Program-made: the position numbers and the translations under genes | The notes under the pieces: generated by a model | Database searches by the model: none | What the model was told of the DNA's origin: nothing | The model's input: only the letters and a program-made list of their open reading frames with translations | Source of the DNA: a virus | Lineage: Duplodnaviria > Heunggongvirae > Uroviricota > Caudoviricetes | DNA: 18,542 nucleotides | Strand: one strand, 5' to 3' | IMG/VR virus record: IMGVR_UViG_2541047913_000008 | Location: 1 to 18,542 of that record | Shown: positions 1-18,542 of the stretch, piece after piece | Numbering within the stretch: position 1 is the first letter of the stretch | Layout: each line of letters opens with the position of its first letter

Positions 1-129
1 ATCCACTTCTGCATCAAGACGCGCCTCAAGGTTCTGCCGAAGTTGCTGTTTCAGTGCGCTCCGGACTTCTTCAGAGCGCAGGACTTCCTTCACTGCCTCA
101 GCAGTGACCAGCGATTTTATTTCTGACAT
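1..129 (-). CDS. Hypothetical protein, 5' part only (continues past the window start)
   Basis: ATG at 129..127 opens a minus-strand frame with no stop to base 1 (MSEIKSLVTAEAVKEVLRSEEVRSALKQQLRQNLEARLDAEVD...). Not in the ORF track because it is truncated. No family recognised. Confidence 0.35.
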   Translation of the reverse strand, partial: MSEIKSLVTAEAVKEVLRSEEVRSALKQQLRQNLEARLDAEVD

Positions 130-154
130 AGGATTTTCTCGTTGAAAGGGGTTA

Positions 155-349
155 TTAAGAAGGTTGTTCCGGAATGAGTGGGGCTTCTGTTTTTGCTCCG
201 GCTGACTGACTGGCGCTGATTTTCTCTGCGGCCCTTTTATCAATCTGCCTGCGCCAGAAATCGCGCACTGCCCTGTACCCACCCGAAAGAAGATACAGCA
301 CGCATACCGCCGTACAAAAGTACAGCATGAACTGATGAACTAACGTCAT
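155..349 (-). CDS. Hypothetical small membrane protein (one N-terminal hydrophobic segment, charged C-terminus)
   Basis: 64-aa ORF with ATG start; hydrophobic stretch FMLYFCTAVCVLYLLSGG followed by a basic region; weak ribosome-binding site. Not similar to the lambda or phage 21 holins I can recall. Confidence 0.3.
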   Translation of the reverse strand: MTLVHQFMLYFCTAVCVLYLLSGGYRAVRDFWRRQIDKRAAEKISASQSAGAKTEAPLIPEQPS

Positions 350-439
350 AATTTCTTACCGTTATTATTTGAAACATCCAGTAAAAAAAGGTACAAAACT
401 ACGGACATAAGAGTTAAGCAATATTTGCTGCCTTGTTTG

Positions 440-490
440 GCCAGCGCCCGGCTCCTTTATATGTTTTCCCTCCGGCGCTGGCTCTTTTTT
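440..490 (+). terminator. Plus-oriented intrinsic-terminator-like hairpin just beyond the nanS stop
   Basis: 9-bp GC-rich stem GCCAGCGCC(440-448)/GGCGCTGGC(474-482) followed by TCTTTTTT (483-490). The loop is large, so strength is uncertain. Confidence 0.3.
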
Positions 491-496
491 CGCCTG

Positions 497-2494
497 TTAT
501 GCCGCTGCTTCGCTTTCTTTCACTTTGACAGTGACCGTATCAAGCAGTACCGGATACGTCGCTTTTGCCCCCGTGATATCTGTCAGCGTCAGCGTATCTG
601 CTGTAAAGCCATCATTTGTCCACATCACAAGGTCAAACGCCGTCTGCTCTGTACCATCAATCACCGGAACGACTCTTTCGCTGTTATTTCCCGCAAAGCG
701 GAAAACAACCGTATGCCAGTTATGGTCAAACGCACCAAATGTACCCAGTTGTGCATTCGACTTGCCCTTGTGGTGCATAAGATTCAGATTTGATGCATCC
801 GTCTGAAGGAAGAATGATGCCAGCATACTGTTTGCTGCCGCGCCTGACGCCCACTGCGACACCGGCCAGTAGAGACCAAAGACAAACTGTCCGTTCACCA
901 GTTCGCTTCCGTCCGGAATTTTGAACCGTACGGCAATTTCACCCCCCTTGCTGAGAAGATTTTTTGCCTCCTCCACTGCAACAGTACGGAACATTTTCCA
1001 GGACGTCAGTTTACCGGGCTGTTTTTCCAGTCGCAGCGCTTTCCGTCCACCGTCATCAGTCACAGTGCCTTTGCCACCGGCAGCCCCCCACTGCTGCTCT
1101 GTCCATACACCATTTCCACTGTTCGCATCATATTCAGCCACCGTCCTGGTACTGCTCACGGCCTCATCATGACCAGTACCAGCAACACCGCCATCCTGCG
1201 GTTTCTCAACACCCGGTACCCCCGGACTGACATCATCACCGGGAGTTGTACCACCCGACTGCGGTGCGCTCTGCCCGGTAAGGAACGATAATGTCCGCCC
1301 GGCGTACTGCAAAATGGCACCTGCCAGGCGGTCTGAAACAAGGCCTCTTCGCGCCCAGGAGCTGAAGTGCGTTTTACGATCGGCTGACGTCCAGTTACTG
1401 GCAGTGCGTGACGCAGCGCCATAGTATCCCGCCGGGATAATGTCCGGATCTTCTGACGGCTCGTTTGTCGGCACATTCACACCATGCTCATCCGTCATCA
1501 ACGGCACAAAGAAGATTTTTTTTGCGGATTTCGTCTTGTATGCACCATACACCGCATCGTATTGCGAAGAATAAGTCTGCTTCCAGTAGTAGGTCGTGTC
1601 GCCACAAATCCAGGGAACCGATGACGGAGAGCCCCCGAGACACTGACCTCCGAATTCCGACAGGTCAGAACGATATTTTTCCACCATGGAATCAAACAGC
1701 CCCGGCTGAGTGGCGTATGCACCCTGTTTCAAATCAAACTCGCCCTGCATCCAGACCACTGCAAGCAGAATATTTTTAGGGTTAGCCTTCAGTGCGGCCT
1801 GAGTACGGGTAAGCAGGTCCTTGTACAGTGGCTTATCTACACCCCAGCGTGCCGAGGTCTCGCTTGCGCCGGTGGATTCGCTGAAAGTACCTTCATCGCC
1901 CTCCAAAAATGCAGAACCACCACGGCAGCACGGAACCAGAAGAATACCGGCATTCGCCGGAATAAACGGCAGCAGTTTTTTGGCGATATGCAGCCCCTGC
2001 CCCACAGTTCCGTACTGCCCCTTTGACAAGTCCGCTTTCGGATGGTTAAGACGGCTCATGTCCTGTACATCATGCAGACAATGGTCCGCCGGAATGATGT
2101 CGTTATATTTACAGGCGACACCACCCGGTGTCACCGTACTGCGACGCGCCAGCTGTTTAATACGCGGGTCCGGACGGTCATATGTCTCCGGCAGCGGCAG
2201 CCCTTCACCAAAAGACATTGAGTTTGACTGCCCGGCCAGGGCAACAACAAAGTAATACTCCGGTTCGCTGGTGGTGCTGATAACTGTGCCTTCTCCATCC
2301 GACGGCTTCACCACCACAGGTGTGGTGACATTACCTTCTGCGACAATCGCCTGAATAAGTGCTGCGCCATCATCCGTATACGAAGAAAACGGCCCGCCGT
2401 ATGGTTGCCATCCTTCACGAATTTTTTGAGCAAGCGCATCCGCAAGGTCTGACGGCGATGCCGCCCTGACCACATCGTAGTGTTTAAATGCCAT
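497..2494 (-). CDS. nanS: Prophage-encoded sialate O-acetylesterase of the NanS-p type (DUF1737-like N-terminus plus SASA/SGNH esterase domain plus C-terminal extension)
   Basis: 665-aa ORF, ATG start with GGAGG ribosome-binding site. N-terminus (MAFKHYDVVRAASPSDLADALAQKIREGWQPYGGPF) looks like DUF1737; GQSNS motif (in YYFVVALAGQSNSMSFGEG) matches the SASA catalytic serine motif. It sits downstream of Q as in Stx phages. Confidence 0.85.
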   Translation of the reverse strand: MAFKHYDVVRAASPSDLADALAQKIREGWQPYGGPFSSYTDDGAALIQAIVAEGNVTTPVVVKPSDGEGTVISTTSEPEYYFVVALAGQSNSMSFGEGLPLPETYDRPDPRIKQLARRSTVTPGGVACKYNDIIPADHCLHDVQDMSRLNHPKADLSKGQYGTVGQGLHIAKKLLPFIPANAGILLVPCCRGGSAFLEGDEGTFSESTGASETSARWGVDKPLYKDLLTRTQAALKANPKNILLAVVWMQGEFDLKQGAYATQPGLFDSMVEKYRSDLSEFGGQCLGGSPSSVPWICGDTTYYWKQTYSSQYDAVYGAYKTKSAKKIFFVPLMTDEHGVNVPTNEPSEDPDIIPAGYYGAASRTASNWTSADRKTHFSSWARRGLVSDRLAGAILQYAGRTLSFLTGQSAPQSGGTTPGDDVSPGVPGVEKPQDGGVAGTGHDEAVSSTRTVAEYDANSGNGVWTEQQWGAAGGKGTVTDDGGRKALRLEKQPGKLTSWKMFRTVAVEEAKNLLSKGGEIAVRFKIPDGSELVNGQFVFGLYWPVSQWASGAAANSMLASFFLQTDASNLNLMHHKGKSNAQLGTFGAFDHNWHTVVFRFAGNNSERVVPVIDGTEQTAFDLVMWTNDGFTADTLTLTDITGAKATYPVLLDTVTVKVKESEAAA

Positions 2495-2688
2495 GAATCC
2501 TCCCGGCCTGGATAATATTGTGAGTAAAATGAGGAGCGGGCTGAAGTCCGGAAGTTACAGGACAATGGCAGAAGATAGACAACAGCCCGCAATACGAAAA
2601 AGGCCGCGCTATTGCGCAGAGTGATTACTGTCGGATATTATTCGCCAGCTGAAATATTACTTCACGTTTTGTTGTTTATTCCTTGCCG

Positions 2689-2716
2689 CCCGCGTCTCCC
2701 AGCGCGGGATTTTTTT
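2689..2716 (+). terminator. Plus-oriented intrinsic terminator
   Basis: Stem CCCGCG(2689-2694)/CGCGGG(2703-2708), 8-nt loop, then A-TTTTTTT (2710-2716). Confidence 0.4.
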
Positions 2717-2727
2717 GTCCATAAGAA

Positions 2728-2747
2728 AGCCCCTCCGGAGAGGGGCT
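2728..2747. repeat. Perfect 8-bp inverted repeat with 4-nt spacer (AGCCCCTC-cgga-GAGGGGCT)
   Basis: Read directly from the sequence. Could be a hairpin or a dimeric protein-binding site. Confidence 0.5.
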
Positions 2748-3061
2748 GGAGAGTGGCGCTATGTGCCATTGCATGGTGCCGGGTGCCTCCCGGTGAGTTC
2801 AGTATCAGCACCTGAACCCGCACAGAAAGGATAAGGGTCGGTGACAAAACACCAGTTGCTGATTGCCCCTCCGCACAGGGGGATTCACCATGCCAGTTTC
2901 TTTTAACAAACTCCCCGCAAACCAGACAACAGTCAACCGCCTGAATTGTGAGGTATTTAAAAATTTCAACGGGTAACTGATACCCTGCTAATCGCCTGAT
3001 GCTTTCTTTTTCAGCAACGGGGAAGCAACAACCACCACACCCACCAGCCGCCCATTTACCA

Positions 3062-3090
3062 CAAATAAAAAAGCCTTCACTGCGGAAGGC
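3062..3090 (-). terminator. Minus-strand intrinsic terminator at the end of the 65-aa ORF
   Basis: On the minus strand: stem GCCTTC/GAAGGC (plus 3073-3078 and 3085-3090) followed by TTTTTTATT (plus A-tract 3064-3072). Overlaps the ORF stop codon. Confidence 0.6.
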
Positions 3091-3274
3091 GTCTGTAACA
3101 ACCGAACTGATAGTCTGCCAGACCCGCCATAACCAGCTGGGTCAGTATTAACTGGCAGCGTTCGCGTGAAAGGTAAGTATTCTGCGCAATCTCCCCGACG
3201 GTCGCCGGTTCGGTGACGCTTAATTCATTAAACACCACTCTGGCGGTTTCGGTCATATCCTGCTGTTTCAGCAT
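3077..3274 (-). CDS. Small winged-helix-like DNA-binding protein (hypothetical)
   Basis: 65-aa ORF with ATG start, purine-rich ribosome-binding site and its own terminator. Segment TVGEIAQNTYLSRERCQLILTQLVMAGL looks like a helix-turn-helix. Confidence 0.45.
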   Translation of the reverse strand: MLKQQDMTETARVVFNELSVTEPATVGEIAQNTYLSRERCQLILTQLVMAGLADYQFGCYRRLPQ

Positions 3275-3385
3275 GTCTTTTTCCGGTTAACGTGACACAC
3301 CAATAACTCTTGTCGAAAAAGCCAGCAAGCTGAAAGACCGGTATTCACCGCCGCCAGCGCGTTTACTGTACTGGACCGATTTCAG

Positions 3386-3412
3386 CCATAAAAAACCCGC
3401 TCGCGGCGGGTT
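3386..3412 (-). terminator. tR'-like intrinsic terminator about 60 nt downstream of Q
   Basis: On the minus strand: ACCCGC-cgcga-GCGGGT followed by TTTTTTAT (plus 3388-3412). Position matches the lambdoid late terminator that Q modifies RNA polymerase to read through. Confidence 0.6.
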
Positions 3413-3470
3413 TAAGCTGTGTGGCGTAGTAACCACTCTTAACATACTGACATACTTTTTGCGGACCGCG

Positions 3471-3863
3471 CTAATCATTTTTTACTTTTTTGGGCAGCCA
3501 GTCGTCCATCTCCAGCCTTACACCCAGCATCGACAGACATCCGTCAATAAATCCTTCAGCAATCTGCATCTCAATTCGTATTGCCTTTTCGCTCTTCTTT
3601 CTTGTTCTGGCAATCTGCCTTTTTGATATGCGCAGCAGATAATGAGCTACCAGCAGCGAATACTCGTCCGGTTTTTTCTTCTTCAGGCGCGTAAGGCAGT
3701 TTTCGATGATAAGGCCGTCATCATCGCTGCAGGCCGGGCGAGGTTTAGCGGTGGATGGTAAAAGGCCTTTAAATCCAGCAGCTATCGGAGAATAGTCCAC
3801 CCCGGCGTTACCACTTGCCGCCCATGCCCCCCAGCGTTCGAGAACCATCTGAATATCACGCAT
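3471..3863 (-). CDS. Q: Late-gene antiterminator Q (QuuD/phage-21-type family)
   Basis: Start MRDIQMVLERWGAWAA..AAGFKGL..RLKKK...RLEMD resembles the QuuD-type Q proteins of E. coli prophages as I recall them. ATG at 3863 has a GGAGA ribosome-binding site; the ORF-track start at 3878 is a TTG. Lies between the replication/DUF968 genes and the terminator. Confidence 0.7.
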   Translation of the reverse strand: MRDIQMVLERWGAWAASGNAGVDYSPIAAGFKGLLPSTAKPRPACSDDDGLIIENCLTRLKKKKPDEYSLLVAHYLLRISKRQIARTRKKSEKAIRIEMQIAEGFIDGCLSMLGVRLEMDDWLPKKVKND

Positions 3864-3880
3864 CAACTTTCTCCACAAAA

Positions 3881-4876
3881 TCAGGACAGCACACCAATCG
3901 CCAGCGCGCGATCGATAAAACGAAATATCAGCTCCAGTTGGGAACCATACTTCTCTTCAAATGCCACGGTATCCGCATGCAGTTCGTCATGGTGTTTTCT
4001 GCACAAAGGCAACACAAAAAGGTCATGCGCTTTTGTACCCATTCCACCCTGACCATGACCAATCAGGTGATGAGGATCGTCGGCTGGCTTACCACAACAT
4101 GCACACGGCTGCGTCTTAACCCAGCGCGTGTACTTTTCATTAACCCAGCGACGACGTTTGGGGCGTAACATAAAAGACTCCGGCGACTCCGGATCCACTT
4201 TCAGCGCCAGCACCTTTTTCGCCTTATCCCGGATGATGCTGGTGGCAGGAACCGAAGGCACAAGGTCACTTTCCCGGGTGACAGACGGCACAACAGGCTT
4301 CGGTAATCTCAGTGCCTTACGGGCTGCACTTTCCGGTAAGGCATCCGCCAGGTCATTACGAACCAGCCACCAGCACAGTTCCGGCATTGTCACAACGTGG
4401 CTGTCATCAAAACCGAGATCACGACGGACTACGGACAACACCCAGCGGGCACAGTTATCCGTTGCCATTGATTCCAGACGTTCCGTGAACTGATCGCGAA
4501 GCAGGTTATCGCAGTGCCAGCACAGACGGATTGCGCCCGGCGCGTGTCGCATTGTGGTCATGTTCTCGCTGTGCCATCCGGAATGAGGCCACTGGCAGCC
4601 TTTTTCACGAAGTAACCAGCTCTCAAGGCATTCCACGCCACCAGCACGACGGATCACCGCCTCATGGCGGAACACGGCCCGAACGGCAGGATCATCCGCC
4701 AGCGGTTGTGATGCTGCCGGAACGGCACCACTGGCAAAAGATGAATAACGTTCCGGCTCAGGCTCCAGCAGGACACGCCCCTGCATAAACAGGGGCATCA
4801 GCTCTGAACCGGGTCTGAACAAGACGATCCCCATACGCGGGGCAATTTCAGGGGTCAGCAGTGCTCTCACGGTCAC
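3881..4876 (-). CDS. Phage protein with C-terminal Cys/His cluster (DUF968-like, HNH/zinc-finger-like)
   Basis: 331-aa ORF. C-terminal motif CACCGKPADDPHHLIGHGQGG...CRKHHDELH. GTG start at 4876 or 4870, so the start is uncertain. Sits where nin-region genes lie in lambda. Confidence 0.5.
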   Translation of the reverse strand: MTVRALLTPEIAPRMGIVLFRPGSELMPLFMQGRVLLEPEPERYSSFASGAVPAASQPLADDPAVRAVFRHEAVIRRAGGVECLESWLLREKGCQWPHSGWHSENMTTMRHAPGAIRLCWHCDNLLRDQFTERLESMATDNCARWVLSVVRRDLGFDDSHVVTMPELCWWLVRNDLADALPESAARKALRLPKPVVPSVTRESDLVPSVPATSIIRDKAKKVLALKVDPESPESFMLRPKRRRWVNEKYTRWVKTQPCACCGKPADDPHHLIGHGQGGMGTKAHDLFVLPLCRKHHDELHADTVAFEEKYGSQLELIFRFIDRALAIGVLS

Positions 4877-4922
4877 CTCAGCGAACGGTATTGCATGAAC
4901 GCAGGAGAAAAAAATTCAGCCA

Positions 4923-5180
4923 TCACGCAGTAAACTCCTTCACCAGCGTTTCAAACTGGCTTACCTGGCCTTCCAGTTCCGCCACGCAATCCACCAGCTC
5001 ATCCACCGCCTTTTGTGTGCGGTGTTTTGCCTGCAGCAGATCACGAAGCGCCGGAGTAAGCTGCTTGCGGAGCGTATCCTTTGCCACGCTCATTTTTTCC
5101 ATCTGTTCAGCACAACGAAGCATCTCCTGCGCCTGCCGACGAAGTTGTTCCGGTGAAACAGTGGTTGTTCTGTTATTCAA
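4923..5180 (-). CDS. Hypothetical coiled-coil protein
   Basis: 85-aa ORF. TTG start overlaps the DnaB-like stop (TTGA). Heptad-like charged sequence. The real start could instead be an internal Met. Confidence 0.4.
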   Translation of the reverse strand: MNNRTTTVSPEQLRRQAQEMLRCAEQMEKMSVAKDTLRKQLTPALRDLLQAKHRTQKAVDELVDCVAELEGQVSQFETLVKEFTA

Positions 5181-6577
5181 AATAAACGCTCCGTTTTACT
5201 GCCCGACATGCGGTTATTGCTGTATCTGCGCGGATTGCTCGGCGTCATGGGTGAGGAAAGAACCTGAGCACTCTCCTGGTCCACAGGCAGAAAATGTCCG
5301 TTATGAAAACGCCGGTAAATGGTCCCGAGTGTGCCATTACGCTGTTTCGTAATGTTGATTTCTGCTATGCCTCTGGCCTGTGTATCCGGGTTATACACCT
5401 CATCCCTGTAAAGCATCAGAATGATGTCGGCATCAGCCTCTATTTCCCCGGAGTTTTTCAGGTCTGAGTTCATGGGACGTTTATTGGGTCTGGATTCCAC
5501 GCCTCGGGAGAGCTGGCTCAGAGCAATCAGCGGGAAACCGCCGGATTTTGCCAGGCTTTTAAGTCCCTTTGAGATTTCCCCCACCGCAAGGTCGTGACGC
5601 CCCGTGCTGCGGGTTTTAATCAGGCCGAGGTAATCGACCACCACCAGCGCCGTTTCCGGGTGTTTCATCCGGTGGTGCTTCGTGGTTGCACATATCTCAT
5701 CAATGGTCAGGTTTGCCTGGTCCACCATCCAGATATTACGCCCCGTCATTCGTCCCACGCCCTGCGAGAAACGCGCCCAGTCTTCATCTTCAAAACGGGC
5801 AACAGACTTAAGACGGGATACCGGCATTCCACCGGCAGCAGACACCATACGTTCACCAATCTGGATGTTCGCCATCTCCATGGTGAACAGAAGCACGCCA
5901 TGCCCCTGCTCAGTCACCTTGTCGATGATGTCCAGCGCAAGTTCGGTTTTCCCCATCGAAGGACGGGCGGCAATGAATACCAGGTCTCCGGGCTCCATAC
6001 CGCCCGTTTTTGCGTCCAGTTCATCAATACCGGTCATCAGCGCCCTGGATTTCTCCAGTCCCTGATTGCGGCATTCAACACGGTCGACCACTTCCGGAAG
6101 GACATCATCAATGTGAACCGGCTGAATGACGCCCTTTCCGGTCGACAGTGAGGCCATCATGTTCTGCACATCCTTCAGGGCATCCTCGGCTGCTTCACAG
6201 GTATACGCATCACGTAAATTCTGTAATGCTTCAGTCAGTGTTTTTTCTGCATCGCGCAGTGCGGCATTGCGCCGCAACGCTGCGACATAGTGCTCCAGTG
6301 AAGACTTCACCCAGGTTTTGCGTCCGGTGTCGGTAATCACCGGGGCAAGTTCCGGCATCTCATTGCACAGCAGTACGGGGTCAATGACGCCGGATATGCG
6401 AGCCTGTCTGCAAATCCCCGCGTAAATATCCCGGTACTGACGCACAAAAAATACATCCGCCGGAAGTGTGGCCAGAATATCCATCACTTCCGGATCGGCC
6501 CCACGCAGAAAAAACGCACCGATGACAGCGCCTTCCAGGTCATCGTTACGCCATGCCGGGGTGTTCTGGCTGGTCAT
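5177..6577 (-). CDS. DnaB-family replicative DNA helicase
   Basis: 466 aa. Walker A in FIAARPSMGKTELALD; DnaB-like N-terminal domain; ATG with GGAGG ribosome-binding site; 4-nt overlap with the upstream gene. Confidence 0.8.
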   Translation of the reverse strand: MTSQNTPAWRNDDLEGAVIGAFFLRGADPEVMDILATLPADVFFVRQYRDIYAGICRQARISGVIDPVLLCNEMPELAPVITDTGRKTWVKSSLEHYVAALRRNAALRDAEKTLTEALQNLRDAYTCEAAEDALKDVQNMMASLSTGKGVIQPVHIDDVLPEVVDRVECRNQGLEKSRALMTGIDELDAKTGGMEPGDLVFIAARPSMGKTELALDIIDKVTEQGHGVLLFTMEMANIQIGERMVSAAGGMPVSRLKSVARFEDEDWARFSQGVGRMTGRNIWMVDQANLTIDEICATTKHHRMKHPETALVVVDYLGLIKTRSTGRHDLAVGEISKGLKSLAKSGGFPLIALSQLSRGVESRPNKRPMNSDLKNSGEIEADADIILMLYRDEVYNPDTQARGIAEINITKQRNGTLGTIYRRFHNGHFLPVDQESAQVLSSPMTPSNPRRYSNNRMSGSKTERLF

Positions 6578-7473
6578 GCGGCAACACCTCCGATACGAGA
6601 ACGGTAGCTGGGCCAGTTAAACGACAACCAGTTGCGCCCGCCATCGGTGATCCTGTCGGCAATCCGGGGACTGATGAACGCCCACAATTCTTCCGGTGAA
6701 AGATTGCTGATCAAGATAGTTGGCAAAATACCCTCATACCGGGCATTGATAATTTCCTGCAAAATGGCCATTTCAGCCGCACTGCCAAACTGAACGCCGA
6801 CTTCGTCGACAATCAGCAAATCCAGTGACGCATAATGCTCAATGACGTCATCCGCTGTTTTTTCACTGTCATTCCGCCAGCAGTTTTTCACAGCCCGGGT
6901 AAGGCGCATCACGTCGGTGATCTCCACACTGGCCAGATAGTTACGGATGATGTGTTTTGCCATTGATACCGCCAGATGATTTTTCCCGGTACCGCAACTG
7001 CCGGTCATAACAAGACTGGTACCGTTCTCCAGCATATCTGGCCAGTTCTCCGCATAGCGGCGACAGGCCGCAAGATTTCTGGCTGCGTCAGGATTAACCT
7101 CCAGATAATTATCAAACTCGCAGTCCCGAAAACGCAGAGCAATTCCGGCGTTATCAGTCAGTTCTTCCGCCTTGAGGGACGACAGTTCCATGGTCAAATC
7201 ACTGGCCTCAGCGATCAAGCAGTCAGGGCAGCATGAAATTTTTTCTCTGTCCTCGCCATTACGATCGATCCACACCAGTATATGCGTACGATATTTACCG
7301 TGTTTTTCGCAATATCCGCGACCTTCACGCATCAGGCAGGAACGATAAGGCCATGGCTTTTCGCCCTTCTGAGCAAATGCAATCTCTGCCCGTAACTCAT
7401 CCATTTCTGCCCGTAAATCATCCATTCGCGCCTGTAGTCTTGTTTGTTTCTCACGTTGGTCAATCATCATCAT
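6574..7473 (-). CDS. DnaC/IstB-like AAA+ helicase loader with N-terminal Cys/His cluster
   Basis: Walker A LVMTGSCGTGKNHLAVS; Walker B-like LLIVDEVG. ATG at 7473 follows a GAGGTG ribosome-binding site; the track start at 7482 is a GTG. N-terminal CEKHGKYRTH...CCPDC. Confidence 0.75.
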   Translation of the reverse strand: MMMIDQREKQTRLQARMDDLRAEMDELRAEIAFAQKGEKPWPYRSCLMREGRGYCEKHGKYRTHILVWIDRNGEDREKISCCPDCLIAEASDLTMELSSLKAEELTDNAGIALRFRDCEFDNYLEVNPDAARNLAACRRYAENWPDMLENGTSLVMTGSCGTGKNHLAVSMAKHIIRNYLASVEITDVMRLTRAVKNCWRNDSEKTADDVIEHYASLDLLIVDEVGVQFGSAAEMAILQEIINARYEGILPTILISNLSPEELWAFISPRIADRITDGGRNWLSFNWPSYRSRIGGVAA

Positions 7474-7483
7474 CGCTGTCACC

Positions 7484-8476
7484 TCAGAATGTCAATTTGT
7501 TACTGGATTTACCAAATTTGTCAGACATGGCTCCCAGGCCAGCCAGGACATCGACCTGTCGCTGTCGCCCACCTCCGTGAGCGGCTGGCTGTTGCCAGTA
7601 ATCTTCGAAGTGACGATCGGGTCCAAAGAACGTCGCAGCCTGCTTCACGAACTGTGTGCCGGTATTTCCTGTAGCACGTACCCAGGCGGCATACCGCTTC
7701 ACGCCATCAAGCATGGTCTCCGGTTTTATTCCCTCCCTGATACGGGCTTTCCAGGCTTTGAAGGCTGCTGACTTGGAATTGCCACCAGCACGTTTGGGAT
7801 ATTCCTGCCAGGCCTGTTCAAATTCCGGTGAATATTCCTGTCTGGCAGAACGCGCTGGTGCAGACGCGTCAGCGGATGCGCCAATAGTGTTTTTAGTCTC
7901 CGTTGTAATCTCTGTAGTAATCTCTGTATTTGTATCAACATTCGGCGTATCCCCTGTTCCGTTACGACGTCGGGGGGTGTTCCGTTTTAACGTAATAGCT
8001 GTATCGCTGATTGCATTATTGCTGTTACTTTCTGGCGAAACAGAAGAAGGTGTGGTGATGGCCGCAATTGCCTGTGGGTTGATCCCGACAAACAAAATAT
8101 TGCTACATTTCACCCCATCGAGCATTTCCACCGTGCGTAAATCCAGAGTAATAAACCCGGCATCACGGAGACGCTTCAGCGCATCTGCGGTTTCCCTTTT
8201 CCCGAAACCAAACTGCTCAGCAAACGCCTGGTAGCTTCTTTGCAGTTTGTCGCCCTGAAAACGCTTGCGATATCCCAGCAACGCTCCGGTGTGCTCATCC
8301 CTGACCTCTGTCGGGCGGTACCAGTAAACGATCTCTGAAAGCAGAGCGATAGCCGTCGCATCCGGACGCCCACTGGGTAGTCGAATATATTTCCACCAGG
8401 TCGCAGGTGTAACATTGCCGGAAATATTAATTTGACCAATAGCCATAACTTCCGGTGTGGGGGCGTAACGGCTCAT
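7484..8476 (-). CDS. Replication initiator (O-like, replisome organiser)
   Basis: 330 aa, ATG with GGAAGGAGG ribosome-binding site, directly upstream of the DnaC-like and DnaB-like genes. Contains a low-complexity linker (TNTEITTEITTE) encoded by direct DNA repeats, as in the lambda O gene. Confidence 0.6.
   Translation of the reverse strand: MSRYAPTPEVMAIGQINISGNVTPATWWKYIRLPSGRPDATAIALLSEIVYWYRPTEVRDEHTGALLGYRKRFQGDKLQRSYQAFAEQFGFGKRETADALKRLRDAGFITLDLRTVEMLDGVKCSNILFVGINPQAIAAITTPSSVSPESNSNNAISDTAITLKRNTPRRRNGTGDTPNVDTNTEITTEITTETKNTIGASADASAPARSARQEYSPEFEQAWQEYPKRAGGNSKSAAFKAWKARIREGIKPETMLDGVKRYAAWVRATGNTGTQFVKQAATFFGPDRHFEDYWQQPAAHGGGRQRQVDVLAGLGAMSDKFGKSSNKLTF
7897..7986. repeat. Iteron-like direct repeats inside the O-like gene (candidate origin of replication)
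   Basis: Three ~12-bp units TCTCCGTTGTAA / TCTCTGTAGTAA / TCTCTGTATTTGTA (about 7897-7935), plus two copies of GTTCCGTT about 30 bp apart (about 7949-7986). Confidence 0.4.
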
Positions 8477-8772
8477 ACAACCTCCTTCCGCAGCATGAGA
8501 ATTGTGTAGCCACGCGCAGGTTGTAGTCTGGCTTTTGCATCAATAGTAAGCGTTGCAATTTTTCGGATATGAAGATAACCAGCTCTTTCCAGTGCCAGGG
8601 TTTCCCTGAATATCGCTTGCTTAGAACAACAGCAGAAATCAGCAAGCACCTGATGATCAATAACTCTCTCGCCTTCACCGTCTGAAGAACCCGACATCAA
8701 AACACGCAACATAATCAGGCGCTGAATCGGGTTATCGAAAGCACATCCGCACACAAACTGAAAACAGTTCAC
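8473..8772 (-). CDS. Hypothetical protein
   Basis: 99 aa. GTG start with GGGAGG ribosome-binding site; 4-nt overlap with the flanking genes. Confidence 0.4.
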   Translation of the reverse strand: MNCFQFVCGCAFDNPIQRLIMLRVLMSGSSDGEGERVIDHQVLADFCCCSKQAIFRETLALERAGYLHIRKIATLTIDAKARLQPARGYTILMLRKEVV

Positions 8773-8993
8773 GCCACACCTCCCAGACGCTTAAACATTT
8801 TTCCGGAGCAAAAGGCTATAAGCGGCATACTGATGCGGTAATTACGGCCCAGCGGTTCACAAATCACCTTCTGACATTCACGGTCAACCAGGCTGACACG
8901 TAGAACATGCCCTGCAGGCGTGGTGTACCACTGACCAGGACGAGGACAACGGAAAGTCTGATTGGTAAACCGTTTGAAAATATTCCGGATCAT
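8769..8993 (-). CDS. Hypothetical protein
   Basis: 74 aa. ATG overlaps the stop of the Rha-like gene (ATGA). Confidence 0.4.
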   Translation of the reverse strand: MIRNIFKRFTNQTFRCPRPGQWYTTPAGHVLRVSLVDRECQKVICEPLGRNYRISMPLIAFCSGKMFKRLGGVA

Positions 8994-9535
8994 TTGCGCC
9001 CCCTTACCTCTGAAGGGTTCAGCGACAAATTTATGAGACTGGCCAGTAGCGCCGCGTCGTTGATGCGGTCATACAGACTTACAGCCAGCGGGGATTCGGC
9101 TTTTGCCAACATGGGATAAAGCTGCTGCAGCCAGACCTGATGAATTGATGAAATGTAGGAATAGAGAACGCTGGCGTTATGTGCAACGTCGCTCAGTACA
9201 GAGGGATTTGAAAGCTGTTTCTCCATCTGGTTAAAGGCATTGATGTATGCCTCTTTGAACTGGGCAGCACGTTTACCCGTGAAACCCATAGCAAGAAACG
9301 CAAAGCCGTCGCGGGTTATTTGATAGCAAGGTAGTTTGCGGCCTGTGCAATCGGTGTAATCACTCACCGAAAAATTGCGGGAAGTGAATGATGCAGAGCA
9401 TTCAAGCGTGCGGATCTTTTTCAGTACATCGTCATGACGTTTGGAGAAGAAGTTGGCAACAGCCAGGGATGAAGTAACAGCCTGACCATCAACGATGGCA
9501 ATTTCAGGTTGAGTGAGGGTTGGGATCGTAGCCAT
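8990..9535 (-). CDS. Rha-family phage regulatory protein
   Basis: Motif VTSSLAVANFFSKRHDDVLKKIRTL matches the Rha N-terminal signature. ATG at 9535 has a GGAGG ribosome-binding site. The ORF-track start at 9835 adds 100 residues rich in Ala/Gly/Ser/Pro that do not look like protein, so I prefer 9535. Confidence 0.6.
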   Translation of the reverse strand: MATIPTLTQPEIAIVDGQAVTSSLAVANFFSKRHDDVLKKIRTLECSASFTSRNFSVSDYTDCTGRKLPCYQITRDGFAFLAMGFTGKRAAQFKEAYINAFNQMEKQLSNPSVLSDVAHNASVLYSYISSIHQVWLQQLYPMLAKAESPLAVSLYDRINDAALLASLINLSLNPSEVRGRK

Positions 9536-9699
9536 GATGGCAGCCTCCGTTGACTGTGGAAAACTTCCACCACCGGAGCTGCGAAACTCACTGGTGGCAG
9601 ACTGAACAGGGTTCGCAGTACCGGCGTCAACGGAGACCGGCGAGCCTTTCGGCTCCCCTGCCCAGCCCACCATAATTCTGGCGTGCGTGAGCGCGGACG

Positions 9700-9721
9700 A
9701 TAAAAAAGACGCTGGCGCGTC
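9700..9721 (-). terminator. Minus-strand intrinsic-terminator-like hairpin between the cro-proximal genes and the replication genes
   Basis: On the minus strand: GACGC-gcca-GCGTC followed by TTTTTTAT (plus 9701-9721). Short 5-bp stem. Confidence 0.35.
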
Positions 9722-9918
9722 ATATATCGCCGTTGACAATTCCGGGCTGCGACCCCCGGCACCCGCTTTATAAGGTGCCTGAGCAGTGTAACGTCCCGGA
9801 ATTGCAGAATCAATATTTGGTCTTGAAATGATCATATAGCTGCTGATATCTTTAGAACTGTTCTTGGATGTTTCGGAGCCGTTTTATGCGAAACAGCTCC
9901 CCGTTATTGATGTTGAGT

Positions 9919-9944
9919 GAGCCGGGTTACTCCCGGCTTTTTTT
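9919..9944 (+). terminator. Plus-oriented intrinsic terminator abutting the stop of the 235-aa gene (oop-like arrangement)
   Basis: Stem GAGCCGGG/CCCGGCTT region (9919-9937) with 5-nt loop, followed by TTTTTTT (9938-9944). Antisense to the early-right operon, as the lambda oop terminator is. Confidence 0.5.
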
Positions 9945-10651
9945 CATCGCTGCCAACCAATAACCTGAAATAACCCCATTTTCGGGTGATACCAGCGAGT
10001 CCCTCGCGGTTCTGCTTCCTCCATAACCCGATAAAAAGCAGCCATAAACGGTTCCACAGCAACAATTGCGCGACGTGACAACAATCCGTCCGGCGTCATG
10101 AACTCATGTGTGTCTGTAGGAATTTGATAGGCGTTCACCAGATTGCGGCATTTATCATCTGACAAACCGGTTTTTGCTTTCAGTTGGCGATATCCGGCAT
10201 AGCCCTCACGAATAGTGCCCTTTTTAATTTGCTCGACTGTTTCAGCAACGTGGCTGACTTTTTCTTCCACCTGAGTGATCCGTTTCTGTTGGCGAACGGC
10301 TTCAAGAGCCATCGCGGCAACCATTTCGATTTCGCTCATTGGCTTACGGATCTGTTCTTCCAGTTCGCGCCAGCGATCTACCAGGCGAGCTGTGAATTCA
10401 GGACAGAGCTGTGCGACGACAATGATGCTGTCGCGCTTACCTCGTTCACCTTCGAATACATACGCGCTAGAAAATCGGCGAGGCCCAAGTGATTGTTTAT
10501 TCTCAATTTCCACAGTCTGTGGAAATTGGATGATTCCCTTTTTAGCCAGTGTTTCAATAGTTCTCTTAACACTATCTGGTCGGCTTCCCACCAGCTCTGC
10601 GATCTCAACGCTGGTCATGGATGCTTTGCCGTTAAAAATTGCGGTGTTCAT
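9944..10651 (-). CDS. Phage regulatory protein in the cII position, Rha/antirepressor-like N-terminus
   Basis: 235 aa. ATG overlaps the cro-like stop (ATGA); AGGAG ribosome-binding site. N-terminal segment SVEIAELVGSRPDSVKRTIETLAKKGII looks like a helix-turn-helix. Family assignment tentative. Confidence 0.5.
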   Translation of the reverse strand: MNTAIFNGKASMTSVEIAELVGSRPDSVKRTIETLAKKGIIQFPQTVEIENKQSLGPRRFSSAYVFEGERGKRDSIIVVAQLCPEFTARLVDRWRELEEQIRKPMSEIEMVAAMALEAVRQQKRITQVEEKVSHVAETVEQIKKGTIREGYAGYRQLKAKTGLSDDKCRNLVNAYQIPTDTHEFMTPDGLLSRRAIVAVEPFMAAFYRVMEEAEPRGTRWYHPKMGLFQVIGWQR

Positions 10652-10938
10652 TGTTTATCTCCTGCGTGTATTCCATCCGCTCTGTGTGGTGAACTTGGAT
10701 TTAGGCTTTTGCGTAACAAGTTAGGAATTCCATCTTCAGGGTGAGGATAAAGATCTGGCCTTAAGCCATGAGGCGTAACCTTCCATGCAACTACTTCACA
10801 TACTCGTAAAACGAAACGAGCAGGAATTGTGCTTTTTGAAAACCACTGATTCACCGCTTGCGGCGTCACACCAAGATTTCGCGCTATGGCATTTTGCGCA
10901 ATTAATGCACGAAGTTTGTCGTAATCATTTCCTTCCAT
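10648..10938 (-). CDS. cro: Cro-like (YdaS-type) helix-turn-helix regulator
   Basis: 96 aa, divergent from cI. Helix-turn-helix IARNLGVTPQAVNQWFS. Weak ribosome-binding site. Confidence 0.6.
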   Translation of the reverse strand: MEGNDYDKLRALIAQNAIARNLGVTPQAVNQWFSKSTIPARFVLRVCEVVAWKVTPHGLRPDLYPHPEDGIPNLLRKSLNPSSPHRADGIHAGDKQ

Positions 10939-11071
10939 AACAAAACACCAATATTAACTTTATAAATCAAGAATACATCAAGTTTAAATTAACATGCAAG
11001 TTACAAAAGGATCGAATACACTAAAATCAAGTAAAGATTTATCCTTGTAAAGAAACCCACAGGATTTGGTC
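10939..11071. promoter_or_regulatory. Divergent cro/cI control region (right-operator-like promoters and operators)
   Basis: 133-bp AT-rich spacer between divergent cro-like and cI genes. Repeated motifs AAATCAAG / CATCAAG / AAATCAAG and CTTGTAAAG. Confidence 0.55.
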
Positions 11072-11761
11072 ATGAAGAACGTCAAAAACACGGAAAATCG
11101 AATAGCCGCGATGCTGAAAGCAAAAGGATGGACTCAGGCTCAACTGGCCCGCAAGTTAGGTGTGAGTGCGCAATCAGTGCAGTACTGGACAACAGGAAAA
11201 ACATTTCCACGGAGTGATAAGCTCGCGCATTTATCAGAGATTAGCGGTTATCCACAATCCTGGTTCTTAGGTGAAGACTCCTCACCAACCTTTTCCTCGC
11301 AAGAGAAACACCAGACAAGAACAGATAGCGTCGTATTTAATGTCCTTGATGTTGAGTTTAGTTGCGGTGATGGAACTCATGTCCGTGGTGACTTGATAGA
11401 TGTAGTGCGCTCAATAGAACTTGATCCTGAATATGCCCGACGTCTTGTTGGAAATCGGGCATTCAAAAATATAGAAATAGGTAACGCCAGAGGAGACAGT
11501 ATGGCTCCCACAATCTCACCTGGCGACCTTCTTTTTCTTGATAAGACAGTAACTTATTTTGATGGCGATGGTATTTATGCATTTTGTTTTGATGGAGAAT
11601 GCTACGTGAAAAGGCTTCAAAAAATTGGAAGCAAAATCATGGTGTTATCTGATAACCCCAATTATCAACCATGGAGCATCGAAAAAGAGGGGTTAGCTCT
11701 GCTTTATATCCAGTCTAAAGTGATCTCATCAGTACCATTCAACATAAACAGATTTGGTTAG
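11072..11761 (+). CDS. cI: cI-type prophage repressor (N-terminal helix-turn-helix plus C-terminal S24 LexA-like autopeptidase)
   Basis: Helix-turn-helix WTQAQLARKLGVSAQSVQYW; S24 motifs GDSMAPTISPGDLLFLD and YVKRL. ATG at 11072 with AGGA ribosome-binding site; the track start at 11066 is a TTG. Confidence 0.85.
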   Translation: MKNVKNTENRIAAMLKAKGWTQAQLARKLGVSAQSVQYWTTGKTFPRSDKLAHLSEISGYPQSWFLGEDSSPTFSSQEKHQTRTDSVVFNVLDVEFSCGDGTHVRGDLIDVVRSIELDPEYARRLVGNRAFKNIEIGNARGDSMAPTISPGDLLFLDKTVTYFDGDGIYAFCFDGECYVKRLQKIGSKIMVLSDNPNYQPWSIEKEGLALLYIQSKVISSVPFNINRFG

Positions 11762-11772
11762 TCTTTGATTTT

Positions 11773-11797
11773 AACGGGCTTTGCCCGTTTTTTTCTG
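11773..11797 (+). terminator. Intrinsic terminator after cI
   Basis: AACGGGC-tttg-GCCCGTT followed by TTTTTTT. Confidence 0.65.
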
Positions 11798-11824
11798 CCT
11801 GAAATATACGATATCAATTTTTTC

Positions 11825-11853
11825 TTGACAGCCTGTTTCCCAAAACATAATAT
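11825..11853 (+). promoter_or_regulatory. Near-consensus sigma70 promoter (candidate left promoter or cargo promoter)
   Basis: -35 TTGACA (11825-11830), 17-bp spacer, -10 TAATAT (11848-11853). Palindrome ATCAAttataacTTGAT lies just downstream (11860-11876) and shares ATCAA/CTTGAT with the cro/cI control region. Confidence 0.55.
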
Positions 11854-11906
11854 CGCACCATCAATTATAACTTGATTTGATTCAATTTAAAATTGTTGGC
11901 GGATAT

Positions 11907-12455
11907 ATGAAGACACTAAAAGCAACTCCAGAAACAACTAATTTTATCAACTGCGGCTGTGTTACGCTTAAGGGCTTAGAACTTGATTCCTTTGCATTAA
12001 ATATTGCAAATTTGCTAAGTGCTGTACGCACATTCCATCTTCTGGATTGTGCTCGCTCAAAGGAACTGGGCATTGAGGTAATGGAATTTATCCATGAATA
12101 TGCTCTATCTGCTGCTTCTCCTGCACAGCAAAAACAATCCTTCCCTGAAAGCTGGCTGGTTAACCTTCGCACCCAACGCGAAGCCTGCGGCTTAACAACC
12201 GCCGAACTCGCCAGGCTGCTCGATCTCGATGAAGAAATTATCATCCAGTGGGAGAGCGGAGAGTACGAACCAACCATCAGCATGCTTATCCCACTGGCAA
12301 ATATTCTTGGCTGCGATCCGATGTGCCTGTTAACTGGTGAGGTTACTCCTCCGGAGAAACCAAAAAGTGAGGAGCAGCAACACCATGACGCATCTCAACA
12401 AGTTTGCCCCTTATCTCGCGAAGCTCTTCTGCGGAAGAACCAATACCAATGGTGA
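11907..12455 (+). CDS. XRE-family helix-turn-helix protein with unrecognised ~95-aa N-terminal domain
   Basis: ATG at 11907 (the track start at 11877 is a TTG). C-terminal helix-turn-helix LTTAELARLLDLDEEIIIQWESGEYEPTISMLIPLANILGCDPMCLL. First gene after the promoter. Confidence 0.55.
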   Translation: MKTLKATPETTNFINCGCVTLKGLELDSFALNIANLLSAVRTFHLLDCARSKELGIEVMEFIHEYALSAASPAQQKQSFPESWLVNLRTQREACGLTTAELARLLDLDEEIIIQWESGEYEPTISMLIPLANILGCDPMCLLTGEVTPPEKPKSEEQQHHDASQQVCPLSREALLRKNQYQW

Positions 12456-12583
12456 CATAATCGCCGCTTCGCCCTTCAAGGTACATGCGAACATTTTTAT
12501 CAATCATTGCGGAAACAGTCTCAATATGAAAACACTTCTGAGACTCGCTATATAGCAGAACATATAAGTCAGCTGAGGAAGCC

Positions 12584-12949
12584 ATGAAAAAGTTCGAAAA
12601 CATAACTGTTCTCCATGTTGATGACTTTGATTATACAAACCCGGAACTTCTCCCGGAGGTTGTAAAGGCAATAGATGTTGCCGATATAGTGATTAGAGAA
12701 AAGAGAATTGTCAAAAACAGGCTCGCATGCACTTCAGGAGCAATGACAGAAACAACCTCACAGCAAGATAATTACGAAGGCATTTGTCTGGAGCCTGATT
12801 CATTTGCGGTAAATGTTTATCATTTATTGCATGCAACACAGGTATTACATATGTCCAGTAATCACGAAACGAAAACACTCGGCAGCGAAATTCTGAGTTT
12901 TGCATGTGAGTATACAAAAGCTGCTGCCGAAAAAGAATTAGCGCAATAA
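12584..12949 (+). CDS. Hypothetical protein, no family recognised
   Basis: 121-aa ORF. ATG with GAGGAA ribosome-binding site 5 nt upstream. Confidence 0.5.
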   Translation: MKKFENITVLHVDDFDYTNPELLPEVVKAIDVADIVIREKRIVKNRLACTSGAMTETTSQQDNYEGICLEPDSFAVNVYHLLHATQVLHMSSNHETKTLGSEILSFACEYTKAAAEKELAQ

Positions 12950-13027
12950 CAACAAATATGCCCTGAACGTTTATTGCGGTTTTATCGCCGGGGATTGTTA
13001 CAACCTTAATCCACAGGAGGCTTTATT

Positions 13028-13141
13028 GTGACTTTTATAAAGAATATGGCATCACACAAGACCGCCTGCCTTATTGCACAATACGGTGAAAATTACATGC
13101 ATATTGCCTGCTTATTTCTGCGTAAAGCATACGGGAGATAA
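13028..13141 (+). CDS. Small upstream ORF (37 aa) with perfect Shine-Dalgarno sequence; possible leader peptide
   Basis: AGGAGG 7 nt upstream of GTG at 13028; stop 2 nt before the ATG of the next gene. Not in the ORF track because it is short. Confidence 0.3.
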   Translation: MTFIKNMASHKTACLIAQYGENYMHIACLFLRKAYGR

Positions 13142-13143
13142 TA

Positions 13144-13344
13144 ATGCATCAGAAAACAGCAGAACACGAACAAACCAGAGTATTGCTGACCATCAAAAAC
13201 GGGAAAGTAATATTCATTCGCCATGTTCATGACGATGAACTTGTAGGAAATCTTTCAACATTCCTGTTTATTGCAGAAAAGGCAGGATATGACGTTATTG
13301 CACCAGCAGATGAAGATGAAGATGAAGATGAAGATGAGGAATAA
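13144..13344 (+). CDS. Small protein with poly-acidic C-terminal tail
   Basis: 66 aa, GGAGA ribosome-binding site. C-terminus ADEDEDEDEDEE is encoded by a GATGAA tandem repeat. Confidence 0.5.
   Translation: MHQKTAEHEQTRVLLTIKNGKVIFIRHVHDDELVGNLSTFLFIAEKAGYDVIAPADEDEDEDEDEE
13309..13338 (+). repeat. In-frame hexanucleotide tandem repeat (GATGAA x4 plus GATGAG)
   Basis: Read directly: gatgaa gatgaa gatgaa gatgaa gatgag at the 3' end of the 66-aa gene. Confidence 0.9.
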
Positions 13345-13349
13345 ATATC

Positions 13350-13931
13350 ATGCAATACGATGAATTCCAGGCTGAAGCAACAGCCAATGGTATACGAACT
13401 GGCAGTATGACGATTGATTATCACGACGCCATACGTCGTCTGGATGCCGGAGAATTCGATACTCCTAATGTGCGAGGTTTACGTATCCTTCAGTGTCTGG
13501 CGCAAGCCGACGAAGCAGGATTACTGGGTAAACTTCCGGTTGAGATGAAGGTTGCTCAGTGGCGATGGTTGTATGTGACGACATTCATCAACGAAGAAGA
13601 AGACAAGAACGGCACAATTGATATCCTGAATGAACACGGAACAACTGAACACGCCGTGGTATATAACGGGATGTATGGGTTTATGACGATATATCCCGGC
13701 CCCATTCGATTTGCCTTACAACAGTATATTGAATGGAATTTAATTCAAAAATACGGCGAAGCTGAAGGAATGGGAAGAGCGCTGTTTCTTTATCAGAAAA
13801 TGCTCACTACTTCCCCTGATAAAGGTTTCATTCTTTCAGATATGGGTCGAGAAGGGCTTGAAATCCTTCTGGATGAAATTATTAACGAAATGAATACTCA
13901 TGGCATGCAATCCGAAACAGATATTAAGTAA
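13350..13931 (+). CDS. Hypothetical protein, translationally coupled to the acidic-tail gene
   Basis: 193 aa. ATG 6 nt after the upstream stop, with GAGGAA as ribosome-binding site. No family recognised. Confidence 0.5.
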   Translation: MQYDEFQAEATANGIRTGSMTIDYHDAIRRLDAGEFDTPNVRGLRILQCLAQADEAGLLGKLPVEMKVAQWRWLYVTTFINEEEDKNGTIDILNEHGTTEHAVVYNGMYGFMTIYPGPIRFALQQYIEWNLIQKYGEAEGMGRALFLYQKMLTTSPDKGFILSDMGREGLEILLDEIINEMNTHGMQSETDIK

Positions 13932-13941
13932 AAGGGACCAC

Positions 13942-14163
13942 ATGACCGTTATCGAGCATATCCAAGAAAATCCAGATTGCAGTAGAGAAGATATATCCCT
14001 CGCATTTGGAAGAAGCGCAACTTCTATCAGTAATGAATTATCACGGTTATTGTGGAATGGGTTAATAGTACGAACTGGAGAAAAAAACAAAATGATTCTG
14101 TACTGCGTAAACAATCTGCCGTTTGGATACAGCAATCCCCTAAGTGTTATGTTCAACCAGTGA
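13942..14163 (+). CDS. Small winged-helix-like protein (hypothetical)
   Basis: 73 aa from the internal ATG at 13942 (the upstream part of the track ORF overlaps the previous gene). Helix-turn-helix-like EDISLAFGRSATSISNELSRLLWNGLIV. Confidence 0.4.
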   Translation: MTVIEHIQENPDCSREDISLAFGRSATSISNELSRLLWNGLIVRTGEKNKMILYCVNNLPFGYSNPLSVMFNQ

Positions 14164-14206
14164 TAGTGATGTTCCGACAGGAGAGAGCAGAGAAAGGGGA
14201 ATCAGC

Positions 14207-14866
14207 ATGAAATTTTCCAAATTTTCTGAGTTGGTGAATCGTATTTTGTCCAACAACCACAGCCATCGTCGCGATATGGATGTAACGATCGTTGTTCATT
14301 CGCCTGGCAGCATTGGTTCAACACCCTCAGTTGAAGTTCAGTCAATTCACGCTGGTTTTGATTGGGATTCCGGGAAAGTGCTGATTTTCCCAGCACAGCC
14401 ACTGACCACTCTAACACCAGAACAGATTACTGATATTACTGATAGTGTGCGCAAAGGTCAGTCCTGGCACGCATATCAGGAATACAAGAAGCATAAAGAG
14501 CAGTTGGAAAAATTATCGATTGAACTTGATGCCGCAAAACAGCGCATTGCAGAGCTGGAGGGTAATTTCACGGCGCTGGCAGCGGAGAATGCGGGGCTAA
14601 AGGCGATATGTGATGACCGTCGCAGGTTCATCATGAATGGGGTGCAGATGGGTTATATCAAGGTGCCAGCAGCGGAAACAGATCCAGACCTTGAGACAAT
14701 TCGCATTGCTATATCACCACAAAAGCCCATTCCAGCCACCGATGCTTTCCTGGCTGAAGTACGGGCGCAGGGCGTGGAGATGTTTGCGGAGTGTGCATAC
14801 ACGCTTGAACATCATGATCACGCAGTAGCCTTCGCCGCTGAGCTTCGCAAAGGAGGCAACCAGTGA
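14207..14866 (+). CDS. Ead/Ea22-like early protein with central coiled coil
   Basis: ATG at 14207 with AAAGGGGA ribosome-binding site. Coiled coil EQLEKLSIELDAAKQRIAELEGNFTALAAENAGLKA. Family call is from memory of E. coli prophage annotations. Confidence 0.45.
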   Translation: MKFSKFSELVNRILSNNHSHRRDMDVTIVVHSPGSIGSTPSVEVQSIHAGFDWDSGKVLIFPAQPLTTLTPEQITDITDSVRKGQSWHAYQEYKKHKEQLEKLSIELDAAKQRIAELEGNFTALAAENAGLKAICDDRRRFIMNGVQMGYIKVPAAETDPDLETIRIAISPQKPIPATDAFLAEVRAQGVEMFAECAYTLEHHDHAVAFAAELRKGGNQ

Positions 14867-15348
14867 GCGAAATTAATTACCAGGCACTGCGTGAGGTGGC
14901 GGAACGTGCAATTCCAGCAATGGAACGCCTGTTAATGTTGCCAGCTGATGATGACTTGTTAAGTGAACAGGAACTTAAAGATTACGGTGTGGATATTGAT
15001 GCGCTCAACGCCTTCAAATTTCTGACCGGACCAGAAACCGTGCTGGCACTGCTGGATGAACGGGAAAGAAACCTGCAATACATCAAAAGCCGCGATCAGG
15101 AGAACGAGGATATTGCGCTAACGGTAGGGAAGCTGCGCGTTGAGCTTGAAGCAGAAAAACAGCGGGCAAAAGTTCTATTTATGGAAAATGCTCGGCTTAA
15201 GTCAGGCATAGCCGGTCTGATACACCTCGGTATTCGATATGCAGATGTTGAGGTCATGAAAATTGCTGGAGATGCCCAGCTTTCTACCCCATGCACTGAC
15301 AGCATCATAAACAGCATTGCAACAGGCATTCGCATCAAAGGAGAGTGA
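14863..15348 (+). CDS. Hypothetical early protein (Ea22-like N-terminus, coiled coil)
   Basis: 161 aa. GTG start with AGGAGG ribosome-binding site, overlapping the upstream stop. Confidence 0.45.
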   Translation: MSEINYQALREVAERAIPAMERLLMLPADDDLLSEQELKDYGVDIDALNAFKFLTGPETVLALLDERERNLQYIKSRDQENEDIALTVGKLRVELEAEKQRAKVLFMENARLKSGIAGLIHLGIRYADVEVMKIAGDAQLSTPCTDSIINSIATGIRIKGE

Positions 15349-15349
15349 T

Positions 15350-15613
15350 ATGGCAACTTTGACAAAAAAAGAACAAGCATGGTTGAGCGAATTACAGGAC
15401 GTTCTTGATCGCTGTCCATCACCGAAAAAAATTGGTTTTTACACCATTGGCGATAAAAGCATTTACCTGTATGACCTGCGCCGCATGGATGAAATCATGG
15501 AGGCTCTTGATAATCGTTCGTCGATGGATTGGTGTGTTGCTGTTCATGATATGAATGCAGGGTTTGATGAAAAGATTTTGTTCCCCTCATCAGTTGAAAG
15601 CACTGCGGGTTAA
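15350..15613 (+). CDS. Hypothetical protein
   Basis: 88 aa from ATG at 15350 with AAAGGAGAG ribosome-binding site. Confidence 0.45.
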   Translation: MATLTKKEQAWLSELQDVLDRCPSPKKIGFYTIGDKSIYLYDLRRMDEIMEALDNRSSMDWCVAVHDMNAGFDEKILFPSSVESTAG

Positions 15614-15623
15614 GGAGTAACAC

Positions 15624-16451
15624 ATGACCACTATAACCAAAGAGCGACTGCTGACAATCAAGCAGTGGCGCGAAACATACGGACCGGGTAGCAACGTTGT
15701 GCTTCCAGCAGAAGAAGCGGAAGAGCTGGCACGAATTGCACTGGCATCACTGGAACGCGAACTGATTCGCCACGAGCATGCCAAATGGTCTGACTCCACA
15801 TTTGGCTGCGTTGGCCCCATTGGTCCACTGAAACACCTCTCAAAAGAGGCTCTGGAAGCCGCAGCCGAACCAGACGATCTCAGCGAGTGGGCTGATATGC
15901 ATTTCCTGTTGTGGGATGCACAGCGCCGTTCTGGCATCAGCGATGCTGAAATTACCGCTGCTATGGAAGATAAATTGAAGATCAACATGGAGCGCCAGTG
16001 GCCTGAACCAAAAGATGGTGAGCCTCGCTTGCACATTAAAGAACCCGGCAACTCTCCGGTAATTCCGGATGGTTTATCCACGGTACGAGCTGAGGCTTAT
16101 CAGGTTGTAGGAGTTATGGCAGATGCGCTTGGTGTATTCGGTGATGCAGCAGTACAGAAAGTTCTGGATAACCTGTCACAGCAAAAACTTGTTCACAGAG
16201 ATGTGCTGCCGTTCTCGCTTCCGGTAACTCCGGATGGTTGGATAAGCTGTAGTGAGCGAATGCCGAACGATAAACAGTATGTTTGGTGTTGGGGTAAGTC
16301 TTACGGCTGGACTGAGTGCGATACCTTCGAAGGGTATTACGATTGTTCGAGAAACAAATGGTGGGCAGTTACTGACAATGGGGAAGAACCGGCATCGAAA
16401 GTAACCCACTGGATGCCGCTGCCAGAACCGCCGCAGGAGGTGAATCAATGA
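15624..16451 (+). CDS. Two-domain phage protein: MazG-like or DUF550-like nucleotide pyrophosphohydrolase N-domain plus DUF551 C-domain
   Basis: 275 aa, AAGGAG ribosome-binding site. N-terminal acidic motif EEAEELARIALASLERE; C-terminal WISCSERMPNDKQYVWCW...KWWAV...VTHWMPLPEPP resembles DUF551. Confidence 0.55.
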   Translation: MTTITKERLLTIKQWRETYGPGSNVVLPAEEAEELARIALASLERELIRHEHAKWSDSTFGCVGPIGPLKHLSKEALEAAAEPDDLSEWADMHFLLWDAQRRSGISDAEITAAMEDKLKINMERQWPEPKDGEPRLHIKEPGNSPVIPDGLSTVRAEAYQVVGVMADALGVFGDAAVQKVLDNLSQQKLVHRDVLPFSLPVTPDGWISCSERMPNDKQYVWCWGKSYGWTECDTFEGYYDCSRNKWWAVTDNGEEPASKVTHWMPLPEPPQEVNQ

Positions 16452-16531
16452 GCTGGCCTGATGCAATCGTAACTCTGGGGATGGTATTCGCAGTAGCGTT
16501 TGTTGTGTACTCGATTTGTCGATGGGGATAA
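16448..16531 (+). CDS. 27-aa hydrophobic peptide (MSWPDAIVTLGMVFAVAFVVYSICRWG)
   Basis: ATG overlaps the stop of the upstream gene (ATGA); one predicted transmembrane helix. Not in the ORF track because it is short. Confidence 0.35.
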   Translation: MSWPDAIVTLGMVFAVAFVVYSICRWG

Positions 16532-16535
16532 CCAC

Positions 16536-16778
16536 ATGTTCGCTTTGATTCAACGCGGGCAGATATACACCGATAGTGCTGGCTACCCGATAAAAATTGT
16601 TCGCTGCATAAACAACACTGTTTTGTACAGAAGAATGGATGGGCGAACACAGTCAGTAAAAATAAACGATTTCAATGAACTGTTTGAACGGATTGATCAC
16701 CAGGAATACCGACAAATTCTGGCAGAAACAGAGCAGGAAGCTCATCTGAAAAAATTACGGGCCATGAAAAGGAAGTAA
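16536..16778 (+). CDS. Hypothetical protein
   Basis: 80 aa from ATG at 16536. Confidence 0.4.
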   Translation: MFALIQRGQIYTDSAGYPIKIVRCINNTVLYRRMDGRTQSVKINDFNELFERIDHQEYRQILAETEQEAHLKKLRAMKRK

Positions 16779-16781
16779 ACA

Positions 16782-16928
16782 ATGAATAAAGCATTTGAAC
16801 AATGGGTCCACCAGCGTTACGGCAATCGCTATGACCTGACACGAGATGTTGACGGTTTCTACTGTCGTGAAATTGTGAAACGAATGTTTGAAGTGTGGTG
16901 CCACTGCCGTGGGCTGAGTGTTGTGTGA
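16782..16928 (+). CDS. Hypothetical small protein (48 aa)
   Basis: ATG with AGGAAG ribosome-binding site. Translation MNKAFEQWVHQRYGNRYDLTRDVDGFYCREIVKRMFEVWCHCRGLSVV. Not in the ORF track. Confidence 0.35.
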   Translation: MNKAFEQWVHQRYGNRYDLTRDVDGFYCREIVKRMFEVWCHCRGLSVV

Positions 16929-16936
16929 GGTAATGC

Positions 16937-17173
16937 ATGGGCAATGTGATTCAACTGGCTCCCAATGAATGGGTTTGTGAAAGCGTTCTAATCGCAATTA
17001 CCGGGCTCAAACCAGGCACAATTCTTCGGGCCCGGAAAGAATGCTGGATGGTTGGAAGAGAGTATATTCACGTATCACCAGACGGTAATCCAAAGCCTTC
17101 CAGTGAATGTATGTATAACAGAAAAGCAATAGATGCCTGGGTCGCTTCAATGAAAAACAAACAACCTGGGTGA
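16937..17173 (+). CDS. xis: Excisionase-like protein
   Basis: 78 aa, immediately upstream of int. Winged-helix-like NEWVCESVLIAITGLKPGTILRARKE...GREYIHV resembles the lambda Xis pattern. Confidence 0.55.
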   Translation: MGNVIQLAPNEWVCESVLIAITGLKPGTILRARKECWMVGREYIHVSPDGNPKPSSECMYNRKAIDAWVASMKNKQPG

Positions 17174-17228
17174 TTTAATGCCATGAAGTATGTAAGCTCG
17201 TATCGCTCTTGGGCGTCTGGAGGTATCA

Positions 17229-18542
17229 ATGGATAAAGTCAAATATCCAACAGGCGTCGAAAACCACGGCGGCACATTACGCATCTGGTTTAATTTTAAA
17301 GGTAAACGTGTCAGGGAAAATCTTGGTGTCCCTGACACTGCCAAGAACAGGAAGATCGCCGGGGAACTGCGGACATCGGTATGTTTTGCCATCCGCACAG
17401 GAAGCTTTGATTATGCTGCACAGTTCCCTGACTCCCCCAACCTTCAGGCTTTTGGGGTAAGTAAAAAAGAAATTACGGTGAAGGAACTTGAAGAAAAGTG
17501 GCTGGATCTGAAACGAATGGAAATCTCTGCAAATGCATTCAATCGCTATGAATCCGTTGCAAGAACGATGGTTTCGAAAATTGGAGGCAGTAGACTGGTG
17601 TCATCGGTAACCAAAGAGGAATTGCTGTATATCAGGAAAGATTTGCTGACCGGGTATCAGAATTCAACGAAAAACAAAGCAGCAGCAAAAGGACGGAGCG
17701 TCGTTACTGTAAATTATTACATGACGACAATCGCTGGAATGTTTCAGTTTGCTGCAGATCACGGTTACTTAGAAGCAAATCCCTTCCAGGGAATTAAGCC
17801 TCTTAAAAGAGCCAGGGCAGAGCCAGATCCGCTAACTCGTGACGAATTTATTCGCCTGATAGATGCTTGCCGACATCAGCAGACGAAAAACCTGTGGTCA
17901 TTGGCTGTGTACACAGGAATGCGTCACGGTGAACTGGTCTCCCTGGCCTGGGAAGATATCGATCTGAAGGCAGGAACAATTACCATCAGGCGCAATTATA
18001 CGAAACTTGGTGAGTTCACTCTACCGAAAACTGAAGCAAGCACAAACAGGGTTGTGCACCTTATCCAGCCCGCTATCAGTGTCCTGAAAAATCAGGCTGA
18101 AATGACAAGACTGGGTAAGCAGTACAACATCAAGGTGCAACTACGTGAATATGGACGTTCAGTGAACCATGAATGTACTTTCGTGTTTAACCCTCAAGTG
18201 GTTAGAAAAAGCGAACAGGTAGGTTTTGTCTACAAAGTCGATTCTGTAGGTGACTCATGGGAAACAGCCATTAAGCGTGCAGGGATCAGGCATCGAAAGG
18301 CATACCAGTCACGACACACTTATGCGTGCTGGTCATTATCTGCCGGAGCAAACCCAAGCTTCATTGCCAGCCAGATGGGCCATGCAAGTGCCCAGATGGT
18401 ATTCAATGTATACGGAGCATGGATGACTGACAGCAATGCAGAACAGATCGCAATGCTGAATCAGAAGCTGACAGATTATGTCCCAATGATGCCCCATAGT
18501 CACCAAAGTGACACCAGAGGCTTATTAAAATCAGTAAGTTAA
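17229..18542 (+). CDS. int: Tyrosine site-specific integrase (phage integrase family)
   Basis: 437 aa, GGAGG ribosome-binding site. Catalytic-domain motifs (RHGEL...HRKAYQSRHTYACW...GHASAQMVFNVYGAW). Stop codon is the last three bases of the window. Confidence 0.9.
   Translation: MDKVKYPTGVENHGGTLRIWFNFKGKRVRENLGVPDTAKNRKIAGELRTSVCFAIRTGSFDYAAQFPDSPNLQAFGVSKKEITVKELEEKWLDLKRMEISANAFNRYESVARTMVSKIGGSRLVSSVTKEELLYIRKDLLTGYQNSTKNKAAAKGRSVVTVNYYMTTIAGMFQFAADHGYLEANPFQGIKPLKRARAEPDPLTRDEFIRLIDACRHQQTKNLWSLAVYTGMRHGELVSLAWEDIDLKAGTITIRRNYTKLGEFTLPKTEASTNRVVHLIQPAISVLKNQAEMTRLGKQYNIKVQLREYGRSVNHECTFVFNPQVVRKSEQVGFVYKVDSVGDSWETAIKRAGIRHRKAYQSRHTYACWSLSAGANPSFIASQMGHASAQMVFNVYGAWMTDSNAEQIAMLNQKLTDYVPMMPHSHQSDTRGLLKSVS

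Follow-up and report, generated by a model that had tools for sequence, protein, structure and literature searches.

Stx-converting phages carry the toxin genes stxA and stxB, with tRNA genes upstream of them, in the space between Q, which encodes an antiterminator, and nanS-p, which encodes an esterase. What, then, fills this slot in a phage whose Q and nanS-p resemble those of toxin phages and in which the toxin genes are not found? We addressed this question in a window of 18,542 nucleotides, the whole stretch of DNA that was analysed, in which the Q-to-nanS interval (2495–3470) runs exactly from the start codon of the nanS-like gene (2494–2492, minus strand) to the stop codon of Q (3473–3471, minus strand). 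All the protein-coding genes described here lie on the minus strand.

We first consider the genes on either side. Q (3471–3878, minus strand) is an open reading frame that extends from TTG 3878 and matches PF06530 with an E value of 3e-52. Alignments to Q of the Stx2a phage Stx2_14040 (93% identity) and to Q of Sakai Sp5 (48% identity) both start at residue 6, and ATG 3863, which would give a protein of about 130 aa, is the likely start codon. Against the PDB, Q gave a distant match to Q21 (E=1e-7). It is preceded by a DUF968 gene (3881–4876, minus strand). At the other end of the interval lies a gene for a NanS-p-type sialate O-acetylesterase of 665 aa (497–2494, minus strand), assigned by Pfam and phrog_143 and composed of DUF1737, SASA and DUF6645. 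Its homologues in Stx1 and Stx2 phages are yjhS/nanS-p, and the DNA of the nanS region is 80–97% identical to theirs; NCBIfam has no model for nanS-p, and likewise none for the small open reading frame orf65 described below. The arrangement of Q and nanS as in Stx-phage lineages, put forward in a preliminary description of this DNA, is borne out by these identities. The interval itself is the moron slot downstream of a Q-antiterminated late promoter in a lambdoid prophage late operon, again as had been proposed, since Stx2_14040 and Sakai Sp4 hold cargo between the same flanks.

The usual cargo of the slot is absent. ARAGORN counted no tRNA or tmRNA gene in the whole window, and Rfam reported no tRNA in the window at its gathering score, nor any in positions 2300–3700 when the limit was relaxed to E≤10. 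The T-arm motif GGTTCGAATCC was not found even with one mismatch permitted. Queries of Stx1A/B, Stx2A/B and the Stx2-phage methylase gave only chance matches by tblastn (E≥0.5), and a sensitive, word-7 blastn of Stx-phage cargo DNA against the interval gave no match. The stxA/stxB pair that stands between the late promoter PR′ and nanS-p in Stx-converting phages is therefore missing here, as are the tRNA genes upstream of it. The earlier observation that the interval holds neither an Stx-like coding sequence nor a tRNA or T-arm motif is thus accurate and was correctly located. A tRNA, an stx remnant, or a Q and nanS unrelated to those of Stx phages would each have spoken against it, and none of the three turned up.

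Transcription into the slot would start at a PR′-like late promoter. Its core, TGT plus CAGTAT at 3452–3444 (feature 3437–3452, minus strand), was located by homology alignment with Sakai Sp5, and its +1 would fall near 3437. It is followed by a strong intrinsic-terminator hairpin (3388–3413, minus strand), evident from sequence and folding as AAACCCGC-CGCGA-GCGGGTTT and then TTTAT; the fold energy of 3437–3386 is −19.6 kcal/mol. Stx1 and Stx2 phages have an equivalent hairpin region, with 81–82% identity across 57 nt. The corresponding Sp5 transcript is cut by RNase E in GU/AUU at +173 and has its 3′ end at +258 (Sy et al. 2020, PMC7547250), positions from which we placed the Sp5 PR′ start at L007 3346, ~22 nt past the Q stop codon. 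On this scale the hairpin at 3413–3388 aligns with a hairpin in the Sp5 transcript at about +25 to +50, and the similarity to the long PR′ transcript is confined to its first ~50 nt. Blastn of the window against Sakai L007 3400–3760 gave no match, and the 74-nt StxS segment together with its tR′ has no counterpart in the window. We therefore rejected the hairpin as a homologue of tR′/StxS, because the mapped tR′ that yields StxS is the one at +258. The description of the hairpin as a tR′-like terminator stands in so far as it is a canonical intrinsic terminator placed after the late promoter, but its alignment is not with the mapped tR′; by its sequence and position it is predicted to be the terminator that comes first behind the late promoter, rather than an orthologue of the StxS tR′. 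Weak Rfam matches to isrK (18 bits) and Trp leader at 3387–3479, and others to snoZ13 and anti-hemB, were set aside as chance matches driven by terminators.

The hairpin is followed by orf65 (3077–3274, minus strand), which encodes a stand-alone winged-helix protein of 65 aa (phrog_331, E=1.4e-37). The gene is real and conserved: 334 homologues occur in Escherichia, Shigella, Salmonella, Klebsiella, Citrobacter and Buttiauxella, and 27 positions are invariant among them. An AF2 model (pLDDT 74.6) places helices at residues 4–16, 26–33 and 37–49 and strands at 53–56 and 59–62, a predicted three-helix bundle with a beta-hairpin wing, that is, a winged helix. Foldseek matched this model to the wHTH domains of IclR/MarR/OhrR with TM scores of 0.7–0.8, at E values of only ~3e-3, and a PDB sequence search returned nothing useful. 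Pfam TrmB (PF01978) scored 18.0 bits, under its cut-off of 25.6, and orf65 is consequently to be called a phrog_331 winged-helix protein and not a member of the TrmB family. The names given to it by sources are 'TrmB family' and 'DprA-like winged helix'. An intrinsic terminator, GCCTTCCGCAGTGAAGGC then TTTTTTA (3066–3090, minus strand; terminator scan and fold), lies over the orf65 stop codon and is kept in Stx2_14040 and Sp4. In Klebsiella and Salmonella prophages, as in Stx2_14040, the orf65 homologue stands after Q, which belongs to three different families, with an N6/N4 methyltransferase ~150 bp downstream. This usual partner is missing from the window.

Between orf65 and nanS are 582 bp (2495–3076) without a credible open reading frame, and Pfam gave zero matches for the ORFs of at least 40 aa within them. 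Instead they contain an STnc100-family sRNA gene of the EcOnc27/sRNA103/EcOnc05 type, PasD-related, at 2717–2950 on the minus strand. The Rfam model RF02076 (gathering score 47) scores 143.2 bits at 2922–2717 (minus strand; E=2.7e-33), in an untruncated match that takes in model positions 1–206. A 3′ Rho-independent terminator is present at 2747–2728 (minus strand) and is followed by UUUCUUAU; terminator scan and folding give its sequence as AGCCCCTCTCCGGAGGGGCT then TTCTTAT, 2747–2721. Aligned STnc100 copies share a block starting TCACAATTCAG, before which lie −10-like hexamers that start with TA. The transcript likely starts near 2948, at the conserved CACAATTCAG, because the sizes seen on Northern blots for EcOnc05 (~222 nt) and EcOnc27 (~235/247 nt) fit the conserved block. 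A −10-like TTAAAT lies ahead of this proposed start, at 2960–2955.

Members of the STnc100 family are found directly 3′ of stx2B in Stx2_14040 and Sakai Sp5 and of stx1B in the Stx1 phage. The Sp5 copy has been equated with EcOnc27 (Tree et al. 2014) and sRNA103 (Gruber and Sperandio; PMC12711010, PMC7873438), an Hfq-binding RNA of about 235/247 nt; when it is overexpressed, fimZ and espA transcripts increase. Northern blots and Hfq-CRAC have shown two of the homologues in EHEC, EcOnc27 and EcOnc05, to be discrete Hfq-associated RNAs, and STnc100 and PasD have been reported to be structurally related (Zhu, Shabalina and Storz, bioRxiv 2026). In the window copy, the variable block at the centre departs from those of both EcOnc05 and EcOnc27. 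This explains why the EcOnc05 probe has no match in the window within three mismatches, and it also means that targets are not transferable from EcOnc05 or EcOnc27.

A second sRNA gene runs towards the first. The published Northern probe for EcOnc08/21/42 matches 2608–2642 on the minus strand with no mismatches, and the RNA that it detects is therefore encoded on the plus strand. We assigned this gene, which is antisense to the nanS leader, to the EcOnc08/21/42 type (2445–2715, plus strand) from the published probe sequences and a terminator scan, the EcOnc peak coordinates being ambiguous between Sakai genome versions. Its terminator, CCCGCGTCTCCCAGCGCGGG then T7, occupies 2689–2715 (plus strand). 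The two facing terminators, at 2747–2728 on the minus strand and 2689–2708 on the plus strand, are 20 nt apart and lie between orf65 and nanS. Opposite strands, facing terminators and an EcOnc homologue together make this a convergent sRNA dyad as defined by Tree et al. (2014). The EcOnc08/21/42 RNA of Sp4 and Sp15 is ~271 nt long; on that length the 5′ end here would be at about 2445, whereas a promoter-like site would put it at about 2523. That site, a conserved ATG(C/T)CA-N17-GATAAT (ATGCCA in the window) at 2488–2516, overlaps the nanS start codon. A sigma-70 scan of 2400–3600 returned one promoter-like site, a number no higher than in shuffles. The sRNA promoters proposed here are hypothetical, being weak matches whose assignment draws on conservation and on published RNA sizes. 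The 51–60-nt anti-sRNAs AsxR and AgvB (RF02703/RF02702) were considered as the convergent partner and rejected, with no Rfam match at E≤10 in 2300–3700; run on Sakai Sp5 as a positive control, these models do pick up AsxR (88 bits). The preliminary description had seen only a 65-aa ORF and about 580 bp without a convincing ORF in the interval. The ORF is indeed real and those within the 582 bp have no Pfam match, but the interval also contains the STnc100-family gene, the convergent EcOnc08/21/42-type gene and a fragment of a protein-coding gene. These non-coding RNA genes and the gene remnant were missed at that first reading.

The fragment is the 3′ remnant of tciB (DUF3927) at 2988–3056 (minus strand), which ends in VVVVASPLLKKKASGD and then TAG (2990–2988). 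Residues 32–54 of TciB from phage JLK-2012 align by tblastn with 3056–2991 at 83% identity (E=2e-6), and these are the last 23 residues and the stop. A complete TciB/DUF3927 reading frame is absent, only the last ~20 codons being left. At the DNA level 3046–2890 is 98.7% identical to JLK-2012, in a match that begins inside tciB.

Blastn breakpoints, a three-way alignment and a Chi search locate a mosaic recombination joint at 3037–3048 (minus strand), on the Chi octamer GCTGGTGG (3048–3041). Homology to the left-hand parent, of the orf65 type represented by Stx2_14040, Sp4 and phiP27, stops at 3037, and homology to the right-hand parent, the tciB-type module, starts at about 3046 with the C terminus of TciB. 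Hence the interval is a recombination joint of two modules. The modules overlap in GCTGGTGGGTGT, a stretch of ~11 nt that contains Chi and is found in both parental types. Chi is in about 14-fold excess in the prophage. The position of the joint at Chi could reflect plain microhomology instead of Chi activity. Of 5,426 complete Escherichia coli genomes, 201 have the exact junction (query 3110–2890, counted at 80% coverage or more; 241 records with a best match of at least 99% identity), and in phage PhiR5_1 it is 99.5% identical.

Taken together, the interval is very probably a cargo-less recombinant moron slot, filled with known regulatory elements and derived from an orf65-type and a tciAB-type module. 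Read along the minus strand, the proposed order is the late promoter over the end of Q, the hairpin, orf65 with its terminator, the Chi joint, the tciB remnant, the STnc100 gene, the convergent sRNA and nanS-p. An orf65-type late module like that of Stx2_14040, phiP27 and Sp4 would have been joined to a tciAB-type module like that of JLK-2012 within the ~11-nt Chi-containing stretch, and the joining would have lost the cargo of both parents. In the lysogen, PR′ transcripts would halt at the first hairpin, and both sRNAs may be made from promoters of their own and act via Hfq on host or prophage mRNAs, by analogy with the EHEC Sakai homologues. After induction, Q-modified RNA polymerase would be expected from lambdoid biology to read past the terminators on the minus strand and on into nanS and the lysis genes. 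The transcript ends, promoters and Hfq dependence assumed here are carried over from the homologues in EHEC Sakai.

The preliminary description had asked whether the interval is a deletion scar, a different cargo or an ancestral state, and the blastn comparisons point to a recombination joint rather than to an stx deletion or an ancestral empty site. Loss of methylase, tRNAs and stxAB from a former Stx-converting phage by simple internal deletion has some appeal, as the DUF968-Q-orf65 block is 95% identical to Stx2_14040, where the methylase, three tRNAs and stx2AB come next, and in prophages of E. coli, Klebsiella and Salmonella the gene after orf65 is normally that of an N6/N4 methylase, a partner that is gone here. 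We nevertheless regard such a deletion as very improbable. Remnants of stx, tRNA or methylase were not found in the interval, a deletion inside an Stx phage would have retained the ~45 nt after stxB, and immediately beyond the joint the DNA consists of the tciB 3′ end plus spacer, 98.7% identical to JLK-2012, and differs from what stands behind stx2B or stx1B. That same tciB terminus, truncated but with its stop codon and with the rest of the gene missing, marks a derived state, as does the parting of orf65 from its usual methylase partner; an ancestral slot that was never occupied is on these grounds less probable still, even though the junction is spread over 201 genomes and an isolated phage, PhiR5_1, has it too.

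Least probable of all is that the 582 bp carry some new cargo, such as a small protein that escaped recognition, instead of sRNAs. Small mechanical ORFs of 43–67 aa are present on both strands, and in related genomes RefSeq annotates part of a pseudo-CDS within the STnc100 region, on the other strand; however, none of the ORFs has a Pfam match, the RefSeq feature is flagged as incomplete and with an internal stop, and the region is already accounted for by the 143-bit covariance-model match and the exact match of a probe to an Hfq-bound RNA. With a recombinant, cargo-less slot as the preferred reading, one extension of it is speculative and in our view unlikely: that orf65 is a stand-alone regulator of the winged-helix type, as yet uncharacterised. 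The gene comes first behind the late promoter in many lambdoid prophages (Stx2a and Stx2e phages included) and is orphaned here beside the sRNA dyad; its product might control expression of the late region, the methylase or the sRNAs and possibly that of the toxin in Stx2 relatives. Just as tentative is a separate suggestion, that the joint on a shared Chi octamer may mark Chi-associated exchange of modules at the moron slot.

The unexplained vacancy in the toxin slot that had been implied dissolves into an sRNA dyad and a recombination scar. Regulatory RNA genes of an EHEC-linked family (EcOnc27/sRNA103) occupy the toxin slot in this stx-negative relative of Stx phages, and the region downstream of stx2 has been flagged as HUS-predictive (PMC12711010). 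Stx-negative prophages bear the same sRNA dyads as toxin phages. The scar shows how modules of the late region get swapped, and 'ORF-free' DNA in prophage late regions is worth screening with RNA models.

Of the known phages compared, Stx2_14040 (LC567818) has the same DUF968-Q-hairpin-orf65-terminator block as the window, with 95% DNA identity over window positions 5200–3037. It then carries 2,837 bp of cargo (methylase, tRNA-Met/Arg/Arg and stx2AB) where the window has 85 bp (3036–2952), and homology resumes at 2951, 46 nt after stx2B, with STnc100 and nanS downstream. Sakai Sp4, which encodes EcOnc05 and EcOnc08/21, is 91% identical to 2963–2387 and has both sRNA types and the nanS-p leader in common with the window. 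Its orf65 homologue, ECs_1086, is likewise upstream, but between orf65 and the sRNA it carries an AraC-family regulator (ECs_1087) and three tRNAs that the window does not have. The Stx1 phage is 97% identical to 2800–2305, and in PhiR5_1 (PV340545) the whole interval is collinear at 92% identity.

The stx2 locus of Sakai Sp5/933W, StxS–tRNAs–stx2AB–EcOnc27/sRNA103 with AsxR–nanS-p, follows the same order of Q, late promoter, slot, STnc100 sRNA, convergent partner and nanS-p. It differs in that the window is without the tRNAs, stx2AB and the 74-nt StxS, and its convergent partner is of the long EcOnc42 type where Sp5 has the 53-nt AsxR. The stx-negative phage JLK-2012 (NC_049942) shares the right-hand module, namely the tciB 3′ end, the spacer and the 5′ part of STnc100. 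Its late region reads Q, three tRNAs, tciA, tciB, STnc100 region and nanS-p, and unlike the window it has a different Q, three other tRNAs, an intact tciA-tciB pair and no orf65. PasD/STnc100 of EPEC E2348/69 is a prophage sRNA between Q and a sialic-acid esterase gene, as here (Zhu, Shabalina and Storz, bioRxiv 2026), the window copy being assigned to STnc100 by Rfam only and set beside PasD by description. Finally, eight Sakai prophages (Sp3, 4, 5, 9, 10, 11, 15 and 17) were described as having convergent pairs of Hfq-bound sRNAs at the moron site downstream of PR′, with the moron CDS on one side and a conserved phage ORF on the other (Tree et al. 2014, PMC4104026). The architecture found here is already published and common in E. 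coli; it is nothing fundamentally new.

The 3' half of orf65 (a 65-aa winged-helix ORF; 3077-3274(-)), the mosaic joint at which its module meets the tciB-type module (3048-3037(-)) and the whole STnc100 sRNA gene (2922-2717(-)) form a near-invariant block. Alignment A1 (columns ~300-780) compares window 3110-2720(-) with the loci L001, L004, L005 and L006, and a single substitution was found across this entire region in the five loci. Variation in the Q-proximal DNA and the nanS leader of the same loci reaches several percent. The near-invariance of the block is consistent with a module that has spread recently. A 73-aa E. coli database protein, P0093, is a chimera in which orf65 residues 1-54 (...VMAGLAD) are followed by a TciB-like C terminus (GVLVAAVLAVLWPLLRKSE), which indicates that a second, independent orf65/tciB recombination joint exists in other genomes.

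The joint in the window coincides exactly with a Chi octamer (GCTGGTGG) at 3041(-). Chi is strongly over-represented, with 10 sites on both strands per 18.5 kb vs 0.7 expected, a count attained in 0 of 200 shuffles of the whole window. Sequence search placed two of these sites on the plus strand (2267 and 4238) and the others on the minus strand (3041, 4367, 4638, 4991, 5641, 7782, 10588 and 16808), so that the sense of phage transcription carries 8/10. In this orientation the minus-strand sites would be active for RecBCD coming in from the late/cos side.

The window is without the methylase that accompanies orf65 homologues in L002 (the Stx2a-converting phage Stx2_14040; 6401-7840) and in L009-L014 (Klebsiella and Salmonella prophages). 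In those genomes an N6_N4 methyltransferase (PF01555) lies consistently ~150 bp downstream of the orf65 homologue, and the order is kept behind three Q families (PF06323, PF06576/PF06530 and PF06530). This consistent adjacency suggests that the winged-helix protein and the methylase may be a functional pair. The mechanical Q ORF of the window starts at TTG 3878(-); Stx-phage Q protein alignments start at an ATG (MRDIQ...) five codons downstream (window 3863-3878(-)), which is likely to be the true start.

Between orf65 and nanS, the close relatives L005 (E. coli SW071611) and L006 (NCTC9112) each carry two tandem STnc100-family genes (3087-3779 in both), unlike each other in variable blocks and separated by an extra terminated element. 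In L004, RefSeq/PGAP places a pseudo 'hypothetical protein' fragment, incomplete and with an internal stop, at 3106-3246 (~window 2900-2765, opposite strand). In the related genomes this fragment opposes the STnc100 gene strand and is probably an annotation artefact over the sRNA gene. On the late strand of the nanS leader, a weak terminator-like hairpin (CTGCGCAATAGCGCGG, then CCTTTTTCG; 2596-2619(-)) lies ~100 nt before the nanS start and is kept in the Sakai prophage Sp4 and Stx phages; it could act as a nanS attenuator or be a structure of the antisense RNA.

The convergent partner of STnc100 in NCTC9112 is AsxR/AgvB-like, in place of the EcOnc42 type. In the early region, Rfam identifies a C4 antisense RNA (9590-9677(-), 78.8 bits) adjoining an isrK-family RNA (9702-9778(-), 58.7 bits); Stx2_14040 has the same pair (501-689). 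Together the two RNAs resemble a c4 antirepressor-control module of the P1/P4 type within a lambdoid prophage.

What the first reader, a model, noticed from the sequence alone, without database searches (positions are those of the whole stretch)
9536..9943. About 400 bp of ambiguous coding between the cII-position gene and the Rha-like gene, with convergent terminators
The 281-aa track ORF begins at 9835, but its first 100 residues are low-complexity and a strong GGAGG/ATG start exists at 9535, so 9536-9943 is probably not coding for Rha. The interval has a plus-oriented terminator abutting the upstream stop (9919-9944), positioned like the lambda oop antisense RNA terminator, and a minus-oriented hairpin plus U-tract (9700-9721) that would stop early-right transcripts before the replication genes. 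I see no N-like antiterminator gene, so how replication genes get transcribed is an open question. A nut-like site, an RNA-based antitermination element or a separate promoter are all possible.
Basis: partly seen in the sequence, partly recalled or inferred. Interest (0 to 1): 0.45.

Follow-up and report, generated by a model that had tools for sequence, protein, structure and literature searches.

The report
P4-type RNA immunity cassette before Rha
The "ambiguous" 400 bases hold two known phage regulatory RNA genes, an IsrK/seqA-like small RNA and a C4/CI-like antisense RNA, with their own promoter, inside the start of the Rha gene; this is the RNA switch already described in phages P4, P1 and Gifsy-1, so it is a new copy of a known device.

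Summary
On the minus strand, 9536-9835 holds a complete RNA regulatory cassette. It has a promoter (9812-9784), an IsrK/seqA-like sRNA (9778-9702) and a C4/CI-like RNA (9677-9590). Both RNAs score above the Rfam gathering thresholds. Two single-stranded elements of the C4-like RNA are complementary to two boxes in IsrK. They are also complementary to two boxes just upstream of the Rha start, one of which abuts the Shine-Dalgarno GGAGG of ATG 9535. These pairings covary across 19 diverged homologs (99% of cells paired, 13 of 15 pairs with changes on both sides). The cassette aligns box for box with the P4 immunity region and with Gifsy-1 isrK-orf45-anrP. The Rha start at 9535 corresponds to the P4 kil start. 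The 281-aa ORF from 9835 corresponds to P4 eta and matches Pfam Phage_ASH, so the region is probably both RNA-coding and translated. By analogy, translation of the long ORF on pR transcripts would carry RNA polymerase into the replication genes without an N protein. The plus-strand terminator is real, belongs to the upstream gene's context, and its function is unknown. Verdict: known kind, new member.

The parts
9784..9812 (-). Promoter of the cassette, the counterpart of P4 PLE and Gifsy-1 PisrK. The -35 is TTGATT (9812-9807), the spacer is 17 bases, the -10 is TACACT (9789-9784), and +1 is G 9778.
   Evidence: Read from the sequence. TTGAT and a TAnAnT -10 sit at the same distance from the IsrK 5' end in diverged homologs. 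The consensus scan missed it because it matches only 8 of 12 positions. The start site is inferred by homology to Gifsy-1, not mapped here.
9702..9778 (-). IsrK / P4 seqA-like small RNA: two 5' hairpins, a single-stranded spacer and an intrinsic terminator (stem 9721-9708, U6 9707-9702). It carries two decoy boxes: GUCGCAG in the hairpin-2 loop (9753-9747) and GUCAACGG in the spacer (9737-9730).
   Evidence: Rfam RF01394 isrK, 58.7 bits against a gathering score of 50, full length. Terminator found, fold. The boxes covary with the C4 elements: 99.3% of cells paired and 13 of 15 pairs changed on both sides.
9590..9677 (-). C4 / P4 CI-like antisense RNA: a 17-bp closing stem enclosing two hairpins. 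Its two antisense elements are the hairpin-2 loop UCUCCGUUGAC (9636-9626) and the 3' bulge CUGCGAA (9618-9612). AUG 9673-9671 in the 5' strand of the stem is the counterpart of the Gifsy-1 orf45 start.
   Evidence: Rfam RF01695 C4, 78.8 bits against a gathering score of 45, full length. Fold -47.8 kcal/mol, z = -4.3. In the closing stem, 11 of 17 pairs change on both sides and 99.4% of cells are paired.
9579..9585 (-). Distal target box UUCGCAG, the first part of the P4 seqC equivalent. It is complementary to the C4 bulge element.
   Evidence: helices 9 and 10: 5 of 7 pairs change on both sides.
9541..9554 (-). SD-proximal target box GUCAACGGAGGCUG. It is complementary to the C4 loop element and includes the Shine-Dalgarno GGAGG (9548-9544) of the Rha start.
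   Evidence: A 14-bp complementarity. Seven of 8 core pairs change on both sides across homologs. The 8-mer GTCAACGG or its complement occurs only three times in the window, all in this interval, against 0.57 expected. The minimum-energy fold of the full leader sequesters it (z = -5.8).
8990..9535 (-). Rha-family protein, 181 aa from ATG 9535. This is the position of Gifsy-1 AnrP and of P4 kil. It is the first gene of a chain of overlapping genes that runs into the replication genes.
   Evidence: Pfam Phage_pRha, E = 4.5e-31. The SD-ATG junction is identical to the P4 kil start. Four-base overlaps link 8990-9535, 8769-8993, 8473-8772 and 7484-8476; a one-base gap then leads to 6574-7482, which overlaps 5177-6577 by four bases. 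The downstream genes are a replication initiator, a DnaC-like loader and a DnaB-like helicase.
8990..9835 (-). Long ORF of 281 aa (Ash plus Rha), the counterpart of P4 eta. Its ATG at 9835 lies upstream of the internal promoter, so only transcripts from an upstream promoter (pR) can encode it. It reads in frame through IsrK, C4 and the target boxes into Rha.
   Evidence: Pfam Phage_ASH, 65.5 bits, residues 16-111. BLASTP against P4 eta, E = 8e-15. Frame 0 has no stop in 14 of 20 leaders. In four homologs the long ORF starts with an ATGA overlap on the upstream gene's stop. PGAP annotates the long form in related genomes. The SD at 9835 is weak, and translation is not shown.
9919..9946 (+). Plus-strand intrinsic terminator, GAGCCGGG-TTACT-CCCGGCTT followed by T7, abutting the stop codon of the 235-aa gene. 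It is not part of the cassette.
   Evidence: It is conserved in L157 and L158 although the flanks are about 76% identical. In L159 and L160 a different hairpin plus a T-rich tail sits at the same place and in the same orientation. It is absent upstream of the cassette in all other contexts. On the minus strand the same hairpin has no U-tract.
9823..9852 (+). Candidate sigma-70 promoter: TTGAAA, 18 bases, TATCTT, with TG upstream of the -10. It could drive a plus-strand RNA of about 88 nt ending at the plus-strand terminator.
   Evidence: Consensus scan (3 hits against 3.1 expected, so not significant alone). Both hexamers and the spacing are kept in L157 and L158 while the spacer diverges. The same bases encode the N-terminus of the long ORF on the other strand, so the conservation is ambiguous. 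The predicted RNA folds with z = -3.6. There is no transcript evidence.
9944..10651 (-). Upstream 235-aa gene in the cII position, a Rha/Ant-like HTH protein. Given as context only.
   Evidence: PHROG 63 anti-repressor Ant, E = 3e-46. Pfam Phage_pRha is below threshold. PGAP calls it a Rha family transcriptional regulator.

Best explanation
The interval is a P4/P1-type RNA immunity cassette built into the 5' end of the Rha gene.

1. Shown by homology and covariation. A promoter inside the long ORF transcribes IsrK, most of which ends at its own terminator. Read-through RNA contains the C4/CI-like RNA. The loop and bulge elements of that RNA pair with two boxes just upstream of the Rha start. 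One box includes the Shine-Dalgarno sequence, so Rha is not translated. IsrK carries copies of the same two boxes.

2. Inferred from P1 and P4. With Rha untranslated, Rho-dependent polarity and the chain of overlapping genes would keep the downstream replication genes silent on transcripts from this promoter.

3. Inferred from Gifsy-1. Free IsrK acts in trans on the read-through RNA. It competes for the C4 elements and so switches translation on.

4. Inferred from P4 eta. After induction, transcripts from pR enter from upstream and carry ATG 9835. Ribosomes translating the 281-aa ORF run through the IsrK terminator, C4 and the boxes. This would prevent those structures and Rho from acting, so RNA polymerase reaches Rha and the replication genes without an N-type antiterminator.

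The confidence of 0.75 is for the explanation as a whole. Taken separately: identity of the cassette about 0.97, SD masking of Rha about 0.8, and the eta-like read-through step about 0.5.
For: - Rfam matches above gathering score for isrK and C4, adjacent, on one strand and in the right order.
- The same pair lies immediately upstream of the Rha start in all 20 homologous loci scanned, from Escherichia, Citrobacter, Edwardsiella, Serratia, Pantoea, Aeromonas and others.
- Three-way complementarity in the window.
- Covariation: IsrK boxes with C4 elements, 99.3% paired against 65% in shuffles and 33-45% when slid, with 13 of 15 pairs changed on both sides. C4 stems plus C4-target pairs, 92.2% paired, with 32 of 60 pairs changed on both sides and 0 of 500 shuffles as high.
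- Complementarity within a locus against between loci: 10.1 against 5.2 bases and 9.05 against 4.6 bases.
- The full leader folds with the SD paired.
- Box-for-box alignment with the P4 immunity region and an identical SD-ATG junction with kil. The same holds for Gifsy-1. There, the compensatory mutants G28A/C162U and G31A/C159U (PMC4825925) fall in the IsrK loop box and the C4 bulge element.
- Frame 0 is kept open, matches Phage_ASH and resembles eta. ATGA coupling occurs in homologs.
- The eta/kil mechanism is as summarised in PMC10111431.
- Rha starts an overlapping-gene chain into the replication genes.
Against: - There are no transcript, processing or translation data for this element. 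Every functional step is carried over from P4, P1 or Gifsy-1.
- ATG 9835 has no convincing SD and, unlike several homologs, is not coupled to the upstream gene; a 108-nt gap separates them.
- Six of 20 homologs, and Gifsy-1 itself, have the frame broken. The long ORF is therefore not essential to the cassette.
- In P4 the controlled terminator is Rho-dependent. No Rho site can be predicted here.
- It is unknown whether a ribosome suppresses the intrinsic IsrK terminator.
- The open frame in the IsrK half could partly be inherited with conserved RNA blocks. The window is open in two frames there.
- The primary P4 papers on eta/kil were not available. That step rests on a secondary summary and on my recollection of Forti et al. 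1999.
Confidence: 0.75

Rival explanations
1. The cassette controls only the Rha/antirepressor-like protein, as in Gifsy-1 and P1, and does not gate the replication genes. The open frame from 9835 would be a by-product of conserved RNA sequence, and Pfam Phage_ASH would be largely a translated-RNA family. pR transcripts would simply read through a weak IsrK terminator.
For: - In Gifsy-1 the cassette lies downstream of antQ, far from the replication genes, and the terminator is leaky.
- The peptide encoded over the boxes is hypervariable, because the boxes follow RNA covariation.
- The frame is broken in 6 of 20 homologs.
- ATG 9835 has a weak SD.
- The obsolete P4 'cI protein' CDS hits Phage_ASH exactly where the CI RNA lies.
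Against: - Frame 0 carries 16 stops in total against 59 and 95 in the other two frames, across 20 leaders chosen without regard to ORFs.
- Indels are compensated to keep the frame.
- The long ORF starts with an ATGA overlap on the upstream gene in four independent contexts.
- P4 eta and kil are reported as translated and functional, and Gifsy-1 orf45 was seen by western blot.
Confidence: 0.3
2. The plus-strand promoter-like site and terminator (about 9859-9946) encode an oop-like antisense RNA. It would pair with the pR transcript between the 235-aa gene and the long ORF and control its processing or stability.
For: - A strong plus-strand terminator.
- A hairpin plus T-rich tail at the same position and orientation in diverged contexts, one of them with a different stem sequence.
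- A candidate extended -10 promoter whose hexamers and spacing are kept while the spacer diverges.
- The predicted 90-nt RNA folds with z = -3.6.
Against: - No Rfam family matches; the best hit is sroD at 24.5 bits against a gathering score of 50.
- Promoter-like hits are no more frequent than chance.
- The conserved hexamers also encode the N-terminus of the long ORF on the other strand.
- The RNA would overlap the upstream gene only at its stop codon, and would not cover the ribosome-binding region of ATG 9835.
- The hairpin could instead stop stray antisense transcription or act as a 3' stabiliser of the upstream mRNA.
Confidence: 0.3
3. The interval is ordinary protein-coding sequence: a genuine N-terminal 'Ash domain' of a 281-aa Rha/Ash protein, as it is annotated in genomes and in the Stx-phage literature. 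The RNA matches would be incidental.
For: - PGAP and the PHROG families cover the long ORF.
- Pfam Phage_ASH matches it.
- PMC8951638 describes Rha/Ash domain proteins in Eru6, Eru7 and Eru9 Stx phages.
Against: - Two Rfam matches above gathering score, with full-length structures.
- Heavy compensatory covariation in stems and in three-way intermolecular boxes, which no protein constraint explains.
- A conserved internal promoter and an intrinsic terminator lie inside the supposed domain.
- Experimental proof of the RNAs exists in P4, P1 and Gifsy-1.
- The frame is broken in 6 of 20 homologs while the RNA elements stay intact.
Confidence: 0.03

Closest known systems
Satellite phage P4 immunity region (PLE - seqA - CI RNA/seqB - seqC, nested genes eta and kil)
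   Same: - Same order of elements on one strand.
- The Rfam isrK and C4 models hit P4 seqA (8615-8692) and CI (8420-8507).
- The same two-box logic holds in P4: TTCACAGG/CCTGTGAA and GTGAGAA/TTCTCAC.
- The SD-ATG junction GGAGGCTGCCATCATGGCTAC is identical, so Rha ATG 9535 corresponds to the kil start.
- A long ORF starting upstream of the internal promoter reads in frame through everything: eta, 199 aa, BLASTP E = 8e-15.
- In both, the cassette sits upstream of replication genes.
   Different: - The protein fused after the junction is a Rha domain, not the 65-aa Kil.
- The host element is a lambdoid prophage with CI/Cro and Q, not a satellite.
- The upstream promoter would be pR, not PLL.
- The long ORF is not coupled to the upstream gene.
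- P4 has an extra stretch of about 95 nt between seqA and CI.
- The Rho-dependent site timm has no identified counterpart here.
Salmonella Gifsy-1 isrK - orf45 (STnc1160) - anrP locus (Hershko-Shalev et al. 2016, PMC4825925)
   Same: - Direct homolog: IsrK, a C4-like region, both box pairs, SD and ATG all align.
- The downstream protein is a Rha/antirepressor-like protein.
- The IsrK terminator lies inside the operon.
- The AUG in the C4 5' stem is the orf45 start.
   Different: - In Gifsy-1 a one-base difference puts orf45 out of frame, so it stops at AUGA on the anrP start. Here the frame continues into Rha.
- Gifsy-1 has the locus downstream of antQ, next to the lysis genes. Here it lies between the cro/cII-position genes and the replication genes.
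Phage P1/P7 immI: c4 antisense RNA, a1/b1 and a2/b2 sites, icd-ant
   Same: - Same RNA family (Rfam C4; the c4-a1b1 motif RF03163 overlaps IsrK in homologs).
- The antisense RNA is cut from the same transcript as its target.
- One target box covers the ribosome-binding site of the first downstream gene.
- Variable boxes define specificity types, as between P1 and P7. Here at least a dozen box variants are seen.
   Different: - The target gene here is Rha itself rather than a small icd gene upstream of ant.
- P1 details are from my own knowledge and from the review PMC12197685; they were not tested here.
- Which C4 element is called a' and which b' is uncertain. A GenBank APSE-7 annotation labels them in the opposite order to the one I first assumed.
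Lambda oop RNA / N-nut antitermination
   Same: The position is between the cII-position gene and the replication genes. A short antisense RNA ending next to the upstream gene is conceivable.
   Different: No N-like protein and no nut or put family was found. The plus-strand RNA is only predicted and would barely overlap the upstream gene. The element that is demonstrably here works by antisense pairing and translation, not by modifying RNA polymerase.

Membership tests
Rfam RF01695 C4 antisense RNA (P1 C4 / P4 CI) | Covariance-model score at or above the gathering score, over the full length | tested here: met
   78.8 bits against 45, model positions 1-87 of 87, at 9677-9590 on the minus strand.
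Rfam RF01695 C4 antisense RNA (P1 C4 / P4 CI) | Long closing stem enclosing two hairpins, supported by compensatory changes | tested here: met
   Closing stem: 11 of 17 pairs change on both sides and 99.4% of cells are paired. Hairpin 1: 4 of 5 pairs change on both sides. Fold z = -4.3.
Rfam RF01695 C4 antisense RNA (P1 C4 / P4 CI) | Two exposed elements complementary to two sites upstream and two sites downstream on the same transcript, one downstream site covering a ribosome-binding site | tested here: met
   Loop element 9636-9626 pairs with 9554-9541 (which includes the SD) and with 9737-9730. Bulge element 9618-9612 pairs with 9585-9579 and with 9753-9747.
Rfam RF01695 C4 antisense RNA (P1 C4 / P4 CI) | Mature RNA released by processing of the leader transcript, and repression in trans | not testable with these tools
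   Needs a northern blot or RNA-seq and genetics. Shown only for P1, P4 and Gifsy-1 STnc1160.
Rfam RF01394 isrK / P4 seqA | Covariance-model score at or above the gathering score; two 5' hairpins plus an intrinsic terminator | tested here: met
   58.7 bits against 50, model positions 1-77 of 77, at 9778-9702 on the minus strand. Terminator. Hairpin 1: 4 of 6 pairs change on both sides.
Rfam RF01394 isrK / P4 seqA | Own promoter directly upstream, and location immediately 5' of a C4-like RNA and an antirepressor-type gene | tested here: met
   Conserved -35 and -10 at a fixed distance. The same arrangement is found in 20 of 20 homologous loci scanned. Promoter activity itself was not tested.
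Rfam RF01394 isrK / P4 seqA | Hfq binding and trans-activation of the read-through mRNA | not testable with these tools
   Experimental property shown in Salmonella only.
P4 eta/kil-type nested genes (Pfam PF10554 Phage_ASH) | An ORF that starts upstream of the internal promoter and reads in frame through seqA, CI and seqC into the gene that starts at the controlled ribosome-binding site | tested here: met
   ORF 9835-8990. Phage_ASH 65.5 bits against a cut-off of 26. BLASTP against eta, E = 8e-15. Frame open in 14 of 20 homologs.
P4 eta/kil-type nested genes (Pfam PF10554 Phage_ASH) | Translational coupling of the long ORF to the upstream gene | tested here: not met
   The window has a 108-nt gap between the upstream stop (9944) and ATG 9835, and a weak SD. 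ATGA coupling is present in L002, L003, L008 and L012.
P4 eta/kil-type nested genes (Pfam PF10554 Phage_ASH) | Translation of the long ORF prevents termination, so that upstream-promoter transcripts escape RNA immunity | not testable with these tools
   Known for P4 from a secondary source. It needs nonsense mutants and transcript assays here.
Lambda-type N/nut antitermination | An N-like protein gene next to the repressor, and boxA/boxB nut sites | tested here: not met
   No N-like Pfam or PHROG hit among the ORFs tested, and no such RNA family in Rfam scans. The search was not exhaustive, since N proteins are small and diverse.

The most novel reading that the evidence does not exclude
In this class of lambdoid prophages (the Rha/Ash-type early regions, such as those described for Eru-type Stx phages), a P4-like RNA immunity cassette inside the first gene of the replication operon acts as a second, sequence-specific immunity layer. 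It would also take the place of N antitermination. Replication genes would be expressed only when ribosomes translating the long Ash-Rha ORF on pR transcripts override the IsrK terminator and C4 pairing. The many box variants would then define cross-immunity groups among co-resident prophages. In addition, an unannotated oop-like plus-strand RNA would end at 9946.
Probability: 0.2. Interest if true: 0.6.

Novelty: new member of a known kind. Interest (0 to 1): 0.33.

Why it matters
- Annotation. Genomes annotate these bases as part of a 281-aa "Rha family" or "ash family" protein. A paper on Stx-phage regulatory regions (PMC8951638) treats the "Ash domain" as a protein domain of unknown function. 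Here it is shown to coincide with an internal promoter, an sRNA and an antisense RNA that are homologous to the P4 immunity system.
- Mechanism. This gives a concrete and testable answer to how such N-less early operons could reach their replication genes.
- Specificity. The variable boxes suggest RNA-level specificity types among the many related prophages. Part of the surrounding 2.2 kb (8900-11100) matches in 1245 of 5426 complete E. coli genomes, mostly at 80-90% identity.
- Limit. The mechanism itself is not new. It was worked out in P4, P1/P7 and Gifsy-1.

Tried and rejected
- Rfam, permissive scan of 9500-10050. Nothing credible appeared for the plus-strand RNA; the sroD, PrrF and SorX/Y hits are far below threshold and driven by the terminator. 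No nut- or put-type family was found.
- Consensus promoter scan. It is not informative on its own, with 3 hits against 3.1 expected, and it missed the cassette promoter.
- Terminator upstream of the cassette in other contexts. I looked for a conserved plus-strand terminator there and found none, so that hairpin is not part of the cassette.
- Upstream 235-aa gene. I considered that it might have its own IsrK/C4 leader. It does not; there is only one cassette in the window.
- Primary P4 papers. I tried to read Sabbattini 1995 and Forti 1999 by DOI and PMC id, but they are not held. One literature search on P4 eta/kil returned only irrelevant papers.
- Phage_ASH as the P4 epsilon antirepressor, as one preprint uses it. 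Rejected: true epsilon hits PF25738, and Phage_ASH hits the ORF overlying the CI RNA.
- The a'/b' naming I first assumed conflicts with a GenBank annotation. I therefore describe the elements by position, as loop and bulge.
- tRNA scan: none found.
Full report
**Context.** The window is the early region of a lambdoid prophage.
- On the plus strand are an integrase (17229-18542), early-left genes, and an S24/HTH CI-type repressor (11066-11761).
- On the minus strand, in order, are:
  - a Cro/YdaS-like gene (10938-10648);
  - a 235-aa Rha/Ant-like HTH gene (10651-9944);
  - the finding's interval;
  - a Rha-family gene (9535-8990);
  - two small genes, a replication initiator, a DnaC-like loader and a DnaB-like helicase;
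  - DUF968, a Q-like antiterminator (3878-3471), and a SASA-family carbohydrate esterase (2494-497).
- From Rha to the helicase the genes overlap by four bases, apart from one one-base gap. They therefore form one translationally linked operon.

**Checking the observation.**
- The 281-aa ORF runs 8990-9835.
- GGAGG (9548-9544) precedes ATG 9535.
- A plus-strand terminator (stem 9919-9939, T7 to 9946) abuts the stop codon of the 235-aa gene.
- A minus-strand hairpin (9721-9708) is followed by U6.
- The terminator scan as a whole is not significant (7 hits against 3.1 ± 1.9). The two hairpins are credited on other grounds, given below.

**What the interval is.**
- Rfam at gathering thresholds places two adjacent RNA genes on the minus strand: isrK (9778-9702, 58.7 bits against 50) and C4 antisense RNA (9677-9590, 78.8 bits against 45). 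Both are full length.
- A promoter lies directly upstream: TTGATT, 17 bases, TACACT, at 9812-9784. It is conserved at the same distance in diverged homologs.
- The same isrK plus C4 pair sits immediately upstream of the Rha start in all 20 homologous loci scanned. These come from Escherichia, Citrobacter, Edwardsiella, Serratia, Pantoea, Aeromonas and others. In some of them, Rfam's c4-a1b1 motif overlaps the 5' half of IsrK.

**The RNA interaction network.**
- The C4-like RNA folds as a 17-bp closing stem around two hairpins (z = -4.3). Two elements are left exposed.
- The hairpin-2 loop UCUCCGUUGAC (9636-9626) is complementary to GUCAACGGAGGCUG (9554-9541), which contains the Rha Shine-Dalgarno sequence. 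It is also complementary to UGUCAACGG in the single-stranded spacer of IsrK.
- The 3' bulge CUGCGAA (9618-9612) is complementary to UUCGCAG (9585-9579) and to GUCGCAG in the hairpin-2 loop of IsrK (9753-9747).
- The 8-mer GTCAACGG or its complement occurs three times in the 18.5-kb window, all in this interval, against 0.57 expected.
- The boxes differ between homologs but always match within a locus. Mean longest complementarity is 10.1 bases within a locus against 5.2 between loci for the loop and SD box, and 9.05 against 4.6 for the loop and IsrK box.
- On a 19-sequence alignment, the IsrK-C4 pairs are 99.3% paired. Shuffles give 65% and slid registers give 33-45%. Thirteen of 15 pairs change on both sides.
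- The C4 stems together with the C4-target pairs are 92.2% paired. Thirty-two of 60 pairs change on both sides, and 0 of 500 shuffles reach this.
- The minimum-energy fold of the full leader has the SD paired with the loop element (z = -5.8).
- Rha proteins that are 94-97% identical can sit behind leaders that are only about 71% identical. This is the pattern expected of exchangeable specificity cassettes.

**Relation to the characterised systems.**
- *Phage P4.* The isrK model hits seqA (8615-8692) and the C4 model hits the CI RNA (8420-8507).
  - The window and P4 align box for box.
  - The junction GGAGGCTGCCATCATGGCTAC is identical.
- *Gifsy-1.* It aligns in the same way.
  - The published compensatory mutants G28A/C162U and G31A/C159U (PMC4825925) fall in the IsrK loop box and, by position, in the C4 bulge element.
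  - In Gifsy-1 the IsrK terminator is leaky and the read-through mRNA is translationally silent.
  - Short IsrK in trans activates translation of orf45 and of the coupled anrP.
  - A processed RNA, STnc1160, corresponds to the C4 region.
  - That paper itself calls IsrK a structural homolog of P4 SeqA.

- In 14 of 20 non-redundant leaders, chosen only by Rha homology, the Rha frame has no stop across all 294 nt upstream of the start. Total stops in the three frames are 16, 59 and 95.
- The AUG in the C4 5' stem (9673) is in frame with ATG 9535 in 14 of 20.
- The frame-0 translation matches Pfam Phage_ASH at 65.5 bits.
- In P4, Phage_ASH hits the obsolete "cI protein" CDS that overlies the CI RNA. 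The true epsilon protein hits another family.
- The P4 ORF in that frame, from the MMM start (8767) to the stop at 8168, is 199 aa. It spans both RNA elements, and its last 65 aa start at MATTLTP. This agrees with the published description of eta and its nested gene kil.
- PMC10111431 summarises the mechanism as follows. A constitutive promoter lies inside eta. CI and seqA cause early termination of its transcript. Kil is translated on read-through. Full-length Eta is made only from an upstream promoter. Eta translation prevents termination.
- The window's 281-aa ORF resembles eta (BLASTP E = 8e-15). Its ATG 9835 lies upstream of the internal promoter.
- In four homologs the long ORF begins with an ATGA overlap on the upstream gene's stop.
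- In the window it is uncoupled and has a weak SD, which is a point against.
- The Gifsy-1 version and 6 of 20 homologs have the frame broken, so the long ORF is optional for the cassette.

**Most likely mechanism.**
- *Shown by homology and covariation.* The internal promoter makes IsrK and, by read-through, a leader. The C4-like RNA from that leader masks the Rha SD.
- *Inferred from P1 and P4.* Untranslated Rha leads to polarity, so the replication genes stay off for transcripts from this promoter.
- *Inferred from Gifsy-1.* IsrK in trans competes for the C4 elements and activates translation.
- *Inferred from P4 eta.* After induction, pR transcripts carry ATG 9835. Translation of the long ORF through the terminator, C4 and the boxes would let RNA polymerase reach the replication genes.
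- No N-like gene and no nut or put RNA was found, although that search was not exhaustive.

**The plus-strand terminator.**
- It is a strong terminator in the plus orientation only. On the minus strand the hairpin has no U-tract.
- It is not part of the cassette. Most phage matches to the interval stop at about 9816, and other contexts lack such a hairpin upstream of the cassette.
- The 9817-9990 segment travels with the 235-aa gene in 263 E. coli genomes, followed by different downstream cassettes.
- Its position and orientation are conserved. The same stem occurs in relatives that are 76% identical. A different hairpin plus a T-rich tail occurs in a third context.
- A candidate promoter at 9823-9852 keeps its hexamers and spacing. 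It overlaps the N-terminal codons of the long ORF, and such hits are at chance frequency.
- A plus-strand RNA of about 88 nt is therefore possible but unproven. The hairpin could equally act as an insulator against antisense transcription, or as a 3' stabiliser of the upstream mRNA.

**Verdict.** The finding is real and is explained by a known system: P4 immunity, P1 immI and Gifsy-1 isrK. It is a new member in a lambdoid early-right operon. The practical value lies in annotation, because the "Ash domain" of Rha/Ash proteins coincides with an RNA cassette. It also gives a testable model for gating replication genes without N.

Noticed in passing
window 2717-2922 (-): Rfam STnc100 (143 bits against 47, full length) lies between the Q-like gene (3471-3878) and the SASA-family esterase gene. 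This is the place where a short late-promoter leader RNA (lambda 6S or StxS-like) would be expected.
   Followed up: no
L109 2258-2446 and 3124-3312; L112 1633-1821 and 2255-2443; L012 1299-1493 and 2258-2446: Some relatives carry two tandem isrK plus C4 cassettes, each in front of its own Rha/Ash-type gene. L155 also has an 'ash family protein' followed by a second Rha/Ash gene.
   Followed up: partly
L097 2264-2503: This leader looks like a recombinant. Its IsrK loop box (TTGGCGT type) does not match its own C4 bulge element (ACGCGAA); complementarity is 4 bases against about 7 elsewhere. Its loop element and SD box are of the window's type.
   Followed up: no
L156 (phage P4) 8168-8584 (-) and 7888-8175 (-): The RefSeq P4 record still carries the obsolete 'cI gene product (137 aa)' CDS, which overlies the CI RNA and hits Pfam Phage_ASH. 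The real epsilon hits PF25738. A satellite-detection study used PF10554 as its epsilon marker.
   Followed up: yes
window 9499-9535 and loci L075-L154: Homology of the leader cassette extends about 36 nt into the coding region (MATIPTLTQPE). In some E. coli genomes a different protein follows this junction. Rha proteins that are 94-97% identical sit behind leaders about 71% identical.
   Followed up: partly
window 9944-10651 (-) and loci L155, L157-L160: The 235-aa Rha/Ant-like gene in the cII position is followed, in different E. coli prophages, by a Rha/Ash gene, an 'ash family' gene or a BRO-N gene. There is always a plus-oriented hairpin and T-rich tail right after its stop codon.
   Followed up: partly
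window 11877-12455 (+): A CII-like regulator (PHROG 4836, E = 8e-77) lies on the plus strand just beyond the CI-like repressor, on the early-left side. The gene in the classical cII position is Rha/Ant-like instead.
   Followed up: no
window 9778-9536 (-), frames 0 and 1: In the window and in L083 the leader has no stop in two of three frames. This weakens any single-sequence argument for coding. The case for the open frame rests on the comparison across homologs.
   Followed up: yes

Follow-up and report, generated by a model that had tools for sequence, protein, structure and literature searches.

The XRE-family repressor SinR of Bacillus subtilis and its small antagonist SinI share a helical-hairpin oligomerisation domain. 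In phage lambda, the early-left promoter and operator (pL/oL) lie right after the repressor gene and its terminator and serve an operon of the same orientation that extends to xis and int, with N (gene 24 in P22) as its first gene. The immunity region of CP-933P contains the paaR2-paaA2-parE2 system (PMC8630535), and YdaT was described as the CII equivalent of the same element (PMC9986795). BstA represents a prophage-encoded defence family (10.1101/2020.07.13.199331).

In this study, we analysed a window of 18,542 nucleotides, and in particular the genes that follow cI in it. The module resembles lambda pL/oL in its position right after the repressor gene and terminator, in its direction and in the operon that continues to xis and int. 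A first-pass annotation of the window had listed cI, the terminator, a promoter, two plus-strand genes (here ORF1 and ORF2) and two alternative ORFs at the junction of these genes; all of these features were found again at the same positions. Its description of a promoter-led unit directly after cI was borne out as well, with TTGACA-17-TAATAT at 11825-11853 and ORF1 starting from 11907. Literature searches using the accessions, the phage name and the term 'CII-like regulator' returned no study of the genes of the module.

Element, promoter and candidate operators

Across its entire length, the 2.4-kb stretch around the module shares 99% identity with Escherichia phage PhiR49_2. E. coli prophages reach this identity as well, and of the 5426 complete E. 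coli genomes, 381 carry a prophage that matches the stretch. Strain 8E of E. coli O111:H8 carries the element as a lambdoid prophage inserted next to mlrA. One strand of the 8E prophage carries Q, the replication genes, two Rha/Ant-like genes and cro, and the opposite strand carries cI, the ORF1/ORF2 module, ea22-like genes, xis and int. As expected of a normal left operon, the genes 3' of the module keep one direction as far as xis and int. By its sequence, the window represents a lambdoid prophage of E. coli. The cI gene (11066-11761) encodes HTH_3 and Peptidase_S24 domains, and its transcript would end at an intrinsic-terminator-like hairpin on the plus strand (11773-11789; a stem of 7 pairs, 5 of them G-C, a 3-nt loop and a T run). 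An Rfam scan of 11800-12960 found no RNA family.

The region was scanned for promoters. The sigma-70 promoter TTGACA-17-TAATAT on the plus strand (11825-11853) showed 10/12 matches and was the best in the 4.5-kb scan, in which promoter-like matches overall were not enriched (8 observed vs 8.9 expected from shuffles). It lies in intergenic DNA. Phage PPyecE_EH1910 has the same two hexamers at the same spacing, even though its DNA around the promoter shares only 71% identity with the window. Furthermore, this was the only strong plus-strand promoter that the scan returned from cI to the left-arm genes. It is most likely the equivalent of pL.

Two candidate repressor operators were recognised beside this promoter on the basis of sequence motifs. 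The first, ATCAATTTTTTCTTGAC (11813-11829), overlaps the -35 hexamer and is kept in PPyecE_EH1910. The second, ATCAATTATAACTTGAT (11860-11876), has palindromic half-sites and spans about +1 to +17 of the promoter; PPyecE_EH1910 carries ATCAATTATATATTGAT at this place. The two candidates flank the promoter core instead of covering it. Half-sites of the form ATCAA/TTGAT occurred 7 times in the cI-cro and post-cI spacers (244 bp together) vs about 1.0-1.2 expected (p about 1e-4). The spacing from ATCAATTTTTTCTTGAC to ATCAATTATAACTTGAT is 47 bp, and two ATCAAG sites in the cI-cro region (10977 and 11026) are 49 bp apart. When whole sites were compared between the cI-cro and post-cI regions of the window, the best match was 14/17, which is also the 95th percentile of shuffled sequences. 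In phiP27, which has a different repressor, another motif, AAAGTATCA, was found both in the cI-cro spacer and in the spacer before its regulator, and these two copies matched at 15/17 bases vs a shuffled maximum of 14. Because the motifs vary with the immunity type while the HTH of the regulator does not, we assigned them to cI/Cro and not to ORF1. The operator-like half-sites, together with the lack of a second strong pL candidate, suggest that the promoter is probably repressed in the lysogen, not active.

The XRE regulator and its hairpin partner

ORF1 (11907-12455, plus strand, starting at ATG 11907) encodes a 182-aa XRE-family regulator, which PGAP annotates as a helix-turn-helix domain-containing protein (WP_000854063.1). 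Its HTH (residues 87-138; 12165-12320) matched HTH_3 (PF01381) with 40.4 bits vs a cut-off of 23 (E 3.1e-10), and a helical hairpin was placed in the N-terminal part (residues 24-70; 11976-12116). The whole protein matched the full-length profile of phrog_4836 (E 6.4e-77). This family bears the label 'CII-like regulator', which goes back to lambda CII and YdaT and is an annotation habit and not evidence. PDB sequence searches with the profiles of the phrog_4836, phrog_5451 and phrog_6104 families matched HTH domains only, and the PDB matches of the regulator family profile include the P22 C2 repressor. The N-terminal domain of ORF1 had a pLDDT below 50 in the AlphaFold2 single-sequence model.

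A protein search returned 152 relatives of ORF1, almost all of them in E. coli prophages. The commonest form of the family, present on >1000 contigs, has 230 aa and two tandem HTH domains. In the family alignment, 30 columns within and just after the first HTH were invariant, and the N-terminal ~70 residues fell into at least six unrelated-looking types. Among the 80 IMG/VR loci and the reference phages, each N-domain type was linked exclusively to one repressor type (36/36, 26/26, 7/7 and 6/6 loci). This complete linkage indicates that the N-terminal domain travels with the immunity segment and that the mosaic junction sits inside the conserved HTH. Accordingly, a part of the regulator itself belongs to the immunity segment, and it is this part that is copied in the partner ORF2, as described below.

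The position of the regulator was also conserved. An ORF1-family gene lies directly after the repressor in phiP27, ASU11, EH1910, the Stx2 phages and the 80 IMG/VR loci, and in Salmonella and Citrobacter prophages it follows short Gifsy-type repressors. The position was thus kept in three to four genera and behind repressors of no fewer than four immunity types, which argues that the regulator is a backbone gene and not cargo. The early-left operon of many lambdoid prophages of E. coli and Salmonella, Stx2 phages among them, therefore seems to open with an uncharacterised XRE regulator, not with N. Knowledge of the targets of this regulator would close a gap in the picture of the early programme of medically relevant phages.

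The second gene of the module, ORF2 (12584-12949, plus strand, 121 aa), matched phrog_5451 over positions 1-121 of 121 (E 1.7e-83). PGAP calls it short, as a protein of 68 aa from Met54 (12743). Homologues in Salmonella and Citrobacter with 45-67% identity keep the length of 121 aa together with the N-terminal motifs ITVLH, IDxADIVI and VKNR, and we conclude from this conservation that ORF2 is real at its full 121 aa. EH1910 has a separate hairpin-only form of 66 aa, and the 68-aa call of PGAP corresponds to this form. In the AlphaFold2 model of ORF2 (mean pLDDT 64), a beta-alpha-alpha-beta-beta domain was predicted to be followed by a disordered linker and a two-helix hairpin. These parts correspond to a small alpha/beta domain at residues 8-45, the linker at residues 49-69 and the hairpin at residues 69-115 (12788-12928).

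The hairpin of ORF2 is a paralogue of the N-terminal domain of ORF1. BLASTP aligned residues 24-70 of ORF1 with residues 69-115 of ORF2 at 43% identity (E 1e-9), the PHROG cross-matches between the two proteins agreed with this relation, and the hairpin helices predicted by AlphaFold2 coincided. Fold searches with the ORF2 model returned only generic helical hairpins from PDB and BFVD, none of them significant (best E 1.3 and 0.14), and no match for ORF2 was found in Pfam, NCBIfam or PADLOC. The profile and structure searches that the first-pass annotation had proposed as a check were hence productive for ORF1, which has the HTH_3 domain, and in assigning three PHROG families to the locus, but they gave no significant fold match for ORF2. 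Its description of the two plus-strand proteins as unassigned still holds to the extent that neither has a characterised relative.

The hairpins of ORF2 homologues were also compared with the N-domains of the regulators. Hairpin class A of ORF2 resembles regulator N-domain type A (43-48% identity), and a similar relation holds between class C and type C (33-53% identity). At most loci, a class-A ORF2 adjoins a regulator of another N-domain type (B, C or D). Strict cognate pairing between the ORF2 hairpin and that of the resident regulator was rejected since it was not general across the loci. As ORF2 is usually unmatched to its resident regulator, the idea of a SinI/SinR-like relation is weakened.

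The antisense gene and its cassette

The junction between ORF1 and ORF2 contains an ORF on the minus strand (12343-12603), which encodes a protein of 86 aa. It matched the full profile of phrog_6104 (positions 1-80 of 80; E 3.2e-49). Homologues with 58-95% identity were found in E. coli, E. albertii, Salmonella enterica and Citrobacter freundii, in every case between the regulator and ORF2 and on the opposite strand. We counted the substitutions by codon position for residues 7-49, which are free of an overlapping plus-strand gene; the counts at positions 1/2/3 were 8/1/18, 6/3/18, 4/1/9 and 10/2/18. The excess at the third position indicates purifying selection in the antisense frame. Translation may start at ATG 12603, which is preceded by a GGAGA Shine-Dalgarno sequence (12614-12610), or at Met7 (12585), which would give 80 aa; Met7 is also the start of the PHROG profile match and the boundary of the cassette described below. 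The start of the gene faces that of ORF2 (head-to-head), and its end faces that of ORF1 (tail-to-tail). The gene was unannotated in RefSeq in all E. coli complete-genome records examined.

A profile search of 1.84 billion proteins returned 372 relatives of phrog_6104, mostly of 60-100 aa, with the motif YVLLYSxxQxCFHIE. When 20 of these relatives were scanned, no Pfam match was found outside a fused HTH; in one relative (P0192), the phrog_6104 domain is fused to an XRE HTH. Distant members lie on contigs of 1-3 kb, and their genomic context was uninformative. In phiP27, the phrog_6104 gene is disrupted. No promoter passed the scan for the antisense gene. A TTGACA-17-CACTAT sequence at 12714-12686 is conserved upstream of it; this conservation is uninformative because the -35 and -10 hexamers lie inside conserved codons of ORF2.

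Most of the antisense gene is contained in an insertion cassette of ~244 bp (12339-12582). In locus L095, this cassette is missing: the homology to the window breaks off at 12338 and restarts at 12583, and the TGA stop of the regulator overlaps the ATG start of ORF2 (ATGA). In the window, the ORF1 frame stays open past the conserved LLTG motif and reads through 38 codons on the strand complementary to the antisense gene (residues ~145-182; 12339-12452). Some relatives stop a few residues past LLTG, in others the tail is shortened to 20 or 33 residues, and in two regulators (P0004 and P0120) the tail is frameshifted into the other plus frame. While the regulator tails vary in this way, the antisense ORF was full length in 77 of the 80 IMG/VR loci (86 aa in 76 and 88 aa in 1). 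The variability of the tail in relatives and the structure of L095 without the cassette show that the ORF1 tail is an incidental by-product of the insertion, made by read-through.

ORF1 of the window has one HTH, and most relatives have two. ASU11 has two HTH repeats, and window positions 12288-12319 align with the end of each; the loss of the second HTH from ORF1 fits unequal exchange between the repeated GCDPMWLLTG ends.

The first-pass annotation had pointed to two further plausible ORFs at this junction. The one on the minus strand proved to be a true gene, as indicated by the phrog_6104 match, the homologues and the third-position substitutions, whereas the one on the plus strand (12385-12555) is a shadow reading frame of that gene. 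The latter was rejected as a gene since its codon position 1 is position 3 of the antisense frame, the most variable one, and since a stop interrupts the frame in ASU11. No family match was found for it in Pfam, PHROG or PADLOC, and databases contain it only as the frameshifted regulator tail of P0004 and P0120. The same annotation had left the gene structure of the junction open, which was correct at that stage. On the present sequence evidence it is resolved: three of the ORFs, namely ORF1, ORF2 and the antisense one, are real genes, and ORF 12385-12555 on the plus strand is not a gene. For annotation, this means that a conserved small gene (phrog_6104) is absent from the RefSeq records mentioned above, that ORF2 is called too short, and that neither the ORF1 tail nor ORF 12385-12555 is to be taken as functional.

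Whether the slot after the repressor is variable had been suggested as another check. The regulator turned out to be fixed after the repressors, but the ~244-bp antisense cassette is absent from L095. This cassette is the only part of the slot that varies, and the antisense gene may have an accessory role.

Possible functions and relation to described systems

Taken together, we are inclined, by a small degree, to regard the module as the start of an early-left operon, with a repressor-controlled pL, a regulator with its hairpin partner and an embedded antisense gene. The lambdoid prophage would then have an early-left operon without a recognisable N gene. The promoter at 11825-11853 would be shut off by the repressor in the lysogen and would fire on infection or induction. 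Its first product, ORF1, is by homology an XRE helix-turn-helix DNA-binding regulator, and the hairpin most likely serves to form dimers or to bind a partner. ORF2 is the normal downstream partner of this regulator, translationally coupled to it where the cassette is absent, and may modulate it through the shared hairpin, either in mixed oligomers or by competition for a partner. The gene in the antisense cassette encodes a small protein, and transcription from pL would run against it.

The shared hairpin can be read in other ways. It could just be a dimerisation module that was reused, without any cross-talk of ORF1 and ORF2. Alternatively, it may be a specificity module common to the early-left regulators of lambdoid prophages and ORF2-type proteins, so that ORF2 acts as a SinI-like decoy that titrates regulators of the matching type, including those of co-resident or infecting phages, with the phrog_6104 protein as a second, oppositely transcribed modulator. 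We consider this very unlikely; if true, it would imply regulatory interference from prophage to prophage. A toxin-antitoxin-like pair, with ORF1 as the HTH antitoxin and ORF2 as the small toxin, would account for the tight coupling of the two genes where the cassette is missing (the ATGA overlap in L095) and for the weak similarity of the HTH to HipB, MqsA and PezA-type antitoxins. However, the HipB-type score was 23.5 bits vs a cut-off of 71.65 and the MqsA-type score 20.8 vs 61.8; all antitoxin matches scored far under the curated cut-offs and covered the generic HTH only, and ORF2 matched no toxin family in Pfam, NCBIfam or PADLOC. Furthermore, a domain common to both proteins is typical of regulator/anti-regulator pairs and not of toxin-antitoxin pairs. 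We regard a toxin-antitoxin pair as highly improbable.

Compared with the early-left operon start that we prefer, two further explanations place an accessory function at the locus. In one of them, the promoter would be active in the lysogen, with ORF1 and ORF2 as a moron-like module for an accessory function, exclusion or defence, comparable to rexAB, sieB or BstA. The unit does lie directly after cI, behind a terminator and with its own strong promoter, both proteins are uncharacterised, and other phages carry cargo at this position, for example paaR2-paaA2-parE2 and BstA. Against this, the regulator keeps its position across the immunity types and genera given above, operator-like half-sites flank the promoter and no other pL candidate was found, and the genes downstream are co-oriented up to xis and int. 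The matches in PADLOC-DB 2.0 were also confined to the generic HTH: those of ORF1 (RmrA, HTH_VI and capH) covered residues 86-156 only, ORF2 had none, and the antisense ORF matched only Cas11a at E 0.03, which is noise. A module of this kind thus appears very doubtful to us. The first-pass annotation had favoured variable defence or accessory cargo for the plus-strand genes, an idea that is now unsupported: both genes belong to the conserved early-left backbone, and the PADLOC matches are to a generic HTH alone. It had also stated that the presence of the module as a fixed backbone gene in relatives would speak against this idea, and such a backbone gene is largely what was observed, in at least four immunity types.

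The other explanation concerns the phrog_6104 gene, which may be real cargo expressed in the lysogen, with a role in exclusion, defence or host modulation; its convergent, head-to-head arrangement would then make a transcriptional-interference switch with pL. The gene forms a discrete cassette that is present or absent between homologous loci and is disrupted in phiP27, and purifying selection acts on it. Since it is directed away from pL, it could be transcribed while pL is silent; it belongs to a large family for which only phrog_6104 was matched, with no Pfam or other curated family. On the other hand, no promoter passed the scan, the candidate -35/-10 pair lies inside conserved ORF2 codons, a real PADLOC match was lacking, and the XRE HTH fusion in P0192 points to a regulatory rather than an effector role. 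We consider cargo of this type unlikely. For the discovery of defence systems, the locus as a whole is a weak lead.

Finally, the module was compared with described regulators and with its direct homologues. Like CII and YdaT, ORF1 is an HTH regulator encoded by lambdoid prophages; the HTH of YdaT has a POU-like fold, and tandem HTH domains are frequent in the ORF1 family. CII and YdaT, however, are encoded in the rightward operon after cro, whereas ORF1 is on the cI side and transcribed leftward. No Pfam match of ORF1 to the Phage_CII or YdaT profile was found at E up to 1, and identity with CII/YdaT was rejected for this reason and for the cI-side position.

The direct homologues, in the same gene order, are L10/L09/L08 of phiP27, the corresponding genes of PhiR49_2 and of Stx2 phages (the LC5678xx series), and gp50-gp51 of ASU11, none of which is characterised. 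L08 of phiP27 and gp51 of ASU11 are 95-98% identical to ORF2, and the HTH is nearly identical. The phiP27 locus differs in that L10 has another type of N-terminal domain, the antisense gene is disrupted and L09 is a different ORF. ASU11 and EH1910 differ in having two HTH domains, and ORF2 of EH1910 is the 66-aa hairpin-only form.

With SinR/SinI, the module shares an XRE HTH joined to a two-helix domain, an adjacent gene for a homologous hairpin (43% here) and the tight linkage of the two genes. It differs in that the hairpin is N-terminal to the HTH in ORF1 and C-terminal in SinR, that ORF2 has an extra alpha/beta domain, and that the hairpin class of ORF2 often mismatches that of the resident regulator. 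The Pfam SinI domain gave no match in ORF1 or ORF2 at E up to 1. As the hairpin matches no SinI profile, SinR/SinI serves as an analogy and not as family membership, and it suggests only weakly that ORF2 acts on the regulator as SinI does on SinR.

The comparison with lambda extends beyond the position of the promoter. As with lambda N, the N-terminal part of ORF1 varies with the immunity region. ORF1 is an XRE DNA-binding protein, however, and N is an arginine-rich RNA-binding antiterminator. N or other antiterminator families were not matched by ORF1, ORF2 or the other scanned left-arm ORFs, and an N identity for ORF1 or ORF2 was rejected on this ground. The promoter of the window is flanked by candidate operator motifs also seen in the cI-cro region, as would be the case at pL/oL. 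In contrast to a lambda-type early-left operon, the window has an oppositely oriented gene embedded between the first two genes.

A regulator fusion among phrog_6104 relatives

When the representative library was examined, a distant relative of the phrog_6104 protein (P0192) was found in which the phrog_6104 domain is fused N-terminally to an XRE HTH. No such fusion was observed in nine other long phrog_6104 relatives. The arrangement in P0192 hints at the phrog_6104 family working with HTH regulators.

Annotation of the phrog_6104 gene, ORF2, and the neighboring small ORFs

The phrog_6104 gene (12343-12603, minus strand) is conserved and was left unannotated by PGAP in all complete E. coli genome records examined; in these records, ORF2 (12584-12949, plus strand) is annotated only as a 68-aa protein starting at Met54. 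Downstream of ORF2, a 37-aa ORF with a GTG start (MTFIK...KAYGR; 13029-13142, plus strand) is preceded by a strong AGGAGG Shine-Dalgarno sequence, and this ORF is present in the annotations of PhiR49_2 and PPyecE_EH1910 but absent from those of PGAP. It is followed by a 66-aa phrog_340 protein (13144-13344, plus strand) that has a C-terminal acidic tail, DEDEDEDEDEE, and is weakly similar to anti-repressor C-termini.

Defence-like genes in a relative prophage

In the near-identical relative prophage of E. coli O111:H8 8E, the part beyond Q (locus L001, 1-1319) encodes a DUF262 protein together with a HEPN-like nuclease, and the two adjoin a cytosine methyltransferase. The two genes form a defence-like pair at the opposite end of the early region, where the window carries other genes instead.

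RNA elements

A full-length match to the STnc100 sRNA family (Rfam, 143 bits, E 4e-32) was found at 2717-2922 on the minus strand, with the 665-aa phrog_143 gene on one side and the Q/HNH region on the other. Rfam matches to C4 antisense RNA (78.8 bits) and the Hfq-binding RNA isrK (58.7 bits) were both located within 9590-9778 on the minus strand, immediately upstream of a 281-aa Rha/anti-repressor-like gene (8990-9835, minus strand). Taken together, the two RNAs and this gene look like an anti-repressor control module in the rightward operon, and their arrangement resembles the c4-ant module of P1 or the IsrK module of Gifsy-1.

Follow-up and report, generated by a model that had tools for sequence, protein, structure and literature searches.

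What do three closely packed small genes do in an E. coli prophage, and does the hexanucleotide repeat that ends the second of them matter? The stretch of DNA analysed here, 18,542 nucleotides long and called the window below, is a phiP27-like lambdoid prophage inserted at yecE of its E. coli host. The region of interest is present in 320 of 5426 complete E. coli genomes and is chromosomal every time. A reading made from the letters alone (the sequence-only reading) had described a 37-aa leader-like ORF, a 66-aa protein with a poly-acidic tail and a 193-aa orphan, had recognised none of them, and had pointed to DNA mimicry or anti-restriction as a role for such small acidic early proteins. The anatomy that it gave was verified on the sequence for all three ORFs, for the AGGAGG and for the four GATGAA units followed by GATGAG (Table 1).

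Table 1. Features of the three-gene locus and of its promoter region, by position in the window.
Feature	Position	Strand	Remarks
Intrinsic terminator-like hairpin and T-run	11773..11789	+	Directly 3' of the cI-type repressor gene (11066-11761)
PL-like sigma-70 promoter, TTGACA-17-TAATAT	11825..11853	+	Score 10/12
Mosaic block (cassette)	12950..13900	+	Holds the trio genes and nothing else; from a sliding identity profile and locus table
AGGAGG, Shine-Dalgarno of the small ORF	13015..13020	+	7 nt upstream of GTG 13028
37-aa basic micro-protein gene (pI 9.5)	13028..13141	+	TAA stop 2 nt short of ATG 13144
66-aa ORF	13144..13344	+	Ends ADEDEDEDEDEE
Conserved core, residues 1-55 of the 66-aa protein	13144..13308	+	Net charge -1
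(GATGAA)4 GATGAG in-frame microsatellite, encoding (DE)5	13309..13338	+	Followed by GAA TAA
GAGGA, Shine-Dalgarno of the 193-aa gene	13336..13340	+	Formed by the last unit GATGAG and the final GAA; 9 nt before ATG 13350
Final codon GAA (Glu66) and TAA stop of the 66-aa gene	13339..13344	+	
193-aa acidic protein gene (net -14)	13350..13931	+	Starts 5 nt past the 66-aa stop

The trio lies among cI, Rha/Roi, a replication module, Ea22-like genes, xis and int, with yecE adjoining. Operator-like CTTGAT/ATCAAG half-sites were found just 3' of the PL-like promoter, and the same half-sites occur in the cI-cro intergenic region. No terminator was predicted on the + strand from this promoter to position 14300. 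From this layout of terminator, promoter and operators we infer that the PL-like promoter starts an early-left operon that holds the trio and is controlled by the repressor, which agrees with the earlier description of the genes as early; expression would begin early, upon loss of the repressor. Small proteins of the lambda PL operon (Kil, CIII, Ral, Orf28, Ea10, Gam, N and others) had no similarity to any of the three families.

The mosaic block is 80-99% identical to Stx-phage lineages, to which both of its flanks are unrelated, and the three genes are inherited as a single block. Within it, the Shine-Dalgarno sequences of the second and third genes each lie in the final codons of the preceding gene; the last codons of the 37-aa ORF, GGG AGA (13133-13138), are the Shine-Dalgarno sequence of the 66-aa gene. 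The sequence-only reading had called the three ORFs coupled, and the gaps of 2 nt and then 5 nt, the nested ribosome-binding sites and the common inheritance bear this out. In more distant phages other genes intervene between the three, so the trio is not an obligatory unit. Close packing of genes is usual in phage genomes and alone is no proof of translational coupling.

Contrary to the initial impression, two of the three proteins can be recognised by family, and the 193-aa protein is no orphan. Both gave strong full-length profile matches to PHROGs labelled 'unknown function'. The 66-aa protein matches phrog_340 (E 2.8e-22; residues 2-65 on profile positions 17-80 of 85) and is 51% identical to L07 of phiP27. 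The 193-aa protein matches phrog_1515 (E 3e-90; residues 1-192 of 193), with 65% identity to phiP27 L06 and 41% to Klebsiella and Aeromonas phage proteins, in a family of 75 clusters at 50% identity. PGAP and RAST annotate both ORFs in near-identical records. The two families occur in the same order and operon position in phiP27, in phage ASU11 and in the yecE and ompW Stx1a/Stx2a prophages, between L08 and the xis-int end. The same small ORF stands upstream in all of these, and L07 is translationally coupled to L06. L07 of phiP27 and ASU11 ends in PPAKEQTL, has no repeat and overlaps L06 by ATGA, whereas the window genes are 5 nt apart; at the equivalent place the tail codons of phiP27 L07 read AAGGAG. 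Because all of these phiP27-type genes are annotated 'hypothetical', no function can be transferred from them. A literature search by accession, PHROG identifier, peptide motif and repeat unit found nothing on the trio genes.

A family-profile search identified 143 relatives of the 66-aa protein, in Escherichia, Klebsiella, Salmonella, Raoultella and Enterobacter. The columns that are invariant in an alignment of 36 sequences are G20, E32, F40, G48-Y49 and P54. Structure prediction for this protein alone, one of the checks proposed at the outset, gave an AlphaFold2 model with a core of a beta-hairpin (12-28) and a helix (37-46) at pLDDT 88-94, followed by a low-confidence, disordered tail. Tails of relatives end in PPAKEQTL, APNTEKQ or ...SNTNS with no poly-DE, and judged by this comparison the poly-DE tail is specific to the E. 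coli lineage of the window and not a general feature of phrog_340. The 193-aa protein was also modelled with confidence (pLDDT 87.7). Searches with the 66-aa model among solved structures, and with the 193-aa model among solved structures and viral models, returned no match, and profiles of both families gave no credible match to solved structures by sequence. Scanned against Pfam, NCBIfam and PADLOC, the three window proteins yielded nothing above noise, nor did Pfam identify anything in five distant 66-aa relatives or in 48 representatives of the 193-aa family. PF27490 is the precomputed Pfam assignment for two 66-aa relatives. A gene of about 120 aa in distant phages (gene X) has weak similarity to residues 65-184 of the 193-aa protein (hhalign probability 23%, E 9e-4), which we do not rely on.

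The repeat itself is well defined. Tandem Repeats Finder reported period 6, 5.0 copies, 100% matches and a score of 60, and the array is the sole perfect multi-copy hexamer array in the window, far beyond chance. Counting of repeat units across homologous loci, also proposed at the outset, showed that the number is not invariant. Relatives carry 2 to 8 units, encoding proteins of 60, 62, 64, 66, 68, 70 and 72 aa with 5 to 17 acidic residues in the tail. More than one copy number was found in 7 of 15 multi-member haplotypes defined by 870 identical flanking nucleotides (for example 2/5/8 and 3/5/6 units), and a single 193-aa accession, WP_001199104.1, adjoins tails with anything from 2 to 7 units. 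No repeat allele breaks the frame or loses the Shine-Dalgarno sequence that follows. The earlier suggestion that the repeat changes length in frame by slippage is thereby confirmed. Strains S4 and R14, from one study, harbour prophage variants that differ in their immunity regions and are uninformative on recent slippage within a clone.

Like contingency loci and VNTRs, the array is a short tandem repeat within a coding region that slippage has left at different copy numbers in sequences that match elsewhere; unlike them, it lies in a prophage early gene and not in a surface or modification gene. Since the unit is 6 nt, the repeat does not produce on/off frameshifting and tail length alone changes. 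Of the features of phase variation, varying copy number is present and an on/off expression switch is absent. We found no mention of the repeat as a typing locus in the literature.

How much does tail length matter? The Stx-phage lineage, about 90% identical to the window, has a fixed tail of 2 units where the window has 5. Relatives show no poly-DE expansion, and the same gene-3 protein occurs with tails of 2 to 7 units; exact tail length would therefore not be critical, and from these sequences it is probably nearly neutral or at most modulatory. Arrays of 7-8 units are kept in several independent contigs, which also fits selection for longer tails. A short ancestral tail, ADEDEE, persists even where the core has drifted to 83% identity, and in many relatives the conserved Pro54 is followed at once by an acidic patch. 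Selection may therefore maintain some acidity, although the overlap with a Shine-Dalgarno sequence might account for this as well.

These data bear on the proposal of nucleic-acid mimicry: early in infection the 66-aa protein, by itself or together with its 193-aa neighbour, would block host restriction or another DNA-targeting defence, and slippage would tune the polyanionic tail in an arms race. The early-operon position is in keeping with this proposal, as are the net charges of -12 and -14 (the 193-aa family has a median of -11), the recurrent variation in tail length on identical backgrounds and the location in a mosaic accessory cassette. Nor was the 193-aa protein identified as any known housekeeping protein. 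In DNA-mimic anti-restriction proteins such as T7 Ocr and ArdA, the charge sits on a rigid folded surface that imitates B-DNA. The 66-aa protein resembles these in being small, acidic, apparently expressed early and carried on a mobile element, but its predicted fold is near neutral: the core contributes only -1 and the disordered, variable-length tail -11. Most of its family, phiP27 L07 included, does without a poly-DE tail, and the commonest allele has just 2 units (about 72% in a spread sample of 203 genomes). In O157:H7-type prophages the gene is a frameshifted pseudogene (about 4 of 60 sampled genomes), which also suggests that it is dispensable. Plasmid matches are mostly non-mobilizable records, many of them phage-genome-sized (20-41 kb); conjugative plasmids account for just four, and no match was assigned to a leading region. 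No sequence or fold similarity of the window proteins to a known DNA mimic was found. With a core that is almost uncharged, relatives that lack the charged tail, and domain and fold searches that came back empty, the sequences and models offer no positive evidence for a mimic or anti-restriction role, and we regard this role as unlikely.

Acidic tails are also known from single-stranded DNA-binding proteins. In T7 gp2.5 and E. coli SSB, which bind DNA through an OB fold, a tail of fixed length with a conserved aromatic residue at its end imitates nucleic acid electrostatically and so makes contact with other proteins. The 66-aa protein likewise has a flexible acidic C-terminal tail on a small folded domain, but its core is neither an OB fold nor basic.

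The 37-aa ORF evolves like a protein-coding gene. It starts with GTG in the window and with ATG in other lineages, and has been annotated only by RAST, in phage PhiR49_2; PGAP omits it in RefSeq genomes. Compared in its own frame with phiP27-type copies, it has a pS of 0.71-0.84 and a pN of 0.15-0.16; pN/pS is about 0.2 in this frame and about 1 or higher in both others. The ORF is intact in 16 of 16 nucleotide versions. On this substitution pattern we conclude that it is a genuine micro-gene under purifying selection. Homologues, all of 30-37 aa, were found in prophages of species representatives, covering 18 or more species of Enterobacteriaceae, and also in phages, one of them from Aeromonas; phi467, AsXd-1 and CharmingMan are phages that carry one. 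Conservation across genera extends down to 50-57% identity, always with an intact frame. The peptide of the window ends in ...LFLRKAYGR-stop, and all homologues share the end ...L(F/Y)L(R/K)KAYG(R/K)-stop, encoded by different codons (GGG AGA, GGT CGG, GGA AGG or GGG CGG for the last two residues). In the junctions examined the stop precedes the next ATG by a few bases, and this holds for L07-like successors as well as for an unrelated gene of about 120 aa. The family is absent from PHROGs and Pfam.

Such an arrangement suggests a cis-acting leader, whose nascent peptide would stall the ribosome at the stop codon from within the exit tunnel and so gate the next gene. The C-terminus that is invariant despite differing codons, the narrow length range and the stop placed just before the next start whatever gene follows all fit this idea, and a family missing from both collections would never have been studied. 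Leader peptides such as trpL, TnaC and SpeFL are encoded by very short ORFs that have a strong Shine-Dalgarno sequence and end beside the start of the regulated gene. The 37-aa ORF is similarly short, with a strong Shine-Dalgarno sequence and about the length of the exit tunnel. Unlike these leaders, it has no run of regulatory codons, it is conserved over its whole length across genera, and the 2-nt gap before the 66-aa gene holds no alternative terminator/antiterminator hairpins and leaves no room for them. RNA folding of the junctions showed no attenuator-type structure (z-scores of -0.41 to +0.32, the former at the junction in question), and an Rfam scan gave no family at its gathering score; the sole match below E 1 reached 18.6 bits against a threshold of 86. 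Purifying selection over the whole peptide fits a trans-acting micro-protein equally well, and tight spacing is normal in phage operons. The original label of leader-like is thus apt for the arrangement, but the peptide is widely conserved under purifying selection and comes without attenuator-type RNA structure. Ribosome arrest by this peptide seems to us improbable.

A third possibility is that the 66-aa protein is a stand-alone version of the C-terminal module of phage anti-repressors, acting on the lysis-lysogeny switch through a repressor-type protein. Weak but significant cross-matches link it to two PHROGs that bear an anti-repressor label, in each case to the C-terminal part: phrog_4792 (E 4.3e-5; positions 199-240 of 268) and phrog_2379 (E 7.9e-4; positions 127-175 of 187). 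These matches recur with a Klebsiella relative. Its gene also sits among regulators, namely cI, a DicA-like HTH protein and a winged-helix protein encoded downstream. The PHROG label, however, may come from the N-terminal domains of phrog_4792 and phrog_2379, and no Pfam anti-repressor domain (ANT/KilAC, P22_AR, ORF6N/C, BRO-N) was detected. In phi467 and CharmingMan, the 66-aa domain is missing at E < 1 from the anti-repressor genes that adjoin 193-aa homologues. Neither a search of all ORFs of related loci with the family HMM nor tblastn revealed a fused or annotated form of the domain; tblastn with divergent members returned 'hypothetical protein' genes only. A function of this kind is quite improbable.

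It is hardly credible that the 37-aa frame is open merely by chance within an untranslated leader and that repeat numbers differ through assembly error. PGAP does leave the ORF unannotated, and error-prone assemblies have produced frameshifted fusions among the database entries for the 66-aa protein, but selection on the small ORF is frame-specific, the arrays (12-48 nt) are far below sequencing-read length, and identical alleles recur in hundreds to thousands of contigs as well as in complete genomes.

The sequences show the anatomy of the trio, its coding status, the family membership of its proteins, the repeat polymorphism and the inheritance of the cassette. We favour, as probable, the view that these real genes make up a compact, translationally coupled accessory cassette of a repressor-controlled PL-type operon, and that genes 2 and 3 encode dispensable protein binders. 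In this accessory-cassette model, gene 1 encodes a conserved basic micro-protein of 30-37 aa whose stop lies a few bases ahead of the next start, and gene 2 a small domain, predicted as a beta-hairpin plus helix, that is followed by a disordered and mildly acidic tail. The purine-rich 3' end of gene 2 has turned into (GATGAA)n in this E. coli lineage, in a stretch that doubles as the carrier of the gene 3 ribosome-binding site. Replication slippage alters n without breaking the frame and affects only the length of the poly-Asp-Glu tail. Gene 3 contributes an acidic protein of about 190 aa with an unmatched predicted fold. Our best guess is that the products of genes 2 and 3 are dispensable cytoplasmic proteins whose target, in the early lytic phase, would be a protein of the host or of the phage, and that the acidic tail may be a flexible polyanionic appendage and not the functional core. 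A bolder combination, in which ORFs of the 37-aa type form a new class of cis-acting nascent peptide that gates accessory genes and the poly-DE pair is a slippage-tunable nucleic-acid mimic directed against a host DNA-binding defence or nucleoid protein, strikes us as very improbable. The cassette is an uncharacterised accessory module of modest interest, and nothing yet indicates a new mechanism.

The cassette stays one among many such phage accessory modules. It does reveal a conserved micro-protein gene that was missed by RefSeq annotation and that opens an accessory block in the early operon of many enterobacterial prophages, Shiga-toxin phages included; this gene is a concrete target for work on small proteins and translational control. 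The series of 2 to 8 Asp-Glu units on identical backgrounds is a natural experiment on the length of an acidic tail, and the 193-aa family, with its confidently predicted fold without known relative, is a candidate for structural and functional discovery. The repeat could also serve as a fine-scale marker of yecE-type prophages in E. coli, for instance in ST131 and STEC.

By nucleotide comparison, the region around the three genes was 99.7% identical to chromosomal prophages of E. coli, and a match was present in 320 of 5426 complete E. coli genomes, chromosomal every time and never on a plasmid. The matching phage records were PhiR49_2 (98.5%), a series of Stx1a/Stx2a-converting prophages (about 90%), and phiP27 and ASU11 (about 70%). 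The RefSeq gene order of the best hit, which adjoins yecE, comprises a lambdoid replication/regulation module, a LexA-family cI repressor, an HTH protein, three 'hypothetical proteins', Ea22-like and DUF genes, an excisionase and an integrase. On the basis of these matches and this gene order, the window is assigned to a phiP27-like lambdoid prophage at yecE, with the trio located between the immunity region and xis-int. Short tandem repeats in the minus-strand O-like and DnaC-like replication genes (7385-7426, 21 nt x2; 7745-7766, 9 nt x2.4; 7897-7928, 12 nt x2.7) could be origin iterons.

The features that surround and make up the trio are collected in the table. The ATCAAG/CTTGAT repeats, several of which lie between cI and cro, are probable operators (OR and OL) for this type of immunity. 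No + strand terminator was predicted from the promoter-like site to position 14300. From this layout we infer that the trio is part of an early-left operon under repressor control, lying about 1.2 kb into it after the HTH gene (phiP27 L10) and a 121-aa gene (L08), and that it is expressed early, after loss of repression. The 121-aa protein and the N-terminal part of the DicA-like HTH protein match the same PHROGs, 4587 and 5451 (11877-12455 and 12584-12949), and seem to have a domain in common; L08 could be a paralogue of the L10-type regulator without the DNA-binding domain. PGAP calls L08 only as a 68-aa version (12743-12949).

Positions in the window of the trio and of the features around it
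Feature	Position	Remark
ATCAAG/CTTGAT motifs, cI-cro intergenic region	10960-11035	several
cI-type repressor gene	11066-11761	
Terminator, hairpin and T-run	11773-11789	after cI-type gene
Strong promoter-like site, TTGACA-17-TAATAT	11825-11853	after cI terminator
ATCAAG/CTTGAT motifs, second group	11855-11900	immediately past the -10 of that site
AGGAGG	13015-13020	7 nt upstream of GTG 13028
37-aa small ORF	13028-13141	+ strand
Stop codon TAA of the 37-aa ORF	13139-13141	2 nt before ATG 13144
66-aa gene	13144-13344	+ strand
(GATGAA)4 GATGAG	13309-13338	followed by GAA TAA
GAGGA	13336-13340	9 nt upstream of ATG 13350
193-aa gene	13350-13931	+ strand; ORF start at 13350

The sequence-only reading had described the 66-aa ORF as ending in ADEDEDEDEDEE, encoded by a hexanucleotide repeat that could change length in frame by slippage, and both statements were borne out. 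Tandem Repeats Finder reported period 6, 5.0 copies, 100% matches and a score of 60 for the array. A single 90% cluster contained proteins of 60, 62, 64, 66 and 68 aa, the 60- and 62-aa forms each on at least 1000 contigs, and the loci that were fetched carried 2, 3, 4, 5, 6, 7 or 8 GATGAR units (60-72 aa) and were otherwise near-identical. Alleles with 2 to 7 units all precede an identical 193-aa protein, WP_001199104.1. When loci were sorted into haplotypes identical over about 870 nt of flank (the small ORF, the core of the 66-aa gene and 590 nt of its downstream neighbour), 15 haplotypes occurred more than once, and 7 of these had more than one copy number (2/5/8, 3/5/6 and 4/5/6 among them). 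The repeat is thus polymorphic and changes faster than point substitution. Allele frequencies were taken from an evenly spaced 60 of the 203 complete genomes with the segment, with units read from match lengths: about 72% had 2 units, 18% had 3 and 10% had 4 or more, and a 1-nt frameshift was present in about 7% of this sample. The Stx-phage lineage of about 90% identity always has 2 units. Such a pattern is usual for microsatellites, where stability is a feature of short arrays and is lost in longer ones. With a 6-nt unit every allele keeps the reading frame, and our best guess is that the exact length of the acidic tail matters little.

The 66-aa protein matched phrog_340 ('unknown function'; E 2.8e-22), the phiP27 L07 family. 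Profile searching gave 143 relatives, 54-73 aa long, from Escherichia, Klebsiella, Salmonella, Raoultella and Enterobacter, to which tblastn added relatives in Fels-1, mEp237, SEN34 and Stenotrophomonas phages, all labelled 'hypothetical'. The conserved part spans residues ~8-55, with invariant G20, E32, F40, G48-Y49 and P54, and AlphaFold2 predicted a beta-hairpin (12-28) and a helix (37-46) at pLDDT 88-94, followed by a low-confidence tail. Past Pro54 the sequence varies by group (PPAKEQTL in the phiP27 type, APNTEKQ or ...EEISGTNSNTHS in the Klebsiella type), and within the family ADEDEE and its expansions are confined to the E. coli lineage of the window. The net charge is -1 for the core, -12 for the whole protein and -2 for the family median. 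Given this near-neutral core and lineage-restricted tail, the poly-acidic character is a lineage-specific property of the tail and not of the fold or family. Weak matches to the C-terminal ends of two anti-repressor-labelled PHROGs (E 4.3e-5 and 7.9e-4) are the one indication that the domain might act in a repressor/anti-repressor circuit, which we consider improbable. In O157:H7-type prophages the 66-aa gene is frameshifted and its neighbours are intact, which points to a gene that is dispensable in the prophage state.

The final repeat unit is GATGAG, not GATGAA, and together with the last GAA codon it makes GAGGA. The corresponding tail codons in phiP27 and ASU11 are AAGGAG, and there the end of L07 and the start of L06 overlap in ATGA. 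The tail codons thus double as the ribosome-binding site of the next gene, so that the purine-rich 3' end (Glu, Asp and Lys codons) is constrained at the RNA level. Such a constraint offers a simple possible origin for the acidic tail and for the conservation of ADEDEE where the core has diverged to 83%. A conserved C-terminal D(S/I)(D/N)SNT(N/H)S tail is common to L07-like proteins from Klebsiella and E. coli phages whose cores are very different (related loci L004, ~2680-2750; L005, ~1290-1350; L009; L090). The nucleotides after it are also conserved (TGA GTGGGTGCACCTGCAGG...), and the stretch may mark a junction of recombination or a site of regulation. In phage lambda, orf28 of the PL operon (beside ral; L114, 6772-6858) likewise specifies a very small poly-acidic peptide, MEEEFEEFEEHPQDVMEQYQDYPYDYDY, whose sequence is not related to the trio.

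The coordinates of the AGGAGG-led 37-aa ORF upstream of the 66-aa gene were confirmed. PhiP27 and ASU11 have the same small ORF, which there begins with ATG, is 73% identical in amino acids and differs at many third positions. Its frame is intact in all 16 distinct nucleotide versions. Against phiP27-type copies, the Nei-Gojobori method gave pS 0.71-0.84 and pN 0.15-0.16 (ratio ~0.2) in its own frame, and ratios of 0.8-1.0 and >2.8 in the other two. More divergent versions, 30-37 aa long and at 50-57% identity, were seen in phages phi467 and CharmingMan, in AsXd-1 of Aeromonas and in prophages from 18 species representatives, which fall in Citrobacter, Enterobacter, Trabulsiella, Atlantibacter, Pseudocitrobacter, Kosakonia, Raoultella and Superficieibacter; one homologue record carries a Chryseobacterium label. 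Twelve positions of the peptide are invariant, and its end, L(F/Y)L(R/K)KAYG(R/K)-stop, is retained with differing codons (GGG AGA, GGT CGG, GGA AGG and GGG CGG), so the constraint falls on the peptide and not solely on an embedded Shine-Dalgarno sequence. By these measures the ORF, which is absent from the PGAP annotation, is a genuine conserved gene. It encodes a basic peptide (pI 9.5) with no match in PHROGs or Pfam, and its family was not found in the searchable literature. At every junction printed, an ATG opens the next gene a few bases beyond the stop; that gene is L07-like in phiP27-type phages and elsewhere the unrelated gene X of about 120 aa. The term 'leader-like' describes the arrangement well, but the ORF is no attenuator. 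RNA folding around it gave no stable or unusual structure (z-scores -0.41 to +0.32), and an Rfam scan returned no family at gathering score, its single match below E 1 having 18.6 bits against a threshold of 86. The peptide may act in cis or in trans, and a cis-acting regulatory role of the nascent chain is given a low probability.

The 193-aa protein, previously taken for an orphan, is a member of phrog_1515 (E 3e-90). Its identity is 65% to phiP27 L06 and about 41% to proteins of Klebsiella prophage-like phages, AsXd-1, CharmingMan and phi467. Exhaustive HMMER searching of 1.84 billion cluster representatives gave 75 relatives, nearly all stand-alone and ~190-220 aa; none of the 48 scanned had a Pfam domain. 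AlphaFold2 gave a confident mixed alpha/beta model (pLDDT 87.7, pTM 0.83), and the protein is not a known housekeeping protein. The family is consistently acidic (median net charge -11; -14 in the window), which, with the early position inferred for the operon, would suit the DNA-mimic or anti-restriction role first proposed for the locus. We give this role a low probability; the 66-aa core is not acidic. SPFH (band-7) domain genes lie near the 193-aa homologue in an O157-type prophage and Klebsiella phage P18-100 (L015, 2030-2088; L005, 2129-2956). The last ~7 residues (MQSETDIK; 13900-13931) differ from the GMP(E/D)xPV(T/M)H end conserved in most relatives, and the 3' end of the gene contains a mosaic junction.

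Identity to the Stx-phage lineage rises from ~50-60% (unrelated) to 86-99% at ~12950-13000 and falls to ~50% past ~13900; the block in common thus comprises the three genes exactly. In the comparison with phiP27, identity is 98% across the adjacent L08 block and 55-80% across the trio, which again places a mosaic junction immediately before the small ORF. Prophages of differing immunity regions have this cassette with an unchanged 193-aa protein: those of E. coli S4 and R14 (L115 and L116), both at yecE, differ in their repressors (XRE-type versus LexA-type) and Q regions, and carry the trio with 5 versus 2 units of the repeat. More distant phages keep the order small ORF, X, L07-like, other genes, L06-like, and among 18 genomic loci a full-length L06-like gene was present in only 6 and an L07-like gene in 13. 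Gene X (L004, 2156-2515; L006, 1952-2374; L009, 1786-2151; L096-L113, ~2600-3200) is conserved in these phages and prophages, separates the small ORF from the L07-like gene and, by profile-profile comparison, aligns weakly to the 193-aa protein over residues 65-184 (hhalign probability 23%, E 9e-4). The description as a coupled trio therefore stands for the tight geometry and for co-inheritance in phiP27-type phages, but not for an obligatory three-part system.

Our best guess is that the trio encodes dispensable accessory early proteins that would act via protein binding, the acidic tail being a flexible appendage. The locus is tidy and verifiable. By profile matches both larger proteins belong to catalogued, uncharacterised phage families, the 37-aa family is in neither PHROGs nor Pfam, and the length-polymorphic poly-Asp-Glu tail is new within a family already catalogued.

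Follow-up and report, generated by a model that had tools for sequence, protein, structure and literature searches.

A 27-codon open reading frame (ORF) at positions 16448..16531 (+ strand) of the analyzed stretch of caudovirus DNA (18,542 nt in full, henceforth referred to as the window) is a genuine and conserved phage gene that is almost never annotated and encodes a tiny single-helix membrane protein. The ORF closes with TAA and its product is MSWPDAIVTLGMVFAVAFVVYSICRWG. The best explanation, to which we assign a probability of roughly 60%, is that this is a genuine translated accessory phage gene, co-expressed with Ea-type genes, whose product is an inner-membrane helix that acts via lateral packing. 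Small phage membrane proteins form a class that is known but has been little charted, and within it this 27-aa family is unusually well supported by comparison.

Start site and translational coupling

The initial annotation proposed a 27-codon ORF tied to its upstream gene by an ATGA overlap. We confirmed this arrangement: the ATG (16448-16450) overlaps the TGA (16449-16451) of a 275-aa gene, forming a translational coupling junction at 16448..16451 on the + strand. This ATG is the earliest start codon after the in-frame upstream stop. It is preceded by the Shine-Dalgarno (SD) sequence AGGAGGTGA (16435..16443, + strand), which ends 4 nt before the ATG and falls within the final codons of the upstream gene (QEVNQ and the stop). 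The SD:anti-SD duplex has an energy of -11.6 kcal/mol, placing it in the top 1% of window positions. The RNA at the small ORF is less stably folded than its shuffled controls (z = +1.6), and the SD lies in unstructured RNA and is not sequestered.

These features recur in relatives. The SD is retained across 41 distinct upstream contexts (mean -10.2 kcal/mol) and is strong even behind unrelated upstream genes. The stop/start link is likewise not peculiar to this window, as most of the placeable instances show an overlap (ATGA, TGATG or 14 nt), with at least five unrelated gene ends on the upstream side (PQEVNQ, SVEDILR, IGVEVK, IEQKVNQ and KKGMNQ, each before its stop). Divergent members also overlap or abut neighbouring genes. 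The small gene has the anatomy of a translationally coupled gene, and the overlap recurs in its relatives.

Conservation of the reading frame

A 27-codon ORF is by itself not beyond chance, because the 2 kb around it contain, wholly or in part, 39 ORFs of 20 aa or more. The small ORF rises above chance because its frame, start and stop are conserved. We collected about 60 distinct nucleotide alleles that keep the 27-codon length, the start and the stop. The frame of the small gene is open in 61 out of 61 alleles, against 1 and 3 of the 61 for the two remaining sense frames. Entropy is highest at third codon positions (0.67, compared with 0.32 at first and 0.24 at second positions). The pN/pS ratio is 0.34 in frame but 1.04 and 1.88 when the two alternative sense frames are read, and values by context are 0.42 (DUF4222), 0.28 (hok) and 0.21 (others); ratios of 0.3-0.5 are moderate rather than strong, and the alleles lack phylogenetic independence. 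Several conserved residues were fixed in the first DNA search pattern, which inflates the apparent conservation of positions 3-6 and 21-26. Over the 14 central codons that the pattern left free, pN/pS is 0.49 overall and 0.32-0.55 by context. The substitution pattern thus points to a protein-coding gene under purifying selection.

The initial annotation had let the reality of the gene hang on conservation of its frame in related prophages. We found this conservation in each of the collections searched. Frame, start and stop are intact in all 56 loci (56/56) found independently via the downstream DUF4222 gene, in 176 out of 179 instances from IMG/VR and phage loci, and in 115 out of 120 metagenome instances, for which start and stop were both left free in the search pattern. 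A null allele that lacks 1 nt after the ATG recurs, and in one further allele the ATG is changed to ACG. Because such alleles exist, the small gene is dispensable in some lineages.

To define the wider family, we ran a profile search against 1.84 billion proteins, which gave 39 matches with E-values of 0.001 or lower. Those inspected, a set without the long proteins P0037, P0042 and P0047, were WPEAF-type peptides or fusions. Divergent homologues occur in phage-like contigs of 27%, 30%, 36%, 55% and 60% GC. They keep W-P-E/D-A, G11, A13/15/17, Y-S and a basic residue before the C-terminus, while their DNA tracks the local GC content. Each of the divergent members examined (30-60% GC) has a good SD. 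The metagenome pattern scan recovered mostly E. coli alleles and one further divergent member (27% GC), and a DUF4222 scan of genome contigs recovered two loci. By blastn against phage records, one divergent contig (L213) had no match, and a neighbouring gene on another (L214) was weakly similar to EBPR, Caulobacter and Pseudomonas phages.

Distribution, annotation and genomic setting

The small gene is present in 1107 out of 5426 complete E. coli genomes (~20%), with up to five copies per genome. Its carriers include the Stx phages 933W and Sakai Sp5 (in the latter at NC_002695.2 1305785-1305868, minus strand), IncY P1-like phage-plasmids, of which ~170 that are stably maintained carry it, and the virulent phage Av-05, a myovirus. 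Both 933W and Sakai Sp5 are medically important Stx2 phages.

The expectation that the gene is easily missed by annotation was borne out, as it is unannotated in the 933W, YYZ-2008, Sakai Sp5 and RefSeq PGAP records. The family is annotated only in rare N-extended forms: WP_255625547.1, ASL58468.1 and ETI78407.1 ("hypothetical protein") are members, called only via an N-terminal extension or by a permissive gene caller. The family escaped notice because 27 codons is under the usual reporting size of gene callers, and it is a concrete example of what callers that skip very short ORFs hide. Searching with a 40-aa translation, a query that included out-of-frame upstream residues, returned only five "hypothetical protein" entries. 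Comparison of several alleles and divergent members with Pfam, NCBIfam, PHROGs and PADLOC gave nothing above threshold; the sub-threshold family matches (phrog_4612, KdpF, DUF883_C and PTR2) were all weak. The PDB sequence search with the peptide gave no match, and a full-text literature search for peptide strings returned nothing relevant. Among its database entries, the family of the 27-aa peptide is without a name, a family model or a publication. The Sp5 copy is absent from the novel genes of a Sakai Ribo-seq study (PMC5597208), and the supplements of that study hold neither its sequence nor nearby coordinates. This absence is weak evidence because the cultures in the study were uninduced.

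All genes of the window named here lie on the + strand. The upstream neighbour is the 275-aa EaA-type gene (15624..16451), which has a DUF550 dATP/dGTP pyrophosphohydrolase domain (PF04447, E 3e-41) and a DUF551 domain (PF04448, E 3e-18). Downstream lies an 80-aa DUF4222 gene (16536..16778; PF13973, E 6.7e-16), which starts 4 nt past the stop of the small ORF. Next in the tight array are a 48-aa conserved hypothetical gene (16782..16928; phrog_3871, E 3.5e-35), also hypothetical in related phages, and an excisionase (16937..17173; phrog_539; PF06806, DUF1233) at the end of the co-directional array, which runs up to a tyrosine integrase (17229..18542; PF12167, PF00589). The immunity region upstream of the array is marked by a cI-like repressor with HTH and peptidase S24 domains (11066..11761), after which come a terminator-like site (11773-11789) and a promoter-like site (11825-11853).

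The gene had been assigned to an early-left operon, and the gene order in the window, from the cI-like repressor through the terminator-like and promoter-like sites and the co-directional array to xis and int, fits this assignment. From this order we infer early-left membership and transcription from a pL-type promoter. The setting holds for the window but is not specific to the family, because homologues also sit in a nin-region array, the 933W homologue adjoins hok/sok at the right end of the phage, and IncY phage-plasmids and a virulent phage also carry the gene. The genes that follow it vary (DUF4222, hok/sok or others). We observed that the small gene sits at a mosaic junction between variable modules.

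The predicted membrane helix and its possible roles

The 27-aa product is predicted to form one transmembrane helix spanning roughly residues 6-24, with W3 and W26 on either side. The helix put forward in the initial annotation was supported by the hydrophobicity of the peptide, with a mean Kyte-Doolittle value of 2.46 over residues 7-24. The window has 91 ATG-initiated ORFs of 25-60 aa, counted over both strands, and no other among them contains an 18-residue stretch that reaches 2.4. Across alleles, the best 19-mer has simple additive Hessa-scale sums between -1.1 and +1.6 kcal/mol. All in all, a bitopic inner-membrane protein is the most likely product. For its topology, the conserved R25 and the acidic residue 5 favour N-out/C-in, and in-frame Ea22-peptide fusions (at least six contigs) would force N-in. 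The family signature, W-P-[ED]-A-[FIL]-x3-G-x-A-x-[AG]-x-A-x3-[YF]-S-x-C-[RK]-W-G, puts small residues on two faces of the helix, one with G11/A15 and the other with A13/A17. G11, A15 and A17, which are positions unconstrained by the search pattern, are conserved at 98%, 90% and 92%. This stripe of small residues (G11, A13, A15, A17) suggests helix-helix packing.

Taken as an accessory gene for a membrane helix, the locus would work as follows. Ribosomes could reach the small ORF in two ways, by ATGA coupling to the Ea-type gene and through its own strong SD, and, with its stop 4 nt before the DUF4222 start, they would be passed on to the DUF4222 gene. The product would insert in the inner membrane as one helix between the interfacial residues W3 and W26, and probably work by tight lateral helix-helix packing within the membrane, with either itself (as an oligomer) or a host inner-membrane protein as the partner. 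The packing mechanism is read from the sequence motif. The role would be accessory, alongside co-expressed Ea-type genes, rather than an essential step of phage growth. Finding a membrane partner or an effect would give the Ea-type accessory region of lambdoid phages, which is poorly understood, a further function. Beyond that, the small gene is one more uncharacterized small gene and not a new kind of system.

Among the nearest known systems are AcrZ, MgtS, KdpF, CydX and PmrR, single-pass E. coli inner-membrane proteins that associate with larger ones and that share with the peptide a size of <50 residues, one hydrophobic transmembrane helix, very short tails, interfacial aromatics and a small-residue face suited to helix packing. 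The conserved G-x-A-x-A-x-A stripe hints at helix packing, through which the peptide might, like them, bind a larger membrane protein and change its activity. However, the peptide has no sequence relationship to this class (the sole match, KdpF at E 0.24, is far below the cutoff), and it is phage-borne and operon-coupled whereas the AcrZ-class genes are chromosomal and stress-regulated. A more ambitious reading, which we regard as possible but tentative, is that the family is a phylogenetically broad phage membrane effector that would act in host takeover, exclusion or anti-defence, as an oligomer assembled via its two small-residue faces or as a clamp on a conserved host inner-membrane protein. 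Its scope would extend over lambdoid prophages including Stx phages, P1-like phage-plasmids, a virulent myovirus and the contigs of 27-60% GC.

The initial annotation also likened the peptide to host-killing or division-inhibiting factors such as lambda Kil and to type I toxins. We consider it unlikely that the peptide is a host-killing, division-blocking or membrane-depolarizing toxin of the Kil or Hok/TisB/Ibs kind. It is very small, very hydrophobic and forms a single predicted helix, in which it is comparable to the type I toxins (Hok/Gef, TisB, Ibs, Ldr, ShoB and DinQ), and overproduction makes many tiny hydrophobic single-helix peptides toxic. The small residues on its two helix faces would likewise be compatible with a homo-oligomeric pore, and the operons that carry the gene are expected to be silent in the lysogen, so that toxicity would be tolerated; a virulent phage also carries the gene. 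Yet the control features of a type I system were not found at the ORF. There is no Rfam family match for an antisense RNA at 16.3-16.7 kb, no opposite-strand promoter-like site within ~600 nt (the nearest on the minus strand is at 15657) and no promoter-like site of its own near the small ORF, which lies inside a co-directional array. An antisense-like ORF (16445-16537) is not kept in other contexts, although a novel antisense RNA might have escaped the Rfam comparison. The RNA is poorly folded, and the strong, unsequestered SD coupled to an ordinary gene is the opposite of type I toxin control. None of the Pfam, NCBIfam and PADLOC searches gave a match above threshold, the sub-threshold matches are not toxin families, and Hok/Gef (PF01848) had no Pfam match among 13 alleles or divergent members. 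In Stx phages the gene often lies ~150 nt upstream of hok/sok, but hok is a separate ORF, and the hok/sok module is distinct from the small gene and missing from the window. A helix without charged or strongly polar residues and carriage on stably maintained phage-plasmids, or in several copies per genome, also count against toxicity. The comparison with lambda Kil, Rac KilR and DicB extends to their being small, non-essential products of early or accessory phage operons. Lambda Kil is a soluble FtsZ inhibitor and not a membrane peptide, and the three are soluble effectors of FtsZ or MinC of 47-73 aa. The peptide is unrelated to them in sequence (PHROGs, Pfam and NCBIfam), and its gene lies in an Ea-type array (EaA DUF550/DUF551, DUF4222) near xis-int instead of in the gam-kil-cIII position. 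The link to host killing is one of analogy only, which leaves toxin status unsupported.

Three further explanations were weighed. It is extremely improbable that the ORF arose by chance within conserved non-coding DNA, be it an RNA, a linker for recombination between modules or a piece of a promoter. Short ORFs are abundant here, the segment is at a junction of modules, and in hok contexts its 3' end would be near the expected hok promoter, but substitutions are codon-periodic, a single frame stays open, and protein-level conservation extends across very different GC contents; the segment has no Rfam match, no excess RNA structure and no inverted repeats, and its antisense ORF is not conserved elsewhere. 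The substitution pattern largely refutes this candidate. We also give very little credence to the idea that the ORF is a mere translational relay from the upstream gene to DUF4222, with an irrelevant peptide. The ORF overlaps the upstream stop, its last codons (W26, G27) overlap a weak SD-like GGGGA element (16524..16528, + strand; -5.5 kcal/mol) 7 nt before the DUF4222 ATG at 16536, and the 4-nt spacing to DUF4222 is invariant in all DUF4222 contexts. However, constraint is the same or stronger where no gene follows closely (pN/pS of 0.28 in hok contexts, with ~153 nt to mok, and 0.21 in others), the amino-acid signature is kept over 27-60% GC while the DNA changes, and phiP27-type loci have a DUF4222 gene with its own SD and without the small ORF. 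It is improbable, although somewhat less so, that the segment serves as a module anchoring upstream Ea-type proteins in the membrane by their C-terminus, joined to them by fusion or frameshifting. An Ea22-like protein that carries the peptide (P0020, 143 aa) occurs in at least six contigs from five samples, and a second in-frame fusion (P0028) is 206 aa long; both come from prophages that share synteny with the window. By contrast, the frames differ and a stop ends the upstream gene at nearly all loci, the AAT CAA TGA junction appears from its sequence to hold no slippery heptamer, the gene's own ATG and strong SD are kept everywhere, fused forms included, and the ~8 residues outside the helix are too few for non-covalent recruitment of a separate protein. 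The peptide shares with the tail anchors of ElaB, YqjD and YgaM (DUF883_C) a hydrophobic, Gly/Ala-rich C-terminal helix, but its likeness to this glycine-zipper family is sub-threshold (E 0.04-0.19; 13-14 bits against a cutoff of 27), and it is normally a free-standing 27-aa product. Some lineages do have a tail-anchored architecture like theirs, through in-frame fusion of the peptide to its upstream protein.

Conservation of the 27-codon reading frame

The small ORF (window 16448-16531, plus strand; 27 codons plus TAA) encodes MSWPDAIVTLGMVFAVAFVVYSICRWG. An ORF of this length means little by itself, because 39 ORFs of ≥20 aa lie wholly or partly in the 2 kb around it. The window has 91 ATG-initiated ORFs of 25-60 aa, and of these it alone contains an 18-residue stretch with a mean Kyte-Doolittle value of ≥2.4. 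Conservation of the frame in related prophages had been set beforehand as the test. We ran it three ways, and the frame held. Collecting loci via the downstream DUF4222 protein, an approach thus blind to the small ORF, gave 86 sequences. The small ORF was intact in all 56 that have the homologous segment; the other 30 are phiP27-like, with a different upstream gene and without the small ORF. A degenerate DNA pattern searched against IMG/VR retrieved approximately 60 distinct nucleotide alleles, all with 27 codons, the identical stop and a start at the same place (ATG, or GTG in two); the exception is one allele that has lost 1 nt after the ATG. A looser metagenome pattern that left both start and stop free found 115 of 120 instances intact. 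Four of the remaining five carry the same 1-nt deletion and one has ACG in place of the ATG.

All 61 alleles keep the proposed frame open, versus 1 and 3 of 61 for the other two sense frames, and per-position entropy is 0.67 at third codon positions versus 0.32 and 0.24 at the other two. Pairwise pN/pS, pooled, is 0.34 for the proposed frame versus 1.04 and 1.88 for the other two, and 0.49 over the 14 central codons left free by the search pattern; these figures are moderate and the alleles non-independent, and all agree in direction. We conclude that the small ORF is a real gene, better supported than the initial annotation could tell from the sequence alone. Antisense ORFs at 16176-16553, 16369-16650 and 16445-16537 (minus strand; 125, 93 and 30 aa) span the end of DUF551 and the small ORF. 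The 30-aa ORF is truncated or missing in other alleles, and these antisense ORFs therefore look like by-products of sense coding.

Gene neighborhood and translation signals

The upstream gene (15624-16451) encodes a 275-aa protein that joins a DUF550 (dATP/dGTP pyrophosphohydrolase) and a DUF551 domain; in relatives these are separate genes (EaA and DUF551). Its TGA (16449-16451) overlaps the ATG of the small ORF (16448-16450), as expected for the translationally coupled junction initially proposed. The DUF4222 gene (16536-16778, 80 aa) starts 4 nt past the TAA. It is followed after 3 nt by a conserved, Cys-containing 48-aa ORF (16782-16928; phrog_3871, E 3.5e-35), a further small gene within the same coupled chain, and then by the excisionase (16937-17173) and integrase (17229-18542) genes. 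Three Rfam matches above the gathering score lie on the minus strand, all in the part of the prophage concerned with replication and late regulation: C4 antisense RNA (9590-9677, 78.8 bits), the Hfq-binding RNA isrK (9702-9778, 58.7 bits) and the sRNA STnc100 (2717-2922, 143 bits). The C4/isrK pair suggests an antirepressor control region of the P1/P7 or Gifsy type.

The Shine-Dalgarno (SD) sequence is AGGAGGTGA (16435-16443). Its pairing energy with the anti-SD, -11.6 kcal/mol, is in the top 1% of window positions and ties the strongest of 15 gene starts scored in that part of the window. An SD is kept in 41 distinct upstream contexts (mean -10.2 kcal/mol). The upstream genes have unrelated ends (...PQEVNQ, ...SVEDILR, ...IGVEVK, ...IEQKVNQ and ...KKGMNQ, each before a stop), and the stop/start overlap is present in most of these contexts. 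The surrounding RNA folds less than shuffled controls (z = +1.6), and at the small ORF there was no match to an Rfam family, no promoter-like site and no inverted repeat. We infer that the small ORF is actually translated. The copy in Sakai prophage Sp5 (NC_002695.2 1305785-1305868, minus strand) is absent from the novel-gene list of a Sakai Ribo-seq study, which used uninduced cultures (PMC5597208).

A new family of predicted single-pass membrane peptides

Conserved positions are W3, P4, E/D5, A6, F7, G11, A13, A15, A17, Y21, S22, C24, R25, W26 and G27. G11 (98%), A15 (90%) and A17 (92%) are conserved though the first search pattern left all three free. The hydrophobic core, approximately residues 6-24, lies between two tryptophans 23 residues apart, a spacing as expected for a membrane-spanning helix and in support of the single hydrophobic helix first proposed. 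Small residues form stripes on two helix faces (G11/A15 and A13/A17), which suggests that the helix may pack closely against another. An N-out/C-in topology is favored by the acidic residue 5 and by the only basic residue that is conserved, which lies close to the C-terminus.

When 1.84 billion representative proteins were searched with a profile, 39 matched at E ≤0.001. The listed matches that we inspected, leaving out the long P0037, P0042 and P0047, are peptides of this type or fusions with it. Divergent members, including MEISWPEAIMWIGIAFAAALAIYSIMRWGD, MNITNWPEAFTYIGCAFAIAIIFYSMFRWG, MLAQAMGWPDAFALVGGAFATAFIIYAVCKYA and MTWPEAFVIVGVVLGFAWIVHSVCKW..., sit among small, tightly packed genes that all point the same way, on contigs of 27-60% GC. 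Each divergent member examined (contigs of 30-60% GC) has a good SD and codons that follow the local GC content. That the signature stays while the codons follow local GC is the strongest single argument for conservation of the protein and not of the DNA. One metagenome contig of 30% GC (L213, 1811-4311) has a divergent member a few genes 3' of a PP2C-like phosphatase gene and a Ser/Thr-kinase-like gene, both assigned by weak Pfam hits; the region looks like a phage early region.

Because the peptide strings were not found in the literature searched, and there was no match above threshold in Pfam, NCBIfam, PHROGs or PADLOC and none in the PDB, the small ORF is a new family within a known kind, the small phage-encoded single-pass membrane proteins. 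In Stx phages it is a widespread gene, clearly delimited and open to experiment, and no new type of system.

Distribution, candidate functions and variant alleles

Among 5426 complete E. coli genomes, 1107 carry the small-ORF segment, at 1397 sites in all (maximum five per genome), 150 of them plasmid-borne. As the initial annotation anticipated, the gene is easily missed: it is unannotated in phage 933W (AF125520.1; positions 1501-1584 of the extracted locus L086), between L0139 and sokW/hokW, and in Sakai Sp5, between ECs_1246 and mokC. The product of both copies is MTWPEAFANVGTVMAVVLVVYSICRWR; they overlap the stop of L0139/ECs_1246, and the sokW/mokW/hokW type I toxin-antitoxin locus follows ~150 nt downstream. 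PGAP calls the ORF only when an N-terminal extension gives 40 aa (WP_255625547.1), and a few database entries of 27-45 aa labeled "hypothetical protein" belong to the family. Many Stx1 and Stx2 phages carry the small ORF too, as do YYZ-2008 and BP-4795. It is also found on ~170 plasmids that are non-mobilisable and 90-100 kb long, with E. coli, E. albertii, E. fergusonii and Salmonella as hosts; the single one examined is IncY, i.e., P1-like. The strictly virulent Vequintavirinae phage Av-05 (NC_025830.1; positions 842-1584 of the extracted locus L088) has an Ea-type gene (a type known from the accessory region of lambdoid phages), and the same peptide gene is coupled behind it, which shows that the cassette is exchanged between temperate and virulent phages. 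In one assembly the small ORF lies in a nin-type region, with DUF551 on one side and hok on the other. The downstream neighbor is not fixed: DUF4222 begins at +4 nt in some contexts, hok/sok lies at ~+153 nt in others, and elsewhere other genes follow.

"Early-left operon" is a fair description of gene order in the window, given the cI-like repressor (11066-11761), a terminator-like hairpin (11773-11789) and a promoter-like site (11825-11853) at the start side of the co-directional array, but homologs also occur outside such operons. Since it is spread over Stx phages, phage-plasmids, a virulent phage and a nin-type region, the small ORF together with its SD is a small mobile cassette that sits at the 3' end of Ea-type genes, and no hallmark of the early-left operon.

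We propose that the small ORF would be an accessory gene, coupled to the upstream gene and efficiently translated, whose product would be a bitopic inner-membrane protein acting through lateral packing with itself or a host membrane protein. In the window it may also hand ribosomes on to DUF4222. A pure relay, in which the peptide sequence is irrelevant, is unlikely, because the peptide is constrained as much or more where there is no coupled gene downstream: pN/pS is 0.28 where hok follows and 0.21 in other contexts, versus 0.42 where DUF4222 follows. A non-coding element is contradicted by the codon-periodic substitutions and by conservation across differing GC contents.

The suggestion of a Kil-like or type I toxin was not sustained. 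The peptide is small and hydrophobic, the sole computable defining feature that it shares with such toxins, whereas we found neither an antisense RNA nor a sequestered ribosome-binding site, and no promoter of its own or family match; on this comparison a toxin function appears unsupported. A role as membrane anchor for Ea proteins draws on a minority of loci only, those with fused forms. There, the upstream Ea22-like gene lacks a stop and continues, without a change of frame, through the peptide sequence (...PPLESNKMSWPDAF...), for example on metagenome contigs syntenic with the window (L221, 3001-3432; L220, 156-776). One such fusion, P0020, occurs in at least six contigs from five samples, in prophages syntenic with the window, and P0028 is a further fusion. 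The fused form is predicted to be a tail-anchored Ea22-like protein; these fusions would put the N-terminus of the peptide inside, counter to the N-out topology.

The 1-nt deletion directly after the start (ATGACTGGCC in place of ATGACCTGGCC) is a recurrent null allele, and the allele with ATG changed to ACG has also lost the TGA of the upstream gene. These alleles are found in L089 (about 1499-1584), L156, L199, L262, L304, L314, L316 and L319. In phage vB_EcoS-689R5 the shifted frame is annotated as a 36-aa hypothetical protein. P0022, P0024, P0026 and P0030 have in-frame hexanucleotide expansions in the helix (AMAMAMAM or AVAVAV) that add 4-8 residues, which points to a slippage-prone GCGATG-type repeat within the coding sequence.
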